A stretch of DNA of 64,000 nt, taken from positions 22,002 to 86,001 of the IMG/VR virus record IMGVR_UViG_3300035152_000026; one strand, 5' to 3'. The position numbers and the translations under genes are program-made. The notes beneath the pieces were generated by a model that ran no database searches, was not told the origin of the DNA, and was given only the letters and a program-made list of their open reading frames with translations. Positions 1 through 64,000 of the stretch are shown here, piece by piece (positions within the stretch are counted from its first letter, which is position 1; the number at the start of each line of letters is the position of its first letter). The DNA is from a virus.

Positions 1-351
1 ATCGTAACTCGTTTGTCGAAAGCTGATGCACAGAAGAAGGTCACCGAACTGGGCGCAGACGATATCCTCGAAGTCGTCAACGCTGAGAACCCGCGCATCT
101 CGCTCGTTCGATGCAAGATCCCCGTCGTTCGGCGTGGCCCCGAGCTAGACCGCGGCTACCAAGCACTGCAAGCTGTTGCAGACGCCGACTCTGCCATCGG
201 ACGTGAACGCCAGAAGGCCCGTGAGGCCAAGGAGAAGGCTGCCGAGAAAGCCGTAGCGGCTCTACCCAAGAAGCCGGCTGTCCCTGCTACCGCCCCCGCT
301 GAGCCAGCGCCTGCGCCGGCCAAACCAGGCCCGAACAAGCCCAAACCGTAG
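1..351 (+). CDS. hypothetical protein, probably 5'-partial; Pro/Ala-rich C-terminal tail
   Basis: ORF 13..351 (TTG) stays open back to window position 1 in the same frame. Protein-like composition. Convergent with the next gene. Confidence 0.4.
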   Translation: MVTRLSKADAQKKVTELGADDILEVVNAENPRISLVRCKIPVVRRGPELDRGYQALQAVADADSAIGRERQKAREAKEKAAEKAVAALPKKPAVPATAPAEPAPAPAKPGPNKPKP

Positions 352-353
352 GG

Positions 354-2013
354 CTAATCCAGGTAGCCGTACTCGTGCGCCATGTCGCGAAGCGCCTCGT
401 AGCAGTCAGGCGCCTCGCGCTTGATGTCTTCCCACGTCAGCTTTCCATGTGGACGCGTGTTGCTGGTGAATGGGCCCTCGGGGAATGGCTTCTGTGGCAG
501 TTTCAAGTAGTCGAGAAGCTCTGGCCACGCCGAGCCTTCACCGCCATGCAGATCCTCGACGCGATAACGGAACGACGTAAACGCCTCGATATAGCGGTTC
601 CATCGCAGAACGAAGAGGGCATAAGCCGCGACTGAGTCGAGGTTCGCGGGCCACTCCGGGTCCTGATTGGCGATGTGATCGTAGCGTTCGCGGTGTGAAC
701 GCAGCGCGTTGTGCGCTAACTCCCAACCAGAGTGCGCGCCGAAGTCGATCGTGGGCATCGATGCGATGACTTTCAGTGGGTCACGTACCTGGTGCGCGAT
801 GGCAGTCCACTTGTCGAACGTGTAGCTGTATTTTCCCGTGTAGCGGCCTACTGCTTCGTTCCAGTAGGTACGGTCGATGCCTGGGTTGATGTGGCACCAG
901 CTGACAGTCACGATGCTGCCCATCTGCTCGTGCTGCACGTCCGTGTCGTGCTCGGCAAACGCAGCGCGAAACACCGTGGTGGCATATACCGTGCCGCTTC
1001 GTGGCGTGCCAGTGATGAGCACGGGCGGCGGCCGATTCATGGCTGCGACAAGCCCGTCGATGTGCTTCTGCGCGTCCTCGATTTTCGGAGCTGGTCGCCC
1101 AATCGCAGGCTGTTCTGTGACTACCTCACGGCTTGGCTCAGACGCTTCGATCTTCGGCTCGTCGGGGGGCGCGGTTGGAGCATCCACGTCGGGTTTTGCA
1201 GGTCCTGCTGCTGCTGCTGGCTTCGTCAGATCGACGAGATCTTGCTTGCGTGCCACAGTCAAGATTCGGTCGATGCCCTCGACGGTTGGGAAGAGGGGCC
1301 TCGGCGGTTTGTCCGCGGGATACCATTCGCAGGTGTCGAAAACGCCGTCAGGGTCGATGATCTTCGGGGTGCCCTCGAATGCATCCGCGACGAGTACACA
1401 ACTCAGGAAGTGCTGCGCAGCCTGTTCGAGGAACGTGTTGACGTACGGCACGAGTCCGGGAATCTTTGGGTCGGTAATACGCAACCCGACTGTATCCTGG
1501 ACAGCACGGCGCGCAGCCCAGGTGACGGATTCGCCCACTTCAAGTCGTGCTTCTGGGAAAGTCCAGAGTTTGCTCTTTTTCAACCGGCAAAACAGTAGAT
1601 CATTCTCGCGGCGAACCATCACGACCACGCTGGCTTGCACGTCGAGGCGATCCGTCGAGTTGACGTTGCGGATCGTGTAGCCCTCCTCGCAGCCTTCGGG
1701 ACCACTTTCAGCCCATTGCCGTGCGTGGCCTTCCACAGCAAACGTCGCCAGAGGCTCCTGGCTGTCCGGCGGCGCAAAGACAGCAAACACGCGACGGTCA
1801 CCGCTGAGCAGCTCCGGCGGGTTCGGACCTACAGTGATGTACACCGGTCGCTTGTCTTGATCCTCCTCGACGATCAACACTGCTTCTGGGTGCTGATCTC
1901 GGATGTTTCCGAACGCCTCGACAAAGGCGCGAACTCCGAAGGATGAGAACTTTTTGGCCAGTTTGGCTTCTGGGCCCTCAACAACGTCTCCGATACGAAT
2001 GATGGTCTTCACG
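354..2013 (-). CDS. Nudix-like hydrolase / sulfotransferase fusion protein
   Basis: ORF 354..2612(-). The N-terminal ~200 aa are Arg-rich low-complexity, so the start was moved to GTG at 2013 (VKTIIRIGDV...). Nudix-box-like GESVTWAARRAVQDTVG. Pro-rich linker. C-terminal ITGTPRSGTVY PAPS-binding (5'-PSB) sulfotransferase motif. Confidence 0.55.
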
Positions 2014-2052
2014 GTGTAAGTTGTACTACATGACTCTGACGTACATGAAATT

Positions 2053-2068
2053 GATCGCGGACGCGATC
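2053..2068. promoter_or_regulatory. GATCGCG-GA-CGCGATC palindromic operator-like site (copy 1)
   Basis: Perfect 7-2-7 inverted repeat in the divergent intergenic region between 2013(-) and 2133(+). Confidence 0.5.
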
Positions 2069-2132
2069 TCGTGCTACGTTGAATCAGGCACGGCGGTCGC
2101 CGGCCATCTGAAGACAAACAAAGGGGTAATGT

Positions 2133-2690
2133 ATGGCCCTCGAACAGAATTCTGTTGTCCTTTTCGACTCCTCTGACGTAGAGACCGGTACAGCCGCCAA
2201 TCCACTCCGTGTTGACCCAACCGGTACAACCCCCCAACCGGTTACTGGTACCGTAACCGCGAATCAGGGCACACCGGCGGTTGTCGGCAACGCGTGGCCC
2301 ATCAAGGTCACCGACGGTGTGAGCACCGCAGGTATCGCGACGACTGCGCCGACAGCGAACGCTCCGGGCCTCGTAGTCCGTGTTGCGGGCGCTATCAGCG
2401 TCACTTTCTCGCAGCCAGCTACGGGCACGGTCACGTCGGTCAGCGTGACCAGCACGACCACTGCGACGACGCTTCTGGCAGCCAACGCAAACCGGCTCGG
2501 GGCAAGCTTCTGGAACGACGGCGCCCAGGTCGTTTACGTTCGGCTGAGTGCTGGCGCAACAACGGCGCTGTTCACGGTGCGCATCTCGAACAAGGGCTTC
2601 TACGAGCTTCAATTCCCCGCTTATACCGGCATCGTGACTGGAATCGTCGCGGCCGGCGTGGCCGTCGTGTTGGTCACTGAGTTGACCTAA
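2133..2690 (+). CDS. Thr/Ala-rich putative virion structural protein
   Basis: SD aaagggg 7 nt upstream of ATG. Thr/Gly/Ala-rich composition typical of fibre or decoration proteins. First gene of a plus-strand operon. Confidence 0.55.
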   Translation: MALEQNSVVLFDSSDVETGTAANPLRVDPTGTTPQPVTGTVTANQGTPAVVGNAWPIKVTDGVSTAGIATTAPTANAPGLVVRVAGAISVTFSQPATGTVTSVSVTSTTTATTLLAANANRLGASFWNDGAQVVYVRLSAGATTALFTVRISNKGFYELQFPAYTGIVTGIVAAGVAVVLVTELT

Positions 2691-2732
2691 ATTTCTTGAT
2701 CGTCACACCGATCAGGTAGACTACTCGCCGTC

Positions 2733-3299
2733 ATGGTTCCGCTTGAAGACGGCAACACGGGCATCGAAGACGACGCATCCGGTGCTCGTGTTCTCAGTGG
2801 CCGTTTACAAATCATTCCCACCGACGCGAGCGGAAACCCGGTCGATGTCATCTACGATAGTACCAGCGGCGGCTACATGCTCCGCATGGCAGGCCAAGTA
2901 GTCGTTTCGCCATCGCCCATCCCTGCTGGTGGAACTCCTATAACTGTTGCAGCGGATAACCCTCTCGAAATCACTGGTGGAACGAGCCCGCACGACACAG
3001 CGTACACCATCACGAACGGCAAAACGTTCTATCTTCAGCAATTCGTTGCTGGCTGTCAGGGCGATCCAACTGCGTCAGGTTCCGTGATCGAGTTGTATTT
3101 TGATGACGGTACAGAACATCTCGTAGATCGCATCTACATCGACGGGTTCACAAACTATGTAAGCTACGCCGATGTGTACAAGACCCGAGACGGAACAACG
3201 ATGGTAGGGAACGGCTCCAACCAAGTCATCGTCAGACGAAGACGCTTGTCCAACTCCGGGCAAGAAGTAGACGGCGTAGTTAGAGGGTACGAGGCGTAG
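2733..3299 (+). CDS. putative structural protein
   Basis: 188-aa ORF in the structural-like operon. Gly/Thr-rich. Confidence 0.5.
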   Translation: MVPLEDGNTGIEDDASGARVLSGRLQIIPTDASGNPVDVIYDSTSGGYMLRMAGQVVVSPSPIPAGGTPITVAADNPLEITGGTSPHDTAYTITNGKTFYLQQFVAGCQGDPTASGSVIELYFDDGTEHLVDRIYIDGFTNYVSYADVYKTRDGTTMVGNGSNQVIVRRRRLSNSGQEVDGVVRGYEA

Positions 3300-3301
3300 A
3301 C

Positions 3302-4147
3302 ATGGCAGGCGATACGATATTCAACGTCGAAGGGCTGGTTTCGACCAAATCCACACTTGATACAGGGCTTGTCACCCCAAGCGTGGGGCAGTCACTGAAG
3401 ATCGACGTGCAGGGATTCCTCTACGACATAGGTGGCCTTCGCGGAGCCTATGCGGGGGCTGTTACGCAAAGCGTTTCGGATGACGACACAAGCTACGTGT
3501 ACCTCGACAAATCGGCGTCACTGGTCATCAACACAACAGGCTTCCCCACTGGAGAGACCTACATTCAGCTCGCTCGTGTCGTTGCTGCTAATGGGGACAT
3601 TGCAGCCATCTACAACGAGAAAACCCTACTCGCTGCATCGAGTTCTTCGATCGGAACATGCCACATCAGCTATCCCGTTGACGGTGACGTGCGCGGTGGT
3701 GTGACATCGGCTAGCTCAAACAACGACTTTGCCGCAATTCGATTCGATTCTGGTGGCGACGGATGGAACCGAATCAACCGTAAACCCCCACAGAACTACA
3801 CGAGCGGCGATCTCAAGTTCCGCTTCTACTACTCCTGGCCCAGCGCCATCGGCAACAACAAAGAAGCGCGTTGGCGACTCGACTACGCGTTTCGATCTGC
3901 TTCTGACGCGCTGGGAACGTGGGACGGCTACGATCAACAAGATTTTGATGTTTCTGATGAAGCAGCTGATACGCTACTCTACAAAGAGCTTACGCTGCCA
4001 TCAGGAGACTTCGACATAACCGCTGATCTCATGCTGCTCAAGATCAGTCACCTGGGAACCGAGGACGACTGCCCAGAAAACTGCTACGTGCATCAGCAAG
4101 AGCTGATCTATACGGGCAGATTACTTGCCGGACAGGCAGGACAATGA
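3302..4147 (+). CDS. putative tail fibre / receptor-binding associated protein
   Basis: ATG 3 nt after the upstream stop. 281 aa. Its stop overlaps the next start (ATGA). Confidence 0.55.
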   Translation: MAGDTIFNVEGLVSTKSTLDTGLVTPSVGQSLKIDVQGFLYDIGGLRGAYAGAVTQSVSDDDTSYVYLDKSASLVINTTGFPTGETYIQLARVVAANGDIAAIYNEKTLLAASSSSIGTCHISYPVDGDVRGGVTSASSNNDFAAIRFDSGGDGWNRINRKPPQNYTSGDLKFRFYYSWPSAIGNNKEARWRLDYAFRSASDALGTWDGYDQQDFDVSDEAADTLLYKELTLPSGDFDITADLMLLKISHLGTEDDCPENCYVHQQELIYTGRLLAGQAGQ

Positions 4148-5055
4148 CGAAGATGAATAGAAAGGTGAAACCCCCCATGGCAATCAAGATTGATGTGCTC
4201 AAGGCCAGCTCGACGCAGGACTACTTGCTTGGCTATGCCGAGCGAATCTCGATGGACCCCGAGCTAGGTGACGACAACAACGTCATCTTGAAGCAGCAAG
4301 TGCGCGTCATTCACAAGAACGGCAAGTACGCCATCTACACGGTCTACGCCTGGTACCAGGACGGCACCGACGATAACGACATCAGGATGGCCCTCGCCGG
4401 CCGACAACGGCTCGACACTGACGACTCATTCAAAGGCACGATGGAAGTCGAAGCGCTCGCGCAGGACAAAGACGCGAGCTGGCTCCAGAGCAACAACGAG
4501 TACGGTGAGTTTCTCGACGAGACCGACGACCAGCAGACTGCCTTCGTTGTGTGTGCCCCACACGGTGGCATGATCGAGAACTACACTGACGAGCAGGCCG
4601 AGCGTGTCCAGGCCAACCTGGCTGGCCAATCCAAGAGCAGCTCGTGCTGGACCGCGAAGGGCTGGAATTCGGACGTCGGAGCCTATGACGCCTGGCATAT
4701 CACCTCGACGGAGATCAGTGAGGACTCGTTCCACAAGCTCGGGCAGCTTCTCAACCGTACGTTCACCCACGCGGTTGCCTTTCACGGCTACTCCGAATCC
4801 GACATCGCGGTCGGAGGTGGTGCGGCGCTCGCGCTCAAACAAGAAGTCGCTACTGCGATTCAGGCAGCGGTCGGCCAGGCATACAACGTCGTGGTCGTTA
4901 CTTCCGGCCCGTACGGTGGCACCGACCCAGACAACTTCATCAATCGGCTGTCCAACGGTAACGGCATCCAGATCGAGCAACCCTACGGAGCCCGCTCGAA
5001 CTACTGGCAAGCCATCGCTGATGCCGTCGCCAGCGTCTTCGCTGGAAAGCAGTAA
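4144..5055 (+). CDS. putative depolymerase; C-terminal poly-gamma-glutamate hydrolase (PghP)-like domain
   Basis: ATGA overlap with the upstream gene. C-terminal segment FVVCAPHGGMIENYTDEQAE...AVAFHGY resembles the zinc-binding PghP family, recalled from memory. Confidence 0.5.
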   Translation: MTKMNRKVKPPMAIKIDVLKASSTQDYLLGYAERISMDPELGDDNNVILKQQVRVIHKNGKYAIYTVYAWYQDGTDDNDIRMALAGRQRLDTDDSFKGTMEVEALAQDKDASWLQSNNEYGEFLDETDDQQTAFVVCAPHGGMIENYTDEQAERVQANLAGQSKSSSCWTAKGWNSDVGAYDAWHITSTEISEDSFHKLGQLLNRTFTHAVAFHGYSESDIAVGGGAALALKQEVATAIQAAVGQAYNVVVVTSGPYGGTDPDNFINRLSNGNGIQIEQPYGARSNYWQAIADAVASVFAGKQ

Positions 5056-5162
5056 TGGGTGAGGAGTACAAACGCCCATGGCCTTGGATCGTAGCCATAG
5101 GCTGCGTTGTTGCATTGCAGCTTGTGACGTTGGGCCTGGTCGTCTGGCTCCTAATCCGGTGA
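5055..5162 (+). CDS. small hydrophobic membrane peptide (35 aa)
   Basis: ATG overlaps the upstream TAA. Single predicted TM helix (WIVAIGCVVALQLVTLGLVVWLLI). Below the ORF-track cutoff. Confidence 0.25.
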   Translation: MGEEYKRPWPWIVAIGCVVALQLVTLGLVVWLLIR

Positions 5163-5212
5163 TCCCGGACGCGATATTGCCTTTCAACCCGGGGTCGGGA
5201 TAGACTGGGGCC

Positions 5213-5692
5213 ATGCACAAACGTGTGGCATGGCTCCTACCTGTCTTGCTACTTATAGCTGTCAGCAACTGCGGCCCGGATGCGAAGCAGAAAGCCCTTC
5301 GTACCACACTGACCGGGCTTAACGCTGCGCGTGACGGTTTCGTTGCTTGGGACTACGTGCATCAACAGGGCATTGTAGATAGCGCTGTCAGCCTCGAAGA
5401 CGGCAAGGCGAAACTCAAGGACTACCGCACGAAGCGCGAAAAGGTCGTCATCTCCTTCGAGCTGGCCTACCGCGCCCTGGCTGTTGCAGCCCTGGATATG
5501 ACCTCAGCGAACATCGGCGAGGCACTGCGTGCGGCTGGCGACCTCTTTGACCTGGTTCGGGCACTCATGGACAAGGACGCGCCTGAGTTGCCGTCAAATA
5601 CGACTGCGCCAGTAGAAGCACCCGCAGCTGCGGAAGAAGTGCCTCCTGCGCCTACCACAAGCGAGCCCGCAGCTACACCAGCGAGCCCTTAG
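5213..5692 (+). CDS. putative lipoprotein with Pro/Ala-rich C-terminus
   Basis: Signal peptide with LLLIAVSNC lipobox-like Cys. 159 aa. Confidence 0.5.
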   Translation: MHKRVAWLLPVLLLIAVSNCGPDAKQKALRTTLTGLNAARDGFVAWDYVHQQGIVDSAVSLEDGKAKLKDYRTKREKVVISFELAYRALAVAALDMTSANIGEALRAAGDLFDLVRALMDKDAPELPSNTTAPVEAPAAAEEVPPAPTTSEPAATPASP

Positions 5693-5693
5693 C

Positions 5694-6239
5694 ATGGAAG
5701 CCCGCGACAACTACTACTGCGTCGTCCATCCGATGCAAGGTGCGGATGGGCAAGTCATCCAGCCGGCGTGCACACCAAACACTGATGAGGCTGCGGAACG
5801 GTTTCGCGTATTCAAGGCTTCGATCAACAGAGCTGCGACCGTAATGGGTCTCAGCATGCAAATCGATGCCCAAGACCCGACGTTGGGAATGCCGGCCTAC
5901 CACTTGATGATCCACATCGCGCGGCGGCTAGCGAACCTTTGTCAGAGGCAGCGTACCGAAGTGCCGGAAATGGCAGCGACGTTGGCAGTTACCGATCCCA
6001 GAGATTTCCTGATTGTCGCAACGGACGTAGTGCGGCTAGAAGCGCTCATGACAGAAATCGAGCAGGGCGTCTACGGTCGTTGGATTCCCGCCCCCGCACC
6101 TATTGTAGGGCGCATGCCTCCACGTAAGTTGTTGACCATCGCAAGTGCGGGGTTGCTGTTTTCAACGGCGCTCTTCTTCACCCCCAAGGAGTGGACACTC
6201 TATGGCATTCGACCTAACGAAGTTCGACCAAGCGAGTGA
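5694..6239 (+). CDS. hypothetical protein
   Basis: ATG 2 nt after the upstream stop. 181 aa. Confidence 0.45.
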   Translation: MEARDNYYCVVHPMQGADGQVIQPACTPNTDEAAERFRVFKASINRAATVMGLSMQIDAQDPTLGMPAYHLMIHIARRLANLCQRQRTEVPEMAATLAVTDPRDFLIVATDVVRLEALMTEIEQGVYGRWIPAPAPIVGRMPPRKLLTIASAGLLFSTALFFTPKEWTLYGIRPNEVRPSE

Positions 6240-6501
6240 CGCAGATCAGTTCATAGAGATTTCACTCGCTGGGCTTTCGGCCATCAGCCATTTGATTGGC
6301 GGTGAAGTTGCGGGGTCTGCGGCAGCAGCGCTCAAGGCTGTACAGTCGATCGTTCAGTCCATTCAGGACACCTACGATGGCAAGCTCACATTCGATCAGG
6401 TACGTACAGAGTTCGCGGAGCTACTAGCCAACCTCGAAACCAACGACGCTGCCGCAGACGAGGCACTGCGCCAAAGGTTCGACACAGACAAGGAGAACTA
6501 G
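6202..6501 (+). CDS. hypothetical protein
   Basis: Internal ATG of ORF 6145..6501, preceded by aaggag SD. 99 aa. Confidence 0.45.
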   Translation: MAFDLTKFDQASDADQFIEISLAGLSAISHLIGGEVAGSAAAALKAVQSIVQSIQDTYDGKLTFDQVRTEFAELLANLETNDAAADEALRQRFDTDKEN

Positions 6502-6504
6502 AAC

Positions 6505-6948
6505 ATGGCTATCAACTTTACCCTTGCCGAAGTCACGCCGCACCGTCTGCGGTACCTCTGCCTCGACGATGGGGATGCGACAGTCACCCCTTCGACCGGG
6601 CAGATCGGAAACACCGGGGCAGGCACGCCAGATCTGCGTGCTGACGCGGCCGCGATTCACGATTCGCCGATCCACAAGCTGGTGTCCACTGCGGTGACCA
6701 GTCAGGCGGACGCGCGCAAGCTGCTTGCGGGCGAGGGACTGACCACCGATGCGGACATCGATACGCCGCGCGCGCATCTGAAGCTCACGCCCAAGAACAC
6801 GCAGGCAACACAGATTCCGTGGGCGGTCGATGCCGATCTTGGCGTCGGTGGATCCGCTGGCTACGCCGTCATCAACGTCTATGGTTCGACGCTCGCGGGA
6901 GCACTCTGTTTCCTCGATGTCGAGTTCGAGCACACCATCACGAGGTAG
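6505..6948 (+). CDS. paralog family A member 1 (TLAExTPHRLRYLC ... YLDIEFEHTITR)
   Basis: SD caaggag. 147 aa. Shares N- and C-terminal motifs with three other ORFs in this window. Confidence 0.6.
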   Translation: MAINFTLAEVTPHRLRYLCLDDGDATVTPSTGQIGNTGAGTPDLRADAAAIHDSPIHKLVSTAVTSQADARKLLAGEGLTTDADIDTPRAHLKLTPKNTQATQIPWAVDADLGVGGSAGYAVINVYGSTLAGALCFLDVEFEHTITR

Positions 6949-6966
6949 TCCTCACAGGAGAAGAAC

Positions 6967-7377
6967 ATGGCCATCACTTTCACACTCGCTGAATCCACGC
7001 CGCATCGCCTTCGCTACCTCTGCACCAACGCGGGCGATACGCTTTTCCCATCCACTGGCACACTCGACAACGCGACGTTGCAGACCGACGCAATCGACGG
7101 CACGCCGATGGCGGACATCATGGCAACGGCGACAGCTGACCAAGCTGCGGCGCGTGAGCTACTGCTCGGGGAGGGCCTGACCACCCAGGCGGACATCAAC
7201 ACGCCGCGCTGTCACTGCAAGCTCACTCCACGCAACCTGGTCGCCGATCAGGAACCGTGGGCAGTGGATGCGGATGCGGCGGCGAACCATCCGGTGCTAG
7301 TCGTCTACGCCTGCGATGCCAGCGGTCCGACGTACGCGTACCTCGACATCGAATTCGAGCACACGATCACGCGGTAG
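6967..7377 (+). CDS. paralog family A member 2
   Basis: SD caggag. 136 aa. Tandem paralog of 6505..6948. Confidence 0.6.
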   Translation: MAITFTLAESTPHRLRYLCTNAGDTLFPSTGTLDNATLQTDAIDGTPMADIMATATADQAAARELLLGEGLTTQADINTPRCHCKLTPRNLVADQEPWAVDADAAANHPVLVVYACDASGPTYAYLDIEFEHTITR

Positions 7378-7962
7378 CTGCGTCCAGCCAGCGAAGCAGT
7401 GACTGGTACGGTGTCGAGCATGCCGTACCATCACATAGTGCGGGCGGCCATCTAACCACTCGATCAGCTTCCGTGGTCGCGCTCGGATGAACGCGCTGTC
7501 CGCGCCAATATCCCGGTTGGGGTACGCTCCGTAGCCGTGGAATCGCCGTGTAAATGCCAGCGTGCCGGGCGCGAGCCATCGATCGGTGGGCGTCTCCCAG
7601 AACGTGTCTGTAGCCTCTTCGTAGCTCCGAATCCCCCCAAACACGGACGCTTCTTTTCCGTCTCGGATAGCAGCTACCTGCACCGACACGCGAGCCGGCC
7701 CGTGCCAGTCATCGTCATCCCAGGTAACCAGGATGTCACCTTGCGCTAGCTGGACTAGCGCTTCGCGTTTCCAACCAAGAATCTTGCGCTCTTCCTGACG
7801 AACTAGCCGAATACGTGAGTCTTTTGGAACCGTAATGGCTGGATCGCCGTCGTCCAGGACAACGAGTTCACGCTCTGTGTAGTCCTGTGCGAGGAAGTCT
7901 ACGATAGCCTGCTGGGCGCGTTGTGGACGGTCAGCAGTCGGCATCAAACAGGACACGAGCAT
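7297..7962 (-). CDS. GT-A fold glycosyltransferase-like protein
   Basis: N-terminal SCLMPTADRP and a WDDDDWH acidic motif. Paralog of 15196..15990. The C-terminus overlaps the convergent gene by ~80 bp. Confidence 0.5.
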   Translation of the reverse strand: MLVSCLMPTADRPQRAQQAIVDFLAQDYTERELVVLDDGDPAITVPKDSRIRLVRQEERKILGWKREALVQLAQGDILVTWDDDDWHGPARVSVQVAAIRDGKEASVFGGIRSYEEATDTFWETPTDRWLAPGTLAFTRRFHGYGAYPNRDIGADSAFIRARPRKLIEWLDGRPHYVMVRHARHRTSHCFAGWTQLPRDRVLEFDVEVRVRRTAGIAGVDD

Positions 7963-7975
7963 GCTACCTATCGTA

Positions 7976-7991
7976 GATCGCGGACGCGATC
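7976..7991. promoter_or_regulatory. GATCGCG-GA-CGCGATC operator-like site (copy 2)
   Basis: Divergent region between the glycosyltransferase (7962, -) and the fibre gene (8029, +). Confidence 0.5.
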
Positions 7992-8028
7992 ATTGATAGG
8001 CTAATCAAAGTACGCGAATGGAGCATGC

Positions 8029-11000
8029 ATGGCCACGCAACTGAAGAACATCATCGCGTTTACGGCAGTCGGAGCCGGCGCACAGCAAACTGTCGCTCAT
8101 GGTCTCAACATTGACGGTCGAGGGGTCACCCCCGACAAGCTGGAGTTCGACAACGGCGACTTCAGTTTTATCGCAGCCGACGCGACGAATGTGACAGTGC
8201 AAAACGATGGCGCAGGCGTTGCGAACTGCAATGTCATGTGTGAGCACTGGCTTACGGTCGAACGCACGTTCGGACCTGTTAGCATCACGTCACTTACACC
8301 ACAACCGTTCATCGTTGCAGGGTCTGGCGGCGGCGGCAGCAACGTAGCTGACTGGCTCGGTACAACGGGTGCGGATGTCAACGTTGGCAACGCAGCACCG
8401 CCCGTCGCTGGCCAGGTGCTCAAGGCGACAAATCCAACAACCGCAACCTGGCAAGCCGATAGCGGTGTGTCGAACCCGCTCATCCTCCAGACCGGCAACG
8501 GCACGGTCACAGCGCCCAATGCTTACGCGTCAGGCGCAATCGGACATGGCATCGACGGCGACGTGGGCACTGCCGATGTCCAGGTTGATCCTACCGCAGC
8601 CGGGCTCGCGATTGGTTGGACGGACTCTTATACGGGCGGGACGGCGAGAGTCAAAGCTGGTGGTTTCGGTGGTGGTGGTGGTGGTGCATTCGCTCATGGA
8701 TTCGCGACGCTTGGCGGGGCGTTCACTGCACTGATTGAAGCCGGGCATTCCGGATCGACTGCCTTCGGTTACGCGGATGGCAGTGGCGCAAACGCGTCGA
8801 TTCGATCACGGGGGCGAGGTTCACAGGCTTTTGGTTGGGTGAGTGGAGGAACCGATGCTGCATACATCTACGCCGATGGCAGCGGATCATTCGCGGGCGG
8901 CTTTGCTTACGGCGCGTACGGTGCGCTGACACGCATTCGTGCGCAAGTCAGCGGATCGATGGCCTTCGGCAAAGTGTTCGGAGGTTCTGTTCGCACGAGT
9001 CTCAATGGCGCTCTCGCTGTGGGCTGCGGCAACAACCAGGGTGACGTACATGCGAGCGGTCTCGGTGCTGTTGCGCTCGGCTACGGCACTTACGGAGGTC
9101 TTGTCGAGGCATCTGCCAGCGGATCTGGGGCGGCTGGTCACGCATATGGCGCGACTGGTACTGTGCAGGCGTCTGGCGCAGGTGGTTGGGCATTCGGATA
9201 CGCCTATGAAGGCGGTGTCTATGCGCTGGGTAGCGGATCATTCGCAGGTGGCTACGCCAAAGGTGTGGGCAGTGCCGTTCTTGCTACTCTTCGCGGCTCG
9301 GCTGCGTTCGGCGGTGCGTACGGTGGAGGAACCGTTGAATCGATCGATGCCGGTACGCTGGCCTCTGGCTACGCCTACTCCGGCGGTCTGATTCAGGCGG
9401 ATGGGCGTGGATCCCAGGCAATGGGTCTGGCTCAGAACAACGGTGACATCCTCACGAACGCCTACGGCGCGATGGCACGTGGTTTCTGTGACGGCAACAA
9501 CTCACAGATCACGGCGGCGGATCGTGGTGCGTTCGCGTCGGGTACCGCGTTGACGGATGGAGATCTTCTGGTTTTCGGCTACGGCTCACACGGTGTCGGC
9601 GATGTTCGTGACGGAGCCAAGATCGGTACAGCCGCTGCTAGCCATGGCTGCTTCGCTGGTGGCTATGCGAGCGATGGAGCATCGCTCATCTACTCGCGAG
9701 AAGGTGGCTGTTTCGCCTTCGGTCGAGCGCAGTTCGAGGGCGACATCACTGCACGTGGTGTAGGTGGCTTCGCGCTTGGGGCTGCGAACGGTACTGCGAC
9801 TTACGGCCACGCCAAGATCTACACGAACGCAACAGGCGGTCTCGCGCAAGGCTACGTACGCGACACCCAGCCTCTAGGCGTGCAGTTTTCACAGATCCTT
9901 TGCTACGGCAAGGGAGCGTTCTCCGCTGGTTACGTTAACCAGCGTGGTACGATCTCAGCGAGTGGTGGTGGAGCGCATGCAGGTGGCTACGCGTCATCAG
10001 CTGCTATCTATGCAGGCGGTGAAGTACCTGCAAGCATCGAAGCCAGCGCACTTGGCGCGTTTGCGCATGGATTTTCCAAGCGTCCAGTGACTGCTGGTGT
10101 AACTTCTTACATGCGTGCGAGTGCAGCGGGAGCCTGGGCCGGTGGTTACGCGATAGGATATCTTTCCACGAGTGCTATTGAAGCTCAGAGTAAAGGGTCC
10201 CTTGCGCATGGTTACGCCCTCTCAGGTACTATCTACGCTAGCGCGCAAGGCGCTTTCGCGTCCGGGTTCAGCTCACTCAACGGAAGTATCGACGCAAGTG
10301 GTTATGGCGCGCTCGCCGGTGGGAGCGCGTTAGCAGCGGGGATCAACAACGCCAACATACAGGCGCAAGGCGTTGGCGCGTTTGCATTCGGCACTGCTGC
10401 TACTGGATACCCTACTGTCGGTTACGAGAGCCGCCTTCGTGCCTACGGAAACGGATCTTGGGCGGGTGGCGATGCGATTGCTACCACCTATGGAATAGCA
10501 ACCTCGCGAATTCAGGCGCTTGATCACGGTGCTCTCGCACATGGCTACAACGTAGATAGCTACATCGAGGCGCAGTCGAAAGGTTCACAAGCGTTCGGCT
10601 TCGCGGACAGTGCTGGCTACATCTATTCGTCAGCGTATGGTGCGTTTGCGTCTGGCCACGCAAAAGACTCTGCATACATTTATGCGTCTGGCAAGGGCGC
10701 ACGTGCTCACGGGTACGGAAAGGGCGGGCTTGCTACAGCACGGATTGGAGCGAGTGGGGGAGGTGCATTCGCGTTCGGATACGTGACTGCTCTCGAAAGC
10801 GCGGCAGGAATTTTTGCAACTAGTCGCGGCACATTCGCTGGCGGTAGCGTGCAAGGAACCTACAACATCACCGCATCCTCATCCGGGGCGTTCGCGTTTG
10901 GTCGGGCCGACACAGGCAACATTCAAGCAACGGCTTCTAACGCTGTGCAGTTCGGTGTCGGTGTCAACAGTGCCTCGAACACGATGCAGATTGGCAGTGC

Positions 11001-11127
11001 GGGTCTGCGTTTCTGGGGCGCTGGTTATCCGGTAGCACCACAAGATGGTGACATCTGGGTCAACAACAACTACGTGTATATCAGATCGAATGGCGTCAGC
11101 TGCAAGTGCGTGAACGCCGCTATGTAG
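8029..11127 (+). CDS. Gly-rich hyper-repetitive tail fibre-like protein (1032 aa)
   Basis: Dozens of degenerate ~20-aa repeats (SGSFAGGFAYGA, GAFAHGYA, and similar). Very long ORF with strong coding bias. Confidence 0.8.
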   Translation: MATQLKNIIAFTAVGAGAQQTVAHGLNIDGRGVTPDKLEFDNGDFSFIAADATNVTVQNDGAGVANCNVMCEHWLTVERTFGPVSITSLTPQPFIVAGSGGGGSNVADWLGTTGADVNVGNAAPPVAGQVLKATNPTTATWQADSGVSNPLILQTGNGTVTAPNAYASGAIGHGIDGDVGTADVQVDPTAAGLAIGWTDSYTGGTARVKAGGFGGGGGGAFAHGFATLGGAFTALIEAGHSGSTAFGYADGSGANASIRSRGRGSQAFGWVSGGTDAAYIYADGSGSFAGGFAYGAYGALTRIRAQVSGSMAFGKVFGGSVRTSLNGALAVGCGNNQGDVHASGLGAVALGYGTYGGLVEASASGSGAAGHAYGATGTVQASGAGGWAFGYAYEGGVYALGSGSFAGGYAKGVGSAVLATLRGSAAFGGAYGGGTVESIDAGTLASGYAYSGGLIQADGRGSQAMGLAQNNGDILTNAYGAMARGFCDGNNSQITAADRGAFASGTALTDGDLLVFGYGSHGVGDVRDGAKIGTAAASHGCFAGGYASDGASLIYSREGGCFAFGRAQFEGDITARGVGGFALGAANGTATYGHAKIYTNATGGLAQGYVRDTQPLGVQFSQILCYGKGAFSAGYVNQRGTISASGGGAHAGGYASSAAIYAGGEVPASIEASALGAFAHGFSKRPVTAGVTSYMRASAAGAWAGGYAIGYLSTSAIEAQSKGSLAHGYALSGTIYASAQGAFASGFSSLNGSIDASGYGALAGGSALAAGINNANIQAQGVGAFAFGTAATGYPTVGYESRLRAYGNGSWAGGDAIATTYGIATSRIQALDHGALAHGYNVDSYIEAQSKGSQAFGFADSAGYIYSSAYGAFASGHAKDSAYIYASGKGARAHGYGKGGLATARIGASGGGAFAFGYVTALESAAGIFATSRGTFAGGSVQGTYNITASSSGAFAFGRADTGNIQATASNAVQFGVGVNSASNTMQIGSAGLRFWGAGYPVAPQDGDIWVNNNYVYIRSNGVSCKCVNAAM

Positions 11128-11141
11128 AAAGGTGAGACGAG

Positions 11142-11372
11142 ATGCCCAAGCAGAAATGGGAGTTGCGCGGAAACAAGCTGGCGGTAGTGACGCCGGCTGT
11201 GAAAGAGCAAGTTGAAGAGGTCGGAGTCGAGAGGCTCGACCGTGAAATCCAGCGTGTTCAACGACGCAAAGGAGTCACCGAGCAACGGCTTGCTGCTGTA
11301 CAGGCAGAGCTGGACAAGTGGACCACGAAAGAAGCTGAGCTTCTCGCCCTGCGTGCCCAACTCGGGGATTGA
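11142..11372 (+). CDS. small coiled-coil protein
   Basis: SD aaaggtgag. 76 aa. Charged heptad-like sequence. Confidence 0.5.
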   Translation: MPKQKWELRGNKLAVVTPAVKEQVEEVGVERLDREIQRVQRRKGVTEQRLAAVQAELDKWTTKEAELLALRAQLGD

Positions 11373-11439
11373 TGTCACAGTGACGTGCTAGAGTTCCGGC
11401 GCGAACGTGAAACACAAACGTCGGTCCAGGAAGCGCGTC

Positions 11440-12270
11440 ATGAAATTCAACGTCATCGCCGGGATGCCCCGCGCGGGGTCTACCCTCCTCTGCAATATTC
11501 TCAACCAGAACCCACGCTTCTACGCGTCGAGTACGAGCTGCATTGCGCAGACCGTACGGTCGATCAGCGGGTTCTGGTCGCGGTCTCCTGAAGTCAAATC
11601 CGAGCTGATCAACGACAAGGAGAAAACAGAAGCACGCATGATCGGAGCTGTACGTGCGTTGGTCGAGGGTTGGTACAAAGACCTCGACGCCGAGGTTGTG
11701 TTCGACAAGGGACGTTTCTGGAACCTGGGCGCACCACTCTTACGTCAGCTCTTCCCCGACGCGCACATGTTCGTCTGTGTTCGCGATTTGCGAATGATCT
11801 TCGCCAGCGTCGAGAAGCAGCACGAGAAGAACCCAATGATCGACGAGGCAGATAACGCCGCTGAGCTGACGAAGTACAACCGTGCGGATCGCATGTTCGG
11901 ACCGCAAGGGATACTAGGTCAGCAAATCATGGGCATCGAGGACCTGATGCGGCGTAATCTGCACGATGCGGACGGCAAGCCCTACGTGCACACGATCCAG
12001 TACGAGACGTTTGCGCAGAATCCCCAACTTGTCCTCGACCGAATCTACACAGTGCTGGGTGAAAAACCGTTCGAGCACGATTTCGAGAACGTGAAGCCTA
12101 GTGCCGGGTCCACTGACGTTGATGGCCTCTACAACTACAAATATCCCCACGAGGGCATCGGTAAGGTCGAGGCTCGGCCTGAAGACTGGCGTGAATACGT
12201 GCCGCCAGACATCGCGAGCCTAATCATGCAGAAATTCGCGGCCTACAACCGCGCTTTCGGTTACCAGTAG
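11440..12270 (+). CDS. sulfotransferase family protein
   Basis: Start moved to ATG 11440 (SD aggaag). GMPRAGSTLL 5'-PSB motif of PAPS-dependent sulfotransferases. Confidence 0.7.
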   Translation: MKFNVIAGMPRAGSTLLCNILNQNPRFYASSTSCIAQTVRSISGFWSRSPEVKSELINDKEKTEARMIGAVRALVEGWYKDLDAEVVFDKGRFWNLGAPLLRQLFPDAHMFVCVRDLRMIFASVEKQHEKNPMIDEADNAAELTKYNRADRMFGPQGILGQQIMGIEDLMRRNLHDADGKPYVHTIQYETFAQNPQLVLDRIYTVLGEKPFEHDFENVKPSAGSTDVDGLYNYKYPHEGIGKVEARPEDWREYVPPDIASLIMQKFAAYNRAFGYQ

Positions 12271-12292
12271 CATCTAGTCGCGGTAATCATTT

Positions 12293-12308
12293 GATCGCGG
12301 ACGCGATC
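12293..12308. promoter_or_regulatory. GATCGCG-GA-CGCGATC operator-like site (copy 3)
   Basis: Intergenic, upstream of paralog gene 12385. Confidence 0.5.
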
Positions 12309-12384
12309 ATTGATTCTGGACAATGCCTCGTATATCCTGGCAACAACGGGGGCGGAGCCTCCGACTGACACCAAGGAGAGAAGC

Positions 12385-12855
12385 ATGGCCCTCACCGCGA
12401 CCCTGGTCGAATCAACTGCGAATCGCCTCCGGTATCTTCTGGAGAACACATCTCCGCCAGGCACGACTGTCACCATCGCAAATGATGGTGGTGCCTCGCC
12501 AGACCTTCAAACGGACCTTGCAACCGACCCCTCGGGGCCACTTCGCAAGATCATTCGGGCGCGTCTCGATGGAATCGGCACAATCGCTGCTGGTACGCCA
12601 CTTACGCAAGCACAAGCTCGTGACATCCTCAACAGTGATGGCGGCGGCGCCAGCGTCGGCAACAATGCGGTCCCCCGTGCTATCTGCAAGGTGACGCCGC
12701 GTGCGGCAGGCACAACGGGCGTGGCCAACTGGGCAGTAGACGTGGACGTAGATGGCGACGGCGATCCGGTCGTGGTCATCACCACCCAGGACGCCGGCTT
12801 CGGCGACGGCGACGCCTATCTCGATATCCACGTTCGGCACAGTTACGATCTGTAG
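12385..12855 (+). CDS. paralog family A member 3
   Basis: Internal ATG with SD caaggagag. MALTATLVESTANRLRYL ... AYLDIHVRHSYDL. Confidence 0.6.
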   Translation: MALTATLVESTANRLRYLLENTSPPGTTVTIANDGGASPDLQTDLATDPSGPLRKIIRARLDGIGTIAAGTPLTQAQARDILNSDGGGASVGNNAVPRAICKVTPRAAGTTGVANWAVDVDVDGDGDPVVVITTQDAGFGDGDAYLDIHVRHSYDL

Positions 12856-12861
12856 GAGTCG

Positions 12862-13602
12862 ATGACCGCGCCGCGCATCTGGTGGGACAGGCTCTGGGAC
12901 CTTGTGCGAGGCTGCACGAAGGTTGGCGCGGGATGTGCGAACTGTTGCTCCCTTGATCGCTTCGTGAACTACTATGGCCCCGGACGGCCTTACACAGGCG
13001 GTGACATCCTCGACGTCGAGAAGGGTGTCTGGTCTGGGAACGTCGAGCTTCGTGAGGACTGTTGGGATCAGCCTGCGCTGCTTCCACGATCCATGCGTGT
13101 GTTTGTCGCTGGGATGGGCGACCTGTTCCACGCGAACGTACCAGACGCGTACATCGATCAGGTGTTTCGCATCATGGAAACGGTTACACAGCATCAGTAT
13201 CTCGTGCTGACCAAACGAGTTACGCGAATGCGTGACTACGTGCAGAAGCGCTCTACGGTACCCGATCACATCCTGCTCGGTGCGTCAGTCGAAAACCAGG
13301 AATGTGCAGACGAACGCTTGCCGGTACTCACCGACATTTCGCACGCCCATCTCTGGGTAAACTGCGAGCCCTTGTTGAGCCCTGTTGACCTTTGGCCTTA
13401 TCTGCCCAAGCTCGTGTGGCTGACAGCAGGGCCAGAGGAAGCTCGTCCTGGGGCACGTCCTATGAAACCGGAGTGGATACGTTCACTACGCGACCAATGC
13501 GCTGACGTGGACATTCCGTTCTTCTCGAAGGATTACTTGATCGACGGCGTTGCCTACGTCGATTTTTTCACGCCGCGGCAGAGGCAACGCGCGGCCTCGT
13601 AA
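12862..13602 (+). CDS. phage Gp37/Gp68-like (DUF5131) protein
   Basis: N-terminal WDRLWDLVRGCTKVGAGCANCCS matches the three-Cys motif characteristic of the Gp37Gp68 family. Confidence 0.6.
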   Translation: MTAPRIWWDRLWDLVRGCTKVGAGCANCCSLDRFVNYYGPGRPYTGGDILDVEKGVWSGNVELREDCWDQPALLPRSMRVFVAGMGDLFHANVPDAYIDQVFRIMETVTQHQYLVLTKRVTRMRDYVQKRSTVPDHILLGASVENQECADERLPVLTDISHAHLWVNCEPLLSPVDLWPYLPKLVWLTAGPEEARPGARPMKPEWIRSLRDQCADVDIPFFSKDYLIDGVAYVDFFTPRQRQRAAS

Positions 13603-13614
13603 AGGAGCACCCCG

Positions 13615-14112
13615 ATGGGTCTTGTCTACTCTGTCAATCTCACGCTCGTACATGCCACGCCATACACGCTTCGGTACCTCTGTGAGGATACGGGCCAGCC
13701 AGGCTCGACGACCATCGTGAACGCCGATACAGCCCCGGTCCTTCCTGACACAGCTGACCTGCGTTACGACGCCCTCAGCGCGGCAGGGCATGGCGCAGGG
13801 GGACTGCCTCTACGTGCACTGCTTGGTGTAGCCGTGACCAGTCAAGCAGAAGCTCGGCATCTCCTGATGGCAGACGCCGCTGCGGGGGTCACGCCGGGAA
13901 TCGCGAACCTGCACCGCGCGAAGGCTGAGGTGATGGCACGCAACGTTGCTGCCAGCGGTATGGGTTGGGCCATCGACGCAGACCTCGGAGTGGGTGCCAG
14001 TGCAGGTTATGCCGTCCTGGTGATCACGCCGCCTGGGGGCGGCGACGGCTTCGCCTACCTGACGTTGCACCTCGATCACAGCTACGACGACGGGCCGTAC
14101 TACAACATCTAG
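13615..14112 (+). CDS. paralog family A member 4
   Basis: LVHATPYTLRYLC ... AYLTLHLDHSYDD. SD aaaggagcac. Confidence 0.6.
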   Translation: MGLVYSVNLTLVHATPYTLRYLCEDTGQPGSTTIVNADTAPVLPDTADLRYDALSAAGHGAGGLPLRALLGVAVTSQAEARHLLMADAAAGVTPGIANLHRAKAEVMARNVAASGMGWAIDADLGVGASAGYAVLVITPPGGGDGFAYLTLHLDHSYDDGPYYNI

Positions 14113-14162
14113 TGTGTTGTGGTCCGCGTTTTGCGGGGTAGTGCCAAAAGGAGAACGAGTAC

Positions 14163-14258
14163 ATGGCTCGATACTGCATAAAGTGCCATAGGCGTGCGCC
14201 AGAAGTGAAGGAGTGCCCTAGCGGCTGGCGTGAAGTCCGGTCCCATGGGCGCCTGTAA
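14163..14258 (+). CDS. 31-aa zinc-ribbon micro-protein (CxxC...CxxxW)
   Basis: Strong SD aaaaggag. MARYCIKCHRRAPEVKECPSGW. Confidence 0.25.
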   Translation: MARYCIKCHRRAPEVKECPSGWREVRSHGRL

Positions 14259-14594
14259 GAAGAAACTTACTTGGGCCGCAGCCTGGAAGAGGCGTGAATC
14301 CCGTATGGGATTGCATGAGTAGATGGCACGAATACGAAGTGTGAGTAGGTAGGTGGCACGAATACGGAGATCGATATTGGAGTCGCGTTCGCGGGGTCCG
14401 ATTGGTGCTGAGACGAGCGTCGATGTACTCGTGTCAGAGCGTACATCTGGCCAGGAACCGACATACCGGATCATTTGCGGTGTTTCGCCGGAGAGTACGC
14501 GAACACAGCTTATTGGCGGCACGGTCTATCTGGAGACGCAAGACGTCGCCAAGGCACGCGCCGCTTGGCCGCGGAGCTGCAAGCGAAGAAAGGC

Positions 14595-14936
14595 ATGACA
14601 ATGAAACGCCGTGGGCTTGGCGGAGATGATGTGGATCATCTAGCACGTGCTGCTAACTACGTGCAGAAAGCGTGGCTCGACTTGGAGAGGATGCCACCGA
14701 CGTGCGAAGGCGGTATTCGTATCGCCAGCCGAGCGTTTAGTTATGCTGAGCGTGCACAAGCGGAGCTGAGTGCCGTTGAGGATCGGCAACTTCGCGCGCG
14801 GCATTCAGAGACGTTCAGGCAGGCAAATAGCGCCTCAAACGCTGCCTGGGAGACAATCAACTTCTACGCCGGTATCTGTCGAGCGCCCTACAACCAGACT
14901 CGCAAGGTACCGATGTTCTCACGTCGAAGAAAGTGA
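14595..14936 (+). CDS. hypothetical protein
   Basis: ATG with agaaagg SD inside ORF 14475..14936. Confidence 0.4.
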   Translation: MTMKRRGLGGDDVDHLARAANYVQKAWLDLERMPPTCEGGIRIASRAFSYAERAQAELSAVEDRQLRARHSETFRQANSASNAAWETINFYAGICRAPYNQTRKVPMFSRRRK

Positions 14937-15199
14937 CGATGGCTAGAACACGCACATTGCGCTACGGAGACTTCTACACGAACAAAGAGTTAATGGCGGA
15001 AGCGCGTCGTCAATGCAAGCTACACAAAGTGGGACGTGCTCGCCAGTGGGCGATCGGCATCGGCAAGGAGGTCTACTTCAACGTGTCGTGCGCTCGCGGA
15101 AAGCTCGATTTCGTGCTTCCCAAACGGCGTGACCTTCACGACCCAATAAACCGCCCGTTCACACCGCGGCTGGTCTCCAAGATCCGCAGCGGTTCTTAG
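14933..15199 (+). CDS. hypothetical basic protein
   Basis: ATGA overlap with the upstream gene. 88 aa. Confidence 0.4.
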   Translation: MTMARTRTLRYGDFYTNKELMAEARRQCKLHKVGRARQWAIGIGKEVYFNVSCARGKLDFVLPKRRDLHDPINRPFTPRLVSKIRSGS

Positions 15200-15990
15200 C
15201 CCACATCACCACGAAGCAAGTAGGCGGCTTCGTACTTCGCGAGGTCGTCACCCATCAGCTCACTGAGATCTCCGTCCCACTGTCGCCACACAGGATCACG
15301 TTCAGCGTCCCGACTACAGATTCGATTCGAGACGTTTTGTCCGTGGGCAAAGGCCACGTAGAGATACGGCGGCTGACGAAGCCGCGCAAGCCGCGCACCG
15401 TATTGCGTAAGAAGCTTGTAGACAAATAGGTCGTCGCTGCCGCGAGCTTTCGCGGGGAAGCCGATCATCAGGCCGAGCTTTCGTCGAAAGCACATCGTAC
15501 CCGATATCAAGTAGGAGGGCGGATCGGTGACACAGCGAAGCTGGTATTGGCCCGTGAAGCGTTCCTTGTCGCTCAGGATGTGCAACAGGAAGGTCCAATC
15601 ACCGACAACGTCAACGTCGTCCGTAATCAACGCGGCGGTCGCTTCGAGGCGCGTCGGTGCATGCCAGTCGTCGTCAGCCCAGAGTGCTACCCACTCGGAG
15701 CGTGCCGCTTCAATGCACGCGTTGTATTTCTCGCCGAGCGTTCGAGTGCCTTCCAAACAGAGGTATCGGACCCGGCCGTTGGCATCGAAAGGGATCAGGT
15801 TGGAGACGTGTTCTTGCTCGCCGTCAGGACGCGTTGGATCTCGTGGGATCAGTAGAGGACCGTCTACCACCACTACCAGCTCAGAGTCAGCGTAGGTCTG
15901 GCGTTGCCAGCACTCGATGGCCAGCGGCAGGCACCACCAGCGTGACGCGGTGGTAGGACAGACGCACGATATTTGGGGTCGGCGCCTCAA
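15196..15990 (-). CDS. GT-A fold glycosyltransferase-like protein
   Basis: ISCVCPTTASR N-terminus and WADDDWH motif. Paralog of 7297..7962. Confidence 0.55.
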   Translation of the reverse strand: MRRRPQISCVCPTTASRWWCLPLAIECWQRQTYADSELVVVVDGPLLIPRDPTRPDGEQEHVSNLIPFDANGRVRYLCLEGTRTLGEKYNACIEAARSEWVALWADDDWHAPTRLEATAALITDDVDVVGDWTFLLHILSDKERFTGQYQLRCVTDPPSYLISGTMCFRRKLGLMIGFPAKARGSDDLFVYKLLTQYGARLARLRQPPYLYVAFAHGQNVSNRICSRDAERDPVWRQWDGDLSELMGDDLAKYEAAYLLRGDVG

Positions 15991-16238
15991 CGGCCAAAGT
16001 CCGGTGGGGGCTGTCTGGGCAGCAGTGCTAACGCCGCCCGGAAATGCCCGCGGAGGTGCTCACACGCCGCCGTGTAGGCCTCTCGCCAGGCCCGGTCCCC
16101 GACGTCGGCGACCTGGTAATAGGCCCTCAGCGCGTCCCTGACGGCCGCTGACGCGCCGATCCCGCGGAGCCGGGCATCCTCGCGGACCAGCGCGGCCAGC
16201 TCTTCGTCGAGTACGACATGGACCTTCACTGCGGACAT
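15987..16238 (-). CDS. ribbon-helix-helix (CopG-like) DNA-binding protein
   Basis: MSAVKVHVVLDEELAALVREDARLRG N-terminal beta-strand plus helix. ATGA overlap with the downstream glycosyltransferase. Paralog of 44905..45162. Confidence 0.5.
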   Translation of the reverse strand: MSAVKVHVVLDEELAALVREDARLRGIGASAAVRDALRAYYQVADVGDRAWREAYTAACEHLRGHFRAALALLPRQPPPDFGR

Positions 16239-16324
16239 TCGCGCTATCATACAGTAATTACAGGCACTTTGCAGCATGGCGTTGTGTTGAATATCCAGGC
16301 CTCGTAGAGTGTCTTACAACGTGA

Positions 16325-16337
16325 GGCCCCGAGGGGC
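16325..16337 (+). promoter_or_regulatory. GGCCCC-GA-GGGGC start-proximal motif
   Basis: 15 nt upstream of ATG 16353. Confidence 0.5.
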
Positions 16338-16352
16338 GACGAGGAGTGGCAG

Positions 16353-16562
16353 ATGAGCAAAGCCGAGCCGAAGACCTGGAAGGAGCTGAAGGCGCAGGGC
16401 GTACAGCGTTGCTGCGCAACGTTTACGGGAGGCAGGCAGTGTCGGCGTAGGGCTGTCGCCAACGGTTTCTGCCGGAAGCACCAGTGGGTCCACAAGACCG
16501 CGCACGACCTGAACAAGGCGGCGCTCGACTCCCTTGCGCTCGACGATGAAGAGGACAAGTGA
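16353..16562 (+). CDS. small Cys-rich zinc-finger protein
   Basis: Preceded by a GGCCCCGAGGGGC motif and gaggag SD. CCATFTGGRQC...CRKH. Confidence 0.5.
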   Translation: MSKAEPKTWKELKAQGVQRCCATFTGGRQCRRRAVANGFCRKHQWVHKTAHDLNKAALDSLALDDEEDK

Positions 16563-16729
16563 TGAAGACCAGGAACAGGATCGAGCTGGAGGCACTGTCC
16601 ACGGCCCTCACTCAGTACATCGAGAACACCGCAGAGGACGAACTCGGTCACAACGACCAAGAGGAGCTACAGGCAATCAGATCCATGCTCGAACGGGTCA
16701 ACCTCGAACTCGTGAGAGTTTGGTGCTGA
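16562..16729 (+). CDS. small hypothetical protein (55 aa)
   Basis: TGATG overlap with the upstream gene. Below the ORF-track cutoff. Confidence 0.3.
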   Translation: MKTRNRIELEALSTALTQYIENTAEDELGHNDQEELQAIRSMLERVNLELVRVWC

Positions 16730-16744
16730 AGAAGATAATAAACG

Positions 16745-16951
16745 ATGCCACGGCAACACTGCGATAGCACCTGCTGGCACTGCGCAAGGCACTTCTTCGC
16801 CTGGCTGCGTGACCGCAATCGGCGCCCCAAGGACGGCCGGAGCGGCCCAGGCGACTTCTACGTCGAGGCTATCGCGAGCCGGCGCATCGCCGAGCTGGCT
16901 GATGAGGCGGCTGCACTGGAGATTTTCGAGCGTCAGAGCAGTGTGCGATAA
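16745..16951 (+). CDS. small Cys/His-rich protein
   Basis: 68-aa ORF with a weak SD. Confidence 0.3.
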   Translation: MPRQHCDSTCWHCARHFFAWLRDRNRRPKDGRSGPGDFYVEAIASRRIAELADEAAALEIFERQSSVR

Positions 16952-16956
16952 CAAGC

Positions 16957-16969
16957 GGCCCCGAGGGGC
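16957..16969 (+). promoter_or_regulatory. GGCCCC-GA-GGGGC start-proximal motif
   Basis: 12 nt upstream of TTG 16982 (MoxR). Confidence 0.5.
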
Positions 16970-16981
16970 GATGGAGGAAAC

Positions 16982-18082
16982 TTGTCCAAGTATCTCATTC
17001 CCGTGTTGAACTACACACAAGCAGCCGCCGCGGTGGCCGCTGCCCTTCGCGCGAGGCGAACCGCACTGCTGCTAGGTTCGCCAGGCGTTGGCAAAACGGC
17101 CCTCGTGCGTGATGCTGCGGCCGCCATTGGGTTGCCTTGCCACGATCTGATCGCGTCCAACATGGACCCGACAGACGTCGCGGGGCTGCCATACCGCGAT
17201 CTACAGTCGGGTCGGGTGCTGCGCGAGCTGTTTCCCGAGATTCGGGCCGTCGTGGACGCTGCGGGTGTCTTATTCATCGACGAGGCGACCGCGATGCCGA
17301 AATCGGTCGAGGGCCCGATGCTACGTGTTGCGATGGAACGCAACGCAGGCGGCACGCCGTTGCACCCGGGCAGCCCCGTAGTACTCGCGTGCAACCCGCC
17401 GGAACAGGCACCGGGCGGCATCGAGCTGTCGGCGGCATTCATCAACCGGATCGTGCTGCTTCGCTATCAGCCCTCATTCGCGGAAGTGCAGTCCTACTTC
17501 AACGGTGAGGCGGTTCACGCTTCTCCCGTAGTGCTCGACGAGGACGCCTTCCAGGCCGCATGCGTTGCGGAGTTCGCTGACTTCGCCGCGACGCTTTCCC
17601 ACGCTACTGATCTGCTCGTTTATGATCCGCCGCGTGCAAGCGTTGATCAGGGCGAGCCGTGGGCATCCCCTCGCGGCTGGGAGATCGGCCTCTCCTGCCT
17701 GGCAGCGCATGGCGGTAAAGAGGATGACGTTGGCTACGCGCTCCTGACAGGTGCCGTAGGACCGTCCGCTGCTGGCGCGTACCTGGCAATTCGCAAGCTC
17801 CGTCTGCACCTGCCATCCATCGATGAGATCGCGGCCAACCCAACCAAGGCACGGCTGCCCGAATCGCTCGATCAGCAGATCGCTGCCCTGGGTCTCCTGG
17901 CCCGAGTCGCGCAGACCGATGTCTGGGCCGCGTGGACCTACGCGGGCCGGCTGCGGAAAGAGATTGGAGCTGCCTGCGGACGGTTCCTAATGAACAAGGT
18001 GCCGCAGGCCTCTAAGTTCGCCACCGTCGGGCGCAAAGCCCAAATCCAACTGCTGGCAAGAGTGCAGCGTGGGGCAGCATGA
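16982..18082 (+). CDS. MoxR-like AAA+ ATPase
   Basis: Walker A GSPGVGKT, Walker B LFIDEA. TTG start after a GGCCCCGAGGGGC motif and ggagga SD. Confidence 0.8.
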   Translation: MSKYLIPVLNYTQAAAAVAAALRARRTALLLGSPGVGKTALVRDAAAAIGLPCHDLIASNMDPTDVAGLPYRDLQSGRVLRELFPEIRAVVDAAGVLFIDEATAMPKSVEGPMLRVAMERNAGGTPLHPGSPVVLACNPPEQAPGGIELSAAFINRIVLLRYQPSFAEVQSYFNGEAVHASPVVLDEDAFQAACVAEFADFAATLSHATDLLVYDPPRASVDQGEPWASPRGWEIGLSCLAAHGGKEDDVGYALLTGAVGPSAAGAYLAIRKLRLHLPSIDEIAANPTKARLPESLDQQIAALGLLARVAQTDVWAAWTYAGRLRKEIGAACGRFLMNKVPQASKFATVGRKAQIQLLARVQRGAA

Positions 18083-19311
18083 CATCAGCGACCAGACAGC
18101 TCATCCAGCGTGCCCGAGGGCTTTTGTTGGGCCTTGGTTGGCGACACCCATTCTTTGCTCTACCCGGTGCGAAGATCTACCTGCGTGTGTCCATCCACAT
18201 CCAGACTGCTTGTGCTGACGTACGTGGATGCGTGTACCTCAATCCGAGTTTCTGCGATCAGCTCTCGGACAAGCAGCTTACCTTCGTTCTGGCGCACGAG
18301 ATCATGCATCTGCTGCTGTTTCACTTTGGGCGGCGAATGAACCGCAAGCCGTTCCGCTGGAATCGTGCCGCGGATCGCGCAATCAACTTCGGTCTCGTGC
18401 AAATAGGGCTGGAAATGCCGCCCATGGGGTTACTTCCCACCGACCCGGCGCATAACGAGTACACAACAGAAGAACTCTACGAGGTCGAGGAAGAACAGCC
18501 AGGCGATGACGGTCAAGCCTCGCTGGGCAAGATGCCCGGAGCAACCGGTGGTTGTGGCGTGCTTCCACCTCAGGGTGGTGATGGCGATGGTGATGACGAT
18601 GGCGCCGAGGGTGAAGCACCAGAAGACGGCGCGGCGTTTCCCTCCACAGCTGAGTCAGCACGGACCTGGCGGCAGCTTGCTCACAGCGCTGAGCAGAACG
18701 CGCGCTCGGCAGGCGACTGCTCTGGAGATCTGCTTGCACGCGTGCTCCGCGTTCCACCATCCAAAGTGGCGTGGACTGCGGTGCTACGCAACGCATGTGC
18801 ACGTGCAATCGCTGAACGCGGCAACGACGACGTTAGTTGGCAGCGACGCAACCGGCGGTCGTTCGCGGGCGACTTCATTCTCCCAGGTGGAATCACGTCC
18901 AAGGCACTCGTCGCTGTGGCGGTAGACACCAGCGGTTCTGTCTCTGACGAAGACCTCGAACAAGCACTCAGCGAGGTGGAAGCAATCAGCCGTGCGACGG
19001 GTGTGGCCATATTTCTGGTCACACACGACGCGGAGGTGCACTTCGCCGACTGGATCCGTCCCGGCACACGACGAGCTGCTCTCGCCAAGACTCTGATCGG
19101 TCGCGGCGGAACGCTATACACGCCTGCGTACGCGGCCATCGAGAGCGCCAGCAAGAAGTTCGACTACGCGATCCATCTGACAGACGGTATGCCGTGTGAG
19201 ACGTGGCCTGAACGGCCGCGCAACTGCCGTAAGCTGACCGTCGCCTTGATCGGTTACGCGAGCAGAAAAGAAATTCCTGAGTTCGCTGATGTCATCGAGA
19301 TAGAAATCTGA
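18079..19311 (+). CDS. VWA-domain protein with N-terminal putative metallopeptidase domain (DUF2201-like)
   Basis: HEIMHLLLFH HExxH motif. VAVDTSGSVS MIDAS-like motif. ATGA-coupled to the MoxR ATPase. Confidence 0.75.
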   Translation: MTSATRQLIQRARGLLLGLGWRHPFFALPGAKIYLRVSIHIQTACADVRGCVYLNPSFCDQLSDKQLTFVLAHEIMHLLLFHFGRRMNRKPFRWNRAADRAINFGLVQIGLEMPPMGLLPTDPAHNEYTTEELYEVEEEQPGDDGQASLGKMPGATGGCGVLPPQGGDGDGDDDGAEGEAPEDGAAFPSTAESARTWRQLAHSAEQNARSAGDCSGDLLARVLRVPPSKVAWTAVLRNACARAIAERGNDDVSWQRRNRRSFAGDFILPGGITSKALVAVAVDTSGSVSDEDLEQALSEVEAISRATGVAIFLVTHDAEVHFADWIRPGTRRAALAKTLIGRGGTLYTPAYAAIESASKKFDYAIHLTDGMPCETWPERPRNCRKLTVALIGYASRKEIPEFADVIEIEI

Positions 19312-19314
19312 AAC

Positions 19315-19328
19315 GTCCCCGAGGGGAG
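19315..19328 (+). promoter_or_regulatory. GTCCCC-GA-GGGGAG start-proximal motif
   Basis: 7 nt upstream of ATG 19336. Confidence 0.5.
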
Positions 19329-19335
19329 AATAGAC

Positions 19336-20235
19336 ATGGGTTACAAAGCACGCACCAACAAGAAGGGCAACAAAGCAGGCAAAGCCAACAAGGCCAAGAA
19401 GCTACAACACGTAGAGCGCGCACCTTCGCGGGGCGCGCCACCGATCAAGATCCAGCCCGGGTATCTCGTGGTCTCGACGAGCAAAGTGACTGGCGGAATC
19501 AGTTACGACCGCGAGTACGGTGAGGAGCTGAGAATCAACGAGAACCAGGGTGTGCAGATCTCGCTGCATACAGTCAAGACCGTGGATCATGTCGAGATCG
19601 CGGCCGCGCTCGACGCGCTGAAAAAGAAGGCGGACTACGCTTTCAAAAAGCACTGTGCACACAGCGCATTCAACTGGTGGTACGCGGACGACGTCTCACT
19701 CAAAGCTCTGGAAAAGGAGATCGCCGAGCTACAACGCGAGGAACGTGTGCTCAATGCCGCAGCAAAGGCTGTAGGTTCGGCACGCCGCGCCCATATCGGG
19801 ATCATCGCCGGAAAGATCGATGTGGCGACACCGCTTGTCGCGGCTGAGATAGCGCGTACGATTTGTGACGTGCTTTCGGACGTGATTGCAGCGTTTCGTA
19901 CAGGGCAAGTCAAACGCGTCCTCGATGACGACGGCAAGGTGATTCAACAGAACGCGCTACACGCGCCGTTGCTACGTTGCAAGAACCTAGACCGCCTTGC
20001 AGTCGGGACCGCCGGAGAAGCCGTGAAGATCGCGTTGCAGCACGTGCCGCATGTCCGAGCTGAGATCATCGAAGCCATCGAGAAAGATGGTATGGAGCCT
20101 GCTGAAGCAGGTGCACGCGTCGATCTCGAACCGTTCGAGAACGCTATCACATGGTTTGAGGAGGGCAGTATCGGCACCGATCTGGTAAGCCCTGATGAGG
20201 TTGCCGCCGCGTTGCAAGATGCGATGAAAGGTTAG
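19336..20235 (+). CDS. hypothetical protein (Lys-rich N-terminus)
   Basis: GTCCCCGAGGGGAG motif 7 nt upstream. 299 aa. Confidence 0.6.
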   Translation: MGYKARTNKKGNKAGKANKAKKLQHVERAPSRGAPPIKIQPGYLVVSTSKVTGGISYDREYGEELRINENQGVQISLHTVKTVDHVEIAAALDALKKKADYAFKKHCAHSAFNWWYADDVSLKALEKEIAELQREERVLNAAAKAVGSARRAHIGIIAGKIDVATPLVAAEIARTICDVLSDVIAAFRTGQVKRVLDDDGKVIQQNALHAPLLRCKNLDRLAVGTAGEAVKIALQHVPHVRAEIIEAIEKDGMEPAEAGARVDLEPFENAITWFEEGSIGTDLVSPDEVAAALQDAMKG

Positions 20236-20237
20236 TC

Positions 20238-20251
20238 GTCCCCGAGGGGAG
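20238..20251 (+). promoter_or_regulatory. GTCCCC-GA-GGGGAG start-proximal motif
   Basis: 6 nt upstream of ATG 20258. Confidence 0.5.
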
Positions 20252-20257
20252 CGTGCC

Positions 20258-20983
20258 ATGAAGCCATTTGAGGAAGTTGAAGTCCGTGTTCGATGCCAGC
20301 ACAAGGTGCACTACATTCGGTTGCAGAAATCTGGTCGGTTGACGTTGTGTGATCACGAGGAGTCTGTAGCTACCCTGATCGACGCAGCGAAGGCTGCCAG
20401 AACGATTGGTAGCAACCTGGTTCGTTGCGGTGAGGTAGCTGCTGCCTGGCGTGTAGGAGATTATCGTCGGCTGCCTGACCCATTGCGCCAACCGTGTCAG
20501 CAGGCGTTTCAGCGTGCTCTGGATCGGCAAGCTATCGCGTATATGCCCGCACCGCGGACTCTCCACGAACGGTTGGTTGGTCGAACACGCGCTGCTGCGA
20601 TGTATGTTCTCCAACACCGCGCGGAGTACAGGCGAGCGCAGAGTAGCTGGGTCGGCGGTGAACACGCCATAGACGTGACTGTAGGCCCGACCGTGAGCGC
20701 GGAAGGGGGCAGTGAAAAGGTCTGGCACGCCAAGCATACGTGGTCAGGCACGAACAGCCACCTACGAGTCTGTGTCCGCCGTGATTGGCTGTTCCAGGTC
20801 TTCGATAGAGGCTTGGCGAACATCGACGGGGTTTTTGTCCTCGACGTGTTGGACGCCGAACAGCCGAACGCAATCGAGGTCGTAGCCGTACGACAAAGTC
20901 GCGGATTCTCGGTGCGAGCTGCGAACGCTGTGATCCGTACGCAGCCAGACGGTCAACGGAAGCTGCATTGGAGGCGTGCATGA
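20258..20983 (+). CDS. hypothetical protein
   Basis: GTCCCCGAGGGGAG motif 6 nt upstream. Confidence 0.55.
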   Translation: MKPFEEVEVRVRCQHKVHYIRLQKSGRLTLCDHEESVATLIDAAKAARTIGSNLVRCGEVAAAWRVGDYRRLPDPLRQPCQQAFQRALDRQAIAYMPAPRTLHERLVGRTRAAAMYVLQHRAEYRRAQSSWVGGEHAIDVTVGPTVSAEGGSEKVWHAKHTWSGTNSHLRVCVRRDWLFQVFDRGLANIDGVFVLDVLDAEQPNAIEVVAVRQSRGFSVRAANAVIRTQPDGQRKLHWRRA

Positions 20984-21342
20984 CTGATCGCAAGTTGGTA
21001 ATCGCTGCGTTGGCTACCACAATTGCCATCGCATCAGTAAGCGCGGTCGGGGTGGTCCTCGTGTATCAACAAAACGTCCAGCTCCAACAGAAGCTGCGTA
21101 GTGAGGCACATGAACGCGCTGACGCGAACGCTGTCTATGAGTTGGCGTGGCGTCAGCTGCTAGGGGTGCAGTTCCTGCTGATGGACTTGAAGGGAGACGT
21201 GGAGAGGGTGTGCAAACAGCACGACCCGGACGAGGTCGAGATACTCCTGCGTGCGCTCAAAGTGGCCGCGTTTCACACACAGAACTGTGACTTCGCCGAA
21301 CTGGCTACAAGACAACAAGCCGTGGACGGGAGCACACCATGA
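20968..21342 (+). CDS. membrane-anchored coiled-coil protein
   Basis: N-terminal TM helix LVIAALATTIAIASVSAVGVVLVY. Confidence 0.45.
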   Translation: MEACMTDRKLVIAALATTIAIASVSAVGVVLVYQQNVQLQQKLRSEAHERADANAVYELAWRQLLGVQFLLMDLKGDVERVCKQHDPDEVEILLRALKVAAFHTQNCDFAELATRQQAVDGSTP

Positions 21343-22631
21343 GCCGCGAACGAGACCGCCGCGCGCCAGGGGCACTACCCCATGCGACACCGCAACGTGG
21401 TGGCGGATCACCCGGCAAGCGTACGCGCGTGCAGGCGCGTTACGGCAACGTTCCACCACCAATGCTGCCGCGACCTGAGATCGCGCAAGCAACCGTTCGA
21501 GCGCAATCCTGGGACGGCGAGCCCAAAGACATCTCGAATCTTCGCGAGGGGGACCTCGTGGACGTCACACTGCAACTCGATAGCCCTGACTGGCGTGATA
21601 TGTACGTGACGCCTTACGTTGTCGGTGCGAGTCCCGTACTCGAATCCATCGAGCACATGGCTCCCTGGGAGGGAACGCGTGACACGTACCACTTCGCGTT
21701 GCGCGCCACAGGAAAGCTGGGCACGGTTACCCCAAAAGCCGTGCTTGCGTTCAGCGGCACCGACGAAGACACCGAGTACGAGTTCATGGCCAGCTGCACG
21801 ATGGACCTAGCTCAGTTCGAGGATCAATGCCATGTCGCCTCAGAACACGCTATGCTGGCGTTCCATCGCATGGCTGAAATTCTGACCGCCGAGGGCGCAG
21901 CGTATTTCAAGGCGTACAAGCAATTCGAGACTGTGTTGGAGACGCCGCCTGATGACTCTCTGGCGGAAACGCTGCTGCTTGCCGCGCTCACACTGCTAGC
22001 CGGTGCTGGCGGTAGCACGGTTGGAAGTCTCCTCAAAGGTGGCAGCAAAGAGATTGGCCGCGTGGCGTTCGCGGACAGCATGAAGGACCTGGTGAAGTTC
22101 AGCATCAAGAAAGGCGCGGGCGATCTTGGTAGTGAGCCGCCGTCGCTAGAAGGGGGTCCCGCAGAGCCCTTCCAGTGGTATATGCACATGTCCGGTCAGC
22201 TGCACGGTCAAATGCAGTTCGTGCAGGAGGTCATCGACAGTTGGCGGCGTTCGGTTCGAGCGCATCGAATGCTCGCGGACTTCGATCCCGCGGTCGTCAT
22301 TCAAACGCATTTGCAGTTTGACGGCGCACCTATGACTACTCGTCCGATGCCGGACGTGGCGCAGCTTGAACGCAGTTTCGAGCTTGCGATCTGGCAAGCG
22401 TGGTTGACTGACTATGGGTATGTCCTCGCGCGCTCTCCAGTATACGTTCCGCAGACCGGTCGTGGGGCGCTCACAGTGCAACAGAACTTCAACGACGCTG
22501 TCATCGAGCGCTTGGACGCCCTGGGTGTTGATGGCGCTGCTTGGGTCGTACGCTTCAGTGGCCACGCGAAGGCTGCCGTAGAAAAGACGTTGAAGAAACG
22601 CAGCCTGGAAGAATACGAAAACAACCGTTGA
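21339..22631 (+). CDS. hypothetical protein (430 aa)
   Basis: ATGA overlap. Long ORF with coding bias. Confidence 0.6.
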   Translation: MSRERDRRAPGALPHATPQRGGGSPGKRTRVQARYGNVPPPMLPRPEIAQATVRAQSWDGEPKDISNLREGDLVDVTLQLDSPDWRDMYVTPYVVGASPVLESIEHMAPWEGTRDTYHFALRATGKLGTVTPKAVLAFSGTDEDTEYEFMASCTMDLAQFEDQCHVASEHAMLAFHRMAEILTAEGAAYFKAYKQFETVLETPPDDSLAETLLLAALTLLAGAGGSTVGSLLKGGSKEIGRVAFADSMKDLVKFSIKKGAGDLGSEPPSLEGGPAEPFQWYMHMSGQLHGQMQFVQEVIDSWRRSVRAHRMLADFDPAVVIQTHLQFDGAPMTTRPMPDVAQLERSFELAIWQAWLTDYGYVLARSPVYVPQTGRGALTVQQNFNDAVIERLDALGVDGAAWVVRFSGHAKAAVEKTLKKRSLEEYENNR

Positions 22632-22640
22632 GAGGTTGAC

Positions 22641-22961
22641 ATGTTCGAGAAAGACTTCGACGCGCTGAACTGGAATGACAACGACTGGCCAACGATCTTC
22701 TACGAGATCGCTGAGGCTGTCGATGACGTCACAGCCAAAGACGTCCGTGATGCTGTTCTCGCGGCGTTCACTGCTTGTCCAGACAACGTATCACCGGAAC
22801 AGCGGCGCCAGGCTTATCGAAGCCTGCTACGCTACATCGTCGAAGACTACGCAAAGGTTGCCGGCGTAGATGCGGACCTGGCGTGTGATGCCCTCGTAGG
22901 TGCTGCACAGGCCAGCGAACCAATCAAACAAGAAGTGATTCGGCGACGAGTCATTACGTAA
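22641..22961 (+). CDS. hypothetical protein
   Basis: SD gagaggttgac. 106 aa. Confidence 0.5.
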   Translation: MFEKDFDALNWNDNDWPTIFYEIAEAVDDVTAKDVRDAVLAAFTACPDNVSPEQRRQAYRSLLRYIVEDYAKVAGVDADLACDALVGAAQASEPIKQEVIRRRVIT

Positions 22962-22985
22962 ATCGACATGTCAAAGGAATCTAGT

Positions 22986-23576
22986 ATGATGGCCGCGCAC
23001 ACACAAAACCTCTGGGCGTTGACTAACGCCTACAAATCTCGGGGAGAGCCGATGAACAAACAGATCACTCTTGAGGAGCTTTTGGACGAGATCGCGGCAG
23101 CGACACGCAGCGCTGAGCACTCACAAGACAGCGCTGATGATGTCATCCGAGCGATACGCGCTCTTGAACGAGCACTGCAAGAAAAGCTCGACGGCAACAC
23201 GTTGCGTGGACTGAAGAACCTCGGGCACAGCCGAGATCCTCTCTACGGGGCCCGTATCCGAGGTCAGTCAGACGCCCGCGTGAAATGGCCTGACCGAGAA
23301 AACGCGATGAGCGAAGCGCTCTTCCTGTCTCCTCAAGGGATACTTCGGGTCGCAGCTTGCCGCACTGACGAACATGGTGACATGTTCGACCTCGAAGTAC
23401 GTGATGCGGTAGACGACGACTTCGTCATCGAAGACCTGGCCGACTTCCTCAAGACGCTGATCGACGTAGGCCCTCGGACGGTTACCTACGCGACCAAGGC
23501 CCGTGAGCGGTACGCGGGCATTCGTGAGCTGGCCATCAACGCGATGCGACTTCTCACTGGCGGCACCCATGAATGA
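22986..23576 (+). CDS. hypothetical protein
   Basis: ATG preceded by an aaagga SD. An alternative start lies at 22968. Confidence 0.5.
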   Translation: MMAAHTQNLWALTNAYKSRGEPMNKQITLEELLDEIAAATRSAEHSQDSADDVIRAIRALERALQEKLDGNTLRGLKNLGHSRDPLYGARIRGQSDARVKWPDRENAMSEALFLSPQGILRVAACRTDEHGDMFDLEVRDAVDDDFVIEDLADFLKTLIDVGPRTVTYATKARERYAGIRELAINAMRLLTGGTHE

Positions 23577-23871
23577 TACACGTGAGAAGGCACGGGTAGC
23601 ACACGCAGAAGCGCTGGATGCACTTCAGAAGTGGTCTACTGCGAACGAAAAGCGTATGCAGCTAGCAGCTCAAGTAGCGCAAGCGGAGACGTTGAATACC
23701 AGTAACGCGAACATCGCCACGATCTATCAGCAGCTGTGTGATGAGGAGATGTTATGCGCGGGATGGGCTATCGTCGCCATGGCCAAAGCACAGCAGCTAA
23801 CGATGCAAGCCTACGATGAGTTGGCCCCCGAACCGCTTTTGTCAGTCTCGCATGGTACTACCGAGGAATGA
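23569..23871 (+). CDS. hypothetical coiled-coil protein
   Basis: Internal ATG overlapping the upstream stop. Confidence 0.4.
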   Translation: MNDTREKARVAHAEALDALQKWSTANEKRMQLAAQVAQAETLNTSNANIATIYQQLCDEEMLCAGWAIVAMAKAQQLTMQAYDELAPEPLLSVSHGTTEE

Positions 23872-24857
23872 CTGATTCACCAAAGCTGGCTGCGGACTCC
23901 GGTGACGTAGACTCCAACGACCCCGAAGTCGTGCTTGTCGATGGACGTAAACTCACGTTCGAGAACCTGACACCACGTCAGTCTTGGGCAGCTTTGGCAC
24001 GGGTTCATCTACAACAAGCCAATTTCCAGCGACGTAACTACGCTGGCTTCGAGCTAGCGGGACTCGACTTACGACACTCAAACTTGGCCGCGTGCGACTT
24101 CGCAGGTGCGAATCTTAGTGCCGTGAATCTAGACAACGCAAATCTCGACAGCGCGCTTTTCGTCAGCGCGAAAATGCAGGCCGCTGAGTTGGGTACGACG
24201 AATCTCCCTGACACCGACTTCAGCAGCGCGGATCTACGTGGTGCAACATTCATTAACTGCAACGCGTTCGGTGCAATATTCGACAAGGCCAAGCTACGCA
24301 AGGCGAAATTCACGCATAAGTCACGTTTCGCCTTCACGTCGTTTGAGTATGCGGATCTGCGTTACGCGGAGCTGAACGAAGTCGATTTCTCCGGTGCGTG
24401 CTTGGACAACGCAGACCTGAGTCATGCAGTAATCAAGGAAGCAGACTTCACCGGCGCCTCACTGTGTGGCGCCAAGCTGCACCACACAGTACTGGGGAAT
24501 GCAATCTTCGCGAATGCAGACCTCTCCAACGTAGACTTCGACTTTCTTTCACGCCTGTCGGTTGGTGCGTACTCCGACTTCACTGGGATGAAACTCAACG
24601 GCGCGCGAAACGTCCCCGAGGATTTTCATCAATGGGGGGTGCTGAACGAGTTGCAGCCGCTACTTCGACGTGTACCCCAGCCGCTACTTCGCACTAGCGA
24701 GGTTGGTCTCGATCACGTAACGACAGGCTTACGCAAGCTGTGGCTCGACCGTGCTGTCAGCGGCGTGGATTTCTTGCTCGAACCCTTAGATGAGCTGATG
24801 GACGCAGCTTACGCGATAGCGATTGCAATCGCGCCGAAGAATAAATCCAGGTTCTAA
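23868..24857 (+). CDS. pentapeptide-repeat protein
   Basis: Tandem A(D/N)LxxAxL pentapeptide repeats over ~200 aa. Confidence 0.7.
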   Translation: MTDSPKLAADSGDVDSNDPEVVLVDGRKLTFENLTPRQSWAALARVHLQQANFQRRNYAGFELAGLDLRHSNLAACDFAGANLSAVNLDNANLDSALFVSAKMQAAELGTTNLPDTDFSSADLRGATFINCNAFGAIFDKAKLRKAKFTHKSRFAFTSFEYADLRYAELNEVDFSGACLDNADLSHAVIKEADFTGASLCGAKLHHTVLGNAIFANADLSNVDFDFLSRLSVGAYSDFTGMKLNGARNVPEDFHQWGVLNELQPLLRRVPQPLLRTSEVGLDHVTTGLRKLWLDRAVSGVDFLLEPLDELMDAAYAIAIAIAPKNKSRF

Positions 24858-24859
24858 GT

Positions 24860-25528
24860 ATGAAGAAACCAAGCAACAACCGCGCGCATCCGTCCTACGG
24901 AATGATCTCGTGCGCTCGCTGTAACGGGCGTAGTGGCCGGCTGTTCGGCAGCTCGATCAAAGACCACCATGCGACCGTTCGGCTGACGATCAGCGAGGGC
25001 GAGGTCCACTTCGATCTGAGCAAGGAGTGGTACCACTCGACTGACCAGTACATCGAGGTCGAGATGTCAGCAGTTCAGTTTGCTGAGATGCTCACGTCAC
25101 TGAACTACGGCAACGGCGTGCCGTGCACGATTCGGTTCGTGCGCGGTACGGACCGTATCGAGGATCCTCCCGATGACGAGACGGAGGTCGAGCGCGTCCA
25201 CAACGGTTTCGAGGAGTACACCCAGGAGATCAGCGACCGCTACAAGAAGCTGACTGACGTTGTCGCGAAGGCCCTCAAACGTAGCTCGAAGAAGACCTGC
25301 GAAGAGGTCGAGAAGGCGGTCCAACTCCTTCACCAGGCCATCGTGGCCGACATGCCGTTCGCGGTTACGCAGTTTCAGCGGGCGACCGACAAGGTGGTTG
25401 CAGCCGCAAAAGCTGAGGTCGAGGCGTTCATCCAGAACGCGATCAACAAGACCGGCCTTCACGCACTGAACCACCCCGAGGCCCGCGCGATGCTCGAAGG
25501 CCACGAGGAGAAAAACATCGAGGAATAG
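24860..25528 (+). CDS. hypothetical protein
   Basis: ATG 3 nt after the upstream stop. 222 aa. Confidence 0.55.
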   Translation: MKKPSNNRAHPSYGMISCARCNGRSGRLFGSSIKDHHATVRLTISEGEVHFDLSKEWYHSTDQYIEVEMSAVQFAEMLTSLNYGNGVPCTIRFVRGTDRIEDPPDDETEVERVHNGFEEYTQEISDRYKKLTDVVAKALKRSSKKTCEEVEKAVQLLHQAIVADMPFAVTQFQRATDKVVAAAKAEVEAFIQNAINKTGLHALNHPEARAMLEGHEEKNIEE

Positions 25529-25532
25529 CCTG

Positions 25533-26240
25533 ATGAGAGAGGACATCGCACACGAAGACCTGAAACGTGCTGTGCTCGAAGCGGGCATTGAACACGCGGA
25601 CGTTGCGTTGCGCGTGCTCTCGCGGATAGATGGCGATCCTGACTTCCGAGACGCTGTAGCGGCCGCGGTGATGACCAAGGACTCGCAAGCCATCGTGACG
25701 CTTGCCTACGCGCACTTTAATCCCATCCCGGAGAGGCGAAATCCTCACGGCCAGAAACTGGAGCCGGAGTTGCCCAAGCTGGTCCCGTCCGTAAGCGTGG
25801 GCCAACTTGTACAGATGCTCAACGACCGAGCAGTGCTGGTTGCCTCGAAGTTGCTGAGCGATGGTGCTATCGACGCGACGGTCATGGGCTGCGTCAAAAA
25901 TCGCCTCTCAGCTATCATCGATTTGGTGCTCGGTATCCAGGACGATGGCTTCAACCGTGTCCGGTTGGAGAGCTGCAATCGGAACAACACTGTCATGATG
26001 GCGATCCGGGCGCGCATCGAGAAGGTTGCCGCACCCGTAGTGGATAAGGCACTTGCTACAATAGACTTCTCAGACCTTACCGAACGGATCGCTGTGAAGG
26101 CCCGGGCGGAAATCCGGGATGCCTACGACCGCACCGCCCGTGACTACATCAGGGAGCGTGTGAAATTGTGGGCTGAGACAAAAGCGCGGCTCGATATCGA
26201 TAAGCTGTTCGCGCAAACTGAGGCCGAACTGGAAGCATAG
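25533..26240 (+). CDS. hypothetical protein
   Basis: 235-aa ORF in the same operon. Confidence 0.55.
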   Translation: MREDIAHEDLKRAVLEAGIEHADVALRVLSRIDGDPDFRDAVAAAVMTKDSQAIVTLAYAHFNPIPERRNPHGQKLEPELPKLVPSVSVGQLVQMLNDRAVLVASKLLSDGAIDATVMGCVKNRLSAIIDLVLGIQDDGFNRVRLESCNRNNTVMMAIRARIEKVAAPVVDKALATIDFSDLTERIAVKARAEIRDAYDRTARDYIRERVKLWAETKARLDIDKLFAQTEAELEA

Positions 26241-26302
26241 CCGAATTCCTGCGGCTAGCGCATGATCAACGGACCGCTAAACTTTTTTTTGAGAGGGTAG
26301 CT

Positions 26303-26638
26303 ATGAGTAAACAGATAACCAACCTGACCGACGACACGTTCGACGCCTTCCTCGATTCAGAGCTGCCCACACTCGTGGACTTCACTGCGCGATGGTGTGG
26401 TCCGTGCAAGCAGATCAAACCCATCATCGAGAAGCTGGCGCGCGAGTACGAAGGGCGAGCCCAGGTCGCAGCTGTCGATGTGGATCAGTGCGAGAAGATC
26501 ACTGACCGCTACAGAATCCAGGCAGTCCCAACGTTGTTGATCTTCCGCAAAAAGGAAGTGGTCGCGCATCTCGTAGGCCTACTGCCGAAGCAAGAGATCA
26601 CCGACGAGCTGAACAAGTTTCTACCTTCTGAAGACTGA
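26303..26638 (+). CDS. thioredoxin
   Basis: WCGPCK active-site motif. 111 aa. Confidence 0.8.
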   Translation: MSKQITNLTDDTFDAFLDSELPTLVDFTARWCGPCKQIKPIIEKLAREYEGRAQVAAVDVDQCEKITDRYRIQAVPTLLIFRKKEVVAHLVGLLPKQEITDELNKFLPSED

Positions 26639-26710
26639 CCGTGTAGAGTGGTATGACCCACAGGCAGGCACTGTGACTGCTTGTGGGCTATGGGAACAAA
26701 GGAGCACAAG

Positions 26711-27580
26711 ATGAGTCATCGAACCTTTGGATTGGTATTGGTAGCGACCTCGGCCTGTGGAACAGTATCAACGAATTATGATGCTGACCCTGTGGATGCA
26801 CGACACGCCGACGCAACGATCGAAGCGGACGCACTTCCCGCCGTGGACAGTTCGCCGGCAGATGCAGACAACATCGACAGCACCGTGGCAGATGCTGCGG
26901 ACCTGACTGCCATGGTGGCTGTTCCCGCAGGCGTTTTCTGGATGGGCTGCAACGTCACCAGCGACCCGTGTGCGGACCCGAACGAGTTGCCTATACACGA
27001 GGTCACACTGGGGGATTTTCTGATCGATGCTACTGAAGTCACCGAGGCCGCGTATGGAGAGTGTGCAGCGGCCAGTGTTTGTGCGATACCGTTGATCTCG
27101 GATGGGCCAGAGAATCCAGTCCGGGGCGTTACGTGGGCGCAAGCGCAGACATACTGTGAATGGCGCGGTAAACGTTTACCCACAGAAGCAGAGTGGGAGA
27201 AGGCAGCGAGAGGAACAGACGCACGACGCTATCCTTGGGATTCAGGGGCAATCAGCTGTGACTTCGCCAACTACACCTCCTGTCAATCGCCGGTAGATCA
27301 CGCTGTCGCTGTCGGTCAGTACCCAGATGGTGTGAGTCCGTACGGCGCGTACGACATGGCGGGGAATGCCGCTGAGTGGGTCCACGATTGGTACTCAGCG
27401 ACCTACTACGAAGAATCCCCGGATGCCGATCCGAAGGGCCCCGTGACCGGTACAGAGCGCGTCGTGCGCGGCGGCTCGGCGACCTCCTCCTCTCCGTATC
27501 TACGGACTGCGGCACGCACGTCACGTGAGCCCGGCGTAGCCAGCAACGACGTCGGATTTCGTTGCGCGAAGGATGACTGA
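26711..27580 (+). CDS. formylglycine-generating enzyme (FGE/SUMF1)-like lipoprotein
   Basis: Start at ATG with aaaggag SD. Signal peptide LVLVATSAC. FGE-sulfatase domain motifs YDMAGNAAEWV and RVVRGGS. Confidence 0.75.
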   Translation: MSHRTFGLVLVATSACGTVSTNYDADPVDARHADATIEADALPAVDSSPADADNIDSTVADAADLTAMVAVPAGVFWMGCNVTSDPCADPNELPIHEVTLGDFLIDATEVTEAAYGECAAASVCAIPLISDGPENPVRGVTWAQAQTYCEWRGKRLPTEAEWEKAARGTDARRYPWDSGAISCDFANYTSCQSPVDHAVAVGQYPDGVSPYGAYDMAGNAAEWVHDWYSATYYEESPDADPKGPVTGTERVVRGGSATSSSPYLRTAARTSREPGVASNDVGFRCAKDD

Positions 27581-27611
27581 CTGGCACTCCGGCCGATCAA
27601 GGAAGAATCGT

Positions 27612-28010
27612 ATGAAGTTCGCTTTCGATATCGGAGGGGTCATTTCCAAGTACCCTGACGTTTTCTACGAATTGATGCTGGCCCTGCTGGTAGCTGGTCA
27701 CGAGGTTCACGTCATCACTGACATGCACGACAAAGTCCACTCATTGGACATGTTGAGCAAGAACGGGTTCAGTTTCATCCCTTCACGTATGGTCCACAAC
27801 GCCAACTACACAGAGCATGGTGAACTGTGCAAAGCGGTGCTCTTGAAGGAGTTGGAGATCGATATGTTCTTCGACGACTTCCCTGGGTACTTGACGGAGG
27901 GCTGCCCTGTGCGTTGCCAAGTTCTCCCAGATCCAAGACGCCCTTACTACGCACCCTCCTGGAAAACGGACGGGTCGGAGGGGAATTTCGGTAGGAGAAC
28001 TCCGAAATGA
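27612..28010 (+). CDS. hypothetical protein
   Basis: SD aggaag upstream of MKFAFDIGGV. Confidence 0.5.
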   Translation: MKFAFDIGGVISKYPDVFYELMLALLVAGHEVHVITDMHDKVHSLDMLSKNGFSFIPSRMVHNANYTEHGELCKAVLLKELEIDMFFDDFPGYLTEGCPVRCQVLPDPRRPYYAPSWKTDGSEGNFGRRTPK

Positions 28011-28159
28011 TCGAGGTCATTATCGCTCTCGCAACGCTTGGTGTTGCCTTCGCAGTCGCGGCCTTCAACGTGCTTCGTCAGAAGAAACCGCAACAGAAGC
28101 CCGTGTCGAAGAAGGTCCCGCAGGTAGTTCATCAAAGCAACGAAGAGCTACTACGATGA
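28007..28159 (+). CDS. small membrane protein (50 aa)
   Basis: ATGA overlap. One TM helix followed by a Lys-rich tail. Confidence 0.3.
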   Translation: MIEVIIALATLGVAFAVAAFNVLRQKKPQQKPVSKKVPQVVHQSNEELLR

Positions 28160-28190
28160 TTCGCTCCCACGTGAAAGGTTGGAAACACTG

Positions 28191-28424
28191 ATGGCTTACT
28201 TCATTCTCCACAGCAGCGAAGATGGCTTCCACACCGAGGAGGTATCGAAAGAGGAGTTGTTGGAGCGGGTATCGGACCCGGACTACTACGGGCGTGTAGA
28301 GATTTGCACCGAAATGCCGGAGAAGTCAGATCCCAACTACTGGGGCAGCAAGCTCGTCATCATCAAGGGTAAAGTGGTCGTACCGCATGCCAAGAAAGTC
28401 GTGACCGAGTACGAGGTGGACTGA
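28191..28424 (+). CDS. hypothetical protein
   Basis: ORF 28179..28424. Acidic. Confidence 0.4.
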   Translation: MAYFILHSSEDGFHTEEVSKEELLERVSDPDYYGRVEICTEMPEKSDPNYWGSKLVIIKGKVVVPHAKKVVTEYEVD

Positions 28425-28475
28425 TCACTGGGCTGTGTCACGGTCGGAGACAAGCACGCAGTGGGGAGGTATGTG

Positions 28476-28853
28476 ATGGTCAATGACCCGGAAGACCAAC
28501 GTGTCCGTAAAGAAATGCGCCGACGCGTAGCGTCGATGCGCATCCCCTCACTGGAACAGCGTGTACGAGAACTCGAAGAGTTCGTCGCCCGTTGGCTTTC
28601 GACGACGGAACCTCGGGGGGAAGTGGTGAGTTTCTGCGTGGCAAGAGGAGACATAATGGAAGACGCACGCATGTCAGATCGAAACTGGGAAGCCTTGTTG
28701 CTTGCGACGCTGGAGCGTGCCCGAAGGCACTTTCCGTCCGGCCCTTTCGAGAAGGAGGACCTGGAGAAGATGTCTACCACCGAGCGCAGGCAAGCCGCAC
28801 TTGGGGCGGACATCGACAACATCCTATCAATAGCCGATGAGCGCGCCGCGTAA
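28476..28853 (+). CDS. hypothetical protein
   Basis: SD ggggagg upstream of ATG 28476. Confidence 0.45.
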   Translation: MVNDPEDQRVRKEMRRRVASMRIPSLEQRVRELEEFVARWLSTTEPRGEVVSFCVARGDIMEDARMSDRNWEALLLATLERARRHFPSGPFEKEDLEKMSTTERRQAALGADIDNILSIADERAA

Positions 28854-29052
28854 AATCACGGTCACGATGACCTCCAAGGTGAGGCGCGGGCTCAAAATGC
28901 TGCTTCACCCGTTGGTCGTTGACGGTCTCGATTGTGCTGTCAGCCGCGACGAATTGCTCGACTTTGGCATTACCCAACGCATGCTCGACGACGCACGATC
29001 AGCAGCAGCATGGATTCGCGCACTGCCCACCGCCGAGGTAGCCGATGACTGA
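28837..29052 (+). CDS. hypothetical protein
   Basis: Overlapping ATG. 71 aa. Confidence 0.3.
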   Translation: MSAPRKITVTMTSKVRRGLKMLLHPLVVDGLDCAVSRDELLDFGITQRMLDDARSAAAWIRALPTAEVADD

Positions 29053-29058
29053 TGTGAA

Positions 29059-29106
29059 GAAGCTGGCGGAAGCCACCGTTACCAAGCTGGCGGAAGCCAC
29101 CGTTAC
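29059..29106 (+). repeat. 24-bp tandem duplication (AAGCTGGCGGAAGCCACCGTTAC)
   Basis: Two adjacent copies inside a 21-codon micro-ORF (KLAEATVT x2). Confidence 0.7.
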
Positions 29107-29311
29107 GTGAGGCGGCTTCGCGCCCGCGTCGAGGAGTTGGAGAGGACGCTTAGGATCGAGGAGGAGCGAGAAGAAGCCACTCCCTGAGCGAGATTAGAGC
29201 AGTACACAGGTTATCCACAGGGACAATAGTGGTTGTGGTGCGGCGCCTAGATCAGTATAACCCTAGGGCGCGCTACAGAAGACCGAGGTCGTAGAGCGCG
29301 AGAGACACAAA

Positions 29312-29704
29312 ATGAAAACTACGGCACTAGCTGCGTTGCTCGACGAATTCCATCGATTCGGAACGCCCTCGCACCCGGATCAACAGATTTGCTGCTGCAA
29401 CGAACGTGACATCGAGCTAGCGCGTGCAGAACTCGACGAAATCCAGGCCTATGCCGATCTGCCGTGCTACCTGTGTGCCGTTCCCGGAAAGGACGAACGC
29501 TGTCGGACATCTGTGTGCGCGAACTGCGGGCACAAGCTACTGGTCGAGCGCGATCAGCTGCGGGCCGAGAACAGAAAGCTCAAGCTGGAACGAGCCATCG
29601 CGATAGCCGAGCTACATTACGCCAACGCAGTTACTGGCGATGAGGAGGATCGATGGCTCGCCGAGTGCGACCGTTTGCATGATTGCTTGAGGGAAGAAAC
29701 GTAA
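29312..29704 (+). CDS. Cys-rich hypothetical protein
   Basis: 130 aa with several CxxC motifs. Confidence 0.5.
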   Translation: MKTTALAALLDEFHRFGTPSHPDQQICCCNERDIELARAELDEIQAYADLPCYLCAVPGKDERCRTSVCANCGHKLLVERDQLRAENRKLKLERAIAIAELHYANAVTGDEEDRWLAECDRLHDCLREET

Positions 29705-29880
29705 TGAACCCGATGACGGTAAAAGAGCTAATCAAAGCACTCGAAAACGCGGCTGAAGACATGACTGTGTGGACTACGTGCATTAGCTACTCTGGCAAAG
29801 TAGCTGATAGTCCAGTGCTGAAGGTCGAAGCCGTGGAAGACGGATTGCGTCGCGTCTACTTGCGCATCGAGGACTGGTAG
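29704..29880 (+). CDS. small hypothetical protein
   Basis: ATG overlaps the upstream TAA. Confidence 0.4.
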   Translation: MNPMTVKELIKALENAAEDMTVWTTCISYSGKVADSPVLKVEAVEDGLRRVYLRIEDW

Positions 29881-29892
29881 AAAGGAACGGCC

Positions 29893-30189
29893 ATGAGTGG
29901 AGGAGACGACTTCCGAACGCAGTACCGCGATCTAGGTATGGGCGAACCCCGCGAACGTGAGGCTCCTGAGGAAGCCCCCAAGCACACTATCCTGCGGCTC
30001 ACTCAGCAGTACGGAGTTCGCAAGGTCGAGGTGTGGGTGAAGCAAGCGGCCAAGAAGGTAGAAGCGGAGGCGCGCAGTCAAAAGGAGCAGCATCGCCGCG
30101 AGGAAATCAGGCGCCTTCAGGCTGTGGCAGATCAGGGTGAGAAGGCCAAGAAGCGCATCCGCGAATTGGAGAGAGAGAGTGATGCCTGA
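29893..30189 (+). CDS. charged coiled-coil protein
   Basis: SD aaaggaacgg. 98 aa. Confidence 0.45.
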   Translation: MSGGDDFRTQYRDLGMGEPREREAPEEAPKHTILRLTQQYGVRKVEVWVKQAAKKVEAEARSQKEQHRREEIRRLQAVADQGEKAKKRIRELERESDA

Positions 30190-30841
30190 TAGAGAGTGGA
30201 GAGTGGATCTCAATCATCCACCGCACAGCATCAGGAAGCCCGATCCAACACCGCATGATGCAGTTTGTTTGTTCGATCTCGACGGCACGCTCGCGGACTA
30301 CGATGCAGCGATGGGTCAACAGATGCAGCGTTTGTGCTCGGAGGCCGAGGTTGCAGTACTCAGAAGCGGCGAGCTGAAGGATTCCTGGTGGCACGCTACT
30401 ACACCGTGGATGAGCGCGCGGCGAAAGCTCATCAAGGCCCAGCCGGGGTTCTGGCGCAACCTTCAACCTGTCAAACGTGGCTTCGACGTCCTGGAAGTCG
30501 CTCGCGAGCTGAGCTTCGAGAACCACGCGCTGACCAAGGGGCCCACCAACGCGGCCGCGTGGATGGAGAAGGTAGAGTGGTGCCAAGAGCACACGCCCGA
30601 TCTACACATCACCATCGGGCAGAAAAAGTCACTGGTCTACGGCAAGGTGCTCGTCGATGACTGGCCGGCGTACTTCCTGCCCTGGCTCGAAGTGCGACCG
30701 CGTGGACTGGTCGTCGCGATCAAGCAACCGTGGAACGCCGACGTCAAGCATCCGAACCTGGTTATCTACGACGGTACCAACCTCGACCAGGTTCGTGAGC
30801 GCATGTTCAAGGCTCGCGCCTCAGCGCAGAGAAAAGATTAG
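30182..30841 (+). CDS. HAD-superfamily 5'(3')-deoxyribonucleotidase-like protein
   Basis: FDLDGTLADYD motif I. SD ggagagagag. Confidence 0.65.
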   Translation: MPDREWRVDLNHPPHSIRKPDPTPHDAVCLFDLDGTLADYDAAMGQQMQRLCSEAEVAVLRSGELKDSWWHATTPWMSARRKLIKAQPGFWRNLQPVKRGFDVLEVARELSFENHALTKGPTNAAAWMEKVEWCQEHTPDLHITIGQKKSLVYGKVLVDDWPAYFLPWLEVRPRGLVVAIKQPWNADVKHPNLVIYDGTNLDQVRERMFKARASAQRKD

Positions 30842-30862
30842 AAGGCGGAAAGGACGGAGAAA

Positions 30863-31186
30863 ATGAAGAAGCTAGCGTTTTGGGTGATTACGTTCACCCT
30901 GGTGATGTCTTGCAAGATGGGCAGTGGAGATGCTCCTGGCCATGCCCGAGAATGGGCTCAGAAACACTACGCTGGTGAGTTCAGCGACGTGGAGTGTCAG
31001 TCGTCAGACAGTGATGACGATGGTTACGTGTCCTGCACCGTCTTCTTCAAGAAGCAGGAAGCCTCGGCTAGCCGTTCACCGGATCCAATCGCCATCGAGT
31101 GCGCCCACGGTCATGGCAACTTTTTCAAGTGCAACAAGCAGACAGGCTGTCGGATGGCGACTGGCAAAGGTGTTCGGAGGAAGTGA
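30863..31186 (+). CDS. putative lipoprotein
   Basis: Signal peptide with LVMSC lipobox. SD aaaggacggag. Confidence 0.5.
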   Translation: MKKLAFWVITFTLVMSCKMGSGDAPGHAREWAQKHYAGEFSDVECQSSDSDDDGYVSCTVFFKKQEASASRSPDPIAIECAHGHGNFFKCNKQTGCRMATGKGVRRK

Positions 31187-31375
31187 TGGGGTTCAAGAGT
31201 CGAAAGCATGGACCTAGGAGATCCCCTCCGTATGTCTTGTGGGCTCGCTTGCGATCACGTCGAAGGCGGGACCGGAAGCGAAGTTGCGCATCCGTAGGGA
31301 CGATGGGAGCGCCTTACGCCTCCCTTGAGTTGGAGGAGGCGTGAGCAGCGAACATGCCGTGACGGAGCTACAGTG

Positions 31376-32221
31376 ATTCGCCGTATCGACATACCACCCG
31401 ACGCCGTCGTGTTCATTCACAGCGCATCCAAGAGCCAACTCCCACGGGATCACTGGTTCTGTATAGAGTGCCGCAAGCCGCCGAACATTATGGAGCTACG
31501 CACGTCGGGGGTAATCTATGACAGGGAAGCGGTCGATAAGATCGCCGCAGCCGCAGACGCTCGTGACTGGAAGACTGTATTCGCTGTCGCGGCGACTCGA
31601 TCGCAGATCTACAACCTCAATCAATGGCCTAAGTCGGGGCTGAATCTAACGGCCGCGTTTCACAACACACATATCGAGGACGGTATTCTTTACTATCGTC
31701 CGGTTCGCCCGGTTCCTGACCCTACGCCACGCCCTCCGCGTCGTCCACGAATTGGCGCGTGGACGTCCTTTAGTGAAGCGGTACGGAGAATCCGCGAGAT
31801 TATGGGCGTCGAGCTGACGGTCGAGCTGACGGTCGCGCGGCACCGTGCTGCACTGGAAGATGCTGGGGTCCTCAAAGTGATGTGGCGTGGCAAGGCGCGC
31901 CGGTGTCGTATCATCTCAACAGACAAAACGAAGATTCAGGCAGCGATTGACAGTGCGCCAGCCCTCCCAGACCCTGAGCTTCAAAAGGCAGCTCTTCGTC
32001 GCATCGAAAAGTCGATCGCGGGCATCCGCGCTGACCCGCAAGGCGACTTGGCGTGCGCTACAGCCGAGATACTGTCGAGTAGACCGTCTGTGTGCGATCC
32101 AGTTTTTCACCCGCCCGTCGATGTGCCCTCACTTGACAGATACGAAGCGGCTCACTGGCCGGAGATACGTCCTGGCACTGCTCACTGGTTTCTCGACGGA
32201 GAACCACAAAGGGGCTACTGA
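31376..32221 (+). CDS. hypothetical protein
   Basis: ORF 31325..32221. GTG at 31376 preferred because of an SD. The start is uncertain. Confidence 0.45.
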   Translation: MRRIDIPPDAVVFIHSASKSQLPRDHWFCIECRKPPNIMELRTSGVIYDREAVDKIAAAADARDWKTVFAVAATRSQIYNLNQWPKSGLNLTAAFHNTHIEDGILYYRPVRPVPDPTPRPPRRPRIGAWTSFSEAVRRIREIMGVELTVELTVARHRAALEDAGVLKVMWRGKARRCRIISTDKTKIQAAIDSAPALPDPELQKAALRRIEKSIAGIRADPQGDLACATAEILSSRPSVCDPVFHPPVDVPSLDRYEAAHWPEIRPGTAHWFLDGEPQRGY

Positions 32222-32239
32222 CTACAACAAGGAGACAAT

Positions 32240-32452
32240 GTGGCGATGACAGCGTTTTGCAAGTGTGCCGTTTGCGGCGATACGTGGGATGACGCTAAGG
32301 GTGAACACATCTGTTGTGGAAGGAAGAAGCCATCCGCCTGCAAGGACTGCGCACTGACAACAGTGTGTGTGATTCTGCAAGCCGTTCCTCGCGCAGCTAC
32401 TGTAGAGATCACGGAGTGTAGCGCGCGCATTCCGTGGTCAGCGGTGCGATAA
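32240..32452 (+). CDS. Cys-rich small protein
   Basis: 70 aa with 9 Cys. Confidence 0.4.
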   Translation: MAMTAFCKCAVCGDTWDDAKGEHICCGRKKPSACKDCALTTVCVILQAVPRAATVEITECSARIPWSAVR

Positions 32453-32697
32453 TGGAACGCAACACAGCTGCGACAAACGTCGATGGGTTGCCAGTAATTC
32501 AGAGCCCGGTCGTGCGCGAGTTTCTCGACGCGCTCGAAGCGATCTATCGACCGAACCTGAACTACCTGGCGCTCGAACCCGATACGGCGCTCAACAAAGA
32601 CGGGTTGCGGCTCAAGCGTGCCTATTTGGCGCTGCGTGAGTGTCGTGTGTGTCACGACCTACGCGATGTTGTTCCTGAAGCGCGGGTGGAGAAGTAA
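32452..32697 (+). CDS. hypothetical protein
   Basis: Internal ATG 32452. Confidence 0.4.
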   Translation: MERNTAATNVDGLPVIQSPVVREFLDALEAIYRPNLNYLALEPDTALNKDGLRLKRAYLALRECRVCHDLRDVVPEARVEK

Positions 32698-33089
32698 TGG
32701 GTAGCAAGCCGAGACAGGAACGCGTTCTGGTCAGGTCCGCGATCCCGCCATGTCATGGCCACAACTACCACGTGTTTGGACTCGGTGAGTCCAAATGCAG
32801 TGTGTGTGGTTGGAATCGCGATACGTACTACGAGCTGCTTCTCAATCAGCATAAGACCTGCCCGCACTGTGGCGAGACGTGGAACGACTGCCTGACCGAT
32901 CACTACTGTCAATCGCTACTCGGCGTTGTTCACCGCGTTGTCGAAAACAAAGAGTGGGATCCGGCTGGCCAAACGTTACGTCTCGCAGAGGCGCTTTTGC
33001 GTATCGAACAGCTTGCGCGCGAGCACGATCCGTTCAGTGCTGATGGTGAGCTGGCTCGCAACATTCTTGACGTCTTGGAGGCACGGTGA
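32697..33089 (+). CDS. zinc-finger protein
   Basis: ATGG overlap. CSVCG...CPHCG motifs. Confidence 0.5.
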   Translation: MGSKPRQERVLVRSAIPPCHGHNYHVFGLGESKCSVCGWNRDTYYELLLNQHKTCPHCGETWNDCLTDHYCQSLLGVVHRVVENKEWDPAGQTLRLAEALLRIEQLAREHDPFSADGELARNILDVLEAR

Positions 33090-33349
33090 GACTGAGCACG
33101 CCGAATATGTCGGACGGTGATTACGTTCTTCGTATCCACCCCATGGACGATAATCTTCGGGGCTACTGCGAGTGTTGCGGGACATGGGTAAGGCAAAATG
33201 ACTCGGAGATCTCGGCGTGTCCTATGCGCTGGCTGAGCGAGCATGGCATGGAATGGCGGTGCAAGTGCCGTGAGGAGATTAGAAAAAACCGCCCGCGCAC
33301 GGAAGCGGAACTTCGTGCCATCCACACCAGATTGCGGAGCCAACCGTAG
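33086..33349 (+). CDS. Cys-rich hypothetical protein
   Basis: GTGA overlap. 87 aa. Confidence 0.45.
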   Translation: MRLSTPNMSDGDYVLRIHPMDDNLRGYCECCGTWVRQNDSEISACPMRWLSEHGMEWRCKCREEIRKNRPRTEAELRAIHTRLRSQP

Positions 33350-33369
33350 ACGGCAGGAGACGGCCAGCG

Positions 33370-33675
33370 ATGAGACCTACCCGTGACTGGCGCGAGATCG
33401 ACAAAGCCACAGCTCGTTTTCTGCACCGTCACGGCGTTCGCACGAAGAAGGTCTTGTCAGAGGATCAAACACGTGTAGTTCACCTCGTGGCACCCTGGGC
33501 AGACGATGTCTGGCGACGTTTGCGCCGTCACCGTCACGGCGATTACCTACCAGGAGTTTTTCGCCGTGCGTTACGACGCGCAGTGCACGACAGCGAATTC
33601 CGTCAGGCGCTGCATGCAGCTTGTGACATCTACATGGAACGCAAGTTCCTCAGGGATCAGGAATTCAATGGCTGA
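33370..33675 (+). CDS. hypothetical basic protein
   Basis: 101 aa. Confidence 0.45.
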   Translation: MRPTRDWREIDKATARFLHRHGVRTKKVLSEDQTRVVHLVAPWADDVWRRLRRHRHGDYLPGVFRRALRRAVHDSEFRQALHAACDIYMERKFLRDQEFNG

Positions 33676-33916
33676 AGTCGATCGTGGGCTAGCGATGAGA
33701 CAAAACATCTACACAGTAGAAGTTCAAGATAGTAGCGGCAAGTGGCATCCAGGTCCCACATTCAACGGTCTGGATTGCCTTACTGGCTATGTCGGTGGTC
33801 ATTTTACTGGCAGCTACGAGCGCGCTAAACAGCACGCGGTCAACATAGCTAGGCTAAGAAAACCTGACACCACGCGTATCTGCCACTACCGGCAAAAGCG
33901 GGTAGAGAAAATATAA
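33668..33916 (+). CDS. hypothetical protein
   Basis: ATG with aggaa SD inside ORF 33506..33916. Confidence 0.4.
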   Translation: MAEVDRGLAMRQNIYTVEVQDSSGKWHPGPTFNGLDCLTGYVGGHFTGSYERAKQHAVNIARLRKPDTTRICHYRQKRVEKI

Positions 33917-33934
33917 ACCACCAAGGAGAACGAC

Positions 33935-34126
33935 ATGCCCAACAAGCTGCTGCTATTCGAGCTGGATGGCGACGACGAAACCCAGATTCCCTACCTCGTG
34001 CCGGCTGAGAACTGGCGAGAAGCCTGTGAGCAGCTCTCTGGCATAGGTGCACACACCCGGCTCGTGAACGCGCTCGAAGCACTCGGCATCGAGGTGTTTA
34101 CTCAGGACAAGCCAGATGAAAACTGA
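33935..34126 (+). CDS. small acidic protein
   Basis: SD aaggagaacg. Confidence 0.5.
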   Translation: MPNKLLLFELDGDDETQIPYLVPAENWREACEQLSGIGAHTRLVNALEALGIEVFTQDKPDEN

Positions 34127-34811
34127 GCTGATTGACAACATCCTCGACGGCTACGCTGAGATCATTCGCGACCTGCTCGACAGCCCTGATCGACTGCGAT
34201 TCGAGCGCATCACGCGCATTGCCAAGCTCGCGCATGCGCTGCATCAGCAAACCGCAATGCGCGTCGGCGAAATGGCAATTGACTACGAGGCTGGTGTGGT
34301 TCACTACGCTGAAGACGGCGCCAACTACGTGCTTGGTGGTGGTGACCACACAACAAACCAGGCTGACGTAATCCGTGAAGTCGTTGGTGCGTTTCATCCG
34401 GTCATCCGCCTCTACATGGAGCGTGAGCAGGAGACGCGGCTACGTAAGCTCTTCGACCTGCGTGCACTGATGGAAGAGGCTGATCAAGACATCTCAGTTA
34501 TTGACGAGCGGATCGCCAAGCTAACAGCCGATCTACAGAAGGAGAACAGTCATGCACATTCCGGTGTGGTACATCCCGAGCTTCTACGGGGACATCCGAG
34601 TGGAGCCGACGGGCCCGGAGAGCTGCAAGGTGATCGCAGAGAATCTGAGCGTCCAGGAAATGGCAGCGCTGGACCGGCTGCGGAAGACAGCTACGAAGAA
34701 GGGTTGGCTTGCTGCGACGGAGAGGCTGGACTGGACGGGCACGACGATGGTGGGAGCACCCATCGACAAGGTTGCCGGCGTCATTGCACGTTTCCTGAAA
34801 CCGGAGCGTAA
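34116..34811 (+). CDS. hypothetical protein; 3' end uncertain
   Basis: N-terminal ~150 aa are protein-like. The tail is Gly-rich low-complexity and overlaps the next gene by 260 nt. Confidence 0.35.
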   Translation: MKTELIDNILDGYAEIIRDLLDSPDRLRFERITRIAKLAHALHQQTAMRVGEMAIDYEAGVVHYAEDGANYVLGGGDHTTNQADVIREVVGAFHPVIRLYMEREQETRLRKLFDLRALMEEADQDISVIDERIAKLTADLQKENSHAHSGVVHPELLRGHPSGADGPGELQGDRRESERPGNGSAGPAAEDSYEEGLACCDGEAGLDGHDDGGSTHRQGCRRHCTFPETGA

Positions 34812-35475
34812 GGTCATCTCTGCGGTCAAGTTCTCCGACGGCACCATCGAAGAGATTCGCACCGCAGACTTCGAGGACGAGTCACCCAAGGACGAGGCCA
34901 ATAGCGGTCCGTACCGCGAGCCGGTAACACCAGACAAGATCATCCCGGCGAGGAAACCGGAGGCTGCGACCAGCATTGCCGCACCGACGCGTGGTTGTCC
35001 ATTTCCTGACTTCGAGAACGCTGAAATTCAGGCCCGCCGCGTGTTGACCGCGTTCCTCGACGCGGGCCAGCTCGAAGACTTCCGGCGCTACCAACGCTTC
35101 CTCAGTGTCGGCCAGACGACAGGACATCGCTACCTCATCACGAGCCGTCATGCGAACGACGAGTTGGCCCTGCGACGTACCGTACTCTACGACGTGGATG
35201 ACTCGCGGTCGGTCTGCACCCACGATTGGGATATCCCAGCCGCGGAGGAGATGCTCGCGCTACACATCTACCTCCAAATTCCCGGCGGCGAGCGGTTCCT
35301 GCGTTCGTTCCCAGGCGACGTTTTGTGGGACGGCGAAATCTACGACATCGACGGCGCGGTCATTTACCAGGACCCCGGAGTACGCGTCACCTACTACGAA
35401 GATGAGCCTGCTGAGACCGTGTCAGTTGCAGTCCGGCGCGCTGTCAACCAAATCCTGCACAAGAGTGAGAAGTGA
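34552..35475 (+). CDS. hypothetical protein (307 aa)
   Basis: SD gaaggagaac. Confidence 0.55.
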   Translation: MHIPVWYIPSFYGDIRVEPTGPESCKVIAENLSVQEMAALDRLRKTATKKGWLAATERLDWTGTTMVGAPIDKVAGVIARFLKPERKVISAVKFSDGTIEEIRTADFEDESPKDEANSGPYREPVTPDKIIPARKPEAATSIAAPTRGCPFPDFENAEIQARRVLTAFLDAGQLEDFRRYQRFLSVGQTTGHRYLITSRHANDELALRRTVLYDVDDSRSVCTHDWDIPAAEEMLALHIYLQIPGGERFLRSFPGDVLWDGEIYDIDGAVIYQDPGVRVTYYEDEPAETVSVAVRRAVNQILHKSEK

Positions 35476-35477
35476 AA

Positions 35478-35818
35478 TGCAGTACACAAAAGAAGATGTA
35501 GCCAAATGGCTCGCCGATCATATCGAGCGTCGTGAGAATCCCCCGCTCGCTGAGACGCTCCAGCAGATCCACGAGCGGACCAAGGACAACACACCGCTTC
35601 AGAGCCGCGTGAAGATCTTCCTGCACCGCGTGGACAACTTCGCGGTCCCGCTCACTGAAGCATTCGAGGGCTACAGCCACACTGACAGGCTGTACGCCTA
35701 CCATCTCGTCAAGGGCTGGTGCTCGACCTTGGTTGGCTGGGACGCGCCATCGAGTGAGTACGTCGAGGGTGGATTCGACGTCCTCATGGACTGGGTCATC
35801 GACCGCTTGGGTGTTTGA
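35478..35818 (+). CDS. hypothetical protein
   Basis: ATG 35478 within ORF 35105..35818. Confidence 0.45.
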
Positions 35819-35819
35819 G

Positions 35820-36014
35820 ATGGGCCGTCGCCGAATACCGTTGCACAACATTCCGGTCCGTACGGAGCTGGGCCATAAGATCCGTGAAGCGTTCCGTGAA
35901 GCGTTTTGTGATTCCGCGTTGCTGACGATCGACTATTCAAGCATCGAGCCACGCATCCTAGAGCACCTCGAACGCCAAGGCGTACGGGCAGTGTGGCCAA
36001 AAGAACGCCTGTGA
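35820..36014 (+). CDS. small hypothetical protein
   Basis: ATG overlapping the upstream TGA. Confidence 0.35.
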   Translation: MGRRRIPLHNIPVRTELGHKIREAFREAFCDSALLTIDYSSIEPRILEHLERQGVRAVWPKERL

Positions 36015-36274
36015 ACACCTCTGACCATTACTCGAAGGAGGCCATCGGCCTACGTGTGTTCGGCCGCAGCTCGATGTTCGGCGACAACGTTGAGCCTCAC
36101 TCCTACCACACCGTTGAGGATTACGTCTACGAGATCCGCGCGGCCGGTGACACAGGCGATATGGACTTCTTGCAGCGAGTCGCGCACTGCCTCATCCGTC
36201 GCGTGAGGGAGCGGTACTACAACAAGGGCATCGAGGACACCAAGAACGACATCCGCAACAAGTTAGGACTCTGA
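35993..36274 (+). CDS. hypothetical protein
   Basis: 93 aa. Confidence 0.4.
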   Translation: MAKRTPVNTSDHYSKEAIGLRVFGRSSMFGDNVEPHSYHTVEDYVYEIRAAGDTGDMDFLQRVAHCLIRRVRERYYNKGIEDTKNDIRNKLGL

Positions 36275-36302
36275 CAGTTAGCAGGGCGGAAAGCGAAACA
36301 CT

Positions 36303-36548
36303 ATGGCAGGACCGACAAACGCCGATCTACGCAAACAGATCACGAGCCTGGCAACTGAGAAAGCCAACCTGATAAGTGAGGTTTCCCGGCTAAACGGAGA
36401 GGTCACCCAACTGAAAAACCAGTTGGAGCACGAACGCAGACTCCACAAAGGTTACTCGCTGCAACACGAAAAACTGTGTCGAGCCTTCGACGGTTCACTC
36501 GCGTTGCTGCACTTCTTCACAACCCCAGATACGGCGCACCCTCGATGA
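36303..36548 (+). CDS. coiled-coil protein
   Basis: SD ggcggaaagcg. Heptad-like sequence. Confidence 0.45.
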   Translation: MAGPTNADLRKQITSLATEKANLISEVSRLNGEVTQLKNQLEHERRLHKGYSLQHEKLCRAFDGSLALLHFFTTPDTAHPR

Positions 36549-36775
36549 TGAGGCCGAGTAGCATCTCGATGGAGCGCCTGTTTGTGGTTGACCTACCTGT
36601 ATCCGTCGTCTACATCCCGGCTGCTGTGATGACGAAGACGGATGAGGAGGCGTTCGTCGTAATCCTCAAGATGGGTGAGCATACAGTCGGGTCCCTCGTC
36701 GCGAAAAAGACGCGGACGGAGATTCGTCTGCATCGAGAGGTCTTCACAGAAGAGGAGACCGAAAACGGTGATTGA
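36545..36775 (+). CDS. hypothetical protein
   Basis: ATGATG overlap with the upstream gene. Confidence 0.35.
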   Translation: MMRPSSISMERLFVVDLPVSVVYIPAAVMTKTDEEAFVVILKMGEHTVGSLVAKKTRTEIRLHREVFTEEETENGD

Positions 36776-36793
36776 TCGAGGAGAAGCACCTCG

Positions 36794-37573
36794 ATGAACC
36801 TGCCCCACAGCTTGTCACAGCCAGGGTGTATCATGCGCGACGTGAGTATAGAAACCGTCACCAACAAGAGTAGTGTTGTCTGGACCGGAGAACTTCGCGG
36901 CGAAGCTCTCAGACTCGTCGAGGACGCAGAAGGTACGACCGTTGTTGAACGGCTGACTGGACACGATGCATTGGGCAACGAGCGATGGGATCCTGTCATG
37001 ACCAAACAGGCGCTCGATGACGTCCGCGCGATTCTGCCCGCAGGGCTGGAGATCGGGGAGCGTCGGGCAGCGCAGCAAAAAAAGCTCCCCTACGGGTTGG
37101 TTGTGCTTCCCAAAGGGCTTACGTTCCGCGACCTGACCCGTGTCAACGAAGCTGGCGAGCGTGCACTTCTCCTCATGTTCCCCGCAGGTTTCAGCGACGA
37201 AGCGGACAACACAGACGCTGTTGAGCACGCGTTGTGTGGTCAGCATGTCAAGCTGATTTTGGAGGGCAACTACGAGCGTGGATCGTTCTACGTGCGTACG
37301 GCTTCCTACTATCCAGCGGAAGCACAACCTGTCGTCGAAGAGCGCGGCTGCGCGATGGTGACTGCGGCGCTGCGCAACTATCTACGGCGCGGCGATCCAG
37401 AAGAACGGTTCGGACTCGCGAACGCAGCGCACAGCGTGACAGCAACGAGACTTTTGGAGCTGCTAGAAAACGGCGACAAGCGCGCGCTCAGCTTCGTCCA
37501 GGATATGCACAACGCAGCACTGCGTGCTATTCGTCAGCGTACACGCAAGCCGCCCAAGAGCCCGCGGTGGTAG
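36794..37573 (+). CDS. hypothetical protein (259 aa)
   Basis: SD ggagaagcac. Confidence 0.55.
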   Translation: MNLPHSLSQPGCIMRDVSIETVTNKSSVVWTGELRGEALRLVEDAEGTTVVERLTGHDALGNERWDPVMTKQALDDVRAILPAGLEIGERRAAQQKKLPYGLVVLPKGLTFRDLTRVNEAGERALLLMFPAGFSDEADNTDAVEHALCGQHVKLILEGNYERGSFYVRTASYYPAEAQPVVEERGCAMVTAALRNYLRRGDPEERFGLANAAHSVTATRLLELLENGDKRALSFVQDMHNAALRAIRQRTRKPPKSPRW

Positions 37574-37995
37574 TCTGTGTCGTCATAATCGCAGCCGCGA
37601 TTTTCTGGTACGCACTCATTCTGTGGTGTTGGTCGTATTGGGTCGGCGCGGGTCAGCGTGATGGTCGCGGGCTTACACCGACGAGTTGGTGGGCTGTGTT
37701 CACGATGCCCTGGTGGACCGGACGTCTGTGGCTCGAAGTCCAGTGGACGTACTTCGTGGAGCGTCAAAGGGCACGACGGCACCTACGCAAGTTGGAGGCA
37801 ATGGAGCGTGACGCGCCGCCCGGCGTACCACCTGAGTTGATGCAGCGGCTACAAAGTGAAATTGATCGGCTACGCTGCCAATTCGATCCCGACTACCAGC
37901 GTGCTCAGTTGGCTACCAGACAATCTGAGCACCGTCAGGCCAATGTAATAGGATTTCGACATGGACATTCCCGCGATCGACATCGCGAAGATTGA
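37567..37995 (+). CDS. membrane protein
   Basis: GTG start. Trp-rich TM segment VVVCVVIIAAAIFWYALILWCWSYW. Confidence 0.35.
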   Translation: MVVCVVIIAAAIFWYALILWCWSYWVGAGQRDGRGLTPTSWWAVFTMPWWTGRLWLEVQWTYFVERQRARRHLRKLEAMERDAPPGVPPELMQRLQSEIDRLRCQFDPDYQRAQLATRQSEHRQANVIGFRHGHSRDRHRED

Positions 37996-38584
37996 ACAAA
38001 CACTCACGGCCGGCCGTCAGGCAGTAATGCTCGAAAGAGCCCGCCACGCAGCTTTCGTACGCGCTAAAGCCGTGTTGGAGCAACTGTTGCGTAGCATTGC
38101 AGGCGCAGCAGGAGGCATCCGTGGAACGTCGGCTACACGTGTCGGAGGTGTTTTGGTGATCTACCCCGACGAGCACAACCAGGACCTGCAAATTGTAGCC
38201 AATACAGGAGAGTTGAAAGGCTGCGCACAGATGAGTCATTTGCAGGCGGTTTGGCTTGCGCTTCCCATCATACTTGATGAACACATTGCAGCTTGTGAGT
38301 TTGCTTCTGCTGCGGCTGCTGCTCAATGCGACAATGCGAATGCGTTGAGTAACGGTATCGAAGCCGTTAGCGCGCTACTGCAAGTAGCCGCACCGCTGAC
38401 ACGCAAGCGCGCCTTGGTCAAGCGCGTATTCGAGGACGCTGAAATGCAGGCCGCACTCGGTGCTGCAATAAGCACGGAAGACCCGCATGCGATTGCGAAA
38501 CTGATGCATGATCAGGTGGACGACAGCGGCGACGGCGCTGCCAGCGACTTCGAGCGAGAGACGCAAGAATGCAGTCTCACATAG
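37961..38584 (+). CDS. paralog family B member 1
   Basis: 207 aa. Shares ...WLALPIILDEHIAAC...KRALVKR... with the next gene. Sits in a lower-GC segment. Confidence 0.55.
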   Translation: MDIPAIDIAKIEQTLTAGRQAVMLERARHAAFVRAKAVLEQLLRSIAGAAGGIRGTSATRVGGVLVIYPDEHNQDLQIVANTGELKGCAQMSHLQAVWLALPIILDEHIAACEFASAAAAAQCDNANALSNGIEAVSALLQVAAPLTRKRALVKRVFEDAEMQAALGAAISTEDPHAIAKLMHDQVDDSGDGAASDFERETQECSLT

Positions 38585-39240
38585 TGGTAGAAATGGCCAG
38601 TGATAACACTTGGGATTGGGGCGCAGACGAGGGGGCAGGCCACGACTTGGACTTTGATGTGCTCTGCCTTTGCGATGAAGCGTTGGAAGTTTCTCGCAAG
38701 GTGACAAAGCGGGAGCATGAAGTAGAACTAGAATTTCTCCGTGCGAAGGACGCGCTAGAGGTCGTACTCCAAGCGATCGTCAAGTGCTCGAAGGATGGAA
38801 TTCGGGGCCACGCCACATGCGACGCGTCTGGGTACGGTGGGAAGACTCGTCTAATCTATGCTACCGACCCCAACGAGAGAGCACATATAGAAGGCCTTAC
38901 GGGCGCGGTCCACTGTGGCAATGCGCACGAACTCATCTTGCTCTGGCGCGCTTTGCCCGGAATTCTTGCACGGCATATTGCGGCGTGTAGAGCTGATATC
39001 AAAGCGGCTGAGATGCAGAAAAACGCGCTCGCGAGGATATGGCACGGCAGCCAAACACTCCAAGCATTCGTGCAGGAAGTAATGCCGACGAAGTGGAAGC
39101 GCGCACTCATGCGCCGTGCGCTTACTGACGCTGACTTGCAGGACGCGCTCGCAGCGGCTGCCGCAACCGGTGATCCCAAAGCGTCCACAAAGTTACTCTG
39201 TGAGCAAATCGATCAAGCCGAAGAGGCGAGTAAGGAATGA
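38569..39240 (+). CDS. paralog family B member 2
   Basis: 223 aa. Tandem paralog of 37961..38584. Confidence 0.55.
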   Translation: MQSHIVVEMASDNTWDWGADEGAGHDLDFDVLCLCDEALEVSRKVTKREHEVELEFLRAKDALEVVLQAIVKCSKDGIRGHATCDASGYGGKTRLIYATDPNERAHIEGLTGAVHCGNAHELILLWRALPGILARHIAACRADIKAAEMQKNALARIWHGSQTLQAFVQEVMPTKWKRALMRRALTDADLQDALAAAAATGDPKASTKLLCEQIDQAEEASKE

Positions 39241-39434
39241 CCAGAGACTGGCAGGGACTAGGCCGTAAAATTGAACTCCCCGACTACTGTCATCCTATGA
39301 CTGGCCGCAGTTCGGGTGGCCGCAACGATTGCGATCATGACTATCCACCAGAATCCAAAGAAGAGCACGCGGAGTACGTCATCTGGAGGTGCTCTCGATG
39401 CGGGATGCGGCGAAGCTACGAGGTATTCGACTGA
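39237..39434 (+). CDS. zinc-ribbon small protein
   Basis: ATGA overlap. CSRCG motif. Confidence 0.4.
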   Translation: MTRDWQGLGRKIELPDYCHPMTGRSSGGRNDCDHDYPPESKEEHAEYVIWRCSRCGMRRSYEVFD

Positions 39435-39469
39435 ACATGGGCCCTGTCTTACGGCTCAAGGAGACAACA

Positions 39470-39775
39470 ATGCTTCACGGAATCAAAGCTATCATTACAG
39501 TCGGCGTCATTGCTGTTCTGTTGACTGCCATCGGTTTGGGCACGCGGTACTTCGGGCTTTGGGGTGAGACGCGTATCGAGCGGAAGGTCTTCGAGGAGAG
39601 CTATCAGCGCTCAGAGGGCTTGAAGGCGCAGATCGCGAATGACGAGGCGGTGCTTGCTGAGATCAACGCCCAGCTCGAAAACCCCGAGCTGGATACGACA
39701 ACCCGCGCCAACCTGGAAGCTCAGGCGCGGGCAACTCGAATTCGCCTTCGCACTGCGAGGGCTCAACAGAACTGA
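39470..39775 (+). CDS. membrane-anchored coiled-coil protein
   Basis: SD aaggagaca. N-terminal TM helix. Confidence 0.5.
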   Translation: MLHGIKAIITVGVIAVLLTAIGLGTRYFGLWGETRIERKVFEESYQRSEGLKAQIANDEAVLAEINAQLENPELDTTTRANLEAQARATRIRLRTARAQQN

Positions 39776-39785
39776 GGAGAAGACG

Positions 39786-40391
39786 ATGAGGATGATGCGA
39801 CAGGACTGGATAGCTGCGTTGGCCGTGCTGGTGCTCTTCGGCTGCAAGAGCGATGGCGGTTGTGAGGACGAGGGCGGATGTGGTGATGACACAGCATCGT
39901 CTGAAGACACAAAAGTGGTCGCGCGACAACAGGCGCAGTACGCCAAAGCGCAGCCCATCCCTGTTTTCAACTGGTCGTTGGAACGTCAGCTCGTGATCGA
40001 GCTGTACAAGGTACGCAACCAGAAGGCCAACACTCACTCGGTCTGGCGCTCAGACTACGGTATGGTTGAGGGCGATTGCCCGTCCTACGGTTATGGTATT
40101 CCCTACGACACGAGCTTGACCAATCCGCTGGTTGCCACTGACATCGACGACGAAGGCGAGGAGAATGGTAGTGGCGCACTTACGTCCATCGAACAGCCAG
40201 AACCCAACGGCATCTTCGCCTCGAAGAACACGGCCGCAACCTGGGTACTCTGCCTCGGTGAGTCTGGCCAGCTCGAACCCGTCTATGTCGAGACCAAGGT
40301 TACGGTCTACCCGGGACCGGTGGTAGTAGACTACGCAACCAACCGCGTGACCCGGTCTGGTGCCTCCAACGTCTTGATCCCGAAGAGATGA
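39786..40391 (+). CDS. putative lipoprotein
   Basis: SD gaggagaag. LVLFGC lipobox. Confidence 0.55.
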   Translation: MRMMRQDWIAALAVLVLFGCKSDGGCEDEGGCGDDTASSEDTKVVARQQAQYAKAQPIPVFNWSLERQLVIELYKVRNQKANTHSVWRSDYGMVEGDCPSYGYGIPYDTSLTNPLVATDIDDEGEENGSGALTSIEQPEPNGIFASKNTAATWVLCLGESGQLEPVYVETKVTVYPGPVVVDYATNRVTRSGASNVLIPKR

Positions 40392-40591
40392 CCAAGAAGC
40401 TGACAAGCCGCTACTGTTGCTGGGACTGCAACCACAAGTGGCGAGCGCGAAGTACGGATCGCGGTGAACTCTACTGGGAACAGCACGTCGAGAAGTGTCC
40501 GAAGTGCGGTAGCTGCCAGTTCGAGGAGCACTTCCCGGACGGCTGCGTGATGCAGCCCTACGTGCCGAAGAGCCAGCGCGGCGCAGCGTAA
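40388..40591 (+). CDS. zinc-finger small protein
   Basis: ATGA overlap. CCWDC...CPKCGSC. Confidence 0.45.
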   Translation: MTKKLTSRYCCWDCNHKWRARSTDRGELYWEQHVEKCPKCGSCQFEEHFPDGCVMQPYVPKSQRGAA

Positions 40592-41166
40592 TGTCTAACG
40601 AGACTACAAAGCTGGTGCAGCTCGCTGCTGAGAAGCTTGGCTTCGATCCGTCGATGACACGTCCACGCAAACTTATCGCGGCGTATATCGCTTGGGAAGC
40701 CTTGACGATGACGGCCAACGCGAAATCGCATAGCGCCTTCCGGCCTGGCAGCTGGGCTCGGGATATCCGTGCCGAGGCAAAACGGTTAGCGCGTCGAACT
40801 ATTGCCTACCTAGAAAAGCAAGGCTACTCACCTGAAGCGTTGTACGCGACGCCTGATAGCCTTGATGCGATCTCAGCCGTTGTCATTGCGTTGGGTGCGC
40901 AGCCGAATGACGTGTTGGAACCCCCAAAGTACCTTGCCGACGACGAAACCGTCCCGCTGGTATACCGGGTGACTACACTACCGTGGAAGTGGACTACGCT
41001 GATCACTATCAATCTGATCCTCAAGGCCGTGCTAACGGTCCGTGCCGATCACCGTACTGTGGTTGCAAACTGGGGCTCCGACTCCATCGACTGGTCGCGC
41101 GAAACCGCTGATGAGCTGGAACAGATAACCACTGCTGAGCTGGCACAGATGGGGCCGGTGCGATGA
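40591..41166 (+). CDS. hypothetical protein
   Basis: ATG overlapping TAA. 191 aa. Confidence 0.5.
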   Translation: MSNETTKLVQLAAEKLGFDPSMTRPRKLIAAYIAWEALTMTANAKSHSAFRPGSWARDIRAEAKRLARRTIAYLEKQGYSPEALYATPDSLDAISAVVIALGAQPNDVLEPPKYLADDETVPLVYRVTTLPWKWTTLITINLILKAVLTVRADHRTVVANWGSDSIDWSRETADELEQITTAELAQMGPVR

Positions 41167-41239
41167 GCTGATCCCGTGATGACTCGACAACTCCTGTGAG
41201 TTGCCCAGTGACTGCGAAATGGAAAGTTGAAGGAGAGAA

Positions 41240-41497
41240 ATGGCTGAGTATGAGGATGTAGAGATCGTCTGTGCGGATTGCAAGAAGGCCTTCCTGTTCA
41301 CTGCTGGCGAACAGCAGTTTTTCGCCGAACGCGGTTTCACACCACCAAAGCGGTGTAAACCATGCCGTGACCAACGCAAGGCACGACGGAACGCAGCACA
41401 ACACTCAACGGAACGCCCCCAACAACATGCAGCACTCGGCGACTGGCACGACGTGTGGGAAGAGGATCACAAGCCCCGACGGAGGCGTCGTCGATAA
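41240..41497 (+). CDS. conserved small zinc-ribbon protein (CxxC...CxxC)
   Basis: SD gaaggagag. VEIVCADCKKAFLFTAGEQQFFAERGF motif resembles a widespread zinc-ribbon family. Confidence 0.55.
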   Translation: MAEYEDVEIVCADCKKAFLFTAGEQQFFAERGFTPPKRCKPCRDQRKARRNAAQHSTERPQQHAALGDWHDVWEEDHKPRRRRRR

Positions 41498-41997
41498 TGC
41501 CCGATTGGATCAGCGAGGAAGGCGTTGAAGCCGCGCCGCACGCGGTACGTGAAGTCATGCGTAAACTCATCGAAGACAGTGGCCCGACACGTCGGCGTCA
41601 GATCGGCGAGCGCAGAGAGAAGCTGTTCATCGTGGCTCCCGGTTTTTATCCTCCGGTGGAACGAGACAGCAAAGCGGAACTGATTGAGGTTGCGGACAAC
41701 GCTGCGCCACTTGTTCGCGTTGATGTCCTCAACTACAGGAACCCATTCACGCGCAGCGATCCGGGTTGGCTACTTATAGGTTGGCGAGAACCGACAGAGG
41801 AGGAGCTAGCTGAGCATTACCAGACAGTGGCCACCAGGATTGCCTACCACCCGGAAGTGGGTACGAAGCAAGCACCGCAGAGAACGTGGCTGCGCCGACT
41901 CTGGTGGCGTATGTGGCTGCGCCAACTTTGGTGGCGTATCCGTCATCCTCACTACAGTGTTCTGCCGGTAGCAAGAATCATTCAAAGGGATCAGTGA
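41497..41997 (+). CDS. hypothetical protein
   Basis: ATG overlapping the upstream TAA. Confidence 0.5.
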   Translation: MPDWISEEGVEAAPHAVREVMRKLIEDSGPTRRRQIGERREKLFIVAPGFYPPVERDSKAELIEVADNAAPLVRVDVLNYRNPFTRSDPGWLLIGWREPTEEELAEHYQTVATRIAYHPEVGTKQAPQRTWLRRLWWRMWLRQLWWRIRHPHYSVLPVARIIQRDQ

Positions 41998-41998
41998 C

Positions 41999-42160
41999 AT
42001 GGTGGAGAAGAACCGCCTCATCACCTTTGGGGTCTGGTTCGTATCGATCCAGGTTGCCCTGGTTAGCGGCTTCCTGTCGGGGGTCGGGGCCTTCCTGGTC
42101 TCGACAGCCGGAGCCTCTCTCCTCCATCGACTGATCAAAGGCAAAGGGCTGTACGAGTAA
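41999..42160 (+). CDS. small membrane protein (53 aa)
   Basis: Two hydrophobic segments. Below the ORF-track cutoff. Confidence 0.3.
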   Translation: MVEKNRLITFGVWFVSIQVALVSGFLSGVGAFLVSTAGASLLHRLIKGKGLYE

Positions 42161-42181
42161 CCTACATAGGGAGTTCATGAC

Positions 42182-42781
42182 ATGAGTGGAGGCAGCTTCG
42201 ACTATCTGTATCGGAAGGAACCGGGTGAGGTACTCGCGTGCTCTTACGGAGTGCGCGAGATGCGCGATGTGTGCATACGCGAAGGACTGCACACGGCAGC
42301 AGAGTTGCTGGCCGCATACGTGACCGTTCTCGACACCTGCCGAATAGAAATTGAGGCATGGCACAAGCGGCTTCAGCCGTTGTTGCAGGCCGTCGAGTGG
42401 TGGCGGTCGGGCGACTGGGGAAGAGAAAGCGTGGAGGAGGCCTTGGTGCAGATGCATGGCTCCCCTGCCGGTGGCGAAAGGGATCAACCAGTCGGTGGCG
42501 AAAGGAATCGGCCAGGTAGCAGAAGCGCACCTGACTGTGGGTTGAACGACGACTGTCGGCGATTGGAAGAGGCAGCTGCCGAAGCCAACGCTTTGGTGCT
42601 TTTTCATGAGAAGCGCATCACGAAGTTGGAAGCAGCTCTCGACGCGATGGCGCACTACTTCTTGCCTGAGGTTCACCGAGGCCCGGACGACGATGGTTGG
42701 CTAGAAGCTGTCGGGCTATTCCTCGCTGTGCGGCCGCAACACGAGCTGAGTGAGGACCTACACTTCTACGTTGATGGCTAA
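42182..42781 (+). CDS. hypothetical protein
   Basis: SD agggagttc. 199 aa. Confidence 0.5.
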   Translation: MSGGSFDYLYRKEPGEVLACSYGVREMRDVCIREGLHTAAELLAAYVTVLDTCRIEIEAWHKRLQPLLQAVEWWRSGDWGRESVEEALVQMHGSPAGGERDQPVGGERNRPGSRSAPDCGLNDDCRRLEEAAAEANALVLFHEKRITKLEAALDAMAHYFLPEVHRGPDDDGWLEAVGLFLAVRPQHELSEDLHFYVDG

Positions 42782-43682
42782 GTGGCGAACGTGGCGAGGG
42801 AGGTGGCGAGTGGCGTGCCCTGAAGGACCGCCTGAGACGTGGGGCCGCGGAAAACGGCGCTATCCTACGCGTGATGAGAAGCGTGCTCGAACGAAGGCTG
42901 CGTCCAACACATTCCGCCGGAGTTGCCCGTTCTGTGGTAACCGGACGATGGACGCTGACATCGATGACGACACACTCGCACGTATCGTCTGGCGTTGCCC
43001 GTTCGGCTGCGGCCTTGAGTACCCGCTCTGCCACACGTGTTTTCCGCATGTGCACCATCAGCCGCAGGACCAGGAGCTGATACGTTGGGACGCGCTGCAT
43101 TTGCATGACGGTTGCTGGAGCGCGACGCATTTATACGACGGTAGTGAGGAGGATGGCGGAGCGACTCATGCAGCGTTGCAGACCAACAAAGATCTGCGTC
43201 GCTACACGGCGTTGTTGGCTGCTGAAGTTTGGCCACAGGACGCGCAGGAGCCTGGCTACGACCTCCATTGTTGGATTCGTGTAGCCGCTCGCGGACAGTT
43301 CGTGCAGGCAGTAGAGTGGCGCCATGCCTTGACCAAAATCGCAGAGCCGGGTAGGCAAAGTGCATTCTCCTGTGCTGTCAGCGCAGCCGCAGTACATGTC
43401 CTCACGCAAGTTAAGATCCACGGTAGGCGTCACACGAATCAAGCAAGCCGCTATGCGACCGCCGTCGAGGCCGCTGCAACAGCCTCTGGCGTGTCCGACG
43501 CACGCCGGGCGCAGCTGGTGGCCACTGTCCTGACCGACCGGTGGAGCCGCGGAGAACGCGTCTCGCAGGACGTCCGGGACGCAGCCGCGGCCGCGATCTC
43601 GATAGGCCGGCGCGAGTTCGCGCAAAATCTGGTCGAGATGTGGGTAAATGACCAGCGAAAACGGCGATCTACCGGAGCATAG
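42774..43682 (+). CDS. Cys/His-rich hypothetical protein
   Basis: ATG overlapping the upstream stop. Several CxxC motifs. Confidence 0.5.
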   Translation: MAKWRTWRGRWRVACPEGPPETWGRGKRRYPTRDEKRARTKAASNTFRRSCPFCGNRTMDADIDDDTLARIVWRCPFGCGLEYPLCHTCFPHVHHQPQDQELIRWDALHLHDGCWSATHLYDGSEEDGGATHAALQTNKDLRRYTALLAAEVWPQDAQEPGYDLHCWIRVAARGQFVQAVEWRHALTKIAEPGRQSAFSCAVSAAAVHVLTQVKIHGRRHTNQASRYATAVEAAATASGVSDARRAQLVATVLTDRWSRGERVSQDVRDAAAAAISIGRREFAQNLVEMWVNDQRKRRSTGA

Positions 43683-43734
43683 GCGTCAGCACCGGATTTG
43701 AGGCCTGGTGGCTGGGCTCGGGGTCAGATCCAGC

Positions 43735-43830
43735 CAGATCTGAGCCCTTGAGGCGCCCAGAGCGAGATATGCGCTAAGTACTTGATAATATTAAGATATT
43801 ATAGGTAAATTTGCCAGTTGACGATAATAC
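43735..43830. promoter_or_regulatory. AT-rich island upstream of int (candidate attP / int promoter)
   Basis: tacttgataatattaagatattataggtaaatttgcc is strongly AT-rich against a ~62% GC background and contains imperfect inverted repeats. Confidence 0.35.
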
Positions 43831-44914
43831 CGGTTGTCGGGCAAGCTCTCAGATCATGTCCGAGGGAACCGACCTGATCCCGCGCCCACCCTGGCAAATT
43901 AGGCCCTCAGACGCTGCTCTGAGCCCCGATCTGCAAGACCGCCTAGAGGAGGCACTCCTGGCGTTCCGGCGCACCCTGGACTCCCCAGAGAGCGTACGCG
44001 GCTACCGTGACGACTGGCGCCGCTGGGTGGCTTGGCTCTCCGCCGAAGGGGTCCATCCACTGCACGCGCTGCCCCTGCACGTTCTGCGCTATCTCGTGAG
44101 CATGCAGGACGCTGGCAGGGCGAAGACGACGCGCTCACGCGCACTGGCCGTGATCCGTTCGACCTACGCCGCGCTGGTAGTTGCGTTCTCGGAGGTGCCT
44201 GGGGTGCTAGACGCAAACCCCGCGCGCGAGGTCCGAAACATCAAAGTGGATCACGAGCCGAAGACGCCCTGGCTCGCAGAAGACGAAATGCGCCGTCTCC
44301 TAATACGGCCGCCGTCAACCGCGCCGTGGGTAGAACGTCGCGATTGGGTTATCTGCGCCACGCTAGCAGGTACGGGTTGGCGTCGAGCGGAGATCGCACG
44401 CCTTCGTCGTGATGCGCTCCTCGACACCCCTGGTGGCTTCGCTGCGCAAGTGCACGCGAAAGGTGGCAAGGATGCCATCGTGCCACTTCCAGTTTGGTTG
44501 TCGCACGAGCTGGCGGAATGGTGCCAAGCCAATCGTATCGACGCAGGGCCAATATTCCCGCGACGCGAAGGCGCCGACGTGGCCGTTGGCCCCACGACAG
44601 TCAGGAACGCCGTGAAGCGATCAGCGGAACGCGCAGGGCTCGACCTGACACGCGCAACACCTCATGCGATTCGGCGTTCGTTCGCGACGATTACAGGTCA
44701 GCGTGGCGTCTCAATCGAAGATCGTCAGGCGGCGATGCTACATGCCTCAAAGGCGACAACAGAGCGCTACGACAAAGCGAGCAAACTGCCAGCACAAGCA
44801 CCCGGCGAAGTGCTTCGCGATCTTGTCGAGCCATCGAATGGCGAAGCAAACGCCGCCGCATCAAATGACACGCAGCCAAAAACTTGGCCGCCGCGTCGAG
44901 CTGATTACGAGTGA
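43811..44914 (+). CDS. int: tyrosine recombinase / phage integrase
   Basis: C-terminal catalytic motifs HAIRRSF and TTERYD (R...HxxR...Y). Preceded by an AT-rich region. Confidence 0.85.
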   Translation: MPVDDNTGCRASSQIMSEGTDLIPRPPWQIRPSDAALSPDLQDRLEEALLAFRRTLDSPESVRGYRDDWRRWVAWLSAEGVHPLHALPLHVLRYLVSMQDAGRAKTTRSRALAVIRSTYAALVVAFSEVPGVLDANPAREVRNIKVDHEPKTPWLAEDEMRRLLIRPPSTAPWVERRDWVICATLAGTGWRRAEIARLRRDALLDTPGGFAAQVHAKGGKDAIVPLPVWLSHELAEWCQANRIDAGPIFPRREGADVAVGPTTVRNAVKRSAERAGLDLTRATPHAIRRSFATITGQRGVSIEDRQAAMLHASKATTERYDKASKLPAQAPGEVLRDLVEPSNGEANAAASNDTQPKTWPPRRADYE

Positions 44915-45162
44915 AATGTATCGTCAGGATAGACGGGTGAGACTTGCTCAACGGCGTCCAGCGCAGCGCGGCGAACCGCTGCCCACGCCGCGGTGTAGCC
45001 CTCTCGCCATCCTGCGTCCTCGCCTGACGCGACGATGCCGAGACCGTGGCGTAGTAGATCGCGGAGCGCAGCAGACAGGGATATGCCGCGGGTCTGCGCA
45101 TGCTGTACCAGGTACGTGTGTAGCTCGTCGTCAAGAAGCACGTTGATGTGGTGTGACGCCAT
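44905..45162 (-). CDS. ribbon-helix-helix (CopG-like) DNA-binding protein
   Basis: INVLLDDELHTYLVQHAQTRGISLSAALRDLL. Convergent with int. Paralog of 15987..16238 (shared WREGYTAA motif). Confidence 0.55.
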   Translation of the reverse strand: MASHHINVLLDDELHTYLVQHAQTRGISLSAALRDLLRHGLGIVASGEDAGWREGYTAAWAAVRRAALDAVEQVSPVYPDDTFHS

Positions 45163-45200
45163 GAAAATATGCTAGCAATGTTCAAGGGTTATGTAAAATT

Positions 45201-45216
45201 GATCGCGGATGCGATT
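45201..45216. promoter_or_regulatory. GATCGCG-GA-TGCGATT degenerate operator-like site (copy 4)
   Basis: Divergent region between the RHH gene (45162, -) and 45304 (+). Two mismatches. Confidence 0.4.
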
Positions 45217-45277
45217 TTCTTGAAGATTCGGAGGGTGCCAGCGTCCAAGTTGTGGAGGCGCTAAGAGCGCCACTACG

Positions 45278-45291
45278 GACCCCGAGGGGTC
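45278..45291 (+). promoter_or_regulatory. GACCCC-GA-GGGGTC start-proximal motif
   Basis: 12 nt upstream of ATG 45304. Confidence 0.5.
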
Positions 45292-45303
45292 GAATGGGAT
45301 AGG

Positions 45304-45555
45304 ATGATGAAGCTCAGCAAGCCGCAAGAGAGATTCCTGTTAGTGCTGGAGGCGTGCTCGACAAGCGTACCTCCGGCGGACGGACAGCGGGACGCTGGGC
45401 GGCGCTGTAGCGCCTGGCACCGGACGGCTGAGAGCCTCCGAGACCGTGGCCTGGTGCACGTACGCCGTAAAGGCAACGGGTACGTGGCTACCCTCACGCC
45501 GCTCGGTCAGCAGTGGCTGAAGAGCCGCTGGAACCGTGCGGAGGATCTCGCATGA
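45304..45555 (+). CDS. hypothetical protein
   Basis: GACCCCGAGGGGTC motif 12 nt upstream. Confidence 0.45.
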   Translation: MMKLSKPQERFLLVLEACSTSVPPADGQRDAGRRCSAWHRTAESLRDRGLVHVRRKGNGYVATLTPLGQQWLKSRWNRAEDLA

Positions 45556-46679
45556 AGCCAAAGACAAAACGAGTGCGGTGGGAGTGCCCGAACGGCGAGC
45601 ACCCGGGTGTGCTCGGCTCGACTCGTCCACCCAAGGATTCCATCGTGCGCTACTGCCTTCCCTGCTCTGAGGCGAGCGGTCGCCTGGTCGAGCGCGTGGC
45701 GCCGGCTCTGGAACGCAAGCGCGCTGCGAAGACCGCAGCTCGGAAGACCAAGGCGCAGAAGCAGCAGGAGCGCGAGGCCGCGAGGATGCGCGAGTGGCCA
45801 AACGCGCTCCACTTGATCTTCGAGCACGCGAAGCGGCTCAAGTGCTGGCGCAAAGAGGTCAAGCACGCGAAGCTAGAGCTGCGCCACTCGAAGACGCGCT
45901 CCTTCAGTCCAGGACATGCGCACTACCTCAGCGGCCGCATCACGATGACTGCCGGCAGCGACGTCGGTGGCGCCATCGAGACGCTGGTCCACGAGCTGGC
46001 ACACATCGCTCACTTCGAGCGCTACGAGCGCAAGACCTATTTCAACTACGACCTGGAAAGCAGCAAGCGCAAGCCGCACGGGTCGCGCTTCTACGGCGTC
46101 CTGTTCGAGGCCAGCGCTGAGCTGCTCGGCGAGCAGTACATGGGAGGCATCCGCGCTGCGGCCCGCGAGCGCAACCAGCGCGAAAGCGGCGGTAGCCGAG
46201 CAACAGCACCACACATCGACGCCGAGCTGAGCCGACGCTACAACCGGGCTGTCGCCGACGGCGTGTTTGCTGACTTCGGTCTGACCGAGACACGCATCAA
46301 GGCCGCGCCGTCGAAGTCGCGTGCCAAGGAGACCACGCCGGGCCGCGTGACCTTCACGATCCCGTCGCCCATCGAAGCTCCCCTCGGACTCGACGACACA
46401 GCCCGTGAATGGCGTCAGCGCTTCCCCGAGCTGCGCGAGGCCTACGACAACGGGAAGCGGGGCCGTGCCGGCCGTGGCTACTACACGCGCGTCGAGGGCC
46501 CATTCATCATCCTCGATCAACTGGCCGCCCTGATACGTGACACTGTTGACGCATACGGTTGCCGCGCAGCGGATTGTCTCTATGAGCGGTTGAAGACCCA
46601 CAAGCGTGCAGCTGATCGAGAAGCCTCAGCCGTCGTACAGCTCTTCGTCACGCTCGGCAAACTAAAGGATGCGCGATGA
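45552..46679 (+). CDS. zinc-ribbon plus HExxH (SprT-like?) protein
   Basis: ATGA overlap. N-terminal CPNGEH...CLPC. LVHELAHIAHF motif. Confidence 0.55.
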   Translation: MKPKTKRVRWECPNGEHPGVLGSTRPPKDSIVRYCLPCSEASGRLVERVAPALERKRAAKTAARKTKAQKQQEREAARMREWPNALHLIFEHAKRLKCWRKEVKHAKLELRHSKTRSFSPGHAHYLSGRITMTAGSDVGGAIETLVHELAHIAHFERYERKTYFNYDLESSKRKPHGSRFYGVLFEASAELLGEQYMGGIRAAARERNQRESGGSRATAPHIDAELSRRYNRAVADGVFADFGLTETRIKAAPSKSRAKETTPGRVTFTIPSPIEAPLGLDDTAREWRQRFPELREAYDNGKRGRAGRGYYTRVEGPFIILDQLAALIRDTVDAYGCRAADCLYERLKTHKRAADREASAVVQLFVTLGKLKDAR

Positions 46680-46840
46680 AACAGCAAATCCCCACCATCA
46701 ACTGGACCCACACAAAGCTGGAGCGCTTCGCCAAGCTCGTGGAGGCCACCAAGGGCGATACCCTGGTGTTCGAGGGCCACACGTTTGACAAGCGCTACGC
46801 GGAGTACCTGATCGAGTTTCTGCGAGCCCAACTGCTATGA
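46676..46840 (+). CDS. small hypothetical protein (54 aa)
   Basis: ATGA overlaps at both ends. Confidence 0.3.
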   Translation: MKQQIPTINWTHTKLERFAKLVEATKGDTLVFEGHTFDKRYAEYLIEFLRAQLL

Positions 46841-47076
46841 ACGACGCCACAACCAAGCTCAAAGTACGTGTGCACAAAGCACTCGATACCCTCCTGCATG
46901 ACGTGCTCAAGAACGTGTCCGTGAGTGACGAGCTACAGGTGCGTCTCGTTGTGACACTCGCGATCCGTGAGTGGACGCTCACACAAGTAGACTACCTGAC
47001 CAAATCCCAGACGCTGATCGACGCGTACAAAGAGAAGCGTGACCGCGAAGTAGCAGATAACTGTCCACCGAAGTGA
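46837..47076 (+). CDS. hypothetical protein
   Basis: 79 aa. Its 3' end lies inside a 57-bp direct repeat. Confidence 0.4.
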   Translation: MNDATTKLKVRVHKALDTLLHDVLKNVSVSDELQVRLVVTLAIREWTLTQVDYLTKSQTLIDAYKEKRDREVADNCPPK

Positions 47077-47115
47077 TCGAACGGCCCCGAGGGGTGAAAA
47101 GGATCAACGATGAAA
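47059..47115 (+). repeat. 57-bp direct repeat, copy 1 (second copy at 47336-47392)
   Basis: aactgtccaccgaagtgatcgaacggccccgaggggtgaaaaggatcaacgatgaaa against the second copy, with 3 mismatches. The pair flanks ORF 47110..47331. Confidence 0.8.
47083..47095 (+). promoter_or_regulatory. GGCCCC-GA-GGGGT start-proximal motif
   Basis: 14 nt upstream of ATG 47110. Inside 57-bp direct repeat copy 1. Confidence 0.5.
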
Positions 47116-47331
47116 CATAACATCCTGTACGTCGTCACCTACCGCACGCCGCACCTACCAGGCGTTGCTATCGTGTACGCAGCGTCGCCCGCTGAAGCGG
47201 TTGCGCTGGCACGCAGCGCGCCCGATCCAAACGACCCGAACTGCAAGCTGGAGCGTGAAGACCTCGACGTTGAGCCGCTCACCAAATCAGATAGCTCGGC
47301 TGTCCTCTACGACTTCTGCCACGAGGAGTAG
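47110..47331 (+). CDS. hypothetical protein
   Basis: GGCCCCGAGGGGT motif plus aaagga SD. Flanked by 57-bp direct repeats. Confidence 0.45.
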   Translation: MKHNILYVVTYRTPHLPGVAIVYAASPAEAVALARSAPDPNDPNCKLEREDLDVEPLTKSDSSAVLYDFCHEE

Positions 47332-47359
47332 TACAAACTGTCCACCGAAGTGATCGAAC

Positions 47360-47372
47360 GGCCCCGAGGGGC
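47360..47372 (+). promoter_or_regulatory. GGCCCC-GA-GGGGC start-proximal motif
   Basis: 14 nt upstream of ATG 47387. Inside 57-bp direct repeat copy 2. Confidence 0.5.
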
Positions 47373-47386
47373 AAAAAGGATCAACG

Positions 47387-47539
47387 ATGAAATCCGTAGC
47401 ATTGGACCTCGATATTCACGAAGCGAACGCGCTAATCGCGCTGCTTTCTGTGGCCGCGGACGATGACCTGGAGACTCTTGCGCGACTGCTCGCAGTACGC
47501 AACCGGCTTCGACAGCTCACTAGGTGGGCGCAACGCTAG
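47387..47539 (+). CDS. small hypothetical protein (50 aa)
   Basis: Same motif plus SD as 47110. Confidence 0.3.
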   Translation: MKSVALDLDIHEANALIALLSVAADDDLETLARLLAVRNRLRQLTRWAQR

Positions 47540-47551
47540 GGAGCCTAATCG

Positions 47552-47773
47552 ATGAGCGAGAACTACTGGGACAAGCAGCAGGTCAAGATGTTCGTGGGAG
47601 ACGTGCGCAAGCAGGTGGGTAACGGTTGGAGCTACCTCGGCCGGCCGGTACAGGAAGCCCTCATCGCCGCCAGGGCTTTCCAAGTGTGCCGTAGCCAGGC
47701 AAGCGAGACGGTCCCGGTGGAAGCGATGGACGAACTCTACGATCGCATGATGACTGAAGCAGGACTCAGCTAA
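47552..47773 (+). CDS. hypothetical protein
   Basis: SD gggagcc. 73 aa. Confidence 0.45.
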   Translation: MSENYWDKQQVKMFVGDVRKQVGNGWSYLGRPVQEALIAARAFQVCRSQASETVPVEAMDELYDRMMTEAGLS

Positions 47774-47958
47774 TGTTTCTTGTGATCTGTATAAACGACG
47801 GCGCGTACCACCTTGCTACCCACACGGTGTTCCGTAGTCGGCGTTTGGCCAATTGGTACAGGTCCACCATCTCCCCCGACCGCCGGGCCATCGTCGTGCA
47901 CTACGATGGCAGGTTTCTTCGCGACGACGCAGAGGAACGCTTCGGCAAACATGGCTAA
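47773..47958 (+). CDS. hypothetical protein
   Basis: ATG overlapping TAA. Confidence 0.35.
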   Translation: MFLVICINDGAYHLATHTVFRSRRLANWYRSTISPDRRAIVVHYDGRFLRDDAEERFGKHG

Positions 47959-49033
47959 GCTACCACCAGATTGGCACCGCCGAAGTTTCGCGCAGAAGCT
48001 CTCGTTCGTCGCGTGTGCCATGCGGCATGGTCCGCGACCGTCAGCGAGCCACCGCGAGTGGCTCTACGATCTCGCCAAGGATCAAGCGAAGCTTCGCCTC
48101 ATCTTGGATGCTGGTAAACGGTTCCAGAACGGCCCGCTGCTCGCCACTGTCAAAGGCAGCGAGATGGACAGTTGGGACGTGGCTGTCAGCGAGGCAGCTG
48201 TGCGCTACCACGCGCACGAGCGTTGGGCAGACTACGGCTGCCAGACGTTTCAGGTCGGCGAGTCCCTTGCTGCACTGCTCGCGCTCACGGACGCGACCGT
48301 GGGCTACGACGCCATTGAGTGGCCGTTTCCGGCGTTCCTACTAGAAGTGCCCGCAGGCTATCTACCGGTGCTCGATCTGCCAGCATATCGTGAGCGCCCC
48401 GTACGCATCCTCGTGCACGACCACCTGCGAGCACAAGGTTACGGACCTGATCATGACGTACCCGAGGAGCGGTGGCTTCACATCGAGGCGTTCTTTGGGG
48501 ACCACACACTTGCTAGTTGCGCCATCAACAAACGGGTAGAAGACCTGGCCGACGGCATCGCCAAAGATCTGCTCAAGACCTACGGCGACGGCTACTCACC
48601 AGAGTTGGTCGAGGTGCGTAACGGTGGCAAATCGCAGCAAGTCATGGAAGCGATCCTCAGCTTCGTATGTGGCTTCGCGCTCTGGTTCACTAGTACGGGA
48701 GGCACTGAGCATCGAACGCCAACCTCCAAGCTGAACAAGCGCAAGGTGAAGAAAACCAAGATTGGTTGGCCCACAGTATGGATCGTCGGACGCTCTGTGA
48801 AGCTCGACCGCGCGTTGCGAGAGGCTGCAAAAGAAGCAGCGTTGACTGCGCGTACCCGTAGTGGGTGGCGCTTGAAAAAGCAACAGTTGGTCAGCGGGCA
48901 CTGGAAGCAACAGCCCCACGGTCCCGGCCGCAAACTGCGAAAACTGATCCACGTCGCGCCCTATCTACGGGGTCCTGACGGCGATGAAGCGTGGACTCGC
49001 GTCTACAAAGCAACGAAGGAAGACGAATCATGA
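47951..49033 (+). CDS. hypothetical protein (360 aa)
   Basis: ATG 47951 within ORF 47813..49033. The upstream part is antisense-like. Confidence 0.55.
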   Translation: MAKLPPDWHRRSFAQKLSFVACAMRHGPRPSASHREWLYDLAKDQAKLRLILDAGKRFQNGPLLATVKGSEMDSWDVAVSEAAVRYHAHERWADYGCQTFQVGESLAALLALTDATVGYDAIEWPFPAFLLEVPAGYLPVLDLPAYRERPVRILVHDHLRAQGYGPDHDVPEERWLHIEAFFGDHTLASCAINKRVEDLADGIAKDLLKTYGDGYSPELVEVRNGGKSQQVMEAILSFVCGFALWFTSTGGTEHRTPTSKLNKRKVKKTKIGWPTVWIVGRSVKLDRALREAAKEAALTARTRSGWRLKKQQLVSGHWKQQPHGPGRKLRKLIHVAPYLRGPDGDEAWTRVYKATKEDES

Positions 49034-49218
49034 AACGCTGCGGCGTCTGCAAGAACTGCGTAGAGCTGGCGAAGGTGCAACGGTCGGTGCTGCGTGTTGT
49101 GAACCCGCCCTTCTCACACGCCGACGATGACGCTGTGAGGCTCTGGAACGCCGAGCTGGAGAAGCTGCCGTGCCTCAAGGAGACTGAGCGATTCGAGCAC
49201 TCCGGGCGAGCCCATTAA
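49030..49218 (+). CDS. Cys-rich small protein
   Basis: ATGA overlap. CGVCKNC. Confidence 0.4.
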   Translation: MKRCGVCKNCVELAKVQRSVLRVVNPPFSHADDDAVRLWNAELEKLPCLKETERFEHSGRAH

Positions 49219-49282
49219 GCGGTAAGTATTCAACGGGTTACGCTGGTGAATAACACAGCAGCACACCGCGTCGAACACGAAA

Positions 49283-49295
49283 GGCCCCGAGGGGC
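49283..49295 (+). promoter_or_regulatory. GGCCCC-GA-GGGGC start-proximal motif
   Basis: 12 nt upstream of ATG 49308. Confidence 0.5.
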
Positions 49296-49307
49296 ACTGG
49301 GAAAGCT

Positions 49308-49541
49308 ATGAAAACGGTCATCGACTACACCACCTGCTGCGATGACTGTCTGTGCAGCTACCTGCGTATCCACACTCCCGAGCAGCGGTTCACGCATCCG
49401 AAACCCTTCTACTGCCTCCACCCGAAGTTCGAGCACGAGAACAAGAAGGTGACCCAAGAGGACAAGCCATTCTCCCAGCGACCCGACTGGTGCCCTCTTG
49501 CTGAAGAATCAGTACTCATTACAGTGAAGCCGAAAGACTAA
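49308..49541 (+). CDS. Cys-rich small protein
   Basis: GGCCCCGAGGGGC motif 12 nt upstream. Confidence 0.45.
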   Translation: MKTVIDYTTCCDDCLCSYLRIHTPEQRFTHPKPFYCLHPKFEHENKKVTQEDKPFSQRPDWCPLAEESVLITVKPKD

Positions 49542-49568
49542 CGATGCGGAACGATGCGGAGGTTTGAT

Positions 49569-50447
49569 ATGCGGTTTGCTATCTGTAGTACGATTTGCAC
49601 TGTCTGTGCGTGCAGTACGGACACACTTGCTACGGATGTGGACGCGGCATTTGTAGACGCTGGCACAGACGACGCGGACAGTACAGACGACGCGGATGTT
49701 GACGCGACCGCGGATGTTGACGCGACTATCGTATTGTCAGACGCACTATTCATCGTAGACGCAGCAGTGGATGCTGTGTTGTCGCCGGATGCCGACGTGC
49801 CGCCGGATGCAGTACTGCCACCGGATGCTGCTCCACTACCGGATGCGTATGCTTCACCGGATGCGTATGCTTCACCGGATGCATATGCTTCACCAGATGC
49901 GTATGTTCCTCCGGCGGACGCTATTGCGCTTCCAGATGCAGTACCGCCGTCAGACGCGTACGTACCGCTGCCAGACGCGTACGTACCGCCGCCAGAGCCC
50001 TGGAATCCACTCCCCGAGCACTTCGACGTGGTCTGGACTTACACTGGCAACTGCGCGGGAGACCCGATTCCGGCGAACGGAATTTTCGACTTCCGTGACT
50101 ATACGGAGCTGACCGTTATCGACCACGGTTACGAGAATATCGATATGGTCTTCTCGAAGCCAGGTAGTAGCAGCAGCAAGTACTTCGACGCGGAGCTATT
50201 TGTTGGATGGGAGTTCGAGTGGGACGTCGAGGAAGCGTACCTTCGGCCGTTTTCCAATGGCGCGTGTCCGTGGCTTCCATCCACGATCCGATTTGCTGCA
50301 CACACAGCCGAACAAGTCTCGGACACACAGCTCGTAGGAGAGTCCCGTGTGATCGGCTGGACGATTTGTTTTCCCGCAGGGCAGCCGCCCGGCACGCCAC
50401 CTGGGTGCCGCAACGACTGGCAGTACGTTGCTACTGTAGCTCCGTGA
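49569..50447 (+). CDS. secreted/lipoprotein-like Asp/Ala/Pro repeat protein (PDAYAS x4)
   Basis: SD ggagg. Cys-rich N-terminal signal-like region. 18-bp tandem DNA repeats. Confidence 0.5.
   Translation: MRFAICSTICTVCACSTDTLATDVDAAFVDAGTDDADSTDDADVDATADVDATIVLSDALFIVDAAVDAVLSPDADVPPDAVLPPDAAPLPDAYASPDAYASPDAYASPDAYVPPADAIALPDAVPPSDAYVPLPDAYVPPPEPWNPLPEHFDVVWTYTGNCAGDPIPANGIFDFRDYTELTVIDHGYENIDMVFSKPGSSSSKYFDAELFVGWEFEWDVEEAYLRPFSNGACPWLPSTIRFAAHTAEQVSDTQLVGESRVIGWTICFPAGQPPGTPPGCRNDWQYVATVAP
49840..49911 (+). repeat. 18-bp tandem repeat x4 (CCGGATGCGTATGCTTCA)
   Basis: Encodes PDAYAS x4 within CDS 49569..50447. Confidence 0.8.
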
Positions 50448-50454
50448 GGCAACA

Positions 50455-50895
50455 ATGACGAACGCGCAACGTATCAGCTCAGCGATCTCCTCGCGCGCCA
50501 TAGGCGTCGTCGAGGCACTCTGGAGCACGGACCTCCCCGAGGAAGTGCTCGCTGACGCCATCACGGACGCGCTCTACGAGTCTGCACGCGTCGTAGTTGG
50601 TTGGAGTGATTTCGGCATCGGCAGCTACGAATGCCGCGGAGCACGTGGCACGGACATCAATTGGCAGCCTGAGGTCGATGACGAGGAGAGCTATGCGGTC
50701 GTCGCGATCCGTGCTCCCGCAGGCCTGACGTTGCCGTCGCTGCGCCTAACAATGCATGGCGGCGGCTGCACGGGAGATCATCCCGGACCGTGCCACTTAG
50801 GGTGCCGGTCGTGGGACACCGATGTCCGATGGCGCCCGATCTACACTGAGAAACGCGATGACGGATGGCTTTACGCCATCTACCAAGGAAGCTAG
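50455..50895 (+). CDS. hypothetical protein
   Basis: 146 aa. Confidence 0.45.
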   Translation: MTNAQRISSAISSRAIGVVEALWSTDLPEEVLADAITDALYESARVVVGWSDFGIGSYECRGARGTDINWQPEVDDEESYAVVAIRAPAGLTLPSLRLTMHGGGCTGDHPGPCHLGCRSWDTDVRWRPIYTEKRDDGWLYAIYQGS

Positions 50896-50930
50896 TCCGT
50901 TAGTCCGTAACCTACAACACAGGAGCAGAA

Positions 50931-51521
50931 ATGAGACACGCAATCGCAATCACAATCGTACTCGGAATCACAGGTCTGGAAGGAATCGCGTCCGCGGATT
51001 ACGGCGCGAAGGGGGTCATCGAGGTCGGCGGCTCGATCAGCACGTCGCATATGACGACCACGATGGAGTTCGACGCCACAGGTCAGGAGGCAGAGATCAC
51101 AAAGACCTCGATCGAGGTCGCGCCGATGGTTGCGTACTTCGTGGCACCCGGCGTGTATGTCGGCGTCGCGCCTTTCATATCGCATGACATCACAGACTCC
51201 GACGGCGATACCTCAACAGAGACGACTCTCGGTGTGCGTGTTGCCGGTGCGTACCTGATCAACGGCGGCAAAGTCTACTACGGCCCGATTCTCGCAGTTG
51301 GTGTTGAGAACCTCGGCGTGGACGAGAGCGAGTCCATGACCATGTCTGGATTCGACGTCGGTGGTGGCCTGCTGCTGCGTGTTCCAGTCGGCAAACACGG
51401 CCTCGTGGGTGGTGGCGTCACGTACAACTTCATGTCACTGTCCGGCGAGTACGCCGACATGGACCTGTCCTCGTCCGTCTCGGGCCTGGACGTGTCGCTA
51501 GAATTCGGGCTATTCTTCTAA
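50931..51521 (+). CDS. outer-membrane beta-barrel-like protein
   Basis: Signal peptide. Alternating hydrophobic beta-strand pattern. C-terminal ...LEFGLFF ending in Phe. Confidence 0.55.
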   Translation: MRHAIAITIVLGITGLEGIASADYGAKGVIEVGGSISTSHMTTTMEFDATGQEAEITKTSIEVAPMVAYFVAPGVYVGVAPFISHDITDSDGDTSTETTLGVRVAGAYLINGGKVYYGPILAVGVENLGVDESESMTMSGFDVGGGLLLRVPVGKHGLVGGGVTYNFMSLSGEYADMDLSSSVSGLDVSLEFGLFF

Positions 51522-51554
51522 GAGAAGGCCCAAGACCAAGAACCGACGACCGAC

Positions 51555-51567
51555 GGCCCCGAGGGGC
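51555..51567 (+). promoter_or_regulatory. GGCCCC-GA-GGGGC start-proximal motif
   Basis: 13 nt upstream of ATG 51581. Confidence 0.5.
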
Positions 51568-51580
51568 GAGGAGAACATCG

Positions 51581-52315
51581 ATGCAGCCATTCACCAGGAC
51601 CGTAGAGGAATTTCTCAAAGGCGAGGCGCGCACGTACAAGAGCGCGAAAGGTCGCTACTCGACCGACGGTCAATACTTCTACAGCTACCAAATGGCCATC
51701 GCATGGCGACGAGGCCATGCGCACGTCGAAGTTCTCCACGACGACCGCCTACCCTCGCTCACCACACTGCGCCACGCGGAACAGCTGTGCCAGCTAATAG
51801 GTGGTTATGGAACGGCTCAGCTTACTGTCGTGTACGACTTCGACGCGACACGGTGTGAGACGTGTGGTGAGTATCATAAAGACCACGCTTACCCCTCCTA
51901 CGGCTATGGTACGCGCGACACGTTTCGTAGCGGCCAAGACGTGTGCGCGTACCATCAGGCTCTCCGCGAGGAGGATGCGTTGGAGGCTCGCGGTCTCGTA
52001 CAAGCGTCTCACCTCCAACAGCTCGCTGCCGTACGAGATGCAGCGCTCGACTACAACGTCGTCACCATCCCATGCAAGAGTGAATGCAAACGTACATTGT
52101 GGATCGAGCCGCTGGCCCGGACGATCCTCGAACTGCCCACGTCCGTGCCCTACAAACACAAGCGTGCGCTCCTAAAACGGATCGGCCGCGATTCGGAGTT
52201 CCGCCAGGCAGTAGAAGCGCTAGCTGCCGCGCCGAGGGCGCTGCTAGCATTCGCGAAGAACTACGCGGAGGAACATCTACCGCTACCCCGACAGCTCACC
52301 CTCGATCTAGAGTAG
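51581..52315 (+). CDS. hypothetical protein (244 aa)
   Basis: GGCCCCGAGGGGC motif plus gaggag SD. Confidence 0.55.
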   Translation: MQPFTRTVEEFLKGEARTYKSAKGRYSTDGQYFYSYQMAIAWRRGHAHVEVLHDDRLPSLTTLRHAEQLCQLIGGYGTAQLTVVYDFDATRCETCGEYHKDHAYPSYGYGTRDTFRSGQDVCAYHQALREEDALEARGLVQASHLQQLAAVRDAALDYNVVTIPCKSECKRTLWIEPLARTILELPTSVPYKHKRALLKRIGRDSEFRQAVEALAAAPRALLAFAKNYAEEHLPLPRQLTLDLE

Positions 52316-52328
52316 ACTGGGAAGGAAG

Positions 52329-52571
52329 ATGAGACAGTACGTGCGCATCAAGTTTCAGCCTGTGGGTAAACGTCCCCGTTGGTATTGGGCGATCAAGCTA
52401 AGACAGGGTCGCTACAAGCGCACGACCAAAGAGGGTGATCCATGCATTGCTGAACGGCGACGCCCTGACGGAGTCATCGTCTGTACTGAGGAGCTTCTGA
52501 TCGGCGAGCCTATCGAGGAGCGGCCAGCCCGCATGAACCTCCACTACGCGTGGCTTGAGGAGATCAAATGA
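52329..52571 (+). CDS. hypothetical basic protein
   Basis: SD ggaaggaag. Confidence 0.4.
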   Translation: MRQYVRIKFQPVGKRPRWYWAIKLRQGRYKRTTKEGDPCIAERRRPDGVIVCTEELLIGEPIEERPARMNLHYAWLEEIK

Positions 52572-53065
52572 GAATTCCATGTAACCCAGGCCCGCATCAC
52601 TGGGCAGGACCCCACGGTGGCTGTTTCCGCCCGGCCGGCCCCATTCACAAGATTGATGACGGCGCCCTCGCGGGCTTCCTCGACGGCTACGCCTGGTCGA
52701 GCAGGAGCACGCTGTCAGCGCGCATCATCGTCGGCTTCAGCGTCGGGGATACGCCGACCTGGGACATCGACGATCTGATCCCCATCGTCCAGGAGATCCG
52801 CCTCGCGCAAGGCGCGGCGCCCAACGCAAGCTTCCTCGCGCAGCGGGGCATCTACCAGCACCGGGATCCGCGAAAGGGGATCGTAGTCGAGGACGGCGCG
52901 CAGATTCTCATCATCAACATGGAGGACCTCTCCGAGGCTGAGTTCGAGCAGCAGATGGCCGACCTCGCCGCGGACCTCGCCGAGCAACTGAAGCAGGAAG
53001 AGGTGATCCTGGAGATCCAGCGCAACGGCGTGACGCTGCAAACCCACGGCATCGTCCCCGACTAG
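52568..53065 (+). CDS. hypothetical protein
   Basis: ATGA overlap. 165 aa. Confidence 0.5.
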   Translation: MRIPCNPGPHHWAGPHGGCFRPAGPIHKIDDGALAGFLDGYAWSSRSTLSARIIVGFSVGDTPTWDIDDLIPIVQEIRLAQGAAPNASFLAQRGIYQHRDPRKGIVVEDGAQILIINMEDLSEAEFEQQMADLAADLAEQLKQEEVILEIQRNGVTLQTHGIVPD

Positions 53066-53078
53066 ATGGAGAGTGCTG

Positions 53079-53420
53079 ATGCGACCACTCACACCCACTA
53101 TGAAGCGCGCGCTCTGCGCGATCAACAACGCCCGCGGACCAGTGATCTCGGCCTACAGTGGGCGCGCAAGTGACCGCACGCCCGCATACGCGGCCGGCGT
53201 AGACATCACGCACCGAACGCTCAATGCGCTCAAGCGCCGCGGGCTCGTCAAGGTCGTCCGCACTGACCCTGGCCGCCACGTGTTGCAGTATGGACAACGT
53301 GGACACCGGGTCGTGCACTGGGTGGATCTCTACTGGGAACTGACCGACGCCGGTCGAGCAGCTACAACCTGTACAGAGAGTGCTGAGGCCAAACCGCGCA
53401 AGCGAAAGGCGAGACGATGA
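53079..53420 (+). CDS. putative winged-helix DNA-binding protein
   Basis: NALKRRGLVKVV helix-like segment. Basic C-terminal tail. Confidence 0.4.
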   Translation: MRPLTPTMKRALCAINNARGPVISAYSGRASDRTPAYAAGVDITHRTLNALKRRGLVKVVRTDPGRHVLQYGQRGHRVVHWVDLYWELTDAGRAATTCTESAEAKPRKRKARR

Positions 53421-53468
53421 GGATTCTGCGAGAGCGCACCTGGCAAGTCACAAGCAAAGAGCCGTGCG

Positions 53469-53651
53469 ATGACGACACTGAATGAGGATTTGACGGAGCT
53501 TGTCGGTGTGTTCTCTGGTGAGGACGGCGGTGTGACGTTCGTGCTTGTGCGCCAATTTGTCGAGCAGTGCGAGGCGGAGGGACGCGACCTACCGTTTCTT
53601 CGTCAGATGGCGCGTATGTGTCGGATCTTGCGTTTGCGTATGGAGGGATGA
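53469..53651 (+). CDS. small hypothetical protein
   Basis: 60 aa. Confidence 0.3.
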   Translation: MTTLNEDLTELVGVFSGEDGGVTFVLVRQFVEQCEAEGRDLPFLRQMARMCRILRLRMEG

Positions 53652-54001
53652 GGTTGGACGCAACGGAAAGGCAGGTGACGCTAGACATGGCGAACCTGCG
53701 ACCGAGTGTCACTGGCATAGGCGCATACGTCCACGTCTATCAGAATCTCGATCAGCGAGCCCGACACTGCCCGCGGATCAAGGTGTACCCGGGTAGTCCG
53801 GGCGCAGGCGACGCTACCACAATTGCGATCCCTCACCATGCCGATCCGTACGTGTTGGGCAGCATCACAGTGTCGCAGGCTGTGCTGCGACGGGCTCTGG
53901 AGTTCGCCGAGCTGAATCGTGAGGCACTGACACAGTACTGGGTAGATCCTGACATGGGCACCGACGAGCTGATCGACGAGCTGATGGCTGTGGACGAATA
54001 G
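53648..54001 (+). CDS. DUF4160-like divergent paralog (HxPRIKV ... LNxEAL..YW)
   Basis: ATGA overlap. Paralog of 54567..54890. Confidence 0.45.
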   Translation: MRLDATERQVTLDMANLRPSVTGIGAYVHVYQNLDQRARHCPRIKVYPGSPGAGDATTIAIPHHADPYVLGSITVSQAVLRRALEFAELNREALTQYWVDPDMGTDELIDELMAVDE

Positions 54002-54019
54002 GGGTAAAGTAGGTAGAGG

Positions 54020-54271
54020 ATGCTGGGCTCACCACAGGTATATCGCGAGCGGAACTTCTCGTTCCAAGTGTTCTTCAATGAGGGGAGTGAACCTCCGCAC
54101 GTACACGTCGTTCGAGGTGATGGGGCTGCGAAAGTGTGGCTCGATCCCGTCAGCCTGTGTTGGAACCGGGGGTTCAATCGCAGCGAACTGCGCTGGATTC
54201 TCCAGCGGATTGCCGAGCTGCACACCTTCTTCATGGAGCAATGGAATGCCATCCAAACGCAAGCTCGGTAG
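54020..54271 (+). CDS. DUF4160-like protein
   Basis: FFNEGSEPPHVHVVRGDGAAKVWL matches the DUF4160 signature. Confidence 0.55.
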   Translation: MLGSPQVYRERNFSFQVFFNEGSEPPHVHVVRGDGAAKVWLDPVSLCWNRGFNRSELRWILQRIAELHTFFMEQWNAIQTQAR

Positions 54272-54524
54272 ACGCAAGCCGCCGCCTTTCGCCCGCAGCG
54301 CTAAGGTCATTGGCACGACGTTGGAGATTTCGCTAGACAACGGAACGACAGCCGTCTGCCCACTCGACCCTTATCCTGGAATCAAGCTCGCGCCGGAGCG
54401 TGCACGCCGCCGGGTGCGTGTAATTCGGCCCGGAATCGGGCTTCGGTGGCCTGACCTTGGCTATGAGCTGGGTATCGAGGGACTCCTGCGAAACTGCACG
54501 ATTACGAGCCGGCGGCGTAGGTGA
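54246..54524 (+). CDS. DUF2442-like protein
   Basis: Internal ATG of ORF 54078..54524. ...LRWPDLGYELGIEGLL matches the DUF2442 C-terminal signature. Confidence 0.5.
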   Translation: MPSKRKLGRRKPPPFARSAKVIGTTLEISLDNGTTAVCPLDPYPGIKLAPERARRRVRVIRPGIGLRWPDLGYELGIEGLLRNCTITSRRRR

Positions 54525-54566
54525 GCGGAAGGGCGACGCGCAGCGGGCCAAACACGGAGACACGCA

Positions 54567-54890
54567 ATGTTCGGAATGGCAAACCTGCGACCGGAGCACA
54601 CAGGAGTCCCGGTCATTCTGCACGCGCTCAAAGACGTCGAGCACCGCGCCAGGCACGCGCCGCGGGTCAAGGCGTTCCCGGGGAGGCCCCACGAGGGACA
54701 CGCAACGATTATCGCGATCCCAACTCACGACGAGGACTACGCCAAAGTCGTGGGCAGCGCGACGATCCGCGGCGCCGCACTCCGCCGGGCGCTGGAGTTT
54801 GTCGATCTGAATTGGGAGGCGCTGCTTCTCTACTGGTATGAGCCAGAGTTTGGCGAGGCGGAGCTACGCAATCGACTTGAGGAGGTCTGA
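54567..54890 (+). CDS. DUF4160-like divergent paralog
   Basis: MANLRPEHTG...HAPRVKAFPG...RRALEFVDLNWEALLLYW. Confidence 0.45.
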   Translation: MFGMANLRPEHTGVPVILHALKDVEHRARHAPRVKAFPGRPHEGHATIIAIPTHDEDYAKVVGSATIRGAALRRALEFVDLNWEALLLYWYEPEFGEAELRNRLEEV

Positions 54891-54891
54891 G

Positions 54892-55389
54892 ATGCCGATG
54901 GGAGAAGGCTTCTGGATTCATTCGCGGAGCGGGCGCTGGGAGCCCGTCTACGAGCACCTGGACGCGATCCTCGAAGATCCGTCAACGTATGGCTTGTCCG
55001 AAATCCAGGTCAGGATGAAGCGTGGTGAGAGCGCTGAGGACCGCCGCGAGCGAGTGCTGGTCGCCGCGATGAAGAAAGGCTGGATCCGTGCCCGGAGCCA
55101 CCGAGGCTACACGGTGTTCGAGTACTGGACACTCAACCGAAGAATCGCAGACGCGATTTTTGACTTCATCGTTGAGGTGCTCGGTGCGGGGCCTGCGGCA
55201 AGCTACCAGCTCAACGAGATCCGCAGTGGACGTGGTTTCAGCGTCAACGCGCGGGACTTCTACGATCAAGTCGAGGCACAGCTCGCAGGCGCGTGCGCTG
55301 ATCCCGAAGATGCTGGTGGTGAGACGCTCTATCTGCTAGGGTGCGCCATGGGTCAGGGCCGCTGCGCTGACCACCACCCCGAGGGGTAA
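54892..55389 (+). CDS. hypothetical protein
   Basis: SD ggagg. 165 aa. The stop lies inside a CCCCGAGGGG motif. Confidence 0.5.
   Translation: MPMGEGFWIHSRSGRWEPVYEHLDAILEDPSTYGLSEIQVRMKRGESAEDRRERVLVAAMKKGWIRARSHRGYTVFEYWTLNRRIADAIFDFIVEVLGAGPAASYQLNEIRSGRGFSVNARDFYDQVEAQLAGACADPEDAGGETLYLLGCAMGQGRCADHHPEG
55375..55388 (+). promoter_or_regulatory. CACCCC-GA-GGGGTA motif (no start codon follows)
   Basis: Overlaps the stop of 54892..55389. First of two motifs flanking a 54-bp segment in a noncoding region. Confidence 0.4.
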
Positions 55390-55438
55390 ATCGCAAAAGG
55401 ACTTGAATACACGTGCAGTCAAGCCGTCTTTACCTGTG

Positions 55439-55451
55439 TGCCCCGAGGGGC
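55439..55451 (+). promoter_or_regulatory. TGCCCC-GA-GGGGC motif (no start codon follows)
   Basis: Second motif of the pair in noncoding region 55390-55672. Confidence 0.4.
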
Positions 55452-55672
55452 TTTGAGGATTTCTGGAGAGGAGCGACCAGTAGTGTTCAACCGCCTGGCG
55501 GCTGCGGGAAGGGAGGAACGGTGCTGACCACACCGGGGTGCCTGGAACGCCACGGATTGGTCATTCGTGAGCCTGTAGCTTGTGAGTTTCCTACAGGCGA
55601 GGACGGGTTCGATTCCCCGAAACGTTAGTCCGGCGCTGGTCGCTCTTCTTCACTTTGCTAAAGGAAATGATC

Positions 55673-55831
55673 ATGGCACGCGCACGCATCAAAACCGAAA
55701 TGACCGGAACCGGCGGTAGCCGCCGCACCACCCGCCACAAAGCAAAAACAGGCGCACGCAAGCTCCGCCGCGCAAACGACAAGGCAGCTTGCGCAGACGA
55801 CAACGGCGACGACGACGGATCTGCTGCGTAA
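55673..55831 (+). CDS. small basic protein (52 aa)
   Basis: SD aaagga. Arg/Lys-rich. Confidence 0.3.
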   Translation: MARARIKTEMTGTGGSRRTTRHKAKTGARKLRRANDKAACADDNGDDDGSAA

Positions 55832-55852
55832 TACCGCGTCAGGGGGGATGCA

Positions 55853-56209
55853 ATGGACGTGCTCGTGAACAGCTTCGTGTACCGCTCTGGGCTCTCCTGG
55901 GAAGAGGCGAACCGAGAAGCGTCTCGCCTACTTCAGCACGCCTGCCGAGCGTTCGTAGTAGTAGTACGACCCACCGACCATTCCCGCCATCCCTACTCTG
56001 GCTATTCCCACCACCCCTACTCCGACGTTGGACACTTCAACCCAGTGTTCGAGAACACGGTTACCGGTGAGCTGGCGGAAGTGTTACTCGTCGATGATCC
56101 GCACGTGGAGATCCATTTGCTCACAAGCGAACACGAATGCGAGCGCGAGCGCGAGCGCGAGCGTATACCGATCTCGGTCTTCAATCGCACTTATGTGCCG
56201 TGCAAGTAG
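55853..56209 (+). CDS. hypothetical protein with ERERER tract
   Basis: SD gggggatgca. 118 aa. Confidence 0.45.
   Translation: MDVLVNSFVYRSGLSWEEANREASRLLQHACRAFVVVVRPTDHSRHPYSGYSHHPYSDVGHFNPVFENTVTGELAEVLLVDDPHVEIHLLTSEHECERERERERIPISVFNRTYVPCK
56139..56162 (+). repeat. (GCGAGC)x4 microsatellite
   Basis: Encodes ERERERER in CDS 55853..56209. Confidence 0.7.
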
Positions 56210-56372
56210 ACGATGCAACTCTGCTACTTCTATCGTATGACGAGCTAGGGCTCGTATGGGATGCCTTGATGATACGGTACTCGATGTTGGACGTCGGCGA
56301 CCCGGAATACGTAGACGTGAAACGGCTCCTGGAACGCGTCGGCGACCTGCTAGCTGCACGGTTTAGAGCACT

Positions 56373-56603
56373 ATGAAACGCGTCTACAAACAAGGCTACG
56401 CGGTCAAGCGCGACAACTCGCCGATTTGGGTACTCCATCTTCACTCAGGTCAGATCGTCGGAACGTGTCGGCGGGCTGGCAAGAAGTACGGTCATCGCTG
56501 GCGCGTCTCGCCGTACGATCCACAGCCTGCACATCGGCTCTTTGCTGACACGCTGGGCGACGCCATCGAAACAGCCGCGAAGTGGTGGTGTGGTGTAGAA
56601 TGA
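56373..56603 (+). CDS. hypothetical protein
   Basis: ATGA overlap. Confidence 0.4.
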   Translation: MKRVYKQGYAVKRDNSPIWVLHLHSGQIVGTCRRAGKKYGHRWRVSPYDPQPAHRLFADTLGDAIETAAKWWCGVE

Positions 56604-56866
56604 GCCGACGGTTGGCAACCATCGCCCGCGAGATCAACGAGCACTGCTCGGGGATCACAGCCAAGATCGTGCAAGGTTACTGCGACACTGACCGCAAGAT
56701 CGGCCGGCTGCGCGTACCGGGAAAAGGGCGCTACGGCAATCGCATTATCATTCACGACGACGCGACCGGCCGCGTGTTGTTTGACCATAACGCGGCGGAG
56801 ACGTACCGCTGCAATGCCGAGGTCGAGTACTGGCTCGCGGACTGGAAGCGCAGGAAAGGCCGATGA
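56600..56866 (+). CDS. hypothetical protein
   Basis: ATGA overlap. The 3' end lies in a 28-bp tandem repeat. Confidence 0.4.
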   Translation: MSRRLATIAREINEHCSGITAKIVQGYCDTDRKIGRLRVPGKGRYGNRIIIHDDATGRVLFDHNAAETYRCNAEVEYWLADWKRRKGR

Positions 56867-56924
56867 GCTACGGAAGCGCAGGAAAGGCCGATGAGCTACG
56901 GAAGCGCAGGAAAGGCCGATGAGC
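56845..56924 (+). repeat. 28-bp tandem repeat, 2.9 copies (GAAGCGCAGGAAAGGCCGATGAGCTACG)
   Basis: Exact copies at 56845-56872 and 56873-56900, partial copy at 56901-56924. Spans the stop of 56600..56866 and the start of 56919..57473. Confidence 0.8.
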
Positions 56925-57473
56925 TACTGTCGCTGGGGAGCGCACTCTGACGTGTACGTGTTCGGCACGCTTGATAACAGGCTCGAATGTTGTAACTGCG
57001 GCCTGGTAGCAGATTTCGATGATTTCTGTGCGGCGACCGCCGCTGAGATGATCACACATCTCGAAGAGCATGTTGCACGCGGCGACAAGGTACTCCATTA
57101 CGCGTTCGAGCGTCTACGTATCGAGGCACGTGCTGAGACACTGCTTGCAGCTGGCTACGTTCGGCAGGAGTCTCGCTGGCAGCTACCGCGACAGCTCGGG
57201 TTGGCACGCGTAGCATGCACTCATGCGGTCAGCCGCGGTGTGTACCCGGACGACCCTGACGAGTATCCGGCTGACTATCACTACGTCGGCTGCCCCGAGC
57301 AATGGGTGCTGGCATGGGCGGAGCGAATCGCACAGCAGCCGGCACCCATCGACGAGCGCCGACGAATGCTGCGGTTGGCCGTCTCGGACCGAGATCGCCA
57401 GGATGCGTTGCTGGCAGCGCTGCGAATCGGCCACGCCCCAAACCACGTGATCATGAACCTACTTGCAGTCTAA
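56919..57473 (+). CDS. Cys-rich hypothetical protein
   Basis: The start lies in the last copy of the 28-bp tandem repeat. Confidence 0.5.
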   Translation: MSYCRWGAHSDVYVFGTLDNRLECCNCGLVADFDDFCAATAAEMITHLEEHVARGDKVLHYAFERLRIEARAETLLAAGYVRQESRWQLPRQLGLARVACTHAVSRGVYPDDPDEYPADYHYVGCPEQWVLAWAERIAQQPAPIDERRRMLRLAVSDRDRQDALLAALRIGHAPNHVIMNLLAV

Positions 57474-57560
57474 CAGTCTAACTACTCAAAACAGCACGGG
57501 TTTATTTTTGATCGCAGCTGCGAATATCTGGCACGTCCACACGTCTGACTTTATGAGGAC

Positions 57561-57573
57561 GGCCCCGAGGGGC
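57561..57573 (+). promoter_or_regulatory. GGCCCC-GA-GGGGC start-proximal motif
   Basis: 19 nt upstream of ATG 57593. Confidence 0.5.
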
Positions 57574-57592
57574 AAACGGAGACAAGAAGACA

Positions 57593-57817
57593 ATGACGAC
57601 TGAGCGATTCAAGACTGTGGCCGCGAGCGCCCACTTCCAGCACGGCATAACTACCGACAGCTGGGCCGACGCTCTGGCCTACGCCCGCACTCACCAGGGC
57701 ACCTACTGCGTCGTGGTCGAGGACTGCGACTCCAAGCAGGTGCTCTACCTGCGGCACTGTGCGGACTGCGCGTGCTGTAACCCGGCTCCCGAAGTCTGCG
57801 CCGAGCTGGGGCTCTAG
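57593..57817 (+). CDS. Cys-rich small protein
   Basis: GGCCCCGAGGGGC motif 19 nt upstream. Confidence 0.4.
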   Translation: MTTERFKTVAASAHFQHGITTDSWADALAYARTHQGTYCVVVEDCDSKQVLYLRHCADCACCNPAPEVCAELGL

Positions 57818-57887
57818 GTCACCTACGAGATGGACGCGCTCGATACGTACTCCTCACGTTCACGGCTTCGTAGCCGTTAGGTAGACC

Positions 57888-58280
57888 ATGAGCCCCACCA
57901 AACCACAACGCGTAGACGACGCTACGACCTACTGGACAGACGTCTGGGCAATAGTTGCTGGTTTCATGGCGCTTTGCTGCGCCGAGGGGCTAGCGTGTGA
58001 GCTGACAAAGAAGAAGCACTCTCACTCTCCCCGGTCTCTCGTTGCGAGGCGTCTATCTGCGCTTCACCAGCGCGCACTATTGTTGGCTGCGAAGCGTCTG
58101 GGGAGCCAGGGGACCCTCCTAAATGGGTATCCCTGCGACCGCCGCTTGTGTGACTGGTGGGGGCCTGTGAACGGGGCAACAGTAGGTTGTTGTGATGCCT
58201 GCTGCAAAAAGTATGTGAGCCCCGTAATCGCCGCGCGCGAGGCACGGGCACGCAAAGTGCGGATCAATTGGAGTCGCTGA
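57888..58280 (+). CDS. Cys-rich hypothetical protein
   Basis: 130 aa. Confidence 0.4.
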   Translation: MSPTKPQRVDDATTYWTDVWAIVAGFMALCCAEGLACELTKKKHSHSPRSLVARRLSALHQRALLLAAKRLGSQGTLLNGYPCDRRLCDWWGPVNGATVGCCDACCKKYVSPVIAAREARARKVRINWSR

Positions 58281-58293
58281 CGTCAGTCAGCAT

Positions 58294-58306
58294 GGCCCCG
58301 AGGGGC
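58294..58306 (+). promoter_or_regulatory. GGCCCC-GA-GGGGC start-proximal motif
   Basis: 15 nt upstream of ATG 58322 (GHKL ATPase). Confidence 0.5.
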
Positions 58307-58321
58307 GAACGGAGGACCAAA

Positions 58322-59644
58322 ATGAGGATCGAGACCACTATCGAGGAGCCGTACGTCGATCATTGGGGCGCCATCGAAGGCATCCGCGAGATCGTCCAGA
58401 ACGGCAAAGACGCCGAGACCGAATTCGGCGCCAAGCTCGTTGTGCGTTGGAGAAACAACGTGCTGCGCGTCGAGAACAACGGCGCTACGCTCGACAAGAG
58501 CGCTATCCTGATGGGCCGCACCTCGAAGCGCAGCCGCGCCGATATGATCGGCAAGTGGGGCGAGGGCCTGCCTGTCGGCTGCCTCGCGCTCGTCCGTGCA
58601 GGCTACGAGGTCCGCATCCGCACCGGCGCTGAGGTCTGGATTCCGCGCGTCGAGGAGTCGAACAAGTTCGATGGCGCCCGCGTACTGGTTTTCGAGATCC
58701 TCAAACGCAAGCACCGCGACCGTGTGTGCGTCGAGATCCGCGGCGTGGACAAAGCGGAGTGGGCGACCATCCGCTCGCGTTTCCTCTTCCTGGCCCGGCC
58801 GAGGCCAAACGAGATCATCGAGACGGACTACGGCGACCTGTTGCTCGCTTCACGCTATCGCGGCGATCTGTTCATCAAGGGCATCTTCGTCCAGCACGAC
58901 GATACGTTGACTCACGGCTACAACTATCGCAACGCGGACTATGACCGCGACCGGCGCATGGTGGAAGATTTCGATAAGCGGAGCAACAACCGCCACATCT
59001 GGGAAGAGGCTGTTGCGCGCCGCCCGGACCTATTCCGTACCTACTACGATCTTCTTACCGCAGGCGCACGCGACCTCGATGGCGTAACTCAGTACAGCGT
59101 CCCGTATATGCAGGACGCTGCCCTCGACGGCGTTGCCGAGGCGTTCATCGCGCAACACGGCGAGAAAGCCGTCCCCTGCGAAAACCTTGGCGAGTGTCAG
59201 GACCTGGAACATCTCGGTCGAATGGGCGTCATCGCGCCCGAATCACTGCGCGCAATCGTCGCGCACAAGATCGGATCCGTGGAGACGGTGAAGGCTGCGC
59301 TGGCAAAAGAGGTCGTCAGGAAATACTCGTGGCATGAGCTGGACGCCACTGAGCGCGCGCACCTGACCGCTGCCATCGAGTTGGTAGCAGCCGCAACTGA
59401 GTGCGCCCTCGCGGATGTGGACGTCGTGGACTTCCGCTCTGAGACCCTGCAAGGTCAATACAAGGACGGTCGCTTCGCTATCGCAAAGCGGGACCTCGCA
59501 GACCGTGATCTGACGCTCGAAATCCTCGTGCATGAGGTCGCCCACCGTGCTGGCAGTGACGGCGAGAAATCACACGTGGCGACCATCGAGAACATCTGGT
59601 CCAAGATCGTCGCAGCGCTCCGCAACCAACTGCCGAAGCCATGA
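58322..59644 (+). CDS. GHKL-family (HATPase_c-like) ATPase with C-terminal HExxH segment
   Basis: N-box EIVQNGKDA, G1-like NNGATLD, G2-like IGKWGEGL. Later ILVHEVAHRAG. GGCCCCGAGGGGC motif plus ggagga SD. Confidence 0.6.
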   Translation: MRIETTIEEPYVDHWGAIEGIREIVQNGKDAETEFGAKLVVRWRNNVLRVENNGATLDKSAILMGRTSKRSRADMIGKWGEGLPVGCLALVRAGYEVRIRTGAEVWIPRVEESNKFDGARVLVFEILKRKHRDRVCVEIRGVDKAEWATIRSRFLFLARPRPNEIIETDYGDLLLASRYRGDLFIKGIFVQHDDTLTHGYNYRNADYDRDRRMVEDFDKRSNNRHIWEEAVARRPDLFRTYYDLLTAGARDLDGVTQYSVPYMQDAALDGVAEAFIAQHGEKAVPCENLGECQDLEHLGRMGVIAPESLRAIVAHKIGSVETVKAALAKEVVRKYSWHELDATERAHLTAAIELVAAATECALADVDVVDFRSETLQGQYKDGRFAIAKRDLADRDLTLEILVHEVAHRAGSDGEKSHVATIENIWSKIVAALRNQLPKP

Positions 59645-59952
59645 GCCGACCACCGACCACTGCTTACCTTCTCCATGTAGACGAGCACCCGAGTCATTGG
59701 GTCGCGTTCGTACCGTTCTGCACGAACCCCAACAATCGCCGGCAGTGGCTTTGGATGCGCACCGAGGCTTGCGCGCTGCTCGTTGCGTGCCCGAATTGTG
59801 GATCTACGCCAGGCATGTTGTGTCGCAGCGCTCGGGGATCTCCCTGGGGCTCAACACACAGCGCCCACCGCGACGCTTTCCGTAAGATGGTCAAGGACGA
59901 CATCACGACCGTGCGAGCGTTGGCCTTCAAATTCAAGGTGGAAGGCGTCTGA
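59641..59952 (+). CDS. zinc-finger small protein
   Basis: ATGA overlap. CPNCG...C. Confidence 0.45.
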   Translation: MSRPPTTAYLLHVDEHPSHWVAFVPFCTNPNNRRQWLWMRTEACALLVACPNCGSTPGMLCRSARGSPWGSTHSAHRDAFRKMVKDDITTVRALAFKFKVEGV

Positions 59953-60047
59953 GAACCCATGTTGGCATCTGTCACACGCGCCTGCTATAGTAGGCGTCCA
60001 CTCGGGCCGGAGGCCACAGAAACTACCAGCTCGACGAGGCAAAATCT

Positions 60048-60704
60048 ATGCGCTACAAACGAGGCGAGAGCGAAGAACCAGGGCTGCGTGAACGACGCGT
60101 ATCGAGGACGACAGGAACGACCGTTTCGATCTACGACGCCGACGAGCTGGATGCCCAACAACTAGCCCGCTGGAGGGGACAAGCACCCAAACACCGCTGG
60201 ATCGTCTGCTGCGAAGATCACTGCACCGTAGGCAGCGTCCCAACGCTTGCCGAGGCGCGCGCATTGCTATCCAGCTGCGGTTGGTGCTACGACTGTCGGC
60301 TCACCATGTTCGGCGCTGAGCTGCCTTGTGATGCTTGTGGCCGTCCCGTAGTGTGGTGCACGGAAGACGACATCACGCTCTGTGACGTCTACGATGTACA
60401 CGATACGGCGTTGCTCGACGACGACGACGCACTGGTTGGCCTGCGTGTCGGTCACGCAATCTACTGCGATATGTGTGCTCCGCTGGCAATCCATGACCGG
60501 TGCCAAAACTGTGCGCGCGGCCCCGAGGCAATCACTCCGCAAGGTCCCGTACCGGTCCCGGTCCTGACAACGAGGTCTGAGCTTCCTGCGCTGTCCGCAG
60601 CAGGCCCCATCGAAGTGATAGACCTCGTACAAGCGCCAGTGCAGCCCGGAAGCTGGGCTGCGGTACTCCGTGCGGGGCTACAACATCGCAGAGGACGCAA
60701 CTGA
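60048..60704 (+). CDS. multi-zinc-finger hypothetical protein
   Basis: 218 aa with about 16 Cys in CxxC pairs. Confidence 0.5.
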   Translation: MRYKRGESEEPGLRERRVSRTTGTTVSIYDADELDAQQLARWRGQAPKHRWIVCCEDHCTVGSVPTLAEARALLSSCGWCYDCRLTMFGAELPCDACGRPVVWCTEDDITLCDVYDVHDTALLDDDDALVGLRVGHAIYCDMCAPLAIHDRCQNCARGPEAITPQGPVPVPVLTTRSELPALSAAGPIEVIDLVQAPVQPGSWAAVLRAGLQHRRGRN

Positions 60705-60747
60705 ACTGATTTCGATGGATAGCGAAGGCTCCGAGGAGCAGCGCATT

Positions 60748-61017
60748 ATGAACAACAACAAGCTGAGACCAACTGTCGAGGACGCTCACGCCGCTTCCAG
60801 GTGGGGATTTGCTAACACATTCACTGCTCGCTCGGTCGCCTTAGCGGTAGCGCAACGGCTCGGCCCCGATGACCGTGAAGGCGCTTGGTGGTACGCAAAG
60901 GTTCGGGTGTGTGCGCGAAATGCCCTTGAAGAGTGGCTACGTGAAAAAGTAATCGAGGCGGCCCCCCGATCAGGACAACCGACCGAATATCGATTCGTGA
61001 AGAAGGAGAGAACATGA
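60748..61017 (+). CDS. hypothetical protein
   Basis: SD aggagcag. Confidence 0.4.
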   Translation: MNNNKLRPTVEDAHAASRWGFANTFTARSVALAVAQRLGPDDREGAWWYAKVRVCARNALEEWLREKVIEAAPRSGQPTEYRFVKKERT

Positions 61018-61838
61018 GGGCAATCGTATTGGCTGAGATCAACAGTGACGGCACGCAAGGTGAGGTGCACACCTGCCGCGGCAGTGTGATCAAGATTGGA
61101 AAAATGAAACGCTCGGGGTTGAAGCTCAACCATCCTTCAGTCAGTCGGATGCACGCGGTGTTCGAGTGCGAGCCTGGAGGCATTGTCCACCTAGTCGATC
61201 TGGGTAGCGTGCAAGGTACGTTCATCAACGAGAAGCAGATCAACAAAGCAGCCGTCAAAGTCGGCGACACGGTTCGTTTTGGTGACGTGATGCTCGCGGT
61301 TCGTGAGATTACGGACGAGGATGACACAGATGAAGCTGAAGCTGAAGCTGAAGCTGAAGCTGAAGCTGAAGCTGAAGCTGAAGCTGGTACCGCAGATGCA
61401 GCCTCTACAGGGCTCAGCGATCTCGCGGCCCGTATTGATCGGCTCAAACGTATCCGCAACATATACAGTGCAGGAGCTGCGCAGAGCAGCGCCGAGGTAC
61501 CGAGCATAGGAAAGCTGGCCAGTACTGCCATCGTCCACAGCGTACTCGACGCCAACGCGCCAAAACAAATCGCTGACGTGATCAACGATGTCTGTGACAA
61601 CGTTGCCGAGCTGCGCAAAATCGCGTCCGCTGACCGTGTTACGCAAGCGCTGGACGGTCTCATCCAAGACTGGGCGCCTGTGTTGCAGGTCATCGGTAAG
61701 TACAGGGAGGCGAACGTCGAACGTACTGCGTTGTTCCGTGCCGGCTTGATCAAGAAGCTCAAGGACGAATTCGATCTGAGCGAGGCCAACGCAGTGGAGA
61801 TCGTTCAATCAGCGTCGGAAACGTCCAACCTGACTTGA
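61014..61838 (+). CDS. FHA-domain protein with (EA)n linker
   Basis: N-terminal FHA signature (GSVIKIGK...VSRMHAVFE...LVDLGSVQGTFIN). Then (EA)x13 encoded by a GAAGCT tandem repeat. Confidence 0.7.
   Translation: MRAIVLAEINSDGTQGEVHTCRGSVIKIGKMKRSGLKLNHPSVSRMHAVFECEPGGIVHLVDLGSVQGTFINEKQINKAAVKVGDTVRFGDVMLAVREITDEDDTDEAEAEAEAEAEAEAEAEAGTADAASTGLSDLAARIDRLKRIRNIYSAGAAQSSAEVPSIGKLASTAIVHSVLDANAPKQIADVINDVCDNVAELRKIASADRVTQALDGLIQDWAPVLQVIGKYREANVERTALFRAGLIKKLKDEFDLSEANAVEIVQSASETSNLT
61332..61386 (+). repeat. (GAAGCT)n hexanucleotide microsatellite, about 9 copies
   Basis: Encodes the (EA)n linker in the FHA-domain protein. Confidence 0.85.
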
Positions 61839-61883
61839 GGAGAGATAGCGAAGACGCTATCGATGAGGAGGAGGAAAACGCTG

Positions 61884-62192
61884 ATGACAGATGATCCCGC
61901 ACACGAATACACGGTTCCTGGCGGTGCTGCGGCAGCCCTCTCGACAATGCGCCCTGAGATGGCCCGTATCGTGGCCACACAGCTTCGTGAGGGCATCCTG
62001 CAACCGCTGTCGCCAGAAGAGCAAGCTGGCCTTCTCGACCTGGTAGCTGACCTCATTCAGCGTGTCAGCGATGACCAGGATCAACTCCGCGATATTCTAC
62101 TCACGGTGCGTGGAATCCGCGAATACGGTAAAGGCCTACAAGGCATGTCGGAGAAGATCATTGCAGCTCTAGCTGCTTGCAACGTTGGTTGA
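61884..62192 (+). CDS. hypothetical protein
   Basis: SD gaggagg. 102 aa. Confidence 0.45.
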   Translation: MTDDPAHEYTVPGGAAAALSTMRPEMARIVATQLREGILQPLSPEEQAGLLDLVADLIQRVSDDQDQLRDILLTVRGIREYGKGLQGMSEKIIAALAACNVG

Positions 62193-62196
62193 ATGG

Positions 62197-62210
62197 GGCT
62201 CCGAGGAGCC
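62197..62210 (+). promoter_or_regulatory. GGCTCC-GA-GGAGCC variant motif upstream of the Cas12-like gene
   Basis: Perfect 6-2-6 inverted repeat with the same GA centre, 16 nt upstream of ATG 62227. Confidence 0.4.
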
Positions 62211-62226
62211 AAGCAAAGGAGCATGT

Positions 62227-63810
62227 ATGCCAGCACGCGTTTACAAGTATGGAGCCCGCCCTAGCCAAGATCCGAACTTGCTCAGGCAGATGAGGCTAGG
62301 CCGTCAGTACTACAACGCGCTCGTTGAAGCGGAGAACAAGCGGCGCCAAATCGGATGGGGCGGCGAATCTCCGCCACCACCACCGCACCGAGGTAGATGT
62401 CAGTGCGAGAAGTGCCAAGATGCATGGGCGAAGACGTCGCCTCCCCACGAGAAGTACGACTGCGACTGCGCTGAGTGCGAAAAGCACCGCGAGGCGCACC
62501 CGGCAGAGCACGACAACTGTAAGTGTGCGGCTTGCCGCGCGCACTGGAATGCAGTGTGGGCAGCTACCCGTGCTATACCGCTACTCGACGTTCGTCCATT
62601 ACGAACTACATGGGCGGCGAAAGGACTCTACTGGGGAACCTACAACGTGATCGAACAGGCCTTCTCGGCAGCCTGGCAACACACGTCTCTGCTCCGCCCG
62701 GTGAAATTCCGGTCGTGGCGCAAAGGAGACGTCGCGGCCGTCCAAATTCAACCCGGAAGAGATCCTCATCGGTACGTACAGACTCACAAAGCGCCAGACG
62801 CACGGACAGGAAGACGTACACGTAACGGACTTGGACGGCACACGGTAGAAATTAGGATCGGCAGCAATGGGGCTACACCCATTTTCTGCACCCCGATCCG
62901 CATAGAAAAGCACCGCGAGCTGTCTGGACAAATCACACATGTCCATGTGCGGCGGCGTTACAATGCCGATCAGCAGGTTTGGTCGGTCGCGTTCACTTGC
63001 AAGGATGCTGACCCAAGGACGGACGCGGCCGAGGAAGGCGTCGTTGCGGTAGACGTCAGCTGGCGCAAGATGCCTGACGGCTCCTGGCGATTGGGCTACG
63101 CGCGTGATGCGGCCGGTCACGTGAGTGAGCTACGCATGCCAGTCAGTTGGACGGCACGCGCTGACCGTGCGGAGAAGATCCACTCACACCGTGACAAGCG
63201 CCTCAACGAAGTACGGGCGTGCTGGCCTGTAGTCGGTAAGACGAAATCCTGCCAAAAGGCTGTACGAAGACTACGTAGTCTAGGAGTACTCACCGCGGAT
63301 CAAGACGCGTGGGTTGCACGCGAAATGCATCTCTGGCGGTATGAGTGCGGTTGCTGGCGGCGTAGCCGAACCGGACGTCGCGCAGCGCTGCGTGAATGGG
63401 TGCGTGAGCTACGCTGTCAATACGCGGCTGTCATCGTCAAGAATACAGGGCACAAGAAGATCAAGGAGGAACACGGGCTGCCTCAGAAGGCTCAACGGCA
63501 AGGACAACATGCGGCACCAGGAGAAACAGTGGAGGTGCTACGGGAAGTGTTTGGCGCCGATGGAATGCGGATCGTAGAAGCGAAGCACACGAGTGCGCGT
63601 TGCCCCGATTGTGGCACAATCACTCCCGTGAACGGACAACGCATGCTTCGTTGCGAGGGGTGTGGTACGCAACGAGACTGCGACGACATAAGCACCCGAA
63701 ACATGTGGGCCCTCTACCAAGCCGGCAAATGGAAAAAACCTACCGCTCGAAAAACGACCTCCAGGTTCGCGAAACGGCACAAGAAAAACGAGGTGCCCCC
63801 GGAATGCTAG
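62227..63810 (+). CDS. compact TnpB/Cas12-like RNA-guided nuclease homolog (527 aa)
   Basis: SD aaggag. RuvC-I-like VVAVDVS. Conserved VEAKHTSARCPDCG...CEGCG zinc finger followed by RDCDDISTRNM RuvC-III-like segment. Stop codon embedded in the first CRISPR-like repeat. Confidence 0.8.
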   Translation: MPARVYKYGARPSQDPNLLRQMRLGRQYYNALVEAENKRRQIGWGGESPPPPPHRGRCQCEKCQDAWAKTSPPHEKYDCDCAECEKHREAHPAEHDNCKCAACRAHWNAVWAATRAIPLLDVRPLRTTWAAKGLYWGTYNVIEQAFSAAWQHTSLLRPVKFRSWRKGDVAAVQIQPGRDPHRYVQTHKAPDARTGRRTRNGLGRHTVEIRIGSNGATPIFCTPIRIEKHRELSGQITHVHVRRRYNADQQVWSVAFTCKDADPRTDAAEEGVVAVDVSWRKMPDGSWRLGYARDAAGHVSELRMPVSWTARADRAEKIHSHRDKRLNEVRACWPVVGKTKSCQKAVRRLRSLGVLTADQDAWVAREMHLWRYECGCWRRSRTGRRAALREWVRELRCQYAAVIVKNTGHKKIKEEHGLPQKAQRQGQHAAPGETVEVLREVFGADGMRIVEAKHTSARCPDCGTITPVNGQRMLRCEGCGTQRDCDDISTRNMWALYQAGKWKKPTARKTTSRFAKRHKKNEVPPEC

Positions 63811-64000
63811 CTCGATGGCTACTCAATCGAGACAGTCGGGTGTGCGTTTCAAACCACTGGCGCAGCCGCCCCGGAATGCCAGCTCGATGACTACTCAATC
63901 GAGACAGCTCGCGTGCAATTGCCGCGGCCAAAGCTTTCTGCCACCCGAAATGCTAGCTCGATGGCTACTCAATCGAGACGCGTAGCGGAAGCCAGTTCGC
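63798..64000 (+). CRISPR. CRISPR-like array (at least 3 repeats of 36 nt; continues past window end)
   Basis: Repeats at 63798-63833, 63870-63905 and 63944-63979 (CCCGGAATGCTAGCTCGATGGCTACTCAATCGAGAC with 1-2 substitutions). Spacers 36 and 38 nt. Internal hairpin CTCGAT/ATCGAG. Confidence 0.6.

Follow-up and report, generated by a model that had tools for sequence, protein, structure and literature searches.

The window analysed here, a 64-kb stretch of viral DNA, ends in a gene for a Cas12-like effector and in a CRISPR array whose first repeat contains the stop codon of that gene (Table 1). Translation probably begins at the ATG at 62227 and not at a TTG upstream of it at 62185, because homologues begin at the same methionine (M-x-T-R-V-Y-K-Y-G). 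An FHA-domain protein and unknown proteins are encoded upstream of the gene; the window covers only this side of the locus. Elsewhere, the window carries an integrase and many genes that match PHROGs. No virion genes were seen in it, so the phage label for the window rests on its relatives.

Table 1. Position of the effector gene, of the residues and domains discussed in the text, and of the CRISPR array in the window.
Feature	Position	Strand	Evidence and remarks
cas12m-like effector gene	62227..63810	+	ORF translation: 527 aa and TAG stop
Three tandem zinc-knuckle units, PPH-x3-4-CxCxxC-xx(H/W), residues 54-107 (predicted)	62386..62547	+	Motif search, family conservation
H229-R230, WED dyad	62911..62916	+	Invariant (39/39); aligns with Cas12m2 H269-R270 (VQVHRWLP)
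D276, RuvC-I Asp, in GVVAVDVSW	63052..63054 (GAC)	+	36/36; aligns with Cas12m2 H317 and with the D of AIDLGWR in 23vw
K405, in RuvC-II, where Glu is the usual residue	63439..63441 (AAG)	+	Aligns with Cas12m2 D485 and with a Glu of 23vw
Lid, residues 407-431	63445..63519	+	Two short helices and a loop; includes K413 and E414/E415
E451, C-terminal end of strand beta-5	63577..63579 (GAA)	+	Aligns with Glu467 of Fanzor2 (9b0l_P); not a conserved family residue
TNB-domain CCCC zinc finger (C459, C462, C476, C479)	63601..63663	+	PF07282, E 6.9e-6; all four Cys 36/36
D484 and D486, RuvC-III D-x-D, in RDCDD	63676..63684	+	Both 36/36; D486 at the catalytic position
CRISPR array, running past the window end	63798..64000	+	36-nt repeats at 63798-63833, 63870-63905 and 63944-63979

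The effector is a divergent Cas12m (type V-M, formerly V-U1). PADLOC ranked its Cas12u1 model first for this effector (E 1.1e-35), and likewise for the relative P0014 (E 1.2e-50). The family profile matched solved Cas12m chains over profile positions ~2-469, nearly its full length, with E-values of 1.4e-67 for 23vw_A, 2.5e-53 for Cas12m2, 6e-45 for 8pm4, and 1.6e-30 for a further chain. When the AF2 model of the 527-aa protein (pLDDT 87.2, pTM 0.78) was compared to the PDB using Foldseek, the best match was Cas12m2 (8hhl; E 3e-21, TM 0.60), and the four top matches were all Cas12m2 or Cas12m (E 3e-21 to 3e-17, TM 0.57-0.60), above TnpB and Cas12f. The domains follow the order WED, REC with zinc knuckles, WED, RuvC-I, coiled-coil REC2, RuvC-II, lid, TNB zinc finger, and RuvC-III. 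The long helices at residues 306-332 and 357-398 of the model match the Cas12m coiled coil, and two helices at 409-414 and 420-429 (pLDDT <50 at 425-429) correspond to the published lid of Cas12m2, which consists of L-alpha-1 and L-alpha-2 and follows RuvC-II (PMC10442227). The residues of Cas12m2 that align with the invariant WED dyad take part in the recognition of the crRNA scaffold (PMC10442227).

Fold, domain order, the WED H-R dyad, the D-x-D of RuvC-III, the lid after RuvC-II, and the coiled-coil insertion in RuvC are common to Cas12m (MmCas12m2 8HHL/8HIO, GoCas12m 8PM4, 23vw) and this effector. The locus also resembles those of Cas12m in that a lone effector stands beside an array without a tracrRNA anti-repeat, apparently also without adaptation genes to judge from its upstream side and from the loci of relatives, and in that the repeat combines a hairpin and a pseudoknot. 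A non-canonical RuvC triad, typical of the subtype, is present here as well. The relatives of the window protein nevertheless form a clade that is set apart from known Cas12m in several respects. Its members are only ~18-28% identical to the biochemically tested Cas12m proteins; they measure 472-531 aa compared to ~577-614 aa, which makes them ~70-120 aa (about 15-20%) smaller; and their TNB finger is CCCC, whereas that of known Cas12m is HCCC. Furthermore, unlike known Cas12m, the clade occurs in viral or metagenomic contigs and was absent from the species-representative bacterial genomes that were scanned; the GTDB species genomes yielded only two distant relatives (25% identity), in MAGs of Polyangiaceae and Stellaceae.

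At least 36 homologues, 38-76% identical, retain ~100 invariant or near-invariant positions. One relative (P0014) is encoded on an 81.5-kb contig that is an IMG/VR viral genome, and another locus (L023) belongs to a phage by its gene content, which includes a holin, an M23 peptidase, and an integrase. The effector is probably phage-borne, and a tblastn search for protein homologues in GenBank phages returned none. Pfam families of Cas1, Cas2, and Cas4 were absent within 10 kb of the gene in loci L001, L022, L023, L024, L026, L027, and L028. The same pattern was described for MvCas12m of myxophage MV-1, termed the first phage Cas12m in its preprint (bioRxiv 10.64898/2026.09.14.751636): it is phage-encoded, has an adjacent array, lacks cas1/2/4, and has no identifiable spacer targets. 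However, MvCas12m is 610 aa long and has a canonical D305-E463-D555 site, whereas the present clade forms a lineage of its own, with smaller proteins and a D-K-D triad.

The preliminary description of this DNA had proposed that a lysine occupies the position of the RuvC-II glutamate while RuvC-I (D276) and RuvC-III are retained. Both points were borne out. Residues 398-409 read QYAAVIVKNTGH, and the lysine is K405, followed by N406 (codon AAT). In the HMM alignment the lysine column of the family profile falls on Asp485 of Cas12m2 (VLVDD) and on the Glu of IVLEEF in 23vw_A; Asp485 is the RuvC-II member of the Cas12m2 triad H317-D485-D579 (Omura et al. 2023, PMC10442227). The AF2 model places the end of the beta strand formed by residues 401-406 at K405/N406, with the lid helices after it. 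For RuvC-III, the catalytic residue could be specified as D486, the counterpart in the alignments of D579 in Cas12m2 and of the ANAD Asp in AsCas12f; the other Asp, D484, is kept throughout the family. E414 and E415, which the preliminary description had named as possible true RuvC-II residues, were ruled out, since they sit in lid helix 1, nine residues past the strand (E414 is found in 29/36 homologues).

The triad D276/K405/D486 departs from the canonical D-E-D of Cas12 nucleases. It characterizes a clade of 36-39 relatives, with D276 and D486 in all 36 aligned homologues and the lysine in 35; the lone exception, with Ser at 405, is P0035, a protein of 404 aa with a shorter N-terminus. Given the lysine in 35 of 36 close homologues, K405 reflects neither chance nor a sequencing error. 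In a rough neighbour-joining tree the D-K-D clade was monophyletic, and four further changes from E to K appeared amid D-E-D neighbours; Glu is the residue of the sister sequence and of most superfamily members. This rough tree suggests about five E-to-K changes of independent origin within Cas12m, and, because four of them lie among D-E-D neighbours outside the clade, the lysine may have been selected rather than fixed by drift. The RuvC triads known in Cas12m are HEK/HQK, HDD, DED/NED, DND, and NDD; D-K-D was not found among the triad combinations in the Cas12m literature that was searched.

How much the triad says about cutting is best judged from the Cas12m proteins that have been tested. 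Those with D-E-D, H-D-D, and N-D-D sites show PAM-dependent binding to dsDNA, do not cleave it, and protect by acting as a roadblock (PMC11013384). In Cas12m2 one Mg2+ mediates the pocket's hold on the non-target strand, and a switch of the triad from HDD to DED left cleavage unrestored (PMC10442227). Cleavage in Cas12m is thus not decided by the triad. A reversion of the lysine to Glu would probably be uninformative, since D-E-D members do not cut either and the HDD to DED exchange in Cas12m2 restored no cutting.

The second peculiarity of the protein lies in its REC domain. It contains exactly three CxCxxC motifs, CQCEKC at residue 58, CDCAEC at 79, and CKCAAC at 98, as had been noted before, and the cluster is placed between the REC helix at 16-44 and the helix at 101-116. 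The unit conserved in the family is the third (C98, C100, C103, H106). In the 36 homologues H54 was found 30 times, C98 28 times, C100 and C103 34 times each, and H106 32 times. Judged from this pattern, the cluster is a predicted family-wide H/CCC/H zinc knuckle that is tripled in the window protein. Most members have one knuckle, P0003, P0010, and P0017 have two, and only the window protein and its closest homologue, P0002, have three. No tandem repeat was found at the DNA level across the three knuckles, and a recent tandem duplication was rejected as their origin.

In the profile alignment the segment of Cas12m2 that contains R111/R112 falls on the PPH...CxCxxC knuckle, and Cas12m2 and 23vw carry 27-44 extra helical residues at this site. 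The Arg-rich REC "Roof" or pocket (R111/R112/R126 of Cas12m2), which is reported as highly conserved in Cas12m, is missing from the clade; its place is taken by a Pro-rich loop that is short and bears between one and three zinc knuckles. We regard this as a structural difference inside Cas12m and not as a ground for exclusion. The preliminary description treated such a Cys cluster as not known from the N-terminal domain of any described Cas12 or TnpB; a precedent does exist in Un1Cas12f1 (Cas14a1), another miniature Cas12, in which a CCCH zinc finger joins two antiparallel REC1 helices in the N-terminal lobe (PMC8053092). Un1Cas12f1 is of another subtype, carries only one finger, and works as a dimer, whereas the clade has CxCxxC with flanking His in up to three tandem copies.

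Arrays of 2 to 30 repeats were present in all nine family loci. In eight of them the array begins on the stop codon of the gene, whereas in L027 it lies ~1.2 kb downstream. The spacers in the window are 36 and 38 nt long, with a third cut off by the window end. A 6-bp hairpin and a 3-bp pseudoknot pair in 100% of cells across the nine family repeats, and the observed score was reached by none of 500 shuffles (0/500). Five pairs show compensatory changes; within the short pseudoknot helix, covariation is seen in just one pair. No anti-repeat was found elsewhere in the 64-kb window at up to 3 mismatches. The spacer content of the arrays with 21-30 spacers varies between samples. Other arrays are unusual: the repeats of L022 are only 11-17 nt apart, L024 has irregular spacing, and L027 has two repeats only.

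Searches for spacer targets returned no foreign match. With 22-nt seeds, neither of the complete spacers in the window was matched exactly in IMG/VR or JGI metagenome contigs, and blastn with 33-35 spacers of >=30 nt, taken from five arrays, gave no match to GenBank phages or PLSDB plasmids. In the IMG/VR seed search two L001 spacers recovered only their own array. Because none of these searches gave a target, no PAM could be derived. Within the 64-kb window, no self-targeting by the window spacers was detected (blastn-short, E < 0.01). Among ~100 spacers from nine loci, compared to the flanks available, a single significant self-match was found: spacer 2 of L023 matches its own phage genome over 36/36 nt, and in the IMG/VR seed search it recovered nothing. 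The matched site is intergenic, 2 kb from the array and beside the lysis module, and ends 8 nt ahead of the next gene; its 5' flank reads GTGCGGGT. No sigma-70-like promoter was found there.

Taken as an analogy with characterized relatives, the gene most likely encodes a miniaturised, probably phage-borne type V-M effector that acts as a crRNA-guided DNA-binding roadblock and does not cut. A crRNA-guided roadblock is the best reading because all Cas12m proteins tested so far bind DNA without cleavage, including those with D-E-D, H-D-D, and N-D-D triads. The perfect self-match of L023 also speaks for it, as such a match would not be tolerated by an active nuclease if a PAM is present, though the match might also be PAM-less. 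The array, with its first repeat over the stop codon, would probably be co-transcribed with the gene, and the transcript would be processed, with no tracrRNA involved, to crRNAs about 50-60 nt in length. The crRNA complex would recognize a PAM, form an R-loop, and stay bound, so that transcription or replication of the target is blocked. D276 and D486, joined by D484, would bind no more than one Mg2+ and a phosphate of the displaced strand, as in Cas12m2, while the ammonium group of K405 may stand in for the second metal or touch the DNA backbone, either of which would make two-metal hydrolysis impossible. The zinc knuckles may be a substitute for the Arg-rich element with which the REC domain of larger Cas12m grips the non-target strand, probably serving this function more compactly. 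The targets would be competing mobile elements, and possibly the element's own genes as well.

The preliminary description had suggested an RNA-guided phage silencer that does not cleave, and the known behaviour of tested Cas12m (PMC11013384, PMC10442227) speaks for this idea; its comparison to Cas12k and TldR, in contrast, needs correction: the proper comparator is Cas12m. Cas12k, Cas12c, and TldR also bind DNA under RNA guidance without cleaving the target, and some serve as repressors. However, Cas12k partners Tn7-like transposases, TldR has no CRISPR array, and the D-E-D site of Cas12c serves crRNA processing. In the structure searches the fold match to Cas12k was weak and ranked far under Cas12m, and there was none to Cas12c or TldR. 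Two observations fit binding and cutting alike: the strict conservation of D276, D484, and D486 would be expected of a binding pocket and of a working catalytic site equally, and sets of up to 30 spacers that differ between samples are like those of ordinary interference.

We consider it unlikely that the RuvC site is rearranged yet active, with E451 or E433 (which opens the helix that follows the lid) completing it and the protein cutting or nicking its target, possibly without collateral activity. Rearrangements of RuvC-II are known from TnpB and Cas12 branches, some of them virus-specific (Altae-Tran et al. 2023), and the Glu467 of Fanzor2 with which E451 aligns is an experimentally essential, relocated Glu shifted by 50 residues (PMC10530073). 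The 46 residues from K405 to E451 are in line with the reported shift of ~45-50, a Glu or Asp stands at or beside 451 in each of the four independent D-K-D proteins that lie beyond the core clade, and the three RuvC aspartates are invariant. Fanzor, TnpB2, and RIIr have likewise lost the RuvC-II Glu while retaining RuvC-I and RuvC-III. However, the proven rearrangements have Gly or Pro at the old position and a conserved relocated Glu, whereas the clade has a conserved, cationic Lys, which would be expected to repel the metal, and a variable residue 451. Glu is found at 451 in only ~7/36 members of the clade, and the two closest homologues (76% and 62% identical) have Ala and Ser; nor is an acidic 451 enriched, at 33% of K-type and 34% of E-type relatives. 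E433 is present in 34/36 members, with K or W in the other two, but it belongs to an AAPG(E) motif that is also found in Glu-type Cas12m and in 23vw, and a role as a clade-specific compensating Glu was therefore ruled out. E414, in 29/36 members, lies in the lid. No acidic residue is both specific to the K-type clade and invariant. Moreover, D-E-D Cas12m proteins themselves do not cleave, and Fanzor, TnpB2, and RIIr are omega-RNA-guided transposon nucleases rather than CRISPR effectors. Just as doubtful is a more elaborate proposal, in which the lysine is a selected replacement for the second metal. The site would then either clamp the displaced strand while sparing metal, or work as a nuclease or nickase that uses one metal and is assisted by the Lys, with PD-(D/E)xK-like chemistry on an RNase H fold; on the rough tree it would have been reached from Glu about five times in Cas12m; the tandem knuckles would provide a compact single-strand grip, and the phage would possess a built-in CRISPRi circuit that represses its own and rival genes.

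The array bears on two further explanations. That the main role of the system is to repress genes of the element or its host, in lysis-lysogeny decisions or the timing of late genes, as TldR or dCas12f-sigmaE regulators do, seems quite unlikely. The self-match of L023, just upstream of a gene and near the lysis module, would be expected under such a role, the short repeat gaps of L022 resemble short natural regulatory guides, several arrays are very small (2-6 repeats), and gene and array form a single unit in 8/9 loci. Against this role, such spacers number only 1 of ~100 within the flanks available, the window spacers have no match in the 64-kb window, the target in L023 lacks a promoter-like site, and other arrays hold 21-30 diverse, sample-variable spacers, as is typical of immunity. 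Decay, in which the lysine would be the sign of a dead protein that is being lost and the array would be a relic, would account for the degenerate arrays (the irregular spacing in L024, the ultrashort spacers of L022, and the two repeats of L027 ~1.2 kb off) and for the N-terminally shortened P0035 with its Ser at 405. It is very improbable, and the conservation of the family already made it so: the window ORF is full length, at least 36 homologues retain ~100 positions that include the RuvC Asp, the zinc-finger Cys, and the crRNA-binding H-R dyad, compensatory base changes preserve the repeat fold, and the arrays of 21-30 spacers vary between samples.

The clade extends the known family and does not overturn its current understanding. 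A D-K-D site, present throughout the clade and in four other lineages, probably independently on the rough tree, widens the known range of Cas12m RuvC sites and offers a natural experiment for asking which selection acts on the degenerate RuvC pocket in DNA-binding Cas12 proteins. Known Cas12m proteins of 577-614 aa are being engineered as base and epigenome editors, whereas members of the clade measure 472-531 aa, and a zinc knuckle in place of an Arg-rich helical element suggests a route to smaller programmable DNA binders. Cas12m systems are found here on several predicted viral genomes, compared to the single D-E-D example that a September 2026 preprint reported as the first phage Cas12m. 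With the self-targeting spacer of L023, the regulation of a phage by its own non-cutting CRISPR effector becomes directly testable.

The protein encoded at the 3' end of the window belongs to a clade of compact Cas12m proteins from viral and metagenomic contigs, whose members share a conserved D-K-D RuvC triad and a zinc-knuckle REC element. Translation of the ORF confirmed the sequence details of the preliminary description, namely the segment at residues 398-409 with K405, D276 within GVVAVDVSW, RDCDD at residues 483-487, and exactly three CxCxxC motifs, at residues 58, 79, and 98. The start codon is likely the ATG at 62227 and not an upstream TTG, because the homologues share the same initial Met. 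The coordinates are summarized in the table.

Features of the window and of loci carrying relatives of the effector
Feature	Source	Position	Strand	Remarks
MoxR-type AAA ATPase gene	window	16982-18082
DUF2201 gene	window	18079-19311		metallopeptidase-like + VWA-like; follows the ATPase gene
Tyrosine integrase	window	43811-44914		Phage_integrase + N-terminal SAM-like domain
FHA-domain protein	window	61014-61838		directly upstream of effector region
Cas12m-like effector ORF	window	62227-63810	+	527 residues, stop TAG
K405, codon AAG	window	63439-63441	+	within residues 398-409, QYAAVIVKNTGH
36-nt direct repeats	window	63798 (63798-63833), 63870, 63944	+	array directly at effector 3' end
First repeat overlapping effector 3' end	L001	7533-7568		21 repeats (P0014)
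Array	L002			30 repeats (P0014, sample differing from L001)
First repeat overlapping effector 3' end	L005	9506-9541		6 repeats
Array	L022			6 repeats
First repeat overlapping effector 3' end	L023	11460-11495		5 repeats
Array	L024			4-5 repeats
First repeat overlapping effector 3' end	L026	11190-11225		9 repeats
Array	L027			2 repeats
Array	L028			24 repeats

Searched alone, the window protein matched only the TNB zinc-ribbon domain in Pfam (PF07282, E 7e-6) and had no significant match in NCBIfam. A word-indexed search recovered 36 full-length relatives (38-76% identity, 472-531 aa) and three distant ones; with a cutoff of E <= 1e-3, an exhaustive homologue search returned 1,181 cluster representatives. 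A family profile built from 39 sequences was compared with the chains of solved structures. The best match was 23vw_A, 'DNA-binding protein Cas12m' (E 1.4e-67), with further matches to Cas12m2 (8hio/8hhl, E 2.5e-53), Cas12m (8pm4, E 6e-45), and UnCas12m4a (E 1.6e-30). These matches cover nearly the full length, and Fanzor2, TnpB, and Cas12f rank far below them. The top four PDB fold matches of the AlphaFold2 model (pLDDT 87.2, pTM 0.78) are Cas12m2 and Cas12m (E 3e-21 to 3e-17, TM 0.57-0.60), and the top PADLOC model is Cas12u1 (E 1.1e-35); type V-M was formerly called V-U1. H229-R230 is invariant in the family and aligns with H269-R270 of Cas12m2, which reads the crRNA scaffold. Taken together, the homologue, profile, fold, PADLOC, and H229-R230 evidence identifies the window protein as a divergent Cas12m and not as a Cas12j-, Cas12k-, or TldR-like protein.

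In Cas12m2, the residue aligned with the K column of the family profile is the first Asp of VLVDD, number 485; in 23vw_A it is the Glu of IVLEEF. The D, E, and D positions are occupied in Cas12m2 by His317, Asp485, and Asp579 (Omura et al., PMC10442227). The earlier proposal that a Lys replaces the RuvC-II Glu is thus upheld. In the AlphaFold2 model, a beta strand (401-406) is followed by short helices at 409-414 and 420-429, the latter partly of low confidence; these correspond to the L-alpha-1/L-alpha-2 lid of Cas12m2. E414 and E415, which the preliminary description had named as alternative occupants of the RuvC-II position, are therefore part of the lid and do not occupy that position. RuvC-I and RuvC-III are retained as described: D276, D484, D486, and each of the four TNB Cys are conserved in 36/36 close relatives, and K405 in 35/36, with Ser in the truncated homologue P0035.

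We tabulated the triads in an alignment of 173 superfamily representatives and calculated a rough neighbour-joining tree. DED occurs in 91 representatives, DKD in 43, NED in 8, NDD in 7, and NGD in 4; HDD and others are singletons. The core D-K-D clade is monophyletic in this tree (39 leaves, no other triad within), and P0046, which has Glu at RuvC-II, is its sister. P0075, P0097, P0148, and P0161 are another four D-K-D proteins, 557-631 aa long, which lie outside the clade, scattered among D-E-D neighbours. On this rough tree, Glu appears to have changed to Lys about five times in the superfamily, which suggests that the Lys is under selection and does not reflect simple decay. The RuvC-I column (D276) holds Asn in ~25/173 and His in 5/173 representatives, and NGD, NTD, HPD, and HMD are among the further triads present; the degenerate RuvC range of Cas12m-like proteins is therefore wider than the published clade list. 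The triads of Wu et al. 2022, as relayed in PMC10442227, include HEK/HQK, HDD, DED/NED, and DED/DND/NED, and NDD is likewise published (PMC11013384; bioRxiv 2026.03.26.714355). 'DKD' paired with Cas12m was not found in the literature searched.

Because Fanzor and TnpB2 proteins without the canonical Glu still cut, via a Glu 45-50 residues downstream (PMC10530073, PMC11832414), it matters whether a Glu from another position replaces the lost one in a rearranged RuvC site. RuvC-II rearrangements in branches of TnpB and Cas12, some of them specific to viruses, are described by Altae-Tran et al. 2023. One candidate is E451, at the end of strand beta-5 and 46 residues past K405, which pairs exactly with Glu467 of Fanzor2 in the sequence alignment; the four independent D-K-D proteins all have Glu or Asp at or beside this position. 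Within the clade, however, only ~7/36 members have Glu at position 451, the two closest homologues have Ala and Ser, and the position is acidic in 33% of K-type versus 34% of Glu-type sequences, so there is no enrichment in the K-type. When we screened for positions with an acidic residue in 80% or more of K-type sequences, only E433, E477, D484, and D486 were returned near the active site. E433 is kept in 34/36 clade members (K or W in the other two), and 45% of Glu-type relatives, as well as 23vw, share its AAPG(E) motif; E477 is within the TNB CxxC, and D484 is conserved superfamily-wide. We consider a rearranged RuvC site improbable.

By analogy with characterized orthologues, the window protein is best read as a non-cutting DNA binder. 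D-E-D, H-D-D, and N-D-D Cas12m orthologues show PAM-dependent binding of dsDNA without cleavage, and Cas12m roadblocking protects against plasmids and phage (Bigelyte et al., PMC11013384). In Cas12m2, a phosphate of the displaced strand is held in the pocket via one Mg2+, Asp485 supports binding, and changing HDD to DED does not restore cleavage (Omura et al., PMC10442227). With a Lys as the residue in the metal-B ligand position, the second metal would be kept out, and K405 could touch the DNA backbone; a similar role was suggested by Omura et al. for the positively charged HQK clade (PMC10442227). The strictly conserved D276 and D486 fit a strand-binding pocket, for which catalysis is not required. 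The natural RNA-guided, non-cutting binder proposed in the preliminary description is thus in keeping with the known function of Cas12m, but its comparators, Cas12k and TldR, need to be replaced by Cas12m, where the profile, fold, and PADLOC matches place the protein.

Per-residue conservation among the 36 relatives (H54 30/36, C98 28/36, C100 34/36, C103 34/36, H106 32/36) singles out one zinc knuckle as the conserved element, with Cys3 + His as predicted ligands and the clade consensus PPxPPH...CxCxxC(K/R)AHW. In the AlphaFold2 model it has REC helix 16-44 on one side and helix 101-116 on the other. Two units are present in P0003, P0010, and P0017, and three only in the window protein and P0002 (76% identical, same sequencing run). 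Every unit has a PPH or His of its own in front of it, and no DNA-level tandem repeat was found at the knuckle region; the duplications are therefore old. In the profile alignment, Cas12m2 and 23vw hold 27-44 additional helical residues at this site, and the R111/R112 segment of Cas12m2 aligns onto the knuckle. R111/R112 are part of the Arg-rich pocket ('Roof') for gripping the non-target strand (PMC10442227, PMC11013384). This correspondence points to a swap, in which a compact zinc knuckle would stand where the long Arg-rich helical element was, and which would account for part of the clade's smaller size. The knuckles may bind the displaced strand. Un1Cas12f1 likewise has a zinc-binding Cys cluster between N-terminal REC helices, a CCCH zinc finger joining two antiparallel REC1 helices (PMC8053092), so the novelty that the preliminary description claimed for an N-terminal Cys cluster among Cas12 proteins needs correcting. 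Neither a Cys cluster in a Cas12m nor a triplicate one was found in the literature searched.

The first repeat of the window array contains the effector stop codon; the spacers are 36 and 38 nt long, the third being truncated where the window ends. A same-strand array is present in all nine family loci examined, and in eight the first repeat overlaps the effector stop codon; the exception is L027, whose array is found ~1.2 kb downstream, past two small genes. Translation of the 5' half of the repeat gives the recurrent C-terminal tails DNASPAA, RNASSAA, and PPEC, and the stop codon of L023 is within the loop of the repeat. The overlap implies co-transcription of gene and array, and the cas12m mRNA may be trimmed at its 3' end during crRNA processing. 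Across nine repeat variants, a 6-bp hairpin and a 3-bp pseudoknot are paired in 100% of cells; five pairs have compensatory changes, and 0/500 shuffles reach the observed covariation score. This fold is like the two-stem pseudoknot of the published Cas12m crRNA (PMC11013384). No anti-repeat was found elsewhere in the window, nor were Cas1, Cas2, or Cas4 Pfam matches found within 10 kb of the effector in relatives. L001 (7525-9010) and L002 (3831-5971) represent one phage-type locus in two samples, with 21 versus 30 repeats; the arrays differ gene-proximally and internally, and one spacer is duplicated in L002. The arrays therefore turn over, though without nearby adaptation genes. At L022 6916-7185 (the P0020 locus, on a 102-kb contig), the six repeats are separated by 11-17 nt versus the usual ~36 nt, so that the array is either degenerate or composed of very short guides.

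The 81.5-kb contig of P0014 is an IMG/VR viral genome, and L023 has a holin directly past the array, as well as an M23 peptidase, a peptidoglycan-binding protein, and an integrase. As in the window, integrases are present in L022, L023, and L028, there close to the effector, which fits temperate elements. The MoxR-ATPase and DUF2201/VWA gene pair of the window is also carried by L001. Both L001 (1-1016) and L003 open with a DUF2201 gene, and its presence in these loci and the window suggests a shared backbone. The window has several genes that match PHROGs of unknown function and none identified as a virion gene. The window's FHA-domain protein contains ~7 Glu-Ala pairs from a hexanucleotide microsatellite (~61330-61400), and an FHA-domain gene is also found near the effector in L024 (7810-8631). 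This contig, which carries the closest homologue, P0002, also encodes, at 2102-3544, a protein of 480 aa that combines WGR, PARP regulatory, and PARP catalytic domains, which is unusual in a phage-like element. GenBank phages contained no homologue of the window protein, and species-representative genomes only two distant relatives (25% identity).

Searches of the spacers against IMG/VR, JGI metagenomes, GenBank phages, and PLSDB found no target. The only informative match lies within a phage contig itself: spacer 2 of L023 (11567-11602) is identical to L023 13568-13603 (36/36, same strand). Two co-directional genes are separated here by a 64-bp gap, within which this self-protospacer stops 8 nt short of the following start codon; its 5' flank is GTGCGGGT, with no repeat-like flank. 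The perfect match is difficult to square with an active nuclease, unless the site lacks a PAM, and hints at self-regulation; as a lone instance from a metagenomic assembly, it is given little weight.

A D-E-D Cas12m of 610 aa was reported as the first phage Cas12m (September 2026 preprint) and is distinct from the D-K-D clade. The mechanistic point raised by this clade is the role of a Lys that recurs within a degenerate RuvC pocket; the practical point is a smaller natural protein predicted to bind DNA.

What the first reader, a model, noticed from the sequence alone, without database searches (positions are those of the whole stretch)
63798..64000. Repeat variation preserves the hairpin stem, and the spacers are distinct and unequal in length
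The three visible repeats differ at 1-2 positions: R2 has T11C and G21A, R3 has G5A. All changes fall in the 5' flank or the loop, never in the CTCGAT/ATCGAG stem. That pattern fits selection on RNA structure rather than a random tandem duplication. The spacers (agtcgggtgtgcgtttcaaaccactggcgcagccgc and agctcgcgtgcaattgccgcggccaaagctttctgccac) share no similarity with each other and are 36 and 38 nt long. Both have about 61% GC (22/36 and 24/38), the same as the phage and its presumed host, which is compatible with targeting related phages or the host chromosome.
Basis: seen in the sequence. Interest (0 to 1): 0.7.

Follow-up and report, generated by a model that had tools for sequence, protein, structure and literature searches.

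The report
Phage CRISPR array with mini Cas12m-like effector
The repeats at the end of the window are a real CRISPR array. It starts inside the stop-codon region of a very small (527 aa) Cas12m-like gene on a phage-like genome, and that protein has lost a key nuclease residue, so it probably silences DNA by binding rather than cutting.

Summary

The array is the 3' end of a CRISPR-Cas locus. Repeat 1 overlaps the stop codon of a 527-aa gene (62227-63810) whose closest known relatives are Cas12m / type V-M (V-U1) effectors:
- PDB profile match, E 5e-44.
- PADLOC Cas12u1 model, E 1e-35.

About 40 metagenomic or viral homologues (470-530 aa) nearly all carry the same kind of array, starting at the gene's 3' end.

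Across 68 distinct repeats, covariation supports two helices: the 6-bp stem, and a 3-bp pseudoknot (repeat positions 9-11 with 20-22), as described for Cas12m crRNAs. The three in-window substitutions alone prove nothing (p about 0.3).

The clade has an invariant D-K-D RuvC triad (K405 replaces the catalytic Glu). This predicts RNA-guided DNA binding without cleavage.

No targets were found for the window's spacers. A relative (L027) carries a perfect self-targeting spacer against one of its own intergenic regions.

Verdict: a new variant of a known kind, of moderate interest.

The parts
62227..63810 (+). Effector gene: 527-aa Cas12m-like (type V-M / V-U1-like) protein. An alternative TTG start at 62185 would give 541 aa.
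63052..63054 (+). Codon of D276, the RuvC-I aspartate (invariant in the family).
   Evidence: Alignment A1. D276 aligns with the Asp of 23vw_A and the His of Cas12m2, whose triad is HDD (PMC10442227).
63439..63441 (+). Codon of K405, an invariant lysine at the RuvC-II position where Cas12 and TnpB proteins have the catalytic Glu.
   Evidence: K405 is invariant in all 35 sequences of A1. It aligns with the Glu of 23vw_A and the Asp of Cas12m2. The triad is D-K-D in 39 of the 43 proteins scoring at least 290 bits, whereas lower-scoring relatives are mostly D-E-D (102 of 135).
63601..63684 (+). TNB zinc ribbon (C459, C462, C476, C479) followed by the RuvC-III aspartate D486 (63682-63684).
   Evidence: These are invariant columns in A1. 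Pfam PF07282 matches here. The segment aligns with Cas12f and Cas12m sequences.
63798..63833 (+). Repeat 1. The effector's stop codon TAG (63808-63810) is repeat positions 11-13. Stem: 63811-63816 with 63826-63831. Pseudoknot: 63806-63808 with 63817-63819.
   Evidence: Sequence and repeat detection. Covariance-model score 35.4 bits, E 5.5e-6. Covariation.
63834..63869 (+). Spacer 1 (36 nt).
   Evidence: No match elsewhere.
63870..63905 (+). Repeat 2 (T11C, G21A). It has a C10.A21 mismatch in the pseudoknot.
63906..63943 (+). Spacer 2 (38 nt). A near-identical spacer occurs in a related array (L032:2797-2832); the first 19 nt are identical and a 2-nt indel follows.
63944..63979 (+). Repeat 3 (G5A, the variant also found in the distal repeats of L032).
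63980..64000 (+). First 21 nt of spacer 3. The array runs off the window.

Best explanation
The repeats are the start of the CRISPR array of a minimal locus carried on a phage-like genome. The locus has an effector and an array but no adaptation genes, and it belongs to, or sits next to, type V-M (Cas12m, formerly V-U1).

Proposed mechanism, step by step:
1. **Transcription (inferred).** The array is read on the + strand as a continuation of the effector mRNA. Repeat 1 starts 10 nt before the stop codon.
2. **Repeat fold (shown by covariation).** Each 36-nt repeat forms a 6-bp stem with a 9-nt loop. The first three loop bases pair with repeat positions 9-11 to make a pseudoknot. The fold is closed by a conserved G13/A35 juxtaposition and a 3' C.
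3. **Effector binding (inferred from alignment).** The 527-aa effector binds this 5' handle through its WED domain. H229 and R230 align with the crRNA-reading H269 and R270 of Cas12m2.
4. **Guide (inferred from Cas12m studies).** The first 17-20 nt or so of the downstream spacer serve as the guide.
5. **Target fate (inferred).** The RuvC-II glutamate is an invariant lysine (triad D276-K405-D486). The complex is therefore predicted to form an R-loop on PAM-flanked double-stranded DNA and stay bound, blocking transcription or replication instead of cutting.
6. **Role (inferred).** Targets are most likely competing mobile elements. Judging from one relative, they may also include the element's own genes.
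For: **A cas gene is adjacent and overlapping**.

**Family membership signals.**
- Profile against PDB sequences: Cas12m 23vw_A, E 4.7e-44; Cas12m2, E 3e-24.
- PADLOC Cas12u1 model: E 1e-35 to 1e-50 over the full-length profile. V-U1 is Cas12m according to PMC12607003.

**Gene and array go together.**
- 36 homologues were found.
- Nearly all of the 25 or so loci inspected have an array starting at or within a few nt of the gene end, on the same strand, with 3 to 30 units.

**RNA structure.**
- In 68 distinct repeats, 98.7% of cells are paired. There are 134 double-change cells against 39 in shuffles (0 of 500 shuffles reach this). Slid controls give 26-43%.
- The 16-locus alignment gives the same result.
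- G.U pairs occur on the + strand only, which fixes the transcribed strand.
- The stem-plus-pseudoknot geometry matches published Cas12m crRNAs: (-23..-20)/(-6..-3) and (-28..-26)/(-17..-15) (PMC10442227; preprint 10.64898/2026.03.26.714355).

**Nuclease loss.**
- K405 is invariant and aligns with the catalytic Glu/Asp of the solved Cas12m structures.
- The triad is D-K-D in 39 of the 43 proteins scoring at least 290 bits, against D-E-D in 102 of 135 lower-scoring relatives.
- Cas12m proteins with non-canonical triads bind but do not cut (PMC10442227, PMC11013384).

**No other components in the window.**
- No cas1, cas2 or cas4 among 76 ORFs.
- No anti-repeat, so no sign of a tracrRNA.

**A self-targeting spacer in a relative.** The L027 spacer at 7567-7602 matches L027:9568-9603 perfectly (36/36). 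The site is intergenic, 7 nt upstream of the next gene. A cutting enzyme would not tolerate this.

**A shared spacer.** The window and L032 share a spacer that is conserved exactly over its first 19 nt.
Against: - No biochemical data exist. Loss of cleavage is inferred from a single residue, and D276 and D486 remain invariant, so some RuvC chemistry (for example pre-crRNA processing, or nicking with a relocated carboxylate such as E433) is not excluded.
- No protospacer was found for any window spacer, so the target class is unknown.
- No PAM could be derived. The only protospacer available (L027) has the 5' flank GGT, unlike the TTN/YTN PAMs reported for Cas12m.
- Identity to solved Cas12m proteins is only 18-19%. 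The proteins are about 70-100 aa shorter, with a very small REC lobe.
- D-K-D is not among the Cas12m triads listed in PMC10442227, so filing the family inside V-M rather than beside it is a judgement.
- Only 3 repeats are visible. Repeat 2 has a broken pseudoknot pair, and related arrays show decay (truncated spacers), so this particular array could be partly degenerate.
- The phage nature of the window is indirect.
Confidence: 0.75

Rival explanations
1. Same locus, but the effector is an active RNA-guided DNase, like CasPhi/Cas12j or D-E-D Cas12m clades. It would use D276 and D486 plus a substitute carboxylate, and it would destroy competing phages or plasmids.
For: D276 and D486 are invariant, and E433 is conserved in at least 90% of sequences. 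The nearest lower-scoring relatives are mostly D-E-D. CasPhi shows that compact phage-encoded Cas12 enzymes can be nucleases that also process their own crRNA in the RuvC site (PMC8298400).
Against: A positively charged lysine sits at the metal-binding RuvC-II position in every member of the alignment. E433 is not invariant: it is K in P0005 and W in P0031. A perfect self-targeting spacer in L027 would be lethal for a cutter. In Cas12m2, even restoring D-E-D did not restore cleavage (PMC10442227).
Confidence: 0.13
2. The system is mainly a gene-regulation device of the phage itself, or one aimed at host genes. It would be a guide-RNA-directed repressor analogous to TldR, with inherited "spacers" acting as fixed operator-recognition modules rather than immune memories.
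For: - L027 has a 36/36 self-match to an intergenic site just upstream of a gene, 2 kb downstream of the array.
- No adaptation genes are present.
- One spacer is conserved between two elements whose effectors are only 62% identical.
- Solo repeats and mini-arrays are dispersed in relatives.
- There is precedent for nuclease-dead TnpB relatives acting as transcription factors (PMC10705468).
Against: - Only one self-target was found among 142 distinct spacers, and only about 6-10 kb around each array could be searched.
- Long arrays of 20-30 diverse spacers (L003, L004, L030) look like immune memories.
- No self-match exists for the window's spacers within its 64 kb.
- The function of the L027 target gene is unknown.
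Confidence: 0.1
3. Not a CRISPR system. The units would be a tandem duplication or minisatellite, or a TnpB omega-RNA region duplicated next to a transposon gene.
Against: The spacers are unique and unrelated. The family-wide repeat-spacer architecture reaches up to 30 units. Two helices covary. The full-length match is to Cas12m, not TnpB. The gene sits in a conserved position in non-transposon, phage-like contexts.
Confidence: 0.02

Closest known systems
Type V-M CRISPR-Cas (Cas12m, formerly V-U1), e.g. MmCas12m2 (PDB 8hhl), the Cas12m of PDB 23vw, GoCas12m, PmCas12m
   Same: - Best sequence, profile and fold match.
- A single small effector plus an array, with no tracrRNA signal and no adaptation genes.
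- The crRNA handle has a stem plus a 3-bp pseudoknot and ends in A-C (PMC10442227; preprint 10.64898/2026.03.26.714355).
- The crRNA-reading His-Arg pair is conserved (H229/R230 against H269/R270).
- The RuvC triad is non-canonical.
- It is carried by mobile elements (PMC11656645).
   Different: - 470-530 aa against about 577-614 aa, with only 18-19% identity to the solved proteins.
- The triad D-K-D is not among the published clade triads (HEK/HQK, HDD, DED/NED, DED/DND/NED; PMC10442227).
- The clade was found only in viral or metagenomic contigs. It was absent from 185,579 species genomes (pattern scan) and from GenBank phages.
- The stop codon of the gene lies inside repeat 1.
- A candidate PAM flank (GGT, n=1) differs from TTN/YTN.
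CasPhi / Cas12j of huge phages
   Same: Phage-borne, hypercompact and crRNA-only. The repeat is 36 nt with a 3' hairpin ending in GAC (this last point is my recollection of the CasPhi repeats and was not checked here). IMG/VR loci at 22-29% identity with similar repeats turned up in the same scan.
TnpB / omega-RNA (IS200/IS605) and TranC intermediates
   Different: This locus has multiple repeat-spacer units with diverse spacers. It shows no transposon context, has an inactivated RuvC-II, and has an extra helical insertion. Its full-length profile match is to Cas12m.
TldR (nuclease-dead TnpB-like RNA-guided repressors)
   Same: A compact RuvC-inactivated RNA-guided DNA binder. Gene-regulatory use is suggested by the L027 self-target (PMC10705468).
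   Different: TldRs use a single omega-RNA-like guide and are not associated with repeat-spacer arrays. There is no specific sequence relationship, and none was tested.

Membership tests
CRISPR array | At least 3 near-identical direct repeats of 23-50 nt at regular spacing. | tested here: met
   Three 36-nt repeats, 94-100% identical, with periods of 72 and 74. The related array in L032 has at least 16 units, and L004 has 30.
CRISPR array | Spacers are unique, of similar length, and unrelated to each other and to flanking DNA. | tested here: met
   Spacers of 36 and 38 nt with alignment scores at shuffle level. No match in the window with up to 3 mismatches.
CRISPR array | Adjacent cas gene. 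| tested here: met
   A Cas12-family gene ends inside repeat 1.
CRISPR array | Spacers match foreign or other DNA (protospacers). | tested here: inconclusive
   None found for the window's spacers. One perfect protospacer was found for a relative's spacer, in its own genome (L027).
Type V-M / Cas12m | Significant full-length sequence or profile similarity to Cas12m (V-U1) effectors. | tested here: met
   The A1 profile matches 23vw_A (Cas12m) at E 4.7e-44 over profile positions 8-465, and Cas12m2 at E 3e-24. PADLOC Cas12u1 matches at E 1e-35 to 1e-50.
Type V-M / Cas12m | Cas12m fold (WED, small REC with helical insertion, split RuvC, TNB zinc ribbon). | tested here: met
Type V-M / Cas12m | crRNA-only guide whose repeat forms a stem plus pseudoknot 5' of the spacer. 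| tested here: met
   Both helices covary. No anti-repeat was found in the window. The geometry matches the published Cas12m2 and PmCas12m crRNAs (PMC10442227; preprint 10.64898/2026.03.26.714355).
Type V-M / Cas12m | DNA binding without double-stranded DNA cleavage (often with a non-canonical RuvC triad). | not testable with these tools
   Only the sequence proxy is available: an invariant D-K-D triad. This particular triad is not among those published for Cas12m clades (PMC10442227).
Type V-M / Cas12m | 5' T-rich PAM (TTN / YTN). | tested here: inconclusive
   A single protospacer (L027) has the 5' flank GCGGGT. With n=1, and possibly a non-PAM self site, nothing can be concluded.
Cas12j / CasPhi | 700-800 aa effector with a catalytic D-E-D RuvC; closest similarity to CasPhi. 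| tested here: not met
   The protein is 527 aa with a D-K-D triad. CasPhi hits are far weaker than Cas12m hits.
TnpB / IS200-IS605 element | A single omega-RNA guide, transposon ends, an active D-E-D RuvC, and about 400 aa. | tested here: not met
   The locus has a multi-unit repeat-spacer array, a D-K-D triad and 527 aa. Homologues sit at a conserved position in phage-like contigs. Transposon ends were not specifically searched.
Cas12f (V-F) | tracrRNA-dependent, dimeric effector of 400-700 aa. | tested here: not met
   No anti-repeat was found. Similarity to PDB Cas12f sequences is limited to the TNB ribbon (E 0.02), and the fold match is weaker than to Cas12m. The PADLOC 'Cas12f' model PDLC01692 scores just below Cas12u1 over the same span. 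Dimerisation is not testable here.

The most novel reading that the evidence does not exclude
A distinct, virus-restricted clade of the smallest crRNA-only Cas12 effectors known (470-530 aa). The RuvC glutamate has been fixed as lysine, and the gene terminates inside its own first repeat. The element would use inherited spacers as programmable operators to repress its own or its host's genes, that is, a CRISPR-derived transcription-factor circuit in a phage, as the perfect intergenic self-target in L027 suggests.
Probability: 0.2. Interest if true: 0.8.

Novelty: new variant of a known kind. Interest (0 to 1): 0.58.

Why it matters
If the prediction holds, this clade offers naturally nuclease-dead, crRNA-only, programmable DNA binders of about 500 aa. 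That is roughly 100 aa smaller than the Cas12m proteins now being engineered as base and epigenome editors.

The gene/repeat overlap and the pseudoknotted handle also bear on how CRISPR arrays arose from TnpB omega-RNAs.

Biologically, an adaptation-less binding-only system on phage genomes, with at least one self-targeting spacer and one spacer conserved between diverged elements, makes a specific question testable: do viruses use CRISPR for gene regulation or for inter-element competition?

Tried and rejected
**Leads that gave nothing**
- Rfam scan of 62000-64000 at E up to 10: no CRISPR-DR or other family.
- NCBIfam: no model for the effector.
- Folding of single repeats: not better than shuffles, so not used as evidence.
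- DNA search of the locus against GenBank phages: no match. tblastn against phages: none. Against plasmids: one remote hit at 26% identity.
- Recovering the rest of the array:
  - The exact 541-aa ORF is not on record.
  - The 527-aa product lies on a 2.47-kb contig that ends at the gene.
  - Spacer 1 and the repeat are absent from IMG/VR.
  - The metagenome scan gave only the related contig L032.
- Sigma-70 promoter scans around the gene/array and around the L027 target: nothing.
- PHROGs on the L027 target's neighbours: no function assigned.
- Pattern scan of 185,579 species genomes for the family: none found, so no host clue.

**Protospacer searches**
- Window spacers against:
  - the window itself;
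  - phages and plasmids, which gave only chance hits at E of 2 or more;
  - the conserved spacer 2 pattern in IMG/VR and species genomes.
- The L004 and L030 arrays against phages: no match.
- L027 and L004 spacers in IMG/VR: only the array itself was hit.

**Hypotheses rejected**
- CasPhi membership was my first guess, from repeat shape and phage context. It was rejected on size, triad and much weaker similarity.
- Minisatellite and TnpB-omega readings were rejected (see rival explanations).
Full report
**1. The observation**

Positions 63798-64000 contain three copies of a 36-nt unit, CCCGGAATGCTAGCTCGATGGCTACTCAATCGAGAC, at 63798-63833, 63870-63905 and 63944-63979.
- The units are separated by 36 nt (63834-63869) and 38 nt (63906-63943). 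A third spacer is cut at the window end.
- The spacers are unrelated to each other: local alignment scores equal the shuffle means.
- They have no counterpart elsewhere in the window with up to 3 mismatches.

On their own the three substitutions say little. Missing a 12-nt stem three times has p about 0.30, and single repeats do not fold better than shuffles.

**2. What sits next to it**

The ORF 62227-63810 (+) encodes a 527-aa protein. Its stop codon TAG (63808-63810) is positions 11-13 of repeat 1, so the gene and the array overlap. This exact product is on record in a public assembly.

Direct searches gave only weak signals:
- Pfam sees only the Cas12f1-like TNB zinc ribbon.
- NCBIfam sees nothing.

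The homologue search found 36 relatives of 470-530 aa, at 35-76% identity, all from metagenomes. A profile of 35 of them (A1) gave much stronger matches:
- PDB chain 23vw_A, "CRISPR-associated DNA-binding protein Cas12m", at E 4.7e-44 over the full length.
- Cas12m2 at E 3e-24.

PADLOC's best model is Cas12u1 (E 1e-35 to 1e-50). V-U1 is the old name of V-M/Cas12m (PMC12607003).

**3. The gene-plus-array unit is a family trait**

I fetched loci from public assemblies, from IMG/VR and from a JGI metagenome. In these, the homologous gene is almost always followed on the same strand by an array of the same architecture:
- 3 to 30 units per array.
- 36-nt repeats ending in a hairpin plus AC.
- Modal spacers of 35-39 nt.

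In most loci the stop codon lies inside repeat 1, often in the hairpin loop (GGCYTAGAA or GGYYTGAAA). As a result, the variable C-terminal tails of the proteins (…NASPAA, …NTSPPV, …PPEC) are translations of the repeat.

Four close relatives and 14 distant ones lie on IMG/VR viral contigs of 13-245 kb.

The window itself looks like the non-structural part of a large phage or phage-like element, but this is indirect:
- Its genes are mostly same-strand hypotheticals, with an integrase, an HNH protein, a MoxR-type ATPase plus DUF2201, NUDIX and kinase.
- There are no capsid, portal or terminase hits among 76 ORFs.
- There are no cas1, cas2 or cas4 genes.

**4. RNA structure**

I aligned one repeat per locus (A2, 16 sequences). 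I also aligned 150 covariance-model hits (A3, 68 distinct sequences). Both alignments support two helices.
- The 6-bp stem: positions 14-19 with 29-34.
- A 3-bp pseudoknot: positions 9-11 with loop positions 20-22.

The numbers from A3:
- 98.7% of cells are paired.
- 134 cells have changes on both sides, against 39 ± 8 in shuffles (0 of 500 shuffles reach this).
- Slid controls give 26-43% pairing.
- Seven of the nine pairs show double changes.

A2 gives the same picture.

G.U pairs occur as such on the + strand, so the + strand is the RNA. G13, A35 and C36 are (nearly) invariant.

This is the geometry reported for Cas12m crRNAs: a stem at (-23..-20)/(-6..-3), a pseudoknot at (-28..-26)/(-17..-15), a G:A pair and C(-1) read by a His-Arg pair (PMC10442227; preprint 10.64898/2026.03.26.714355). 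That His-Arg pair (H269/R270 of Cas12m2) aligns with the family's (nearly) invariant H229/R230.

- T11C and G21A are not in unstructured flank or loop. Both lie in the pseudoknot.
- T11C improves U.G to C-G.
- G21A produces C10.A21, the only break of that pair among 68 distinct repeats.
- The fifth repeat of L002 has the compensated U10-A21 version, so R2 looks like an uncompensated intermediate.
- G5A is shared with the distal repeats of the related array in L032, so it is inherited.

**5. The catalytic site**

The RuvC triad positions are D276, K405 and D486. K405 is invariant in all 35 aligned sequences. It aligns with the catalytic Glu of 23vw_A and with the middle Asp of Cas12m2's H-D-D triad.

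An exhaustive profile search of 1.84 billion representatives found 4645 relatives, 1597 of them below E 1e-30. Among the sequences retrieved:
- The window's clade scores above roughly 480 bits. Of the 43 proteins at or above 290 bits, 39 are D-K-D.
- Lower-scoring proteins of about 550-640 aa are mostly D-E-D (102 of 135). The rest show the N/H variants known from Cas12m.

D-K-D is not among the triads listed for the four Cas12m clades (PMC10442227). A lysine at the metal-binding RuvC-II position predicts loss of two-metal DNA hydrolysis. This is inferred, not shown.

**6. Targets**

No protospacer was found for the window's spacers in any of these:
- the window itself;
- GenBank phages;
- PLSDB plasmids;
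- IMG/VR;
- species genomes.

Two indirect clues emerged.

*A shared spacer.* Contig L032 encodes an effector only 62% identical to the window's. Yet its repeats match the window's at 35 of 36 positions, and one of its spacers matches the window's spacer 2. The first 19 nt are identical; a 2-nt indel and one substitution follow. This fits a functional guide of about 17-20 nt, as measured for Cas12m (preprint 10.64898/2026.03.26.714355). It also shows that arrays are inherited and decay: the distal part of L032 has truncated spacers.

*A self-target.* Among 142 distinct spacers from all loci, one has a perfect match. L027:7567-7602 matches L027:9568-9603 at 36 of 36 positions. The match is on the same strand, 2 kb downstream in the same element. 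It lies in the 64-nt gap between two genes and ends 7 nt before the next start codon. A cutting enzyme would not tolerate this, whereas a DNA-binding repressor would. The 5' flank there is GGT.

**7. Interpretation**

Best-supported reading: this is a minimal, adaptation-less, crRNA-only type V-M-like CRISPR-Cas locus on a phage-like element.

The array is probably co-transcribed with the effector. No sigma-70-like promoter was detected in 61700-64000, but that is weak evidence. Each repeat forms a pseudoknotted 5' handle, and the effector is predicted to bind PAM-flanked DNA without cutting it.

Rivals considered:
- An active nuclease with a relocated carboxylate.
- A primarily gene-regulatory device.
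- A non-CRISPR repeat, which is effectively refuted.

**8. Novelty**

Several parts of this are already in the literature:
- Cas12m and its binding-only mechanism are known.
- V-M is known to be enriched on plasmids and present in some prophages (PMC11656645).
- Viral Cas12m-like proteins have been glimpsed in viromes (PMC12607003).
- One 610-aa D-E-D phage Cas12m was recently described (preprint 10.64898/2026.09.14.751636).

What I did not find described is this compact clade with the following traits:
- size of 470-530 aa;
- an invariant D-K-D triad;
- a gene/repeat overlap;
- an apparent restriction to viral or metagenomic contigs.

On that last point, the clade was absent from 185,579 species genomes by pattern scan and from 50,697 GenBank phages. 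BFVD returned only TnpB- and Fanzor-like proteins (best E 3e-14, TM up to 0.54), with no counterpart as close as Cas12m2.

I therefore rate it a new variant of a known kind, of moderate-to-good interest. The interest lies mainly in its possible use as a very small natural DNA binder and in the self-targeting lead.

Noticed in passing
L027:7567-7602 and L027:9568-9603: A spacer of a related array matches its own element perfectly (36/36). The site is intergenic, ends 7 nt upstream of the next gene's start, and has the 5' flank GCGGGT.
   Followed up: partly
L032:1911-2863 (Ga0316577_10033675): The related array has at least 16 repeats. Its effector is only 62% identical to the window's, but its repeats match at 35 of 36 positions. 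It shares the window's spacer 2 (first 19 nt identical). Its distal part has truncated spacers (3-21 nt) and a broken repeat.
   Followed up: partly
window 40262-40294 (+): A solitary repeat-like element, GTCTGGCCAGCTCGAACCCGTCTATGTCGAGAC, lies inside ORF 39639-40391. It scores 18.6 bits (E 0.036) with the covariance model and lacks the pseudoknot pairing. It could be chance.
   Followed up: no
window 62914-62928 vs 63899-63913: A 15-nt inverted match (14 of 15) links the inside of the effector gene with the end of repeat 2 plus the first 8 nt of spacer 2. About 0.2 such matches are expected by chance in this 2-kb region.
   Followed up: partly
L029:4603-4638; also L028:4533-4568, L009:4500-5428 and 12612-12647, L007:8752-8954, L029:7387-7511: Relatives carry solo repeats and mini-arrays dispersed away from the main array. 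In L029 one sits 26 nt upstream of the effector's start codon, just after a strong hairpin, so the effector's own 5' UTR occupies the spacer position.
   Followed up: no
L007:6913-7182: An array of six repeats has a period of only 44-50 nt, giving spacers of about 10-14 nt. That is too short for normal guides. Other arrays (L002, L003/L004, L031) also contain 12-25-nt spacers.
   Followed up: no
window 62390-62525 (effector aa ~55-100): A Cys/His-rich insertion of low confidence (pLDDT 57-71) lies in the REC region: CQCEKCQ…CDCAECEKH…CKCAAC. It is present only in some family members. It is followed by a nearly invariant CxxCxxHW motif (C100, C103, H106), possibly a zinc site.
   Followed up: no
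window 61331-61386 within ORF 61014-61838: A perfect TGAAGC x9.3 tandem repeat encodes (Glu-Ala)n in a protein whose counterpart in L002 (7810-8631) carries FHA/Yop-YscD domains. The homologous gene lies downstream of the effector in L002 but upstream in the window.
   Followed up: no
window 16982-19311: A MoxR-type AAA ATPase plus a DUF2201 (metallopeptidase/VWA) gene pair. The same pair occurs upstream of the effector in the related 81.5-kb viral contig (L003).
   Followed up: no
window 1-62000: Seventy-six ORFs of at least 90 aa gave no capsid, portal, terminase or tail hit in PHROGs and no cas1, cas2 or cas4 hit in PADLOC. There are hits to an integrase (43811-44914), a pentapeptide-repeat protein (23868-24857) and a 752-aa NUDIX-containing protein on the minus strand (354-2612). 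The phage nature of the window is therefore indirect.
   Followed up: partly
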